A stretch of DNA of 32,000 nt from an uncultured archaeon (GTDB taxonomy: Archaea > Iainarchaeota > Iainarchaeia > Iainarchaeales > Iainarchaeaceae): the NCBI GenBank assembly GCA_964577555.1, contig CAZNZM010000002.1, positions 93,012-125,011 on the forward strand. Direction: 5' to 3'. This document shows, piece by piece, positions 1 through 32,000 of the stretch (its first letter is position 1; every line of letters begins with the position of its first letter). The notes under the pieces were generated by a model. That model was not told the origin of the DNA and did not search any database. It saw only the letters and a list, made by a program, of their open reading frames with translations. Made by a program: the position numbers and the translations under genes.

Positions 1-1
1 G

Positions 2-1141
2 AGCAATGAACAAATGCTTGAATTGATAAAGAAGCATAATATTAGGGCTCCAACAGGAAAAAAATTGGCTTTGAGAATAGAAAGGCAGAGCCTTATGATG
101 CGAACTACGGTTGGTTCTAATATTGAAGCTTATAATCGTCCTGAAACGGCCACTACGACTTATTTAGGTTTCAAAAACTATGTTGAATTTTTTAGGGACA
201 GGTTGCCTTTCAGTGTTTTTCAAATAGGCAAGGCGTTCAGGAATGAAATAAGTCCTAGGCAACATTTGTTGCGTTCAAGGGAATTTACTCAGGCTGAGAG
301 CCAAACTGTGCTTTTTCCTGAAATGAAAGACAAGTGGGAAAAATTTGAATCGGTGAAAGGCGAGTCTCTTCCTCTTTGGTCTGAAGAAAGGCAGAAAAAA
401 CAAAAGGAGCCTGAATTATTAATGCTTTCAACAGCAATTGAAAGAGGCATTATAAAAAACAAAGCTTATGCTTGGCACTTGAACTTGGCTTATAAAATGT
501 TCCTTGATTTTGGAATTCCAAAAGAGAAGATGAGGATAAGGCAGCATCACTCTGATGAAAAAGCGTTTTACTCTGATGACACTTGGGACATTGAAGTAAA
601 TTTAAGAAGCTTTGGTTGGGTGGAATTGTGCGGCATAAGTGACAGGACGAATTATGATTTGCAGCAGCATGCCAAGTTCAGCAAACAAAAAATGGTGGCG
701 AGAAACCTTGATGGCAAAGAGGAAATTCCTCACATAATTGAAATTGCGTTTGGTGTTGACAGGCCTTTCTTTGCAATACTTGATTTGAATTATGATGAAA
801 GGCCACAAGATGAACAACGCACGTTGCTAAAGATTCCTCCTTATTTGGCTCCAATACAAGTAGGAATATTGCCTCTCGTTAAAAAGGATGGTTTGGCTGA
901 AAAAGGTTGGGAGATATTTGGGCATTTAAGCAAAAAATTCTTGTGTTATTATGATGAATCAGGCAGCATAGGCCGCAGATATAGTAGGTTGGATTCTGTT
1001 GGAACGCCTTTTTGCATTACAATAGATTATGATACTATGTCTGATGGTACTGTTACGATTAGGGAAAGGGACAATATGAAACAGCAAAGAATCAAAATTA
1101 ACGAGCTTGAAAAATTTTTAGAGGCGGTTTTGAATGGGTAA
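2..1141 (+). CDS. glyS: Glycyl-tRNA synthetase, archaeal/eukaryotic-type class II; N-terminus lies upstream of the window
   Basis: Reading frame is open to the window start. Class II motif 2 FRNEISPRQHLLRSREFTQAE and RPETA. C-terminal anticodon-binding region LAPIQVGILPL...GRRY...GTPFCITIDYD. Confidence 0.9.
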   Translation, partial: SNEQMLELIKKHNIRAPTGKKLALRIERQSLMMRTTVGSNIEAYNRPETATTTYLGFKNYVEFFRDRLPFSVFQIGKAFRNEISPRQHLLRSREFTQAESQTVLFPEMKDKWEKFESVKGESLPLWSEERQKKQKEPELLMLSTAIERGIIKNKAYAWHLNLAYKMFLDFGIPKEKMRIRQHHSDEKAFYSDDTWDIEVNLRSFGWVELCGISDRTNYDLQQHAKFSKQKMVARNLDGKEEIPHIIEIAFGVDRPFFAILDLNYDERPQDEQRTLLKIPPYLAPIQVGILPLVKKDGLAEKGWEIFGHLSKKFLCYYDESGSIGRRYSRLDSVGTPFCITIDYDTMSDGTVTIRERDNMKQQRIKINELEKFLEAVLNG

Positions 1142-2024
1142 AATTGATCAACTTAGAAGGAAGCTTATTGAATCAGCCAAGAAGAAAATACAAGAAAAAT
1201 ATAAGGAAAAAGAAGTTCATATAATAAAAGCGGTTAAGATACTTGAAGACCTTGACACAACTTCAAATTTGCTTATTGAACAGTTGCGTGAGTGGCATTC
1301 CTTGCATTTTCCAGAACTTAATGAAATTGTCAAGGATAATGAACAATACTTGAAATTGGTTTGTGAGTTGGGGGATAAAAGGAATTTTGTTGTAGAAAAA
1401 ATTTTTGAGGTTGTTACGAACAAAGTTTTGGCGGAAAAAATTTCGAAAGCTGCAAAAGAATCCATTGGCTCCGAAGCTTCGCAAAAGGATATTAATGAAA
1501 TGCAAGCATTGGCTTTGAATTGTTATAATTTGAAGATTGAAAGGGAAGCTCTGGCAAAGTATATTGAAACTGAAATGAAGAAAGAGTTGCCTGCATTTAC
1601 TGAACTTTGTGGGGCTATTTTGGGTGCGAAAATTCTTGCAAAGGCATTGGCAAAGAAAAGGCTGGCATTCATGCCTGCTTCAAGGTTGCAAGTAATTGGC
1701 GCGGAAAAATCTTTGTTTATGCATTTTAAGATGAAAGCCAAAAGTCCGAAGCATGGTTATATTTTTCAACACCCCCTCATACAAGGTTCAAAGCCTTATA
1801 ATCGTGGGAAAGTTGCAAGGCTTCTTGCTGCAAAATTGTCAGTAGCAGCGAAAATGGATTATTTTGGAGGCAAAGCTGACGTTTTGGGAATGAGAAGGGA
1901 GCTTGAGGAAAAAGTTCGTAAGATAAATGAAACAGGCAAAGGCATCAAAATTCAGGCAAAAAAAACTAGTTTAAAGTGGCGTAGCCAAAAAAGAAAAAGA
2001 TTTGAATACTTGACTAAGAAATAG
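1134..2024 (+). CDS. nop5: Nop5 (Nop56/58) C/D box sRNP core protein, short form without an obvious N-terminal fibrillarin-binding domain
   Basis: 296 aa. Motifs REWHSLHFPEL and ASRLQVIGAEKSLFMHF..SPKHGYIFQHPLI..RGKVARLLAAKLSVAAKMDYF, plus a Lys/Arg-rich tail. ATG 1134 overlaps the glyS stop (1139-1141) by 8 nt. Sits directly upstream of fibrillarin. Confidence 0.85.
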   Translation: MGKIDQLRRKLIESAKKKIQEKYKEKEVHIIKAVKILEDLDTTSNLLIEQLREWHSLHFPELNEIVKDNEQYLKLVCELGDKRNFVVEKIFEVVTNKVLAEKISKAAKESIGSEASQKDINEMQALALNCYNLKIEREALAKYIETEMKKELPAFTELCGAILGAKILAKALAKKRLAFMPASRLQVIGAEKSLFMHFKMKAKSPKHGYIFQHPLIQGSKPYNRGKVARLLAAKLSVAAKMDYFGGKADVLGMRRELEEKVRKINETGKGIKIQAKKTSLKWRSQKRKRFEYLTKK

Positions 2025-2033
2025 GTTGGTGAA

Positions 2034-2705
2034 ATGAATAATCCTAAAATCGTTTTTTCTGGAGTTTTTGAAATAGGCAACAGGCTTGCTACCATAAATA
2101 TGAATAGAGCCAAGCGGGTTTATGGGGAGCAATTGATAGAACATGGAGGTATTGAGTATAGGCAATGGGATGCTGAAAGGTCAAAAATAGCCGCTGCGAT
2201 AAAAAAAGGGGTAAAGGAATTTCATGTTGAGTCAGGTTCTAAAGTGCTTTACTTGGGTGCAGCGGAAGGTACTACAATATCTCATTTGAGCGATATTGTG
2301 GGGGAAAGCGGCATTATTTATGGTGTTGACATAAGCGCAAGGTCAATGAGGAAATTTTTGTATTTGTGCGAACAAAGAAGAAATATTATTCCAATACTTG
2401 CGGATGCGTCTCAGCCGAATACTTATTTGGAGTACATTCCTAGGTTTTCTGTTGATGTTTTGTGCCAGGATGTTAGTCAAAGAGAGCAGGCAAATATTTT
2501 TCTTAAAAATGCAAGAGTTTATTTGAAAAGGAATGGTTGGGGTTATTTGTCGATTAAAGCAAGGTCTATAAGCTCTGAAAAAGAGGTAAGAAGTATAGTA
2601 TCTGAAGAAGCAAAAAAACTTGAAAATGAATTTGAAATACTTGAAATAATTAATCTCGAGCCTTTTGAAAAAGAGCATGCAATGGTGGTTTGCAAGAAAA
2701 AATAA
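2034..2705 (+). CDS. flpA: Fibrillarin-like rRNA/tRNA 2'-O-methyltransferase
   Basis: 223 aa. SAM-binding VLYLGAAEGTTISHLSDIV and YGVDISARSMRKFL..RRNIIPILADA. SD-like AGGTTGGTGA at 2023-2032. Confidence 0.93.
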   Translation: MNNPKIVFSGVFEIGNRLATINMNRAKRVYGEQLIEHGGIEYRQWDAERSKIAAAIKKGVKEFHVESGSKVLYLGAAEGTTISHLSDIVGESGIIYGVDISARSMRKFLYLCEQRRNIIPILADASQPNTYLEYIPRFSVDVLCQDVSQREQANIFLKNARVYLKRNGWGYLSIKARSISSEKEVRSIVSEEAKKLENEFEILEIINLEPFEKEHAMVVCKKK

Positions 2706-2932
2706 TTTGTAAATTTTCTGTTTGTTTTTTTGTTTTGTTTTTTGCGAGCCAATTTTTTTTGTAAGTTTTTTTTAGTTTATGTTTTTTTTTGGAGATCTTT
2801 TTTTTGTCAAGCTGTTTTTTTTAGCAAGCCGTTTTTTTTTGTCATTTTTTTTTGAATTATTTTTTTTGTTTTGTTTTTGCGAGCTGTTTTTTTTGTCATT
2901 ATTTTTTTGTGTTTGTTTTTTTTTCAGTCATC
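2706..2932 (+). repeat. Intergenic T-tract / GCRAGCYR repeat array A
   Basis: T7-T10 runs separated by short cores: GCGAGCCA 2744, GTCAAGCTG 2806, AGCAAGCCG 2823, GCGAGCTG 2879. Module GTCA-T9-GAATTA-T8 at 2841-2868 recurs at 12465 and 28614. Confidence 0.7.
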
Positions 2933-2942
2933 ATTAAATATG
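2932..2942 (+). promoter_or_regulatory. Candidate TATA-like element (CATTAAATATG) about 26 nt upstream of ATG 2963; possible leaderless mRNA
   Basis: AT-rich box at the distance expected for an archaeal TATA box relative to a start at or near the ATG. No SD-like sequence in between. Confidence 0.3.
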
Positions 2943-2962
2943 TGATTGTTTTATTTTGTAAG

Positions 2963-3949
2963 ATGCATATTATTCATAAAAATGGTATTTTGTTGAAGGA
3001 CAAGGATTGTCTTTATGTTGATGCTTCTGGTTTGAGGGGTAAAAATGCTGTAATTACGCATGCCCATGCTGACCATGCGAAGGTTTCTTCTACTAATAAG
3101 TATTTTCTCACAAAAGAAACTGCTTCTCTTATTGATGCTAAAGGGAAAAATTTGTTTTTTGAGTCTGTTCCTTTTAAGAAAAGGTTTGAATTGAATGGTT
3201 TTGATTGTGCCTTTTATCCTTCTGGGCATATTCTTGGTTCAGCGCAATTGAAGATTTGTAATTCTGATGAAGTTGTTATTACTTCTGATTTTAAGTTGCA
3301 GGACAGTATTTTGTTTAAGGGTGCGGAAATATTGTCTTCTGATGTTTTGGTTATTGAAACTACTTTTGGGAAACCAGATTTTAAATTTCCTGAAAGGTCT
3401 GAGGTTTATGAGGACATGATTTCATGGATGTGTGCTAACTTGAAGAAGGATAGTTTTATTGTTTTGGGTGGTTATAGCACTGGAAAGGCTCAGGAACTTA
3501 CAAAGTTTGTTAATGAGTTTTTGGGGGAAGTCCCTTTGGTTCATCCTAAAATAATGGAGCAGAATATTGTTTATAAGTCTGAAGGGGTTGATGTGGGGGA
3601 TTTTATCAAGCTTGATCACAATCTTAATGATAGTAATGTGTTGATTTACCCTTCTCATTTGATTGATGATTATCTTGTTTCTGCTTTGGAGCATCAACTT
3701 GGAAAAAGGGTAAAAGTTGCAATTGCAACTGGTTGGAATTTTCCTTCGCGTTATAAAATTTTTCCTCTTTCTGATCATGCTGATTTTGATTCTCTTTTGC
3801 GTTATGTGAAAGAAAGCGAGCCAAAACTTGTTCTAACTACTCATGGTTTTGAACAAGAGTTTGCTGCTCATGTTAGGAGAAGGCTTGGAATAAATGCCAG
3901 GTCACTTTCAAGTGGGGGGCAATCTGTTATAAATGAATTTATGGGGTGA
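2963..3949 (+). CDS. Metallo-beta-lactamase-fold nuclease, resembling the DNA-ligase-associated exonuclease / beta-CASP-related family
   Basis: HAHADHAK (HxHxDH) near the N-terminus after GILLKDKDCLYVDASG. Also SGHILGSA and C-terminal LSDHADFDSL..TTHG. The ORF-track start at 2852 is a poly-Phe read-through of repeat array A, so I use the first ATG after the array. Confidence 0.7.
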   Translation: MHIIHKNGILLKDKDCLYVDASGLRGKNAVITHAHADHAKVSSTNKYFLTKETASLIDAKGKNLFFESVPFKKRFELNGFDCAFYPSGHILGSAQLKICNSDEVVITSDFKLQDSILFKGAEILSSDVLVIETTFGKPDFKFPERSEVYEDMISWMCANLKKDSFIVLGGYSTGKAQELTKFVNEFLGEVPLVHPKIMEQNIVYKSEGVDVGDFIKLDHNLNDSNVLIYPSHLIDDYLVSALEHQLGKRVKVAIATGWNFPSRYKIFPLSDHADFDSLLRYVKESEPKLVLTTHGFEQEFAAHVRRRLGINARSLSSGGQSVINEFMG

Positions 3950-3967
3950 GTTTGTTTTTTTTAAGCT

Positions 3968-3987
3968 AAGTTATTTAAGCCTTTTTC
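3968..3987 (+). promoter_or_regulatory. Candidate promoter element AAGTTATTTAAGCCTTTTTC upstream of aspS
   Basis: TTATTTAAGC plus TTTTTC recurs upstream of gatC (5853-5871). AGTTATTTAA recurs upstream of tRNA-Gln (13498-13507). Confidence 0.3.
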
Positions 3988-4014
3988 AAGTCTTTTTTTA
4001 TTTATTGATTTTTT

Positions 4015-5781
4015 ATGTTTAGGAGTGCGGTTTGCGGAAGCCTTTCAAGGGATAATATTGGGAAAAGTGTTGTTTTGGCTGGTTGGGTTGATAAGCAGCG
4101 TGATCATGGGGGTTTGTCATTTATTGATTTGAGGGATAGGTATGGTTATGTTCAGATTGTTGTTAATCCTGAAAAAGGTGGAAGGCTTGTTGATGTTGCA
4201 AAAAAGTTAAGAAGGGAGTATGTAATTAAAGTGTCTGGTGTTGTTAAGGCTAGGCCTAAAGGCACTGAGAATAAATCTTGGGTTACTGGGGATATAGAGG
4301 TTGAGGCTGATGATATTGAAATTATTTCTTCTTCTTTGCCTTTGCCAATAGAGTTTTCTGATAAGGCTCAATCAAATGAGGAGGCAAAGTTGACTTATAG
4401 GTATTTGGATTTGCGTAATAGGCAATTGCAGGCTAATTTGATTGCGCGTCATCGTATTGTTAAAATAGTCAGGGATTTTTATGATGAAAACGGTTTTATT
4501 GAAATAGAGACTCCTATTTTGGCAAAGAGCACTCCTGAAGGTGCCCGGGATTATTTGGTGCCTAGCAGGGTCAATCCTGGAAAATTTTTTGCCTTGCCTC
4601 AGAGTCCTCAGATTTTCAAGCAATTGTTGATGGTTGCGGGTTTTGACAAGTATATGCAAATTGCAAGGTGTTTTAGGGACGAGGATTTGCGGGCCGATAG
4701 GCAGCCAGAGTTTACGCAAATTGATGTTGAAATGAGTTTTGTTGATGAAGAGGATGTAATGAGTTTGCATGAAAAGTTGATTCAAAGAATTTTTATGGAT
4801 TTTATGGGTGTTGAGCTTGAAATTCCTTTTCCTCGCATGTCTTATGATGATGCAATTTCAAGGTATGGTATTGATAGGCCTGATACGCGGTTTGGTTTGG
4901 AATTGTTTGATTTGACTTCAATTCTTTCAAAAAGTGATTTTAATGTTTTTAAAAGCGTTGTAGCCGAAGGGGGTATTATTAAAGGTATTTGTATTCCTGG
5001 TGCTGGCTTTTCCAAGAGTGATATAAAAGGTTTTGAAGATTTCGTGAAAATTTATAAAGCCAAGGGGCTTGCGGCTTTGAAGGTTGTTGGAGGAAAGGTT
5101 GAGGGGCAATTGGCTAAATTCATTAGTGATTCTGTTGCAAGTGAGTTGGTTGCGAAAGCCAATGCCAAGGAAAATGATTTGATTTTGATTGTTGCAGGGG
5201 ATTCTAAGGTTGTTAATGATTCTTTGGGTTTTTTGAGAAATCATATTGCTGCCAAGCTTGGCTTGGTTGACAATAATAAGTGGAGTTTTGTTTGGGTGAC
5301 TTCTTTTCCAATGTTTGAGTGGAGTGATGAGGAGCAGAAGTTGAATGCAATGCATCATCCTTTTACTTCGCCGAAATCTGAGGATTTGCATTTGATTGAA
5401 ACCGAGCCTTTGAAAATCAGGGCGAAGGCTTATGATTTGGTTTTGAATGGTATTGAAATAGGCGGAGGCAGTATTAGGATACATGATCCTTCAATTCAAG
5501 CGAGGGTTTTCAAGGCTTTAGGGATTGATGAAAAAAGTGCAAAAGAGAAGTTTGGTTTTATGCTTGATGCATTTAAGTATGGTGCTCCTCCTCATGGCGG
5601 GATTGCTTTTGGGCTTGATAGGCTTGTGATGCTTTTGGTTGGTGCTTCAAGTATACGTGAAGTAATTGCTTTTCCAAAGAACAAGGCGGCTGTTTCTCTT
5701 ATGGATGGTTCGCCAAGCCAAGTGGATGAGAGGCAACTTAAGGAATTGCATATTAAGATTGACTTTGACAAGAAAAAATAA
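4015..5781 (+). CDS. aspS: Aspartyl-tRNA synthetase, bacterial type (long form with insertion domain)
   Basis: 588 aa. QSPQIFKQLLMVAGFDKYMQIARCFRDEDLRADRQPEFTQIDVEMSF is nearly the bacterial AspRS motif 2 region. C-terminal GGGSIRIH and PPHGGIAFGLDRLVMLL. Confidence 0.93.
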   Translation: MFRSAVCGSLSRDNIGKSVVLAGWVDKQRDHGGLSFIDLRDRYGYVQIVVNPEKGGRLVDVAKKLRREYVIKVSGVVKARPKGTENKSWVTGDIEVEADDIEIISSSLPLPIEFSDKAQSNEEAKLTYRYLDLRNRQLQANLIARHRIVKIVRDFYDENGFIEIETPILAKSTPEGARDYLVPSRVNPGKFFALPQSPQIFKQLLMVAGFDKYMQIARCFRDEDLRADRQPEFTQIDVEMSFVDEEDVMSLHEKLIQRIFMDFMGVELEIPFPRMSYDDAISRYGIDRPDTRFGLELFDLTSILSKSDFNVFKSVVAEGGIIKGICIPGAGFSKSDIKGFEDFVKIYKAKGLAALKVVGGKVEGQLAKFISDSVASELVAKANAKENDLILIVAGDSKVVNDSLGFLRNHIAAKLGLVDNNKWSFVWVTSFPMFEWSDEEQKLNAMHHPFTSPKSEDLHLIETEPLKIRAKAYDLVLNGIEIGGGSIRIHDPSIQARVFKALGIDEKSAKEKFGFMLDAFKYGAPPHGGIAFGLDRLVMLLVGASSIREVIAFPKNKAAVSLMDGSPSQVDERQLKELHIKIDFDKKK

Positions 5782-5852
5782 TTTTTGCTTTGAAACCAGT
5801 GGCTTATTTATTTTTGGTTTTTTGCTTGTTGTTGTCTTTTTTTGTTTTTGCC

Positions 5853-5871
5853 AACTTATTTAAGCTTTTTC
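5853..5871 (+). promoter_or_regulatory. Candidate promoter element AACTTATTTAAGCTTTTTC upstream of gatC
   Basis: Near-copy of the element at 3968-3987, located about 40-55 nt upstream of the GTG start at 5910. Confidence 0.3.
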
Positions 5872-5909
5872 TGCTTTCTTTAATTTGAATAAGGTTTTGG
5901 GGTTTTTTT

Positions 5910-6206
5910 GTGCCAAGAATAAAGGTTGATGAGGTTTTGGTTAGAAAGGTTGCTGATAATGCGAGGCTTTCTCTTACTGATGCTGAAGTAAAAAAGTTTA
6001 TTCCGCAGCTTAACGAGGTTTTGGAGTATTTTTCAATGATTGATAAATTAGATGTTTCAAACGAAGAGCCTTCTTTTCAGCCTGTAAAGGTAAGGAATTC
6101 TTTGCGTGAGGATGTTGTAGGAAAGTGTCTTTCGCGGGAAGAGGCCTTGTCTAATACTCAGCATAAAAAGGGGTTTTATTTTAAGGGTCCAGGCGTGATG
6201 CAATGA
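5910..6206 (+). CDS. gatC: Asp/Glu-tRNA amidotransferase subunit C
   Basis: 98 aa of GatC size with the pattern VKKVA.LARL.L...E...F..QL..IL.Y....D. GTG start. Stop overlaps the gatA ATG (ATGA at 6203-6206). Confidence 0.8.
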   Translation: MPRIKVDEVLVRKVADNARLSLTDAEVKKFIPQLNEVLEYFSMIDKLDVSNEEPSFQPVKVRNSLREDVVGKCLSREEALSNTQHKKGFYFKGPGVMQ

Positions 6207-7615
6207 CTTATTCAGTAAGAGGTTTTGTTGAACGTGTTTCTTCTGGGGAAATTTCCGTTTTGGAGCATGCTGAAAAAATTTGTTCAGAAATTGAGGCGAA
6301 GAATAGAGAGTATTTTCATTTCAACAATTTTCAAAAGGATTATGTTATTTCTCAAGCCTTGTTGCTTGAAAAAGAAATAAAGAAAGGGCGCAGAGGAAAG
6401 TTGTTGGGTGTTCCGGTAAGTGTTAAAGATTGTCTTTGTGTAAAAGGGGTTGAATCCCGTGCAGGTTCAAAAATTCTTTCCGGTTATAAGCCTGTTTTTG
6501 ATGCTACTGCTGTTGCGAGGGCAAAGTATGAAGGTGCAATAATTCTTGGCAAAACTAGTCAGGATGAGTTTGGTTTTGGTACTTTTTCTATTCATCATAC
6601 TGCTGGCAATGTGCCACTTAATCCTTTTGATAAAAATAGAAGTTGTGGTGGAAGTTCTGGTGGTGCAGCTGGTTTTACGGCGCTTACTGAAAATACTCAT
6701 GTTGCCATTGCGGAAAGTACTGGTGGAAGCATTGCTTGTCCTGCTTCTTTTTGCGGCGTGTCTTCAATAACTCCGACTTATGGAGTTGTCTCAAGGTATG
6801 GTTTAATGGATTATGCATGTTCTCTTGATAAAATTGGCGCTATTGGAAAATCCATTGATGATGCTTCTTTGCTTTTGGAGGTAATGTCTGGAAAGGATGA
6901 AAAAGATAGTACTTCAGCGGATTTTAATTATTCTCCTGTTCAATTTTCAAAAATGAATATTGGGGTGCCGACCGAATTAATTGATTCTATTAAAAATGAG
7001 GGTATAAAAAAAGTTTTTTGGGAAAAGGTTTTGAAAGCCGAGGAATTTGGTTGTAAAATTTCAAATATTTCTCTTCCATTGAATGTCGAGTATGGGGTTG
7101 CTGTTTATTATCTTATTGCAATGTCTGAGGCTTCAACCAACCTTGCCAAGTATTGCGGCATGCGTTATGGGTTTTCAAAAAAACTTGTTGGAGATTTTAA
7201 TGAATACTTTTCTTCGGTTCGTTCTGATGCTTTTGGAGAAGAAGCAAAGAGAAGGATAATTATTGGGACTTTTGCCAGAATGTCGGGTTTTAGGGATGCT
7301 TATTATCTTAAAGCTATGAAGGTTCGTACGAAATTAATAAATGAATTTAAGCGTGTTTTTTCTGAAGTTGACCTTGTTGTTTCTCCCGCAATGCCTATTG
7401 TTGCTCCAAAATTTTCCGAAATAGAAAAGCTTAGTCCTTTGGAAAACTATGCTGCTGACCTTTGCACGGTTCCGCCAAATTTGGGTGGTTTTCCACATGT
7501 TACCACTAATGCTGGCGAATGTAATGGGCTTCCTGTTGGTTTTATGGCTATTGCTAATCATTTTGAGGATGCAAAAGCCGTTTCGTTTGTTTCCGCTTTG
7601 GAGGGTTTGTTGTGA
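6203..7615 (+). CDS. gatA: Asp/Glu-tRNA amidotransferase subunit A (amidase family)
   Basis: 470 aa. Amidase signature GGSSGGAAG..ALGTDTGGSIR-like (CGGSSGGAAGF...AESTGGSIACPASFCG). Confidence 0.92.
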   Translation: MTYSVRGFVERVSSGEISVLEHAEKICSEIEAKNREYFHFNNFQKDYVISQALLLEKEIKKGRRGKLLGVPVSVKDCLCVKGVESRAGSKILSGYKPVFDATAVARAKYEGAIILGKTSQDEFGFGTFSIHHTAGNVPLNPFDKNRSCGGSSGGAAGFTALTENTHVAIAESTGGSIACPASFCGVSSITPTYGVVSRYGLMDYACSLDKIGAIGKSIDDASLLLEVMSGKDEKDSTSADFNYSPVQFSKMNIGVPTELIDSIKNEGIKKVFWEKVLKAEEFGCKISNISLPLNVEYGVAVYYLIAMSEASTNLAKYCGMRYGFSKKLVGDFNEYFSSVRSDAFGEEAKRRIIIGTFARMSGFRDAYYLKAMKVRTKLINEFKRVFSEVDLVVSPAMPIVAPKFSEIEKLSPLENYAADLCTVPPNLGGFPHVTTNAGECNGLPVGFMAIANHFEDAKAVSFVSALEGLL

Positions 7616-8379
7616 AGGAGCTTGAGGTTGCGGAGCGTGCTGTTGTGGAAGCTGGAAAAATAGCTTGTAAGAATTTCCAGGGCGATTTTAAGATAAGTTT
7701 TAAGGGTTTGAGGGATCTTGTCACCGAAGTAGATGTTGAGTGTGAAAGAAAAATAAAAAGAATAATTTCTTCTGAGTATGCTACGCATTCTTTTCTTGGT
7801 GAAGAGGAAGGCTTGGTAGGAAGTTTTTCGTCTGTTTGGGTTATTGACCCTATTGATGGCACTACAAATTTTGCGCATGGCATTGATCATTTTTGTCATT
7901 CGGTAGCGCTTGTTAAGAATGGTGTTTTGGTTTGTGGTGCTATTTATAATCCGATTCAAAAGAAACTTTATTCTGCATATGTTGGTAAAGGAGCCAAATT
8001 TAATGGCAGGCCTATTTCAGTGTCAAAAACTTTAAATTTGTCAGATGCTTTGTTGATTACTGGGTTTCCTTATAATTCCAATCTTTTTGAAGTTAAAACT
8101 ATTCGTTCAATTTATTCTTTAAGGCCGCAGTGTAGGGATTTGAGGCGGTTTGGTTCTGCAGCTCTTGATTTTTGTTATGTTGCTCAAGGCTTGTGTGACG
8201 GTTTTTTTGAGTATCAGTTAAAGCCTTGGGATGTTGCTGCCGGAATTTTAATTGTGCGTGAGGCAGGTGGCAAAGTAACTGACATTAATGGTAAAGAGGC
8301 TGACATTAATTCGAGTCATTTTCTTGCAACTAATAGTATTTTGCACGATTCTATTTTGAGGCATTTGGAGGGTGTTTAA
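7612..8379 (+). CDS. suhB: Inositol monophosphatase family protein (archaeal IMPase/FBPase-like)
   Basis: 255 aa. Motifs FLGEEEG, WVIDPIDGTTNFAHG, GSAALDFCYVAQG and WDVAAG. GTG start overlaps the gatA stop (GTGA at 7612-7615). Confidence 0.85.
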   Translation: MKELEVAERAVVEAGKIACKNFQGDFKISFKGLRDLVTEVDVECERKIKRIISSEYATHSFLGEEEGLVGSFSSVWVIDPIDGTTNFAHGIDHFCHSVALVKNGVLVCGAIYNPIQKKLYSAYVGKGAKFNGRPISVSKTLNLSDALLITGFPYNSNLFEVKTIRSIYSLRPQCRDLRRFGSAALDFCYVAQGLCDGFFEYQLKPWDVAAGILIVREAGGKVTDINGKEADINSSHFLATNSILHDSILRHLEGV

Positions 8380-9750
8380 TTGGTTAAAATAGGTCTTGAA
8401 GTCCATGTGCAGCTTTCAACTTTGTCAAAGCTTTTTTGCCATTGTCCTGTTTCTGAAGCCGAGCCAAATTCTTTGGTTTGTGAAGTTTGTTTAGGCATGC
8501 CTGGTTCCAAGCCTGTTTTGAATAAAAAAGCGGTGGAGTATGCGATAATGCTTGCCAGTGCTTTGAATTGCAAAATTAATCGGGAATTTTTCTTTTCAAG
8601 GAAAATTTATTTTTATCCAGATCTTGCAAAAAATTATCAAATAACCCAGTATGAATCTCCAATAGGCGAGTCTGGGTTTATTGATGTTGATGGCGAGAAA
8701 ATAAGGATAAAAAGGGTTCATCTTGAAGAAGACCCTGCTTCTCTTATCCACGAGTCTAATACTGATTATTGTCTTGTGGACTACAATCGTTCAGGCGTGC
8801 CTCTTTGTGAAATTGTGACTGAGCCAGATATAAAAAGCCCGTTGCAGGCTCGTAAATTTTTGGACAAATTTCTTAATATTATTTCTTATTTAGGCATATA
8901 CGACCAATCAATCGGCGTTCTAAAAGTTGATTGCAATATTTCAATTGATGGTGGCGAGAGAGTCGAAATAAAAAACGTTACTGGTTTTAGGGCTGTTGAA
9001 GATGCTTTTGAAGCAGAGCTTCTTCGCCAAATTTCTGAAAAGAATGCTGGCAATAAAATAGAGCGGGAAACAAGGGGTTTTGATGCATCTTTGAAATCAA
9101 CTTATTCTTTGCGGAAAAAAGAAACTGAGGAGGATTATGGCTATATTTTTGATCCTGATTTGCCAAAAATTGAAATAAGCCAAGATTGGCTTGAAAAAAT
9201 CAAGGCAAGTATTCCAGAACTTCCAGAGCAAAAGGCTTTGCGTTTCATGAAACAGTATGGGCTTAAAGAATATGATGCCAAGGTTCTTGTTGGGGACAAA
9301 CTTATTTCTGAAATTTTTGAGGATTGTGCCAAAATAGATGTTAAAATAGCCACAAAAATAATTTCAAGAGAGCTTTTAGGTGTTTTGAATTATAATTCTT
9401 TGCAACTTTCTTCCACTAAAATAACTTCTTCAGGCATTGCTGGGTTAGTTAAACTTCTTTCTTTAGGAAAGGTAAGTGAAAAGAATGCTAAAGAGTCTTT
9501 AATCAAGTATGCTTTGGATGGGGTTGAACCTGAACATTATCTTTCTTCTAACAATTTGCTTATGGATTCTTCAGTTGTTGATATTTCTTCTGCCGTGAAA
9601 TCGGTTGTTGAAGAAAATAAATCGGCTTTTTCAGATTTCAAGTCTGGCAGTTCAAAGGCTTTGAATTTTTTAATAGGCGCGGTAATGAAAAAGTTGCGCG
9701 GCAAAGCCGATGCCAGAATAGTTCGAAAGGAAATTGAAAAATTTAAGTAG
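8380..9750 (+). CDS. gatB: Asp/Glu-tRNA amidotransferase subunit B
   Basis: 456 aa. N-terminal IGLEVHVQL and CEVCLGMPGSKPVLN. TTG start immediately follows the suhB TAA. SD GGAGGGTG at 8367-8374. Confidence 0.92.
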   Translation: MVKIGLEVHVQLSTLSKLFCHCPVSEAEPNSLVCEVCLGMPGSKPVLNKKAVEYAIMLASALNCKINREFFFSRKIYFYPDLAKNYQITQYESPIGESGFIDVDGEKIRIKRVHLEEDPASLIHESNTDYCLVDYNRSGVPLCEIVTEPDIKSPLQARKFLDKFLNIISYLGIYDQSIGVLKVDCNISIDGGERVEIKNVTGFRAVEDAFEAELLRQISEKNAGNKIERETRGFDASLKSTYSLRKKETEEDYGYIFDPDLPKIEISQDWLEKIKASIPELPEQKALRFMKQYGLKEYDAKVLVGDKLISEIFEDCAKIDVKIATKIISRELLGVLNYNSLQLSSTKITSSGIAGLVKLLSLGKVSEKNAKESLIKYALDGVEPEHYLSSNNLLMDSSVVDISSAVKSVVEENKSAFSDFKSGSSKALNFLIGAVMKKLRGKADARIVRKEIEKFK

Positions 9751-9770
9751 TTTTATTGAAGTAGTTTTTC

Positions 9771-10271
9771 TTATTCAGATTTCACCCAAATGTTAAAGAA
9801 TTCTTTTTCATATTCTTTTCCGGTTTTTTTGTCTTTTATTAAAACGAAATTTTCAAAGTTGGAAGTATTTGCGTTTTTTGTCCAATTGTATGAACCCGTA
9901 AGTACGATTTCTTCGTCAATTATTGCAAATTTATTGTGCATCACTTTGTTTTTTGGAGCAAACCTAATTTCTATGCCTGCTTTTTTCATTTCATTAAAAT
10001 CTGAATATTTTGAGTTAGATTGCAAATAATCGGCGACAATCCTTACTTTTATTCCTTTTTTAGATTTTTCTTCAAGAGCTTTTGCAAGGCTGTCGGATGT
10101 AAAAGAATACATTGCTATGTCAATTGAATTTTTTGCGGATTCTATTGCTGTTATTGTTCTTTCTTCGCACATGTCCCTCGGGCAGAAATAAGCTTGTATG
10201 TCAGTTTCTTGCGTGTTTTGGATACAACCTGTTAAAACCAATAAAAAAACAGCGAATAAATGGGTTTTCAT
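9771..10271 (-). CDS. Phospholipase D-family (HKD) nuclease, Nuc-like, predicted lipoprotein
   Basis: 166 aa. Single HKD motif HNKFAIIDEEIVLTGSYNWT. N-terminal signal peptide with lipobox-like LVLTGC. Confidence 0.8.
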   Translation of the reverse strand: MKTHLFAVFLLVLTGCIQNTQETDIQAYFCPRDMCEERTITAIESAKNSIDIAMYSFTSDSLAKALEEKSKKGIKVRIVADYLQSNSKYSDFNEMKKAGIEIRFAPKNKVMHNKFAIIDEEIVLTGSYNWTKNANTSNFENFVLIKDKKTGKEYEKEFFNIWVKSE

Positions 10272-10519
10272 TAATTATTTTTTATTCTTATTTAGTTAAA
10301 AAACAAGCTTTTTTTTGTTTATTGTACCATAAATCATTTATAAATAAAAAACAGGAAAGTTATAGAAAAAGGAAAAAGTAAATTTCACCTCACACCTCCC
10401 TTTATTTTCTTTTTCCTTTTTTTTCTTTTTTTTTATTAAAATAAAGGAATTTAAAAGGCGTTTGTATTTTTTTATTATTGCCTTTGTTGGCTTTTTTTGA
10501 AGTCAGGGGGGTTTTTTTT

Positions 10520-10918
10520 ATGAAATTTTCTTGTGTTTTTTTGCTTTTGATTTTGTTTTCAAGTGTCGTATTTGCTGAAGGTTATTTTTGGGATTCGCTT
10601 AGACCCGTCACTGAACTCGCAAAACAATTTGAAATTCCGATAACTTATCTTTTGTTTTTAGTTTCGTTGGTTGTTTTTGTCATTTCTTTTTTTGGTTGGC
10701 GCAAATCCAAATCAACAAGGATACTTTTAATATCATTTGCTTTTTTTCTGTTTGTTTTGAAATGGTTAATAGAGATTATTGATATTTATTTTTCTCCTGG
10801 AAATTTTCTTGGCTATGCTTCCGCAAAAGTTTTTGATTTTGCCATAATGTTTTTGATTTTTATAGCCATATTTTATCGCAAGTCGTGGTCAAATTTTTTT
10901 GCAAAGGAAGAAAAATGA
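10520..10918 (+). CDS. Hypothetical membrane protein (signal peptide plus about 3 TM segments)
   Basis: ATG 10520 is preceded by AGGGGGG. Hydrophobic segments throughout. A 9-nt gap separates it from the downstream regulator gene. Confidence 0.5.
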   Translation: MKFSCVFLLLILFSSVVFAEGYFWDSLRPVTELAKQFEIPITYLLFLVSLVVFVISFFGWRKSKSTRILLISFAFFLFVLKWLIEIIDIYFSPGNFLGYASAKVFDFAIMFLIFIAIFYRKSWSNFFAKEEK

Positions 10919-10927
10919 GGTATTAAG

Positions 10928-11455
10928 ATGCAAGATGCTCTTGAGGAAGCGCTTCGTCTTGATGCAAGAAAGAAAATTTATGAAATAATACGTGCTAATC
11001 CTGGTTTGCATTTTAGAGAAATACAACGCAGGTCTGGTTTTGCCACTGGGGCTTTGCAGTATCATTTGGATTATTTGGTGAAAAAGCATTTGGTGAAAAC
11101 AGAGCGTGATTCAAAGTTTTTGAGGTATTTTTTAGTGAGGGAAAAATTTGATGAAACCAAATTAATGTCTTTGCTTAGGCAGGATAATGTTAGAAGCATA
11201 GTTGTTTTTCTTATGCAGAAGCGCAGCGCGGCGTTTGAAACTATTGTGAAAAATTCAGGGTTTGGCAGTTCTACTGTTTTGTTTCATTTGGAAAAGCTTG
11301 TTGAGTTTCAAATAGTGCAAAAATATGTTTCGGGAAAAAAGACTTTTTATAAAATAGTTAACAAGGACAGGGTTGCGTCTGTTTTGGTTGGTTACAAGGA
11401 AAGCTTTTTGGATGATGTTGTTGATAATTTTGTTGAAGTTTGGGAGAAATTGTAA
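10928..11455 (+). CDS. Transcriptional regulator with two ArsR-like winged-helix domains
   Basis: 175 aa. Two copies of the pattern (R..I...I..NPG.HFREI.R..G...G.LQYHLDYL.K..L and FETIVKNSGFGSSTVLFHLEKLVEFQIV). Confidence 0.7.
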   Translation: MQDALEEALRLDARKKIYEIIRANPGLHFREIQRRSGFATGALQYHLDYLVKKHLVKTERDSKFLRYFLVREKFDETKLMSLLRQDNVRSIVVFLMQKRSAAFETIVKNSGFGSSTVLFHLEKLVEFQIVQKYVSGKKTFYKIVNKDRVASVLVGYKESFLDDVVDNFVEVWEKL

Positions 11456-11578
11456 CTTTAAATTTTTGTTTTTTTTTACTTTTTTAAATTTTTTTGGTGT
11501 TTTTCTTTAAACTGACTTTTTCAATTTTGCGGAATATTTTGGAGTATTGTCATTTATTGCTTGTCAATTGTTGAGTTT

Positions 11579-12349
11579 TCACTTTTGTTTTTTTTTTGAT
11601 TTTATTCTTATTTTTTTTAGAGATAAAAAAAGATTTTTTGATGTTTCTTTTACAATTTTTCTTTTGAATATGTACATGTATAATGCGCCGAATATTCCTG
11701 CAAATAAGTGCACTTCAAAATTTGTTTTTGTTTTTTTTGTTATTTCTATTCCTTGTTTTATTTGTTTTTGTTCTTTTGTTTTAGTTTCTATCTGGTTTTG
11801 AACAATTTCAATTTTTTGTTGATTGTTGTCTTTTACTGCTTGTTGTTTTTGTTGTTCTAGTTTTATTATTTCATTTTTTGTTTTTTCTTTTTGTTCTTCT
11901 ATTTTAATGCTTATTCCGCCAGAAATTAAAAATGCTATGATTGTTCCGATTATTGCTACTACTATTGTTTTTTTTGGGTTTGTGAGGAATGCTGCTGATA
12001 GAAGTGCTGCGGCTCCGCCGCTTGCACCTATAAGCGAGTTGAATGGGTTGATTATTGCAAACATTATTGCGGAAAAAGCCGCGCCGAGGAAGAATATTTT
12101 TGCTGTTTCTTTCCAACCAATAATTGTTTCAACTACAAATCCTGCTGATAAGAGCATTGCAAGGTTTGTTATTAAGTGTCCGTAGCTTGCGTGTATAAAT
12201 ATGTGGAATATTATGTTCCAAGGTTGGCCGAACCAAAACCCGTAATTTATCAAGATTTGTTGTGTTGCAAAGAAAAGCATTGTGGAAAGTGAAATATATA
12301 TTGTGGTTATTATTGCTGCGATTATTAATGTGAATTTTGGTATTTGCAT
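11579..12349 (-). CDS. Rhomboid-family intramembrane serine protease with a Q/K/E-rich insertion before the catalytic-His helix
   Basis: HIFIHASYGHLITN (TM2), GASGG (Ser110, TM4) and VHLFAGIFGALY (His214, TM6). Confidence 0.8.
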   Translation of the reverse strand: MQIPKFTLIIAAIITTIYISLSTMLFFATQQILINYGFWFGQPWNIIFHIFIHASYGHLITNLAMLLSAGFVVETIIGWKETAKIFFLGAAFSAIMFAIINPFNSLIGASGGAAALLSAAFLTNPKKTIVVAIIGTIIAFLISGGISIKIEEQKEKTKNEIIKLEQQKQQAVKDNNQQKIEIVQNQIETKTKEQKQIKQGIEITKKTKTNFEVHLFAGIFGALYMYIFKRKIVKETSKNLFLSLKKIRIKSKKKQK

Positions 12350-12385
12350 ATGGTTTGATAATGTATTCTCTTGTTTATTTTATTT

Positions 12386-12640
12386 GTGGTGTTTTTTTTT
12401 AAATTCAATTAAGACGATATTTTTTTTGTTTTTGATGTGTTTTTTTTGGCGAGCCGTTTTTTTTGAGTTTTTTTTTTGAATTATTTTTTTTGATTTTTGG
12501 TTTTTTTTAGTTGATTTTTTTGGTGAGCCGCTTTTTTGTCATTTTTCTTTTTTTTTGTTTGCAATTTTGTTTTTTTTGTTTTGTAAGCTATTTTTTTGAA
12601 TTATTTTTTGGTTTGAATTTTTTGTTGAGCTAAGTTTTTT
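12386..12640 (+). repeat. Intergenic T-tract / GCRAGCYR repeat array B
   Basis: Cores GGCGAGCCG 12448, GGTGAGCCG 12522, GTAAGCTA 12583, GTTGAGCTA 12624. GAATTA-T(n) modules at 12478 and 12598. Confidence 0.7.
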
Positions 12641-12643
12641 GTA

Positions 12644-12718
12644 TGGGCAAGGGCGGATTTGAACCGCCGACCGCGCGATTATCAGTCGCGTGCTCCAACC
12701 AGGCTAAGCTACTCGCCC
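12644..12718 (-). tRNA. tRNA-Ile (anticodon GAU), no intron, CCA not encoded
   Basis: The reverse complement folds as a cloverleaf. Acceptor GGGCGAG/CTTGCCC, anticodon arm CGCGA-CTGATAA-TCGCG, T arm GGCGG-TTCAAAT-CCGCC, discriminator A. Confidence 0.93.
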
Positions 12719-12792
12719 AAAATTTTGTTGTCACAGAATTTGTTTTTGCTGGCAAAACCTTTTAAAAGGTGCTAAAATCATTTTATTTTGCT

Positions 12793-13371
12793 TTAGAATG
12801 AATAGAAGCTTATTCTGCATTTCGCCATTTTTGAGTAGAATTCGTGGTCTTCTTTTTTTTCTTTTGTTGAATAAAATATTTCGTCAAGCCCCAACCAAGT
12901 AGTGAACCAGCCTGCTGGTTCTATTATTACTGTAATAAATTTAAGGAATAAGTTTGTTCCTTCTATGGTACGGAGATATGCAGCTATTATCATTAGCAGG
13001 AATCCTGTTATTGTCATTGTTATGCCTTTCTTTTTTATGTTTTTTACCTCGTTGTCAAGTATTGTGTGGTGTTTTTTGAAGTGTTCATGGAGTCTTTTTT
13101 TTATAACGCTTTCAATTTCAATATTTCTGTTTGATTTCGGTATTAGGAATTTTAGTTCTAATGTTTCTCCGTTTTTTCCTATGCTTGCTTTTTTGGCTGC
13201 TATTATGAAATCATCAGAAATTGATTTTTTTGAGTAAGGTCTTGGGTCAAAATCGGAAAAAATGTATTCATAGTCGTTTATCAGTATGCTTATTTCGCTC
13301 ATTTCCAGCAATTTTTCTTTTTCTTCTTCGTTTAGGGTTTCTTTTTTTTCTTTTATGTTGTCTTTTTGCAT
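12793..13371 (-). CDS. Hypothetical membrane protein (soluble N-terminal domain plus 2 C-terminal TM segments)
   Basis: 192 aa. Acidic/Lys-rich N-terminus, FSDFDPRPY motif, then two hydrophobic helices. No family recognised. Confidence 0.5.
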   Translation of the reverse strand: MQKDNIKEKKETLNEEEKEKLLEMSEISILINDYEYIFSDFDPRPYSKKSISDDFIIAAKKASIGKNGETLELKFLIPKSNRNIEIESVIKKRLHEHFKKHHTILDNEVKNIKKKGITMTITGFLLMIIAAYLRTIEGTNLFLKFITVIIEPAGWFTTWLGLDEIFYSTKEKKEDHEFYSKMAKCRISFYSF

Positions 13372-13517
13372 ATTAATAAAGAAAACTTTAGTGTTTTTAA
13401 TTTATGTCTATCGTGTTTTTGTGGAAATTGTGTTTTTTTAAATAATTTTTAAGTGTTTTTTTTGTGTAAATATCATTTTAAAAAGACTTTCCAAGGCAGT
13501 TATTTAATATTTTTGTT

Positions 13518-13660
13518 AGCCCCATCGTCTAGTGGCTAAGGATACAGGCCTTTGGCGCAGCATTTTTTTGGAAATATGTTGGGAAATCAATAAGTTTTGT
13601 TTGTTTGATTTTTTGCTGCGAAGTGAGCCTGGGACCCCGGTTCGAATCCGGGTGGGGCTA
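13518..13660 (+). tRNA. tRNA-Gln (anticodon UUG) interrupted by a 70-nt intron at the canonical 37/38 position; CCA not encoded
   Basis: Acceptor AGCCCCA/TGGGGCT (A1-U72). Anticodon stem CAGGC/GCCTG with loop CTTTGG|..|A. T arm CCCGG-TTCGAAT-CCGGG. Confidence 0.9.
13556..13625 (+). other. tRNA-Gln intron with canonical hBHBh' splicing motif
   Basis: Central 4-bp helix CUUU/GAAG flanked by 3-nt bulges GG|C and UG|A. Outer helix GCAGCA/UGCUGC (13557-13562 with 13614-13619). Confidence 0.8.
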
Positions 13661-13664
13661 GTTA

Positions 13665-13671
13665 TTTTTTT
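13665..13671 (+). terminator. Oligo-T (T7) tract 5 nt downstream of tRNA-Gln
   Basis: GTTATTTTTTTAGG directly follows the discriminator base. Archaeal RNA polymerase terminates at oligo-T. Confidence 0.5.
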
Positions 13672-13707
13672 AGGAGTGCGATTGTTCTTTTTTTTTAAAG
13701 TGTTTTT

Positions 13708-14394
13708 ATGTCAAAAAAAAATAATTTTAGAGGTAGGAAAAGTAGAGATGAGAGAAGATTGAGTCTTCTTCTGAGACTGAGAAAATCTAAAAAGGTTTCC
13801 GGTTTTTTTAATTCAAAGCCCTATAAAATATTTGCAAATCGTGCTTCTAAAATTTTTGAGATGCCTGAAGGAAAACTTGTTTCAAGTAATGGCCCTGTTG
13901 TTGCTCGGTTTGTTGCTGAGTTTATAAACAAGAATGGCAGGGTTAAATACAGTCCAGCCCAAGTTTTTGAAAAGCTTGGCAAAAAAATTGTTGTTAAATT
14001 ATTGCAAGTTCCTGTCAGTGATGAAGTTTTAGCTAAAAATTATGCAAGTAGAAGTGCCGAGGAAATATTATCCGATCGTCGTGTTTTTATGTCTCATGAA
14101 CGTGGTAAAATTGCTGGTTGTGTTGATTATACGCATGTAGCTATTGCATGTGCTCGCAGACTAGGTTTTAAGGCATTGTTTTATAGATCAAAAGGTCATT
14201 CTAAAGCTCTTGTTTTTATAGATGGCAAGTTTTATTTTTGGGATCCTATGATCTTGTTAAGTTATGGTCCTGAATATAATACTTTGAATGAAATAGATTT
14301 AAATGGATTTGATTTGTATGACATTTCTATTGGGGATTATAAACTTGGAAGAGATGCTTCTGATGTGGGTTTGAGTTTTCACAATTTCTTTTGA
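13708..14394 (+). CDS. Transglutaminase-like (papain-fold) putative cysteine protease with a highly basic N-terminus
   Basis: 228 aa. GKIAGCVDYTHVAIACARRLGFKALFY (Cys core), GHSKALVFIDGKFYFWDP (His...Asp), matching the transglutaminase-core pattern G.C..F......R..G..AR / H.W.E... / DP. Confidence 0.6.
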   Translation: MSKKNNFRGRKSRDERRLSLLLRLRKSKKVSGFFNSKPYKIFANRASKIFEMPEGKLVSSNGPVVARFVAEFINKNGRVKYSPAQVFEKLGKKIVVKLLQVPVSDEVLAKNYASRSAEEILSDRRVFMSHERGKIAGCVDYTHVAIACARRLGFKALFYRSKGHSKALVFIDGKFYFWDPMILLSYGPEYNTLNEIDLNGFDLYDISIGDYKLGRDASDVGLSFHNFF

Positions 14395-14486
14395 AAGTGT
14401 AATTTTACTATTTTGTCGTTTATTGTCTTAATTTGTTTTTTGTTTTTTAAGTAGCTTTTTATTTATTGCTTGTTGTATTTTTTTTA

Positions 14487-16235
14487 ATGGTTGGTAAAGA
14501 GTTTGTTCCTGAGGAGAATGGCGGTTCTGGTTTGACTTTCAGGGCTGTGTTGATTGCTGTTTTTCTTGCTGTTTTTTTGTTGTTTGTTTCTAGTTATGTT
14601 GCTTTGAAGGTTGGAGCTTTGCCTTGGCCAATAGTGTTTAGTGCTATTGTTGCTGGTTTTCTTGTAAAAATTAGTTCTGTTTTTTTTGGAAAGGGTAATA
14701 AGCATGAATTGAATGTTGCCCAAGCTGGCGGAACTGTTGGGGGTTTGTTGGCTTCAGGTATTGTTTTTACGATTCCAGGTATTTTGTATTTGCAATCAAA
14801 GGGTTTTGTAGTTAAGTTGCCTGGTGTTTTGGAGTTGGCTGTTTTGGGTGTTTGTGCTGGTGTTTTGGGTGTTTTGCTTTCCATGCCGTTGCGCAGGGTT
14901 TTTGTTGATGAATTGGATTTGCCTTATCCTAGTGGTTCAGCTGGTGCCGAGGTTATAAAGGCTCAATCTGATATAGGTAGGAATACTTTTTTTCTTTTTT
15001 TGGCTGTTTCTTTGGCTGGTTTGTTTGTTTTGTTTCGTGATAATTTTTTTGCGAATGGTTTTTTGATAAGCGTTTATCCAAAACTTGGTTTGGAATTTTT
15101 GTTTTATCCGATGCCTTTAGCTGTTTGTGTGGGTTTTCTTTTGGGTAAAAAAGCTGGTTTTGATTCTTGGTTTTTTGGTTCTTTTTTTGGTTGGTTGGTT
15201 TTGGTTCCTGTTTTGGTGTTGCTTAATGCATTTCCTTTGTCTGAGTCTATTGGTTTGGTTCAGGGTTTAGGAATGGGTGTTGTTATAGGCAGCGGTGTTG
15301 GTTTTTTTGTTTCTTATGTTTTGCCAAGGGCTAAAAAGATTTTTTTTCCTTTACTAAAATGGGTGGGTGTTCCTTGGTATTGGAAGTTTTTGCCTTTGTT
15401 TTCTTTCGTGTCTTTTTTTGCTTTGTATTTAATCGGTGTTCCAATTGTTGTTGCTGCTATTGCTGTATTAGGTGTTTGGATGATGGTTTCTGTTGCTGCA
15501 ATGATGACTGGCGAAACGGATATTGATCCTTTGGAGCAATTCGGGTTGATTGTTGGTTTGGTTGTAATTGGTTTTTTTTCTGTTTTTGGTTTGAATATTG
15601 ATTATTATTCTGTTTTTCTTGTTGTTTGTTTTGTGTCTATTGCAAGTGCTATTGCTGGTGATATTGGGCATGATTATAAATCTGCAAAAATTATTGGCAC
15701 CAAGCCAAAGGACATATTGATTGTTGATTTGATTGTGGTTGTTGTTGTTGGTTTGCTTGCACCTTTTGTTTTTCAAGGAATATTGGACATTTATTCTGGT
15801 GAATTTTTTACTTCTTCAATGCCTGCTCCTCAAGCTCAAATAGTTGCTTCTGCTATTTCAGGTTTTCAGAATTTTTTTGTTTTTCTTTTTGGTTTTCTTG
15901 TTGCGTTTATTTGGGTTGTTTTTGAAAACATTTTTAATAAAAAAACTCCTGTGTTGCCATTGGTTTTTGGCATCGGGCTTTTTTTAGGTCCTACTTTGGG
16001 TGTTTTGCTTGGTGTTGGGGGGCTTTTGAGGGATTTTGTCGAGAAAAAATTTGGTTATTTGGTGGGTGTTGGCGTAATAGTTTCTGCTGGTGTAATGGGT
16101 GGTGAAACTCTTTCAGGTATTGTATCTAAAGTAATGCTAATTAGTGGTTTTGGTGTTTATTCTTTTCCTTTGCTTTTGGTGCTTTTTGTTCTTTTTTTTG
16201 TTTTTTCGTTGAATTTGCGCAATAAAATTATTTGA
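14487..16235 (+). CDS. OPT-family oligopeptide transporter
   Basis: About 580 aa polytopic membrane protein. Motifs AQAGGTVGGLLASGIVFTIPG and LPYPSGSAGAEVIK. I use the first ATG (MVGKEF) rather than the ORF-track start at 14466. Confidence 0.85.
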   Translation: MVGKEFVPEENGGSGLTFRAVLIAVFLAVFLLFVSSYVALKVGALPWPIVFSAIVAGFLVKISSVFFGKGNKHELNVAQAGGTVGGLLASGIVFTIPGILYLQSKGFVVKLPGVLELAVLGVCAGVLGVLLSMPLRRVFVDELDLPYPSGSAGAEVIKAQSDIGRNTFFLFLAVSLAGLFVLFRDNFFANGFLISVYPKLGLEFLFYPMPLAVCVGFLLGKKAGFDSWFFGSFFGWLVLVPVLVLLNAFPLSESIGLVQGLGMGVVIGSGVGFFVSYVLPRAKKIFFPLLKWVGVPWYWKFLPLFSFVSFFALYLIGVPIVVAAIAVLGVWMMVSVAAMMTGETDIDPLEQFGLIVGLVVIGFFSVFGLNIDYYSVFLVVCFVSIASAIAGDIGHDYKSAKIIGTKPKDILIVDLIVVVVVGLLAPFVFQGILDIYSGEFFTSSMPAPQAQIVASAISGFQNFFVFLFGFLVAFIWVVFENIFNKKTPVLPLVFGIGLFLGPTLGVLLGVGGLLRDFVEKKFGYLVGVGVIVSAGVMGGETLSGIVSKVMLISGFGVYSFPLLLVLFVLFFVFSLNLRNKII

Positions 16236-16308
16236 TATTTTTTGGTAAATTTGGTATTTTAAGTTGCAAGTCTTGACCAAGATTTGTTTTTTTTAGTATT
16301 TGTTTTTT

Positions 16309-17502
16309 TTATGCACCGTGAACTATTTCGATTACATCTCTGTGTTCAAGTATGTGGTCTTTGCCTATTAATTGTTTTGTTTTTACATTTATTGCTTTGA
16401 TGAAGTGGTTTCCAAAGTCTGTGTGTAGCGCAAATGCAAAATCTAGGGCTGTTGCTTCTTTTGGCAGTAAGAAGCAATCTGGCAGGACATTGCCTTTTGA
16501 GTCTGTCAATCCTTTTGTTCCGCCGGGGAATATTGCTTTATAACCTAGTACGCCAAAGACTGCTTTTTCCAGAACTTCCTGTACTCCGGTGGTGCCAAAT
16601 TTTTCCAGGACATTTTTTTTGATGTATTCTATTCCTGTTTTTTGTTTTTCGTTGAGTTCTTTTTTTATTGTAAATTCTTTGTCTCCTGGCGAATATTCTA
16701 TTGCGCCTTCTTTTGATGCTCTTTTTAGTGTAAGTTCCGATATTCCTGAGCAAGGTATTATTATTTTTGTCGGAAATTTTTCTTTTAGTTTTTCAATATT
16801 GGTTTTTGCGGTGGGCAAATCCATTTTGTTTGCTGCTATTATGGTTGATTTTGATATTTCTCTTAATTTTTTGGCGAATTTGAGTTTTTCTTCTTGAGTC
16901 CAATCAGATAGTTTTTTTTCGCCTAATCCTGTTTTATGCATTGCTTCTTCTATGTGTTTTGGCATTGTGCCTATTCCGGAAAGGTTTTGGCTCATCGTGT
17001 TTATTAGTTTTGATTTTGAGTCGATGGGGCTTTTTCCAAATTTTGGCCAGTTTTTTTCAATTATTCCTAAAAACCATAAATCTATTTCTTCTTCAAGGAA
17101 TAGTACGTCGTTGCACGGATCGTATGAACCCATTGGGACGTTTTCCCCTTTTTCGTTTGTGCTTCCGCTTGCATCAACTACGTGTATTAAAATATCTGCT
17201 CTTGACAAGTCTGATAGAAATTGGTTTCCCATTCCTTTTCCTTCGTGTGCTCCTGGCACTAGTCCTGCTACATCAATTAGTTCTACAGGGACATACCTTA
17301 TATGGTTATGGCAAAATCCAGTACGTGGGTTGCATTGTACGTTGAATTCTTTGTCTACACATTCCACTCTGACAAATCCAATTCCTTTATTGGCTTCTAT
17401 GGTTGTGAAAGGGTATGATGCCATTGGCACGTTAAGCATTGTTGCAGCGTTAAAAAATGTGCTTTTGCCAGAACTTGGTTTTCCTACGACACCTATTATC
17501 AT
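16309..17502 (-). CDS. Obg-family P-loop GTPase/ATPase (YchF/OLA1-like) with C-terminal TGS-like domain
   Basis: G1 GVVGKPSSGKSTFFNA, G3 DVAGLVPGAHEG, ANKMD. I use ATG at 17502 (MIIGVVGKP); a TTG at 17523 is possible. Confidence 0.85.
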   Translation of the reverse strand: MIIGVVGKPSSGKSTFFNAATMLNVPMASYPFTTIEANKGIGFVRVECVDKEFNVQCNPRTGFCHNHIRYVPVELIDVAGLVPGAHEGKGMGNQFLSDLSRADILIHVVDASGSTNEKGENVPMGSYDPCNDVLFLEEEIDLWFLGIIEKNWPKFGKSPIDSKSKLINTMSQNLSGIGTMPKHIEEAMHKTGLGEKKLSDWTQEEKLKFAKKLREISKSTIIAANKMDLPTAKTNIEKLKEKFPTKIIIPCSGISELTLKRASKEGAIEYSPGDKEFTIKKELNEKQKTGIEYIKKNVLEKFGTTGVQEVLEKAVFGVLGYKAIFPGGTKGLTDSKGNVLPDCFLLPKEATALDFAFALHTDFGNHFIKAINVKTKQLIGKDHILEHRDVIEIVHGA

Positions 17503-17711
17503 AAAATAAGTTTTTTTTGGCAAAATGTTATAAATTAATTACAATGTTGTTTTTTCTTTGTCTTTGTTTGTAAGTTGCAGAACTAATTTATAATTTGTTA
17601 TAAACCGACTTTAATAATTGAAATCTATTTTATAAAAAACATTGTTTAAAGGCGTTTTTTTGTGCAAATCATTAAATATTGCTTGGTTTTGAATTATTAT
17701 TTGGTTGTTTT

Positions 17712-17921
17712 ATGGGTTTTTTTGGGAATATTTTGGGTTTTGGAAAAGAAAAAAGTAGTGGGGAGAAAAAATTAGAAAGTAGTAAGGTTGAGTTTGAAGG
17801 CAAATATTCTGAAAAGTGCGTTGTTTGTGGCGAGGGTAATACCGAAAAAAAGTGGGCTGGGCAGTATTGGCATAAAAAATGTTTGCGCAAGGGTAAAAAA
17901 ATTGCAAAAGGCATGTTGTGA
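17712..17921 (+). CDS. Small zinc-binding protein (CxxC...HxxC knuckle, Lys-rich tail)
   Basis: CVVCGEGNTEKKWAGQYWHKKC. Short ORF with no family recognised. An alternative TTG start lies at 17679. Confidence 0.45.
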   Translation: MGFFGNILGFGKEKSSGEKKLESSKVEFEGKYSEKCVVCGEGNTEKKWAGQYWHKKCLRKGKKIAKGML

Positions 17922-17929
17922 AGCAAAGA

Positions 17930-18262
17930 TTTTTTTTGTTATTTTCATTTCTGGCTGAAACAAAATTCTTTTTTTTCTTTGGCTATCAAAGTTTTTTTTG
18001 GCTTGTTTTTGCTAGCCGTTTTTTTTAGGCAATTTTTTTTCATGTTTTTTTTGGACATTTTTTTTAATTTTTTTTGGCTAGCCGTTTTTTTAGATTATTT
18101 TTTTTGCTTGGTATTTTTTTTGTTTGAAATTTTGTTTTTTTTTGCGAGCCATTTTTTTTCGTTTTTGTGTTCTTATTTTTTTAGCCATTTATTTTTTTTG
18201 TAAGCCAAATTTTTTTATTTTTGAAATTTAATTTGTTTTTTCTTTGCTGTTTTTTTTATTTT
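17930..18262 (+). repeat. Intergenic T-tract / GCRAGCCR repeat array C
   Basis: Cores GCTAGCCG 18021, GGCTAGCCG 18077, GCGAGCCA 18144, TTAGCCA 18181, GTAAGCCA 18199. Module TGTTTGAAATTTTG-T9-GCGAGCC at 18121-18150. Confidence 0.7.
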
Positions 18263-18264
18263 TT

Positions 18265-18609
18265 TTATATTCTGCCGTATTTGTCCTCAAATCTTTTTAT
18301 ATCGTTTTCATCAAAATGTCCAAAAGATATTTCTAAAAATCTGGCTGTTGACTTTGCCGATATTCTGTGTTTTGCTCCTCGTGGCACTATTATTTTTTGT
18401 CCTTTTTTCAGTTTTGTTTTTTTTCCGTTTATTTCTGCAACCAATCCGTTGTCAAGTGCTATCCATAGTTCTTCTCTTTTTTTGTGTGATTGTAGCGAAA
18501 GTATTCCGCCTTTTTTTACTGTGATAATTTTGATGGTGGTTTTTTGGTTTAAAGTGTATTGTTCGAATTTTCCCCATGGTCTTATTGATGTTATTGTTTT
18601 ATGTTTCAT
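18265..18609 (-). CDS. Cupin-domain protein (type II phosphomannose isomerase-like)
   Basis: 114 aa. RPWGKFEQYT...KIITVKKGGILSLQSHKKREELWIAL..G...ING. Confidence 0.75.
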   Translation of the reverse strand: MKHKTITSIRPWGKFEQYTLNQKTTIKIITVKKGGILSLQSHKKREELWIALDNGLVAEINGKKTKLKKGQKIIVPRGAKHRISAKSTARFLEISFGHFDENDIKRFEDKYGRI

Positions 18610-18678
18610 TTACAAGTAATGATTTATGTGGTATTTATTATTTTTTTTGTTCCAAGCGTTAATAGCAAAAATTAAATA

Positions 18679-19323
18679 ATGTGTTTTCCTTTTTTTTGTG
18701 GTTTTTTTATGATTAGTTATTGGAATATGTTGAAATTTTTTTTTGATCGTTCCGAAGTTGATCGCATTGCTTCTCGCAAATCAAATTTAAAGGATTCTAT
18801 AATGACTTTTGCCAAAGCTTTTTTTCCAATTGCTTTTGTTTTTAATATTCAAATTTCTGTTTTTGTTTTTCTTTATTTGATTTTAACTAATGGTGGCTTT
18901 TTTCAGTCTTTTTTATTGTCTTTGCTTGTTGTTTTTTCTTATTTTATTTTAGCTCCTTTATTTTTTATTTTTCAATTGGTTTTTGCTTTTTTTTGGGGTT
19001 CTATTACTTTTTTTCTTGCTGATTTTATGAAGCATAAAATCGGCAAGTTGGAGGATTTTAATAGCGAGGTTATTTACCTTTTTGCGTGTGTAAACTTTGT
19101 TCAGTGTTTGATGTTTCTTGTGCCTTTAGTTGGTTGGATTTCTGCTTTGTTTTTTCAGTTTTATTCGGTTTCTCTTTATTATAGGCTTGTGGGGTTAAAG
19201 TTTGGTTTAAATGCAGAGCGTGCAGCTATTTTGGTTATGCTGCCTTTGGATATATTGTTGTCTTTTCTTTTAGTGGTTTCTATTATTGGGTTTGTTTTTG
19301 TTATAGGTTATAAGGCGTTGTGA
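18679..19323 (+). CDS. Hypothetical polytopic membrane protein
   Basis: 214 aa with 4-5 hydrophobic helices. No motif recognised. An alternative ATG lies at 18709. Confidence 0.45.
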   Translation: MCFPFFCGFFMISYWNMLKFFFDRSEVDRIASRKSNLKDSIMTFAKAFFPIAFVFNIQISVFVFLYLILTNGGFFQSFLLSLLVVFSYFILAPLFFIFQLVFAFFWGSITFFLADFMKHKIGKLEDFNSEVIYLFACVNFVQCLMFLVPLVGWISALFFQFYSVSLYYRLVGLKFGLNAERAAILVMLPLDILLSFLLVVSIIGFVFVIGYKAL

Positions 19324-19398
19324 TTTTTTTTGTTGCTTGTTTTTTGTGGATTGGTTTTCTGTTAATTATTTTTTTTGTCTTTTGTCGGTTTGTTTTTT

Positions 19399-20262
19399 TT
19401 ATTTTATTATTTTTTTTGTCCAATTTGGTATTTCATTAATAAAATCTGATGCCAGGTAAGAATATCCTTGTTTTTTGCGTAGTTTTTCCCCGATTTTTCC
19501 GTTTATGTATGCTGCTGTGCATGCAGCTTCAAAAGGTTTTGCACCCAATGCTATCAAACCTGTGCAAATCCCTGCAAGTATATCTCCTGTTCCGCCTTTT
19601 GTCATTCCTGGGTCGCCAGTGTAGTTTAAATATGTGTTTTTTGAGTCGCTTATGATATCAATTTTTTCTTTGAGCAGGACAATCATATTTTGTTTTTTTG
19701 CAGCTTGTTCTACTATTTCGCATGTTTTTTTGATGTTTTTTTCTAGAATTTTTTTTCCAGTCATGTCTTCAAATTCTTTTTTGTGTGGTGTGATAAGTGG
19801 TGGTTTTTTGAATTTCATGTTTTTGCAGGCTCTTATTGCGTCGGCATCGATTATTAGTTGTGTTTTGCATTTTTGTGCGAATTTTTTTATGAGTTTTTGT
19901 GTTGTTTTTTCTTTTCCCATTCCATTTCCTATTAGTGTTGAATTTGCATTTTTTGACAGTTTTAATAGTTTGTTTAAGTGTTTTTTTGCCCATTTTTTTC
20001 CAGGTATTTTTTTTACAATTAAGTCTGGAGAGTAGGAGTTTATTATCCACCCTGGTTTTTCAAGTGTTGCAACAATGCATAAATCTATTCCTGTGCGCAT
20101 TGCAGCCATGGCTGACATTGCTGCCAGCCCAGCAGCGCCTACTAATTGTTCTGATCCTCCTATTATTAGCGCTTTTCCGTTTTGTCCTTTGTGTGAATCA
20201 GGGTTTCTTTTGATTTTTGAAAAGTATTTTTTTATTTTTGTCCAAGTCAATTTTTTTTTCAT
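19399..20262 (-). CDS. nnrD: NAD(P)H-hydrate dehydratase (YjeF C-terminal / carbohydrate-kinase fold)
   Basis: HKGQNGKALIIGGSEQLVGAAGLAAMSAMAAMRTGIDL and GDPGMTKGGTGDILAGI. Start lies 5 nt downstream of the gatE stop. Confidence 0.88.
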   Translation of the reverse strand: MKKKLTWTKIKKYFSKIKRNPDSHKGQNGKALIIGGSEQLVGAAGLAAMSAMAAMRTGIDLCIVATLEKPGWIINSYSPDLIVKKIPGKKWAKKHLNKLLKLSKNANSTLIGNGMGKEKTTQKLIKKFAQKCKTQLIIDADAIRACKNMKFKKPPLITPHKKEFEDMTGKKILEKNIKKTCEIVEQAAKKQNMIVLLKEKIDIISDSKNTYLNYTGDPGMTKGGTGDILAGICTGLIALGAKPFEAACTAAYINGKIGEKLRKKQGYSYLASDFINEIPNWTKKIIK

Positions 20263-20267
20263 AAGTA

Positions 20268-22163
20268 TTACTTGAGTGCTTCGTTTATGTGTTTTTTTAG
20301 TATTTCACTTATTTCTTTTCCGCTTATTTTTCCTTTGAGTTGTTTCATTGCGTCTCCCATTAATGGACTTATAGCTCTTTCTTTTTGTTTTTTTATCATT
20401 TCAATATTGTTTTTTACGATTTCTTTTATTGTTTTTTCAGCTTCTTCGTGGCTTGTTTTTCCAGCGAGGTTTTCTAGTAGTATTTCGGTTTTTGTATCTG
20501 GGTTTTTTGCTTTCATTATTGTCAAATCTTTGAGTATTTCTTTGTGTGCTTTTCCTTTTTTGATTAGGTTGATTATTTCTGAGAGTGCGTTCTCGTTTAG
20601 TTCTTCAACTTTTTCTTCTTCTCTTTTTGCTTCGGTTAGTGTTTCAAGCAGGAAAACTGCTGTTTTTTTAGGGTCTGCTCCTTTTTCCACTTCTTTTTCG
20701 AATAATGGTGCAAAATTGCTTAGTTTCATTTCGTTTATGTGTTTTTCATTTAAACCCCATGTTTGGTATAATTTTATTCTCTCTGTTTCGCTTTTTGGCA
20801 TGTTTTCTTTTGCTTCTTCAATCATTTCTTGTGTTATTTCAATGCTTTCAAGGTCTGTTTCTGGGTACATTCTGGCGGCTCCCGGCAGGGGTCTTAGATA
20901 TTCTGTGTTTCCGCCTTCTAGTGCGCCTCTTGTTTCTTCTGGCACACCATCTAAGCATTGTATTGCTCTTTCAACTATTGCTTCTATTGCTGTTTTTGCT
21001 TTTTCTTCTTTTCCTACAACAAATGCAAATGCATCTTCTTTTTTGCATTCGAGTATTTTTGCTATTTCTTCTTTTTCTTTTTGTGTTATTCCGTAATTTG
21101 GCAGTTCGTCGCTGTGGAATATTCCTTTTAGTCCTGATTTTGTTTTGACTCTGTCTGCAAATTCTGTGCCTATCCTTCTGTTTGGTTGTATTTCAATTCC
21201 AAGTATGTTGTTGAATTTTGGGAGTTTTATTCCAATGATTCTTTCTTTATTTACTATTCCGTTTTTTATTATTTTTGATTCGCTTTTTGCAAGTGCTTCT
21301 TCTAAATATTTTGTTTCTGTTTTTATATCTTGTTTTTTGAGCCCTCTTTTTTCCAGTTCTTTTTTTGCTTCTATTAGTTTTGTTTGTCTTTGTGCTTCTC
21401 TTTTTACATATTCGTCGATTATTTCCAAGTCTTGTATGCCCTTTATTTCTACTCTGTTTCCTTCTTTTATTGATACATTTAAGTCTTGTCTTATTGTTCC
21501 AAGTCCTCTTTTTACTTTGCCTGTCAACCTGAATATCGTGCCTATTGCCTTTGCCGTTTCTTTTGCTTCTTCTGGCGTTTCTATTTCAGGTTCTGTTGCA
21601 AGTTCAATTAATGGTATTCCTAATCTGTCCAGTCTGTAATATATTTCTGTTTCGTTTTTTTTTATTGGCCTTGCGGCGTCTTCTTCTAGCACTATTGTTT
21701 GGATTCCTATTGTTTTGTTTTTTAGTTTTATTTCTCCTCCTGTTGCAAGAAGTGTTGTTCTTTGGAATCCTGATGTGTTTGATCCGTCTATTACCATTTT
21801 TCTCATTATAAATGTTTCTTCGATTGGTTGGCTTCCGAACATAATGGCTATTTGGAGTGCTATTTTTAGTGCTTCTTTGTCGATTGGTTGCGGTGGCTCT
21901 TCGTCGATTTCAACTAAGGATATTGTGTCTTTGTATCCTTCGTAAATGTATTTCATTGATTTTTTGAAGGCTTCAATTCCTGCTTTGTCTATTTCTCCTA
22001 ATTCTGATGAAACTATTCTGAGTTTTCTTTTTATTGTGAATTCGGGTTCGTCTTCTCTTAATTTGCTTGGCGTTCTTGAAAACAGTTTTCCTGTGTCTAT
22101 TTGTTGGTGGCATTCCAATCCGCACTTTAACCCTATTTTTTTGAAGTATGAATTATCCTCCAT
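20268..22163 (-). CDS. gatE: Glu-tRNA(Gln) amidotransferase subunit E
   Basis: 631 aa. GLKCGLECHQQI and GatB-like core with the archaeal-specific insertion. Lies in a co-directional run with gatD. Confidence 0.93.
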   Translation of the reverse strand: MEDNSYFKKIGLKCGLECHQQIDTGKLFSRTPSKLREDEPEFTIKRKLRIVSSELGEIDKAGIEAFKKSMKYIYEGYKDTISLVEIDEEPPQPIDKEALKIALQIAIMFGSQPIEETFIMRKMVIDGSNTSGFQRTTLLATGGEIKLKNKTIGIQTIVLEEDAARPIKKNETEIYYRLDRLGIPLIELATEPEIETPEEAKETAKAIGTIFRLTGKVKRGLGTIRQDLNVSIKEGNRVEIKGIQDLEIIDEYVKREAQRQTKLIEAKKELEKRGLKKQDIKTETKYLEEALAKSESKIIKNGIVNKERIIGIKLPKFNNILGIEIQPNRRIGTEFADRVKTKSGLKGIFHSDELPNYGITQKEKEEIAKILECKKEDAFAFVVGKEEKAKTAIEAIVERAIQCLDGVPEETRGALEGGNTEYLRPLPGAARMYPETDLESIEITQEMIEEAKENMPKSETERIKLYQTWGLNEKHINEMKLSNFAPLFEKEVEKGADPKKTAVFLLETLTEAKREEEKVEELNENALSEIINLIKKGKAHKEILKDLTIMKAKNPDTKTEILLENLAGKTSHEEAEKTIKEIVKNNIEMIKKQKERAISPLMGDAMKQLKGKISGKEISEILKKHINEALK

Positions 22164-22205
22164 TTTAAAATAAAAATTGCTTATATGATTTAAAAGTATT
22201 GTTTT

Positions 22206-22472
22206 TTATTTTTGCTTTTGCGGATAAATAAAATAGTTTGGTGTTTTTGAGATTTTTTTTAAAATTGAGTTAAAGTCATAATTTGGCACTCTTAGCCATG
22301 CTCTTTCATGCAAATAGAACAGTATTAGTTTTGTTATAAAGTCAACCAGTCCAAAGCCTATTGCAAGTTCGTGGTTGTTCGTGAATACAAAAAATGTTAG
22401 GCCTGTCACTGCTGATGCCAGTATTCTGAATGTTATTGCTTTCATAAGGCTTCTGGTTCTTGACTCTTTCAT
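22206..22472 (-). CDS. Small membrane protein, DUF2061-like
   Basis: 88 aa. RSLMKAITFRILASAVTGLTFFVFT and YLHERAW pattern. Confidence 0.6.
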   Translation of the reverse strand: MKESRTRSLMKAITFRILASAVTGLTFFVFTNNHELAIGFGLVDFITKLILFYLHERAWLRVPNYDFNSILKKISKTPNYFIYPQKQK

Positions 22473-22576
22473 ATTCTCGCCTGTTTTTATTTAATATTAG
22501 TTGCTTAAATATTTTTCTTTTGTCTTTTCGTAGTTTTTTTGGGCTAAAAATTTGTTTTTTTTATGCTGGTGTTTTT

Positions 22577-23908
22577 TTAGTCGTATCTTGTGAATTCGCT
22601 TATTTCGCCTCTAAGGTTTTTTGTTATAAGTTTTTTGGCTTCGTTTGGCGGATAATTTCCTAATAGCCATGATAGTTTTACGAGTGCTGTTTCTGGTAGC
22701 ATGTCTTCTCCGGAAATTACGCCCAGGTTTGCTATGTCTATTCCTTTGTCGTACACGTGCATTTGTACTCTTCCGTAAACTGTGTTTGTTGTCATTATTG
22801 CTATTCCGCCGTTGTCAATAAACTTTTTGAGTGCGGGGAATATTTTTCGGTGTATTGCAGTGTATTCGTTTGGATCGTGTCCAGGAATATGCCCCAATCC
22901 TGTGCCTTCTATTACGAGTCCTTTGTATTTTTTTTCGTGGAAGAATTCAAATTGTTCCGGAAACATGTTTACATGTGCTTTTAGCAGTCCAACTTTTTCT
23001 TCAAAGTTTGGTTTTATTATCATGTTTTCTTCTGTTCTTTTTGAGTAATTTTTCTTTATGAATTCTATTTTTTTTGTTTCGTAGTCTATGTATGCTATTG
23101 GCGTGTCGTTTATTGGTTTGAATGCATCTCTTCTTGAGGAGTGCAGTTTTTTTGTTTTGCATGCAGGTAGTATTGCGCATTTGTCGTCTGAGCTTGAATT
23201 GTGCATACAGATGGCGACTCCTGCAAAGTCGCTTTGCGCAATGAATTGTGCGGCGCAAATTAGGTTCATTGCAGCATCGGAACTGCCTCTGTCGGAGCTG
23301 CGTTGTGAACCTACAAGGATTATTGGGATTGGGCATTTTTCAATTGCAAAGGATAGCCCTGCTGATGCAACCGCAAGGTTGTCAGTGCCTATTCCTATTA
23401 TGATTCCTTTCACTCCTGTTTCGTATTCTTTTTTTGCTTCTTTTGCTAGTATTTCTATGTGTTTGAATCTTAAATCGTCGGACCACATTTTTGTAATTAG
23501 TTTTGATGTGAAGTTTCCTATTTCCATTAGTTCTGGAAACATTGTGAGAAGGTCTTCTGGTTCGAAGCTTGTTTCGATTCCGCCTGTTCTGTAATCTACC
23601 CGTCCTGCTATTGTGCCTCCTGTGTGTAATATTGCTATTTTTGGAAGTTTTGGGTTTTGTTTTATTTCTTTTTTTTCTGCTTTGGCAGGTTTTTTTATAT
23701 CTTCAAGTTTTTTTATTTCAAGTTTTTCGCTAATTTTGATCCCTATGTTGTATCCTGATTTTAGTTTTAGCCTTATAATGTTTTTTTTGTTTGTTAGAAT
23801 GGGAAGTAAATATCCTGTTAGTTCTTGTTTTCCTTTTTTTATTGAAACTAGTTGCCCTTCTGAAAGGCCGTATTTGTCGTATAATTCTTGTGTTTCCATT
23901 TTTTTCAC
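22577..23908 (-). CDS. gatD: Glu-tRNA(Gln) amidotransferase subunit D (asparaginase-like)
   Basis: 443 aa. ILHTGGTIAG (asparaginase Thr motif), GIGTDNLAVAS and GSQRSSDRGSSDA. Confidence 0.93.
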   Translation of the reverse strand: MKKMETQELYDKYGLSEGQLVSIKKGKQELTGYLLPILTNKKNIIRLKLKSGYNIGIKISEKLEIKKLEDIKKPAKAEKKEIKQNPKLPKIAILHTGGTIAGRVDYRTGGIETSFEPEDLLTMFPELMEIGNFTSKLITKMWSDDLRFKHIEILAKEAKKEYETGVKGIIIGIGTDNLAVASAGLSFAIEKCPIPIILVGSQRSSDRGSSDAAMNLICAAQFIAQSDFAGVAICMHNSSSDDKCAILPACKTKKLHSSRRDAFKPINDTPIAYIDYETKKIEFIKKNYSKRTEENMIIKPNFEEKVGLLKAHVNMFPEQFEFFHEKKYKGLVIEGTGLGHIPGHDPNEYTAIHRKIFPALKKFIDNGGIAIMTTNTVYGRVQMHVYDKGIDIANLGVISGEDMLPETALVKLSWLLGNYPPNEAKKLITKNLRGEISEFTRYD

Positions 23909-24212
23909 GCAACATTTTTTGAGCTTATTTTTTCAAAATAATTTTTTTTTTAACATTTTTTTTATTTCTTCTAATATAGGTGTTGTTTTTATTTTGTCTG
24001 GGTTTTGGCTTGTTTTTGTTTTATGTGTTTGTTGCAGGTTTTTGCCATTTTTGCAATTTTTTACTGTTGTTGTTGGTTCGTTTTTTTCATGATTGAATTT
24101 TTTGTCAATGTTTTCTTCGCTTATTTTTTTATATGCCTCTTTAATTGGCGTTTTTGGTTTTTTGTTTTTCATTCATTGATTTGATGTAAAGGTTGTTTTT
24201 TATTAATTTCTG

Positions 24213-25151
24213 ATGCATTTAAAATTAGTGGTTTTTTTGTCTGGTGTTAGTTTTGCTGAACATTTGAGGAAAGAAAAAGTTGATTCTCATATTGCTACTA
24301 TTTTGCTTAAAATTGCTGAAAAATCAAAGCTTGTTAAATCTGCTTTTTTGACTCATATGGGTGTTTCTTCAACCAAGAATATTTTTGGCGAGGAACAATT
24401 GGAGCTTGATAAATTTGCTGATATGACTTTTATGAAGGCCATGGAAAAGTCAAGGCTTGTTCGCACTATTGCTTCCGAAGAGCAGGACAATATTGTTGAA
24501 ATAAAAAAAGCCAAGGGTTCTTATGGAGTGACTTTGGATCCTTTGGATGGGAGTTCTTTGGTTAAGACTAATCTTGCTGTTGGAACTATTGTTGGTGTTT
24601 TTAATGAGGGAAATGTGATGGAGAAAGGCTCCAAAATGGATGCTGCAATGTATATAATTTATGGCCCTCTCACTTCTTTGGTATATACTGCCAAAAATGG
24701 AGTGCACGAGTTCATAATGAATGGCAGGGGGGTTTTTGAATTGAGAAGAGAATCATTGTCTATTCCTGATGGAAAAATTTATTCTCCTGGCGGTTTGCGG
24801 AATGATTGGTTTCCGGAACATTTAAAATTTATTTCAGAACTTGAAAATCAGGGTTATAAATTGAGGTTTTCTGGGGGATTTGTTCCTGATATTCAACAGA
24901 TACTTTCTTATGGCGGGGTTTTTACTTATCCTGCTTTAAAATCTTCGCCTAATGGTAAGCTTCGTTTGGTTTTTGAAGCTAATCCAATGGCTTTGATTGT
25001 TGAACAGGCTGGTGGATTAGGGTCTAACGGGTCAGAATCTTTGCATAACGTTAAGCCTGTGTCTCTTGCCCAGCGCACTCCGATATATCTTGGCGGGAAA
25101 AATGAAGTTGGGTTGGCTAATAAATGCATTTCAACAAAAGCTGTTGATTAA
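24213..25151 (+). CDS. fbp: Fructose-1,6-bisphosphatase, class I
   Basis: 312 aa. GEEQLELDKFAD, ASEE, LDPLDGSSLV and VGTIVGVF. A GTG at 24228 is an alternative start. Confidence 0.88.
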   Translation: MHLKLVVFLSGVSFAEHLRKEKVDSHIATILLKIAEKSKLVKSAFLTHMGVSSTKNIFGEEQLELDKFADMTFMKAMEKSRLVRTIASEEQDNIVEIKKAKGSYGVTLDPLDGSSLVKTNLAVGTIVGVFNEGNVMEKGSKMDAAMYIIYGPLTSLVYTAKNGVHEFIMNGRGVFELRRESLSIPDGKIYSPGGLRNDWFPEHLKFISELENQGYKLRFSGGFVPDIQQILSYGGVFTYPALKSSPNGKLRLVFEANPMALIVEQAGGLGSNGSESLHNVKPVSLAQRTPIYLGGKNEVGLANKCISTKAVD

Positions 25152-25301
25152 ATTTTCAAATTTGTTTTTTCAATTAATTTATTTTGGTTTTTTTTTGGTC
25201 GCTTTTTTCAGCGGATTTTTTTTCTTTTTCGTTTTTTTTGTCTTTATTTTGGTTAGCAAGTTTTTTTTAGAATTTATTTTCATTTTTGTTGTGGCTTTGA
25301 G

Positions 25302-25323
25302 TTTTTTTGGCGACCAAAAAAAA
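25302..25323. terminator. Inverted repeat TTTTTTTGG-CGA-CCAAAAAAAA between convergent fbp and the aldolase gene
   Basis: 9-bp stem with a 3-nt loop. Supplies an oligo-T run to both strands, about 26-33 nt past the minus-strand stop at 25349. Confidence 0.45.
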
Positions 25324-25348
25324 TTTTATTTTTTGGAGAGATATTTTT

Positions 25349-26260
25349 TTATTTTTGTTTTTCTTTGTTCCAAAGGTCAACTAGTGTTTTGTAATTTTGC
25401 GCCACTTGTTTTGCCGCTTCTTCTCTTGTAATTTTTCCTTCGTTAAGCAATTTCATTGGTTCCCAAAAAACTGTTCTTCCTACTGCGAATCCTATTATGC
25501 CTTTTACTTTTGCACCTACTTTGAGCCATTCTTTTACTTTTTCTGGGTCTTCCCCTCTGCCAAGTGTTATTATTCCTGAATTTCTACCGTTGCTTTTGGC
25601 TTGCTTTACTAATTTTTTTGAGTCTTCGATTTTTTCTACTCCTTCAAGTTTCCAAATGTCAGGTTCAACTCCTGAGTTTTGTATTTCTTTCATTGCTTTT
25701 ACCATCAATTTTGGTCTTGTTTCGGCGTCATATTTTGCTTTGTCGTTGCCAACTTTTTTTAATTGTTCTTCTGTTGCTGGCACTAATAGTTCAAACATGA
25801 ATTTTTTTTGTATTTCGTGCGCAAAATCAGAAATTTGTTTGAGTCTTTGAAGTTGTCTTTTGTTGAGTTCTTTATCTCCTTCTGGATTGTATCTTACTAA
25901 TACTTTTACAATTGTTGGGTCAACTCTTTTGACATGGCTTTTGAAGTCAGGGTGTTCAAAGTCGAATTCGTCTTGTCCGGATTTTTCAACAGGCATTGCA
26001 GTCATGAATCCTTTTTCTTTTGCGTCTTTGAGTATTTTTGCTCCGAATTCTTCATCAACTAATATTGCTGCTGTTTCTTTCGGTACTCCCATTTTTATGC
26101 TTTCAAGAAATCCTTCATAAACCATTTGTTTAAGCAATGAGTATTTTTCTGCTTCTTCTTTTGTTGGTTTTCTCCCTTCTATTCCAAAAAGCTTTTTCAA
26201 AAGCGAACCTCTGTGGTCAAATGGCAATACAAGCAAGTCTTTTTCATATCCGATTTCCAT
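25349..26260 (-). CDS. Putative class I (Schiff-base) sugar-bisphosphate aldolase, LacD / DUF2090-like TIM barrel
   Basis: 303 aa. LLVLPFDHRGSL resembles the LacD ALAFDQRGAL motif. VKVLVRYNP and DIWKLEGVE resemble the LacD LKVE Lys region. Confidence 0.65.
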   Translation of the reverse strand: MEIGYEKDLLVLPFDHRGSLLKKLFGIEGRKPTKEEAEKYSLLKQMVYEGFLESIKMGVPKETAAILVDEEFGAKILKDAKEKGFMTAMPVEKSGQDEFDFEHPDFKSHVKRVDPTIVKVLVRYNPEGDKELNKRQLQRLKQISDFAHEIQKKFMFELLVPATEEQLKKVGNDKAKYDAETRPKLMVKAMKEIQNSGVEPDIWKLEGVEKIEDSKKLVKQAKSNGRNSGIITLGRGEDPEKVKEWLKVGAKVKGIIGFAVGRTVFWEPMKLLNEGKITREEAAKQVAQNYKTLVDLWNKEKQK

Positions 26261-26346
26261 AAGTTACCGCTCCTTTAAAAGTTTTATTAAAAGTGTTTGA
26301 TTAGGTTCTTCTTAAATTGTTTTTGTTTGTGCTATTTTTTGTAATT

Positions 26347-27033
26347 ATGGTTTATGGTGTGCTTTTTTCCGGTGGAAAGGATTCTACTTATACTATTTAT
26401 GCTGCATTGAAAAGAAACTATTCTGTAAATTGTCTTATAACTATGCGTTCAGAAAACAAGGCTAGTTATATGTTTCATACTGCGGCAATAGATGTTACCA
26501 AGCTTCAGGCTGAAGCCATTGGCTTGCCTATAATGTATTATAATACAAATGGGGTTAAGGAGCATGAGCTTGAAGATCTTGAAAGCGCGTTAAGAATCGC
26601 AAAGAAAGAATATGGTATTGATGGTGTTGGTGTTGGTGCTTTAGCCTCTGAATATCAACGCAAAAGAGTCAAAGACATTTGTGATAGTATAGGTGTTAAA
26701 ATGTTTGCACCTATTTGGCAAAGAGATCAGGAATCTTATTTAAAAGAGCTTGTTTTTGAGGGTTTTAACGTAATATTTGTTGGGGTTGGGGCTCAAGGGT
26801 TGGATAAAAGTTGGCTTGGCAGAAAATTGGATTTTGCAGCCATATCTGATTTGGTTTCGCTTAATAAAAAGAATGGTTTGCATATTGGCGGAGAAGGTGG
26901 GGAGTATGAAACTCTTGTATTGGATTGTCCGATTTTCAAAAAAAGAATTTTGATTTCTAATTCGGTTCCAAAAATGGATTCTGATAATTCAGGAAGGCTT
27001 GAAATTGTTTCTGCAAGGCTTGAAGAAAAATGA
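26347..27033 (+). CDS. dph6: Diphthine-ammonia ligase (Dph6 / MJ0570-like N-type ATP pyrophosphatase)
   Basis: LFSGGKDST PP-loop, SYMFHT, GALASEYQRKRV and GEGGEYETLVLDCP. I use ATG 26347 rather than the ORF-track start at 26317. Confidence 0.88.
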   Translation: MVYGVLFSGGKDSTYTIYAALKRNYSVNCLITMRSENKASYMFHTAAIDVTKLQAEAIGLPIMYYNTNGVKEHELEDLESALRIAKKEYGIDGVGVGALASEYQRKRVKDICDSIGVKMFAPIWQRDQESYLKELVFEGFNVIFVGVGAQGLDKSWLGRKLDFAAISDLVSLNKKNGLHIGGEGGEYETLVLDCPIFKKRILISNSVPKMDSDNSGRLEIVSARLEEK

Positions 27034-27060
27034 TTTTTTTTATGGTGTTTTTTTGTGTCT

Positions 27061-28008
27061 TTAAGTTTTGCATTCACCGTTGGTTGGTTGGCTGATTACT
27101 TTAATATTTGTAGCATATACTTCGGCATTTTCTGTTTCTATTCCTTTTTCTCTCCATTTTGAGGCGCATTCGTATCCGAATTCACAGCCTTCGCATTCAT
27201 AATAGGTTTTGCATATTCCTTCTTCTAAAATTGTTTTTCCTTTTTTTGTTGCTGTGCATTTTGTGTTTGTTGATTGTTCTACGAATATTTCTTTTTCCCA
27301 TTCTGCAATTCCAGCGTCTTCAGAGTTTGCAATTATTTTAACAATGTAGTTGCCTGCTTTTGCCAGGATTATTTGTCTTGCAATTGTGTATTTTTCATTA
27401 GGATTTATTTCGTTTATTTCTCCTAAAATATTCTGGGCTAGTATTTCTTTTTTTTCTTCACCTTCTTTTATTATAAAATAAAACAATATTTCGTAATTTA
27501 ATTTTGCCGCTGTTATTTTTCCGTTGTTTGCCAATTCAAAACTGAATTTTATTGTTTCTTTTTGTTTTGCATTGTTTGGTATTATTACGTTTTGTATTTC
27601 TATGTTTGCAGGTTTGTCGCCAAAGTAAACCGTGCAGTCATCAATTATTTGCGTTCCTCCAAGTTTTAGGGGTTTGCATCTGAAATGTGCCATTGTTGAA
27701 AAAGTGGTTTTTGCATTTATGTTTTTTGGCTCAATTTTTATTTTTTGGCCGCTGCATGTTTGAAAGTCTGAGCATTCAAATCTTATATTAATTATGGGTG
27801 TTTCCATATTTTTGGCTTTTAGCGAAAACCCTTCTTTGAAGTAAATTTCTTTTGAATATAATTTTCCAATATTGCCGTGTGCTAAATCAATGCCTTTTTT
27901 TATTTCTTTTTCCGTTTCTGTATGTGGCATAATGAAAATGTTATAGATTATGAATATTATTGTCGCTGTTGCAATCCCGTAAATAAGTAATTTTAGCGGC
28001 GAATCCAT
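27061..28008 (-). CDS. Membrane-anchored surface protein with a CARDB-like beta-sandwich region and a Cys-rich C-terminus
   Basis: N-terminal TM LLIYGIATATIIFIIYNIFI. Segment IEIQNVIIPNNAKQKETIKFSFELANNG...AGNYIVKIIANS resembles CARDB. C-terminus CTATKKG..GICKTYYECEGCEFGYEC...GEC. Confidence 0.5.
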   Translation of the reverse strand: MDSPLKLLIYGIATATIIFIIYNIFIMPHTETEKEIKKGIDLAHGNIGKLYSKEIYFKEGFSLKAKNMETPIINIRFECSDFQTCSGQKIKIEPKNINAKTTFSTMAHFRCKPLKLGGTQIIDDCTVYFGDKPANIEIQNVIIPNNAKQKETIKFSFELANNGKITAAKLNYEILFYFIIKEGEEKKEILAQNILGEINEINPNEKYTIARQIILAKAGNYIVKIIANSEDAGIAEWEKEIFVEQSTNTKCTATKKGKTILEEGICKTYYECEGCEFGYECASKWREKGIETENAEVYATNIKVISQPTNGECKT

Positions 28009-28250
28009 TTTGGTTTCCTTCTTTCAGGTTTAAGCACTTCCCTGACTTCCCATTTCCAAAGGGTTTCTATGATGAATGTAATTCCGAATGTTATAATGAT
28101 TATTGTTATGATTGTTCCGTAGTCTCCGACAAAAAACAAGTATCCTTGTTCTTTTTGAGCCCATAGTTTGAATAGTAAAATGAAAAATATAGTCATTAGA
28201 AAGCCAAGTGTTAATTTCACTGCTTTTTCTATGAGAATTAATATTTGCAT
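27993..28250 (-). CDS. Small two-TM membrane protein, 16-nt overlap with the downstream surface-protein gene
   Basis: 85 aa with two hydrophobic helices and a basic tail. TATA-like box about 25 nt upstream. Confidence 0.4.
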   Translation of the reverse strand: MQILILIEKAVKLTLGFLMTIFFILLFKLWAQKEQGYLFFVGDYGTIITIIIITFGITFIIETLWKWEVREVLKPERRKPKWIRR

Positions 28251-28261
28251 ATATAAATTTT

Positions 28262-28812
28262 ATTTTTTGGTATTTAAAAGTCGTTTGTTTAAGTTTTTTA
28301 TGGGTTTTTTTTTGCTTTTTTTGTTATTTTTTTTAGCCATTATTTTTAGAGGGTTTTTTTTGGGGTTGTTTTTTTAATTTTGTTTTTTTTGTCTTTGTTT
28401 TTTTTGTTGTTTGCTTTTTAAGTCAATTTATTTTTTAGATGTTTTTTTAATCATTTTTTTGGGTATTTTTTTTATTTTTTTTAATTGTTTTTTTTGGCGA
28501 GCCGTTTTTTTTGTTATTTTTTTTTGTTTGTTTTTGCAAGCCTTTTTTTTGTTTTTTTTGTGGCTTGGTTTTTTTTGTTTGAAATTTTGTTTTTTTGCAA
28601 GCCAATTTTTTTTGTCATTTTTTTTTGAATTATTTTTTTGTTTTTTTTTGTTGTTTTTTTTGTCGAGCCAATTTTTTTGTTATTATTTTTTTTGTTTTTT
28701 TTAATTGAATTTTGTTTTTTTGTAAGTCATTTTTTTCTTATTTTTTTTGGTTGTTTTTTTTGTGTTTTTGTTTTTGTGAGCCGTTTTTTTTAGTATTTTT
28801 TTTATTGTTTTG
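28262..28812 (+). repeat. Intergenic T-tract / GCRAGCCR repeat array D (largest)
   Basis: Cores TTAGCCA 28333, GGCGAGCCG 28496, GCAAGCC 28536, GCAAGCCA 28597, GTCGAGCCA 28662, GTAAGTCA 28722, GTGAGCCG 28776, each followed by T7-T9. Contains copies of modules seen in arrays A, B and C. Confidence 0.75.
28271..28280 (-). promoter_or_regulatory. Candidate TATA box (minus strand CTTTTAAATA) about 25 nt upstream of ATG 28250; possible leaderless transcript
   Basis: Position relative to the start codon fits archaeal TATA-to-TSS spacing. Similar TTTAAAAG boxes occur at 10453, 12760 and 26275. Confidence 0.3.
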
Positions 28813-28814
28813 GC

Positions 28815-30668
28815 TTATTGGTTTTCTTCTTCCATTATATTGGTTTTTGTTTGCTTGTTGTACATTTCTATTATTTCTTTTACTGTTGTGCTTTCTTCTG
28901 GTTTTTTTTCTCTGAATTTTATCATTCTTGGAAATCTCAAAGCGTATCCTTGCCCTGTTTTGTCCATTCCACAAGTGTGTAATGGGCTTCTTGTGATTTC
29001 ATCAGCCCTTACTTCTATGACTTGGTTTGGCAGAACCCAGGCATCTGGTTCTATTTTGGAGTCAACTCTTGCTGGTTTTTCTTTTTTTGAGATTTTTTCC
29101 AGTTTTTGTTTGAGTTCTTTGAGCATTTCTTCGCTCATTCCACTCCCTATTTTGCAAATTGATTTGAATGAGTCTGTTTCTTCATCATATACTGCTGTCA
29201 AAAGTCCGCCAAGCCCGAATTCTGTTCTTTTTCCTTTTCCTTTAAAATAGCCTATTATTGTAACATCAACCGAATCGGATAGTTCTCCTTTGTAGCTTCT
29301 TTTTAGTTTTATCCATGCGAATTTTCTGGCTCCTGCAATGTATGGTGCGTTTAAGTCTTTTGCAATTATTCCTTCAAGCCCGTTTTCAATGTTTTCAAGG
29401 AAGAATTCTTCTATTTTTTTAGGGTCGTCGGTTATGATGCTTTTTGTTAGTTGTATGGTTTCTCCTTTTCCAATGATTTTTGACAATAGTTCTCTGCGTT
29501 TGCTGAATTTTTCGTTCATTATGTTTTTACCGTCAATGTACATTGCATCAAATGCAAATACTTTTAATGGAAATTCTTCTGCCATTTTTCCAATTTCGTA
29601 TTTTCTTTTTCTTTGCATTGTCACTTGAAATGGAAAGTATTGTTGCGTTTCTTCATTGTATGCTAATGCTTCGCCTTCAAATATTGCTGATTTTGCTTTG
29701 ATTTGTTCTTTTATTGCTTCTACTATTTCAGGAAACATTTCTGTCATGTTTTCAGATTGCCTTGAAAAAATTACTACTTTGTCCTGGTCTTTGTGGCATT
29801 GCAGTCTTAATCCGTCGTATTTTGCTTCAACAGCACATTTTCCTATTTTGTTTATGATTTCTTCTGATGAAGGGAGTCTTTCTGCAAGAGTTGGCCTTAT
29901 TGGAGTTCCAGGCTGTATATTGATTTCTTCTAGCCCTTTGAGGCCTTTTTCTTTTAGTTTTTTTGCTATTTCTCCCAAGTCTGAAAATATGTTGTATTTT
30001 TCTTCTATGTATTGCCTTAATTTTTGTTTTGCCTTTCTTTCAAATTCCTCTTTTCTTTTTTCGTCTTTTTTTTCTTTTAATTCTGATTCTATTTCGTTTT
30101 TCGTTTTTTCGTTTTTTAGGAATTCGTCAAGATAATTTATTGCCAGAGAATCCATTATTGTTGGGTCTCCAATACCTAATCTTAGATTTCCCAATGGTAA
30201 TCTTGCAATGTATTTTGCTTCTATGGGGGTTGCGCTGTTTAGGAGCTCTGCAAATGTTCTTAGTTTTATTTCTTGGCTTCCTTTTCCTTCCGTTTCTGCG
30301 ATTTTCACTAGGTTTGAGAAAACTTTGTTTGGTGTGAGTTTTTCTGTGAAAAAAGATTTTTGTTTTCTTGTTTTTGCAAGTTTTTCTGCAACGCTTCCAA
30401 GGTCGCCCATTTCTTTGTAGAGTTTTGTTATTTCTTCTCTTGTGAATCCTGTTGCGTTTGCTATTCCTTGTTCTAATAAACCTTCGCCTATTCCAGATTC
30501 AAGGCTTGCGTGTTTTGGGCCTAAAGCACCTTGTGAGAAATATACTATTTGTTTTGCTTCGTTTTCGTTAGCTTTTGCAATTAGTTCTGCCAATATTTTT
30601 GTCATTTCAATTCTTGAATTTGTGTTTTCTATTTTATTGAATTGTTCTGCGATTTCCAAAAAAAGCAT
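28815..30668 (-). CDS. lig: ATP-dependent DNA ligase (archaeal Lig1-type)
   Basis: 617 aa. Adenylation motif I AVEAKYDGLRLQ (Lys283), EGIIAKDL and WIKLKRSY, plus a C-terminal OB-fold region. Confidence 0.93.
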   Translation of the reverse strand: MLFLEIAEQFNKIENTNSRIEMTKILAELIAKANENEAKQIVYFSQGALGPKHASLESGIGEGLLEQGIANATGFTREEITKLYKEMGDLGSVAEKLAKTRKQKSFFTEKLTPNKVFSNLVKIAETEGKGSQEIKLRTFAELLNSATPIEAKYIARLPLGNLRLGIGDPTIMDSLAINYLDEFLKNEKTKNEIESELKEKKDEKRKEEFERKAKQKLRQYIEEKYNIFSDLGEIAKKLKEKGLKGLEEINIQPGTPIRPTLAERLPSSEEIINKIGKCAVEAKYDGLRLQCHKDQDKVVIFSRQSENMTEMFPEIVEAIKEQIKAKSAIFEGEALAYNEETQQYFPFQVTMQRKRKYEIGKMAEEFPLKVFAFDAMYIDGKNIMNEKFSKRRELLSKIIGKGETIQLTKSIITDDPKKIEEFFLENIENGLEGIIAKDLNAPYIAGARKFAWIKLKRSYKGELSDSVDVTIIGYFKGKGKRTEFGLGGLLTAVYDEETDSFKSICKIGSGMSEEMLKELKQKLEKISKKEKPARVDSKIEPDAWVLPNQVIEVRADEITRSPLHTCGMDKTGQGYALRFPRMIKFREKKPEESTTVKEIIEMYNKQTKTNIMEEENQ

Positions 30669-30746
30669 AAATGATTTATATGCTGTGTTGAATTAAATTT
30701 AATGTTTTTGCAGGTTTTATGGTTTTATCGTTTTTTATAATTTTGT

Positions 30747-31130
30747 TTACACCCAAGAGAAAATTACTTTGTTTATGTCCTTGTTTTTTATTAGGGTGTT
30801 TCGCATGTTTATTATTTCTTCTGATTTGCCATGTAAGATAAAATTGTCTATGCATTTGTTTTCGTTTATGCATGAATGATTTTGCCCGATTATTATTTTG
30901 TTGAATTTGTGTTTTGTTTCAGAGATGAATTTTTCTGTTTTCCGCGGGTGTATTGTTGATATTGTTGCGTTAGCAATTCCTTTTATGGAATTTTCTTTGT
31001 TGATTTTTTCAAGGGCTATATTTATTGCTGCTCTAATTGCTTCTGAGTTGTTTGCGTGGCCCATTGCATTTTTGATTGTTTGAAGTGCATCTATATTTTT
31101 ATCCCCTAAAGAAATGCTGATTATTTTCAT
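30747..31130 (-). CDS. NikR-like metal-responsive regulator (ribbon-helix-helix plus ACT-like domain)
   Basis: IISISLGDKNIDALQTIKNAMGHANNSEAIRAAIN aligns to the NikR RHH region. C-terminal NHSCINENKCIDNFILHGKSEEI aligns to HVH...C-LEVIVVKG of NikR. Confidence 0.7.
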   Translation of the reverse strand: MKIISISLGDKNIDALQTIKNAMGHANNSEAIRAAINIALEKINKENSIKGIANATISTIHPRKTEKFISETKHKFNKIIIGQNHSCINENKCIDNFILHGKSEEIINMRNTLIKNKDINKVIFSWV

Positions 31131-31217
31131 AAAAATCAAATGTTATTTTATTAACAATTAAATTTTTATTATTAATTATTAATAAAATTTTCAAAAATTG
31201 TAATATTAGTGGTTTTT

Positions 31218-31379
31218 ATGGTTGAAGAGATTTTGCATTTTTTAGGCGGTTTTATTTTTGGTGCCGGGGTTTATCAATATTTTTTTGTAAAGCATGGCGA
31301 GAAGGCTAATTTGGTTTTTCTTTTTTTAGCGGGTTTTGTTGGTTGGGTTTTGGTTGAATTTTTTTTGCATGGAGGGTGA
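31218..31379 (+). CDS. Possible small two-TM membrane protein (53 aa; below the ORF-track length cutoff)
   Basis: Hand translation gives MVEEILHFLGGFIFGAGVYQYFFVKHGEKANLVFLFLAGFVGWVLVEFFLHGG*. Its end carries GGAGGGTGA. Confidence 0.3.
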   Translation: MVEEILHFLGGFIFGAGVYQYFFVKHGEKANLVFLFLAGFVGWVLVEFFLHGG

Positions 31380-31653
31380 GGTGTTTTTGGTGTATTTTAA
31401 ATTTTTTTTTATTTTTTTTGTGTTATTGAATTTTCCATTTGTTTATTCTCATGGTTTTCATGGGCCTGAAGGGGTTTCTTTTGAGAATTTGTTTTTTTTG
31501 TTGTCTTTTGGTTCTATAGGAATTGGACTTTATTCGTTGCATTCCGAAATTTCTGGTCATGAATTGAAGTTGCTTGAAATTGGAGCCGCTTTTTTTGGTG
31601 GTTATTATATTATTAGCATTTTTGTTTCTTGGTTAGTTGGGTTGTTTGGTTGA
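31369..31653 (+). CDS. Hypothetical membrane protein with signal-like N-terminus and SHGFHGPEG motif
   Basis: Hydrophobic N- and C-terminal helices. Start is uncertain (ATG 31369, GTG 31381, or ORF-track 31336). Sits immediately upstream of the ZIP transporter. Confidence 0.4.
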   Translation: MEGEVFLVYFKFFFIFFVLLNFPFVYSHGFHGPEGVSFENLFFLLSFGSIGIGLYSLHSEISGHELKLLEIGAAFFGGYYIISIFVSWLVGLFG

Positions 31654-31658
31654 TTTTT

Positions 31659-32000
31659 ATGGATGTATGGTTTTTGGCTTTGTTGAGTACTTTGCTTGTC
31701 AGCATTGTTTCATTTGTTGGAATCGTTATTTTGATTATTAGCAAGAATCTTGTTGATAAACACATTTATTTTTTGGTGGCCTTGTCTGCTGGTGTTCTTT
31801 TAGGCGATGCTTTTTTTCATTTGATGCCTGAAGCTTTGGAGCAAGAAGGAGTAAAGGCTATTAGTGTTTCGCTTGATGTGATTTCAGGTTTTATTTTTAT
31901 GTTAGTATTTGAGCGTTTGATTCATTGGCATCATTGTCATGGGCATGAGCATGATTGTGAAAATTTGAAGTCTTTTGGGTATGTAAATTTGGCTGGTGAT
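31659..32000 (+). CDS. ZIP-family divalent metal transporter (3'-truncated by window edge)
   Basis: Hand translation gives MDVWFLALLS...LSAGVLLGDAFFHLMPEA...HWHHCHGHEHDCEN...VNLAGD, with a His-rich loop and ZIP TM motifs. The frame is open to the window end. Confidence 0.85.
   Translation, partial: MDVWFLALLSTLLVSIVSFVGIVILIISKNLVDKHIYFLVALSAGVLLGDAFFHLMPEALEQEGVKAISVSLDVISGFIFMLVFERLIHWHHCHGHEHDCENLKSFGYVNLAGD

Follow-up and report, generated by a model that had tools for sequence, protein, structure and literature searches.

How does an archaeal genome come to carry intergenic gaps that are filled with runs of T, punctuated by a short conserved core, and T-rich on the same strand whichever way the flanking genes are read? 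The question is raised by a gap of 564 nt next to a gene for DNA ligase, one of several such gaps in a 32-kb stretch of DNA (the "window", meaning the whole stretch that was analysed). The sequence assessed consists of the window and joined overlapping loci, 48.6 kb in all (window coordinates -7966 to 40668). It is part of a 149-kb contig, in which the window lies at ~90-122 kb. The window genes are archaeal and include Nop56, fibrillarin, GatCAB, GatDE, diphthamide synthase, an ATP-dependent DNA ligase, and a YchF-type GTPase. When the ligase is compared with GTDB representatives, the sole match is a Candidatus Iainarchaeum MAG (71% identity), and many of the protein matches of window genes carry the label Diapherotrites. 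The features with which the argument is concerned are the following.

2706..2935, + strand: array A; flanking genes +/+, the fibrillarin stop and then a beta-CASP/RMMBL gene.
12386..12642, + strand: array B; flanking genes -/-, upstream of a rhomboid gene and downstream of tRNA-Ile.
12643..12719, - strand: tRNA-Ile(GAU), which borders array B.
13518-13660, + strand: a tRNA gene with a 73-nt intron that contains T7 and T6.
17927..18264, + strand: array C (338 nt); flanking genes +/-, a Zn-ribbon ORF (+, ends at 17921) and a cupin gene (-, stop at 18265).
28251-28814, + strand: gap D (564 nt); flanking genes -/-, an 85-aa gene and the DNA ligase.
28251..28320, - strand: promoter-proximal segment of the 85-aa gene; non-repeat; its - strand bears a TTTAAATA-like box (by reading).
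28321..28814, + strand: array D, the repeat proper, downstream of the DNA ligase (-).
28597..28641, + strand: the best-preserved module, GCAAGCCAA-T8-GTCA-T9-GAATTA-T7.
33654-33943, T-rich on the + strand: array E, to the right of the window; flanking genes -/-.
39408-40043, T-rich on the + strand: array F, to the right of the window; flanking genes divergent.

A tRNA-like gene just outside the window, seen by eye only and without Rfam or ARAGORN confirmation, appears to hold T8 in its intron. The repeat family makes up ~5% of the 48.6 kb and ~30% of its intergenic DNA. The window sequence is identical in JGI contigs from three metagenomes and in Logan contigs. An assembly artefact was ruled out, as four independent assemblies agree base for base wherever the arrays are spanned; among these four assemblies of the same population no array variation was seen. 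The Logan short-read contigs stop inside arrays A and D; thus, the repeats break short-read assemblies.

The original prediction, which was made for arrays A to D, held that the four gaps share one architecture. This is borne out: the arrays form one family, and the gene orientations are +/+ at A, -/- at B and D, and +/- at C, as had been stated. About 20 cores had been claimed, and 19 are counted in the four arrays (as NNNAGC[C/T]), each flanked by T-runs; GGCGAGCCG-T8, which had been given for 12448 and 28496, is present at both positions. Array A contains 12 runs of seven or more T (T7+), with cores at 2744, 2807, 2824, and 2879 and a TRF period of 54. The cores of array B are at 12449, 12523, 12583, and 12625. 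Array C, whose left flank is a small + strand ORF (CxxC...HxxC, Zn-ribbon) also conserved in one relative, carries a 66-nt tandem duplication at 18011-18143 and cores at 18011, 18077, 18144, 18180, and 18200. In array D there are ~30 T7-9 runs, with cores at 28332, 28497, 28536, 28597, 28663, and 28776. The cores had been described as punctuating the T-runs every 20-75 nt; as measured, neighbouring cores lie 15-165 nt apart, and there is a concentration at 55-67 nt, which agrees with the periods found by TRF (54-66, with 72-82% matches). Thus, the arrays are degenerate tandem repeats with a unit of ~55-67 nt.

Two of the earlier claims hold in part. The largest array was said to fill the whole of gap D; this is correct for 28321-28814 and incorrect for the first ~70 nt, the promoter region of the 85-aa gene, and this segment (28251-28320) is the only part of the gap that can be aligned with the sister species. 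The arrays were also said to contain no terminal inverted repeats, unique spacers, or ORFs. The first two are indeed missing, and low-complexity ORFs do exist, namely a mechanical ORF of 97 aa at 28411-28704 (+) and small called ORFs inside the arrays; the array sequence that holds them gives no alignment with the sister species.

Between the T-runs, most of which are eight T long, the arrays use a vocabulary that consists of G-[C/T]-[G/A/T]-A-G-C-[C/T]-[G/A], GTCA or GTTA, GAATTA, and GTTTGAAATTTTG. The repeat unit can be written as a G-Y-R-A-G-C-C-R core followed by T8, GTYA, T9, GAATTA, and T8. The core is made with A and C, the rarest two bases on the + strand, and of 111 T7+ runs, 76 have G as the next base. 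Within the arrays the words themselves are strand-biased: AGCC is found 22 times vs 9 for its reverse complement GGCT, GTCA 13 times (1.7 expected) vs 0 for TGAC, and GAATTA 6 times vs 0 for TAATTC.

The departure of this grammar from chance was measured against a null model of 500 dinucleotide-preserving shuffles of the six arrays (A-F), a check that had been suggested beforehand. The six arrays contain 110 T7-9 runs vs 38.4 +/- 5.4 in the shuffles, 24 copies of YRAGCY vs 1.65, and 22 copies of AGCC vs 1.9, and 156 12-mers are common to different arrays vs 9.7 (about 10) in the shuffles. None of the 500 shuffles matched the observed counts of T7-9 runs, cores, or shared 12-mers; the recurrence of core and module is thus far above the dinucleotide-matched expectation. 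Runs of ten or more T (T10+) number 1 in the six arrays vs 30 +/- 3.4, and every one of the 500 shuffles had at least one such run, i.e. no fewer than the real arrays. The best match of a unit often sits in another array of the window genome. For example, 2824-2868 in array A and 28597-28641 in array D are near identical (alignment score 37/45) at a distance of 25.8 kb. Since this similarity is greater than that between the neutral DNA of two sister species, it points to recent movement of modules between loci.

The second part of the question is the polarity. The + strand had been reported to be T-rich in all four arrays whatever the gene direction, which is the case, and arrays E and F extend the observation to divergent flanks. 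One role considered for this "strand lock" was that of an orientation-dependent chromosomal motif. However, all neutral sites share the same polarity. At the fourfold-degenerate ("fourfold") sites of + genes there are 1596 T and 452 A (+ strand AT skew -0.56), and at those of - genes the sense strand has 1404 A and 348 T (+ strand AT skew -0.60); the GC skew on the + strand at fourfold sites is +0.14 for + genes and +0.23 for - genes. A second, cruder, independent gene caller gave the same fourfold skew result. The fourfold composition of the + strand (T.60, A.17, G.13, C.10) is close to the composition of the arrays (T.62-.68, A.12-.20, G.12-.17, C.05-.09). In the four arrays of the window, T makes up 0.64-0.68, A 0.12-0.15, G 0.13-0.17, and C 0.05-0.09. 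Over the 48.6 kb, genes included, the + strand contains 324 T7+ runs vs 25 A7+ runs. No sign change of the skew occurs within the 48.6 kb, and the T-rich strand is also G-rich throughout. Because the T excess is present at neutral sites of genes on both strands, the polarity of the arrays is the background polarity, and the strand lock is no mark that would set them apart as an orientation signal.

An asymmetry between chromosome strands that is independent of gene orientation is a classical signature of replication. We know of no report of so strong an asymmetry in archaea, and a literature search for extreme skew in Iainarchaeia found nothing specific. In the complete genome of another Diapherotrite (Ca. 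Forterrea), an origin-to-terminus GC skew is present beside cdc6 (PMC5905446). We infer that the strand bias seen here is tied to replication, the + strand having the G+T-rich composition of a leading strand. The asymmetry explains the polarity and the composition of the arrays and leaves their repeat grammar unaccounted for. The fourfold AT skew is -0.47/-0.64 in the sister species L127 and -0.76/-0.74 in the more distant L001, and in the higher-GC relatives L130 and L131, which have no arrays, the strand bias is weak or absent. L001, with its stronger strand bias, yet has no arrays in 14 kb; thus, strand bias alone is insufficient to make arrays.

Comparison with the sister species was possible at three loci, where the ligase and the GTPase show 96-97% protein identity and the divergence at fourfold sites is 25-31%. 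Downstream of the ligase, the locus of array D is 564 nt long in the window vs 853 nt in the sister, and it is rearranged; the vocabulary of the sister array is the same, with three copies of GGCGAGCCG-T8, and an alignment is possible only over ~70 nt beside the 85-aa gene. The spacer downstream of the Zip gene is ~130 nt in the window vs ~390 nt in the sister. At the third locus, the 338 nt of array C stand against a spacer of ~55 nt with three T-runs in the sister, and the extra ~280 nt of array C are situated between two T-runs of the shared spacer. Judged from these alignments, individual arrays appear to be dispensable. In the sister arrays AGCC occurs 13 times vs 1.5 expected and T10+ runs once vs 13.4 expected, with a T-run mode of 7-8, and for both sister species the core shows an enrichment of 10- to 20-fold, with an identical consensus despite ~30% neutral divergence. 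The original prediction had named absence or lack of conservation in close relatives as an outcome that would tell against it; what is found is that the grammar and some positions are kept, and that sizes differ several-fold and array C is absent. In relatives with 71-73% ligase identity, the locus of array D is either occupied by a real gene of 182-189 aa, whose composition is normal, or is a gap of 21 nt. A pseudogene origin of array D was rejected, as tblastn shows no residual similarity to this 182-189-aa gene.

The explanation preferred here, which we hold about as firmly as we doubt it, is that the arrays are a lineage-specific, satellite-like repeat family, that they have grown by slippage, duplication, and exchange between arrays, that they owe their polarity to a strand bias of the replication type, and that they are only incidentally a polar terminator with many U-tracts. 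In the first step, the extreme strand bias, which is observed directly and whose tie to replication is the conjectural part, would push unconstrained sites on the + strand to ~60-65% T. In the second step, the T-runs of spacers would lengthen by biased substitution and slippage to ~8-9 nt, at which point slippage and contraction, or else selection, would halt their growth; either cause would leave the T8 mode and the near lack of T10+ runs that the arrays display. Model fitting places the threshold for slippage near 8 nt (PMC2997547), and a T8 mode with a ceiling at 9-10 could plausibly arise where T-biased substitution is balanced by slippage that depends on run length, close to this threshold. 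In the third step, whole units would duplicate in tandem, and modules may pass from one array to another through ectopic recombination or template switching; this step is suggested by the near-identical modules 25 kb apart and by the several-fold size differences between sister species. The uniform polarity would then be a by-product of the strand bias and not a signal. Such arrays would probably be tolerated, or be mildly useful as polar insulators, and non-essential.

Three observations count against a neutral reading: the conserved core, the sharp ceiling on T-runs (1 vs 30), and the strong preference for G after the runs (76/111). Since the core of rare bases is still enriched and neutral decay should erode it, either continual re-amplification or selection must act. 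The enriched rare-base core and the narrow window of T-run lengths keep functional rivals alive.

The first of these rivals is concerned with transcription. Right behind the stop codons of + strand genes there is nearly always a run of T6-9; behind - strand genes there are A-runs, and sense-strand T-runs are very rare there. Oligo-T on the sense strand just downstream of a gene is found for array A and the left edge of array C, and it is missing at B, D, and E, whose flanking genes lie on the - strand and see A-runs. As had been argued before, B and D cannot owe their T-runs to termination of the genes beside them, since these are on the - strand and there is no + gene to terminate. An unlikely reading, in our estimate, is that the arrays are instead selected polar insulators, in which stacked U-tract terminators work with aCPSF1/FttA to stop transcription of the + strand, including antisense transcription into - genes, and which also supply a long, unstructured, untranslated spacer on the - strand for factor-dependent termination. 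The T6-9 runs directly after nearly all + gene stops speak for it, as do the location of array A and the left edge of C exactly at the 3' ends of + genes, the unstructured nature of both strands, and a run length of 7-9, which matches a full rU:dA hybrid. Furthermore, in Methanococcus maripaludis termination becomes stronger with the number of U4-tracts, aCPSF1 binds two U-tracts, and single terminators are leaky (median 30-55%) (PMC8716108). A + strand transcript that enters an array would be expected to stop, and - strand transcripts of the ligase would read through an unstructured, A-rich spacer of ~500 nt. However, B, D, and E lie between - genes, and the nearest + genes already own a T8 after the stop; 10 to 30 tracts are far beyond what termination needs; array C is dispensable in one sister species; and the conserved core is left unexplained. 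In addition, a T7 run is present within the intron of a + strand tRNA gene, and a T8 run apparently within that of the tRNA-like gene, so single tracts are read through. Terminators of the hairpin type were rejected separately: a scan for a hairpin plus T found 5 sites vs 13.5 expected, which is no enrichment, and 0 of them in arrays.

Very unlikely, in our view, is a role in chromatin, in which the arrays would be poly(dA:dT) spacers that exclude histones or other chromatin proteins and keep intergenic DNA open; since the properties of the duplex are strand-independent, mutation bias would once more determine the polarity. Poly(dA:dT) is established as disfavouring histone wrapping in eukaryotes, the T7-9 tracts, which are restricted to intergenic DNA, occur at the high density of one per ~16 bp, and the ~60-bp unit is near the footprint of an archaeal histone tetramer. 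However, the tracts, which have a median spacing of 16 nt (mostly 11-17 nt), show no helical phasing, the Fourier power at 10.5 bp being ~0 in 6 of 6 arrays. This result also excludes phased curvature and with it the bending arrays that had been suggested. Many promoters lie outside arrays, that of the 85-aa gene is beside the repeat and not within it, and the promoter-bearing gaps 10272-10477 and 31131-31217 are A/T-balanced and free of arrays. Arrays are gained and lost between sister species, and the core is again unexplained.

The remaining functional rivals start from the replication fork. Distinctly improbable is the proposal that the arrays are selected, replication-oriented elements in which the GCGAGCC core and a T7-9 tract form a module that is recognised by a protein on the lagging-strand template. 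Such a module could be a platform for priming or for the fork, with the tract templating an oligo(A) primer of ~9 nt, or a strand-specific copying enzyme could use it as its target, and the ceiling on the T-runs would then be a molecular ruler, not a slippage equilibrium. Less probable than this, and also than the chromatin role, is a dedicated replication-linked element, either a lagging-strand priming platform on which a T7-9 tract templates an oligo(A) primer of unit length, or a polarity signal like Chi or KOPS. The T-rich strand is also G-rich over the 48.6 kb and by the usual rule would be the lagging-strand template. Many tracts are followed by GTC, which is the recognition triplet of T7-type primases, in keeping with the 13 copies of GTCA vs 1.7 expected. 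In one DPANN archaeon, Nanoarchaeum equitans, the primase starts at triplets whose central base is T, and synthesis halts at ~9 nt (PMC10250227). However, T-runs are plentiful all over the + strand, so that dedicated arrays are unneeded, arrays are dispensable at single loci, and L001 has the bias without arrays. The Chi/KOPS-like motif that had been suggested also fails, because the core is confined to arrays: outside them (~46 kb), GYRAGCCR is found 2 times on the + strand and 4 times on the - strand, so that it is neither enriched nor skewed there, whereas Chi and KOPS are spread through coding DNA with a skewed orientation. We also know of no FtsK/KOPS or RecBCD/Chi systems in archaea.

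A rival of another kind, which we find as hard to credit as the selected module, treats the arrays as a propagating selfish element. Here GCGAGCC-T8 would be the site for an HUH/RAYT-like transposase, a nuclease, or a recombinase that copies units into the T-runs of the lagging-strand template, and this choice of target would fix the orientation. Elements of the IS200/IS605 type do insert strand-specifically at the fork. The consensus of the core is kept across species amid rearranged surroundings, near-identical modules are found at loci 25 kb apart, and the extra ~280 nt of array C lie between two T-runs of the ancestral spacer. However, neither inverted repeats at the termini nor hairpins nor target duplications were found in the arrays, and the units have no discrete ends; a GGCTTG partner was seen, by reading, for 4 of ~44 cores. 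No transposase is present among the recorded Pfam matches of the genes across the 48.6 kb, and no solo copies of the unit were found outside arrays in this sequence. When metagenomes were scanned with the pattern AGCCRN{0,2}T7N{3,12}T7G, 0 of 80 among the matches listed belonged to the family; these were single chance matches, probably sites that resemble bacterial terminators. In viral contigs a core-specific pattern gave 7 single matches, which is chance level, and no viral link. The generic pattern (T7G)x3, which is frequent in the contigs of giant viruses, is uninformative.

The least probable of the alternatives is that the arrays are a locus for an A-rich or U-rich non-coding RNA, as was once proposed, or a decayed array like that of CRISPR. 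The tandem units of regular size (55-67 nt) would fit. However, neither strand of array D folds better than its shuffles (z = -0.07 for + and -1.31 for -), which makes a structured RNA unlikely, and Rfam found tRNA only over the window, with no match in the arrays. Transcripts of the + strand should also terminate at the first tracts. A CRISPR array was rejected, as the conserved word is just 7-8 nt long, there are no identical repeats or unique spacers, and the flanking genes include no cas; the stretches between cores share words (GTCA, GAATTA), unlike the unique spacers of CRISPR.

The preferred reading, that of a satellite-like family polarised by strand bias, has several consequences if it holds. 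An undescribed repeat family would be present in a supposedly streamlined DPANN genome. The larger phenomenon would be that neutral sites of one strand are ~60-75% T whatever the gene direction; this excess leads to strand-specific codon usage and leaves the genes of the - strand nearly without canonical U-tract terminators. A replication-linked mutation bias would become directly measurable in an archaeon. If the neutral reading is true, no chromosomal signal can be deduced from a polarity that the background composition shares. The ceiling on the T-runs and the C-containing core stand as quantitative anomalies, which may come from the dynamics of slippage or from a protein.

On the strength of its sequence, the element would be of a known kind, a dispersed tandem intergenic repeat with oligo-T tracts, and its composition, polarity, and grammar would be new. 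The original prediction knew of no described archaeal element with this structure, and a literature search found none, in Iainarchaeia or elsewhere in the archaea. Like REP/BIME and MITE families, the repeats are short, intergenic, clustered, and copied between loci; unlike them, the arrays are without palindromic hairpins, inverted termini, target duplications, discrete units, or a nearby RAYT or transposase. With Chi, KOPS, and architecture-imparting sequences the core shares a single orientation over tens of kb; it differs in being found only inside intergenic arrays and not spread through genes (2 on + and 4 on - outside). The archaeal U-tract terminators that act with aCPSF1/FttA (PMC8716108) resemble the arrays in having runs of at least 4 T on the non-template strand, in several successive tracts, and array A and the left edge of C do stand directly after + strand genes. 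However, the arrays have 10-30 tracts and not 1-3, they contain a conserved core word, and half of them lie between - genes, so that at B, D, and E the T-tracts are antisense. The likeness to replication-associated strand asymmetry is in the excess of G over C and of T over A on one strand, which is independent of gene orientation, present at fourfold sites, and common to relatives. The leading strands of Borrelia are likewise G+T-rich. What differs is the magnitude, as the fourfold AT skew of -0.55 to -0.76 in the present genome and its relatives is far above usual values. A strand disparity has also been described for the CPR genome Ch65 (PMC7143001). Among repeats, the arrays can be compared with prokaryotic minisatellites and VNTR-like loci, with which they have in common head-to-tail, degenerate, non-coding units of tens of bp, a several-fold change of copy number between close relatives, modules that are shared between loci, and the breaking of short-read assemblies within them. 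From these the arrays differ in consisting almost entirely of T7-9 runs with a hard ceiling on length, in carrying one conserved, C-containing core of 7-8 nt per unit, and in having a single polarity at all loci.

The lengths of T-runs are bimodal in all the intergenic DNA of the 48.6-kb joined loci, with counts of 161, 99, 72 and 41 for runs of 3, 4, 5 and 6 nt, followed by 57, 94, 28 and 1 for runs of 7, 8, 9 and 10 nt. Homopolymers of at least 11 nt are absent from the whole 48.6 kb, coding DNA included, and from the loci of a more distant relative (L001) and of a sister species (L127).

Array F, just right of the window, holds the module GTGATTTTA-T9-ATTTAAAATTGTTTTGTC-T8-G(T)GGCTTG in duplicate, the copies lying about 235 nt apart. 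Arrays of the sister species carry a related module, ...AAAA-T6-GTC-T8.

39562-39900 (window-equivalent; ~770-1110 of locus L002): duplicated module of array F

The repeats of such arrays cause systematic fragmentation of this lineage's MAGs: short-read contigs from several samples (L003 and L005 from Logan, together with L128 and L129) terminate 90-180 nt inside arrays A and D. The exact position of array D is occupied by a real gene of 182-189 aa in relatives with 73% identity in the DNA ligase, and neither an array nor this gene is present at that position in L001. Some related ligases (P0015, P0100, P0111) are about 957-960 aa long, with intein and LAGLIDADG domains.

L130 6212-6760 and L131 11852-12421: 182-189-aa gene, no Pfam family on record

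T-runs also occur within a tRNA gene that was undetected by ARAGORN and by a gathering-threshold Rfam scan; its anticodon-loop insertion contains T7 and T6 runs. The apparent intron of a second, putative tRNA-like gene, seen by eye only, bears the word T8-GGCTTG. A small ORF on the + strand has 83% nucleotide identity to its counterpart in the sister locus L259; the - strand ORF at 17672-17926, which overlaps this conserved ORF, was rejected as spurious.

13518-13660, +: tRNA gene (Rfam, 45.3 bits) whose anticodon loop is interrupted by 73 nt of inserted sequence
~32530-32700 (L002 ~7970-8140): putative tRNA-like gene
17679-17921, +: ORF of ~70 aa from an internal ATG, with a zinc-ribbon-like CVVC...HKKC motif

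Two amidotransferase systems, GatCAB and the archaeal GatDE, co-occur in the window. The GatCAB genes adjoin that of a bacterial-type AspRS, and GatD and GatE are situated 10-18 kb downstream of the end of GatB.

4015-5781: bacterial-type AspRS with GAD insertion
5910-9750: GatC-GatA-(inositol monophosphatase-family gene)-GatB
20268-23899: archaeal GatD and GatE

At fourfold sites, T exceeds A on the + strand by ~3.5-4:1 irrespective of gene orientation, both in the window (1-32000) and across the joined loci (-7966 to 40668); consequently, + strand genes favour NNT codons and - strand genes favour NNA codons. Extreme as it is here, the asymmetry is stronger still in L001, a related MAG locus (AT skew ~-0.75), and weak or absent in relatives with 45-52% GC. 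Throughout the window, - strand genes are followed on their sense strand by A5-A8 runs and almost never by T-runs.

Downstream of 16309, 18265, 19399, 28815 and 33114, -: examples of gene 3' sites with sense-strand A-runs

Given this near absence of sense-strand T-runs, canonical archaeal U-tract terminators are missing after - strand genes; after + strand genes, T6-9 runs lie directly 3' of the stop codon.
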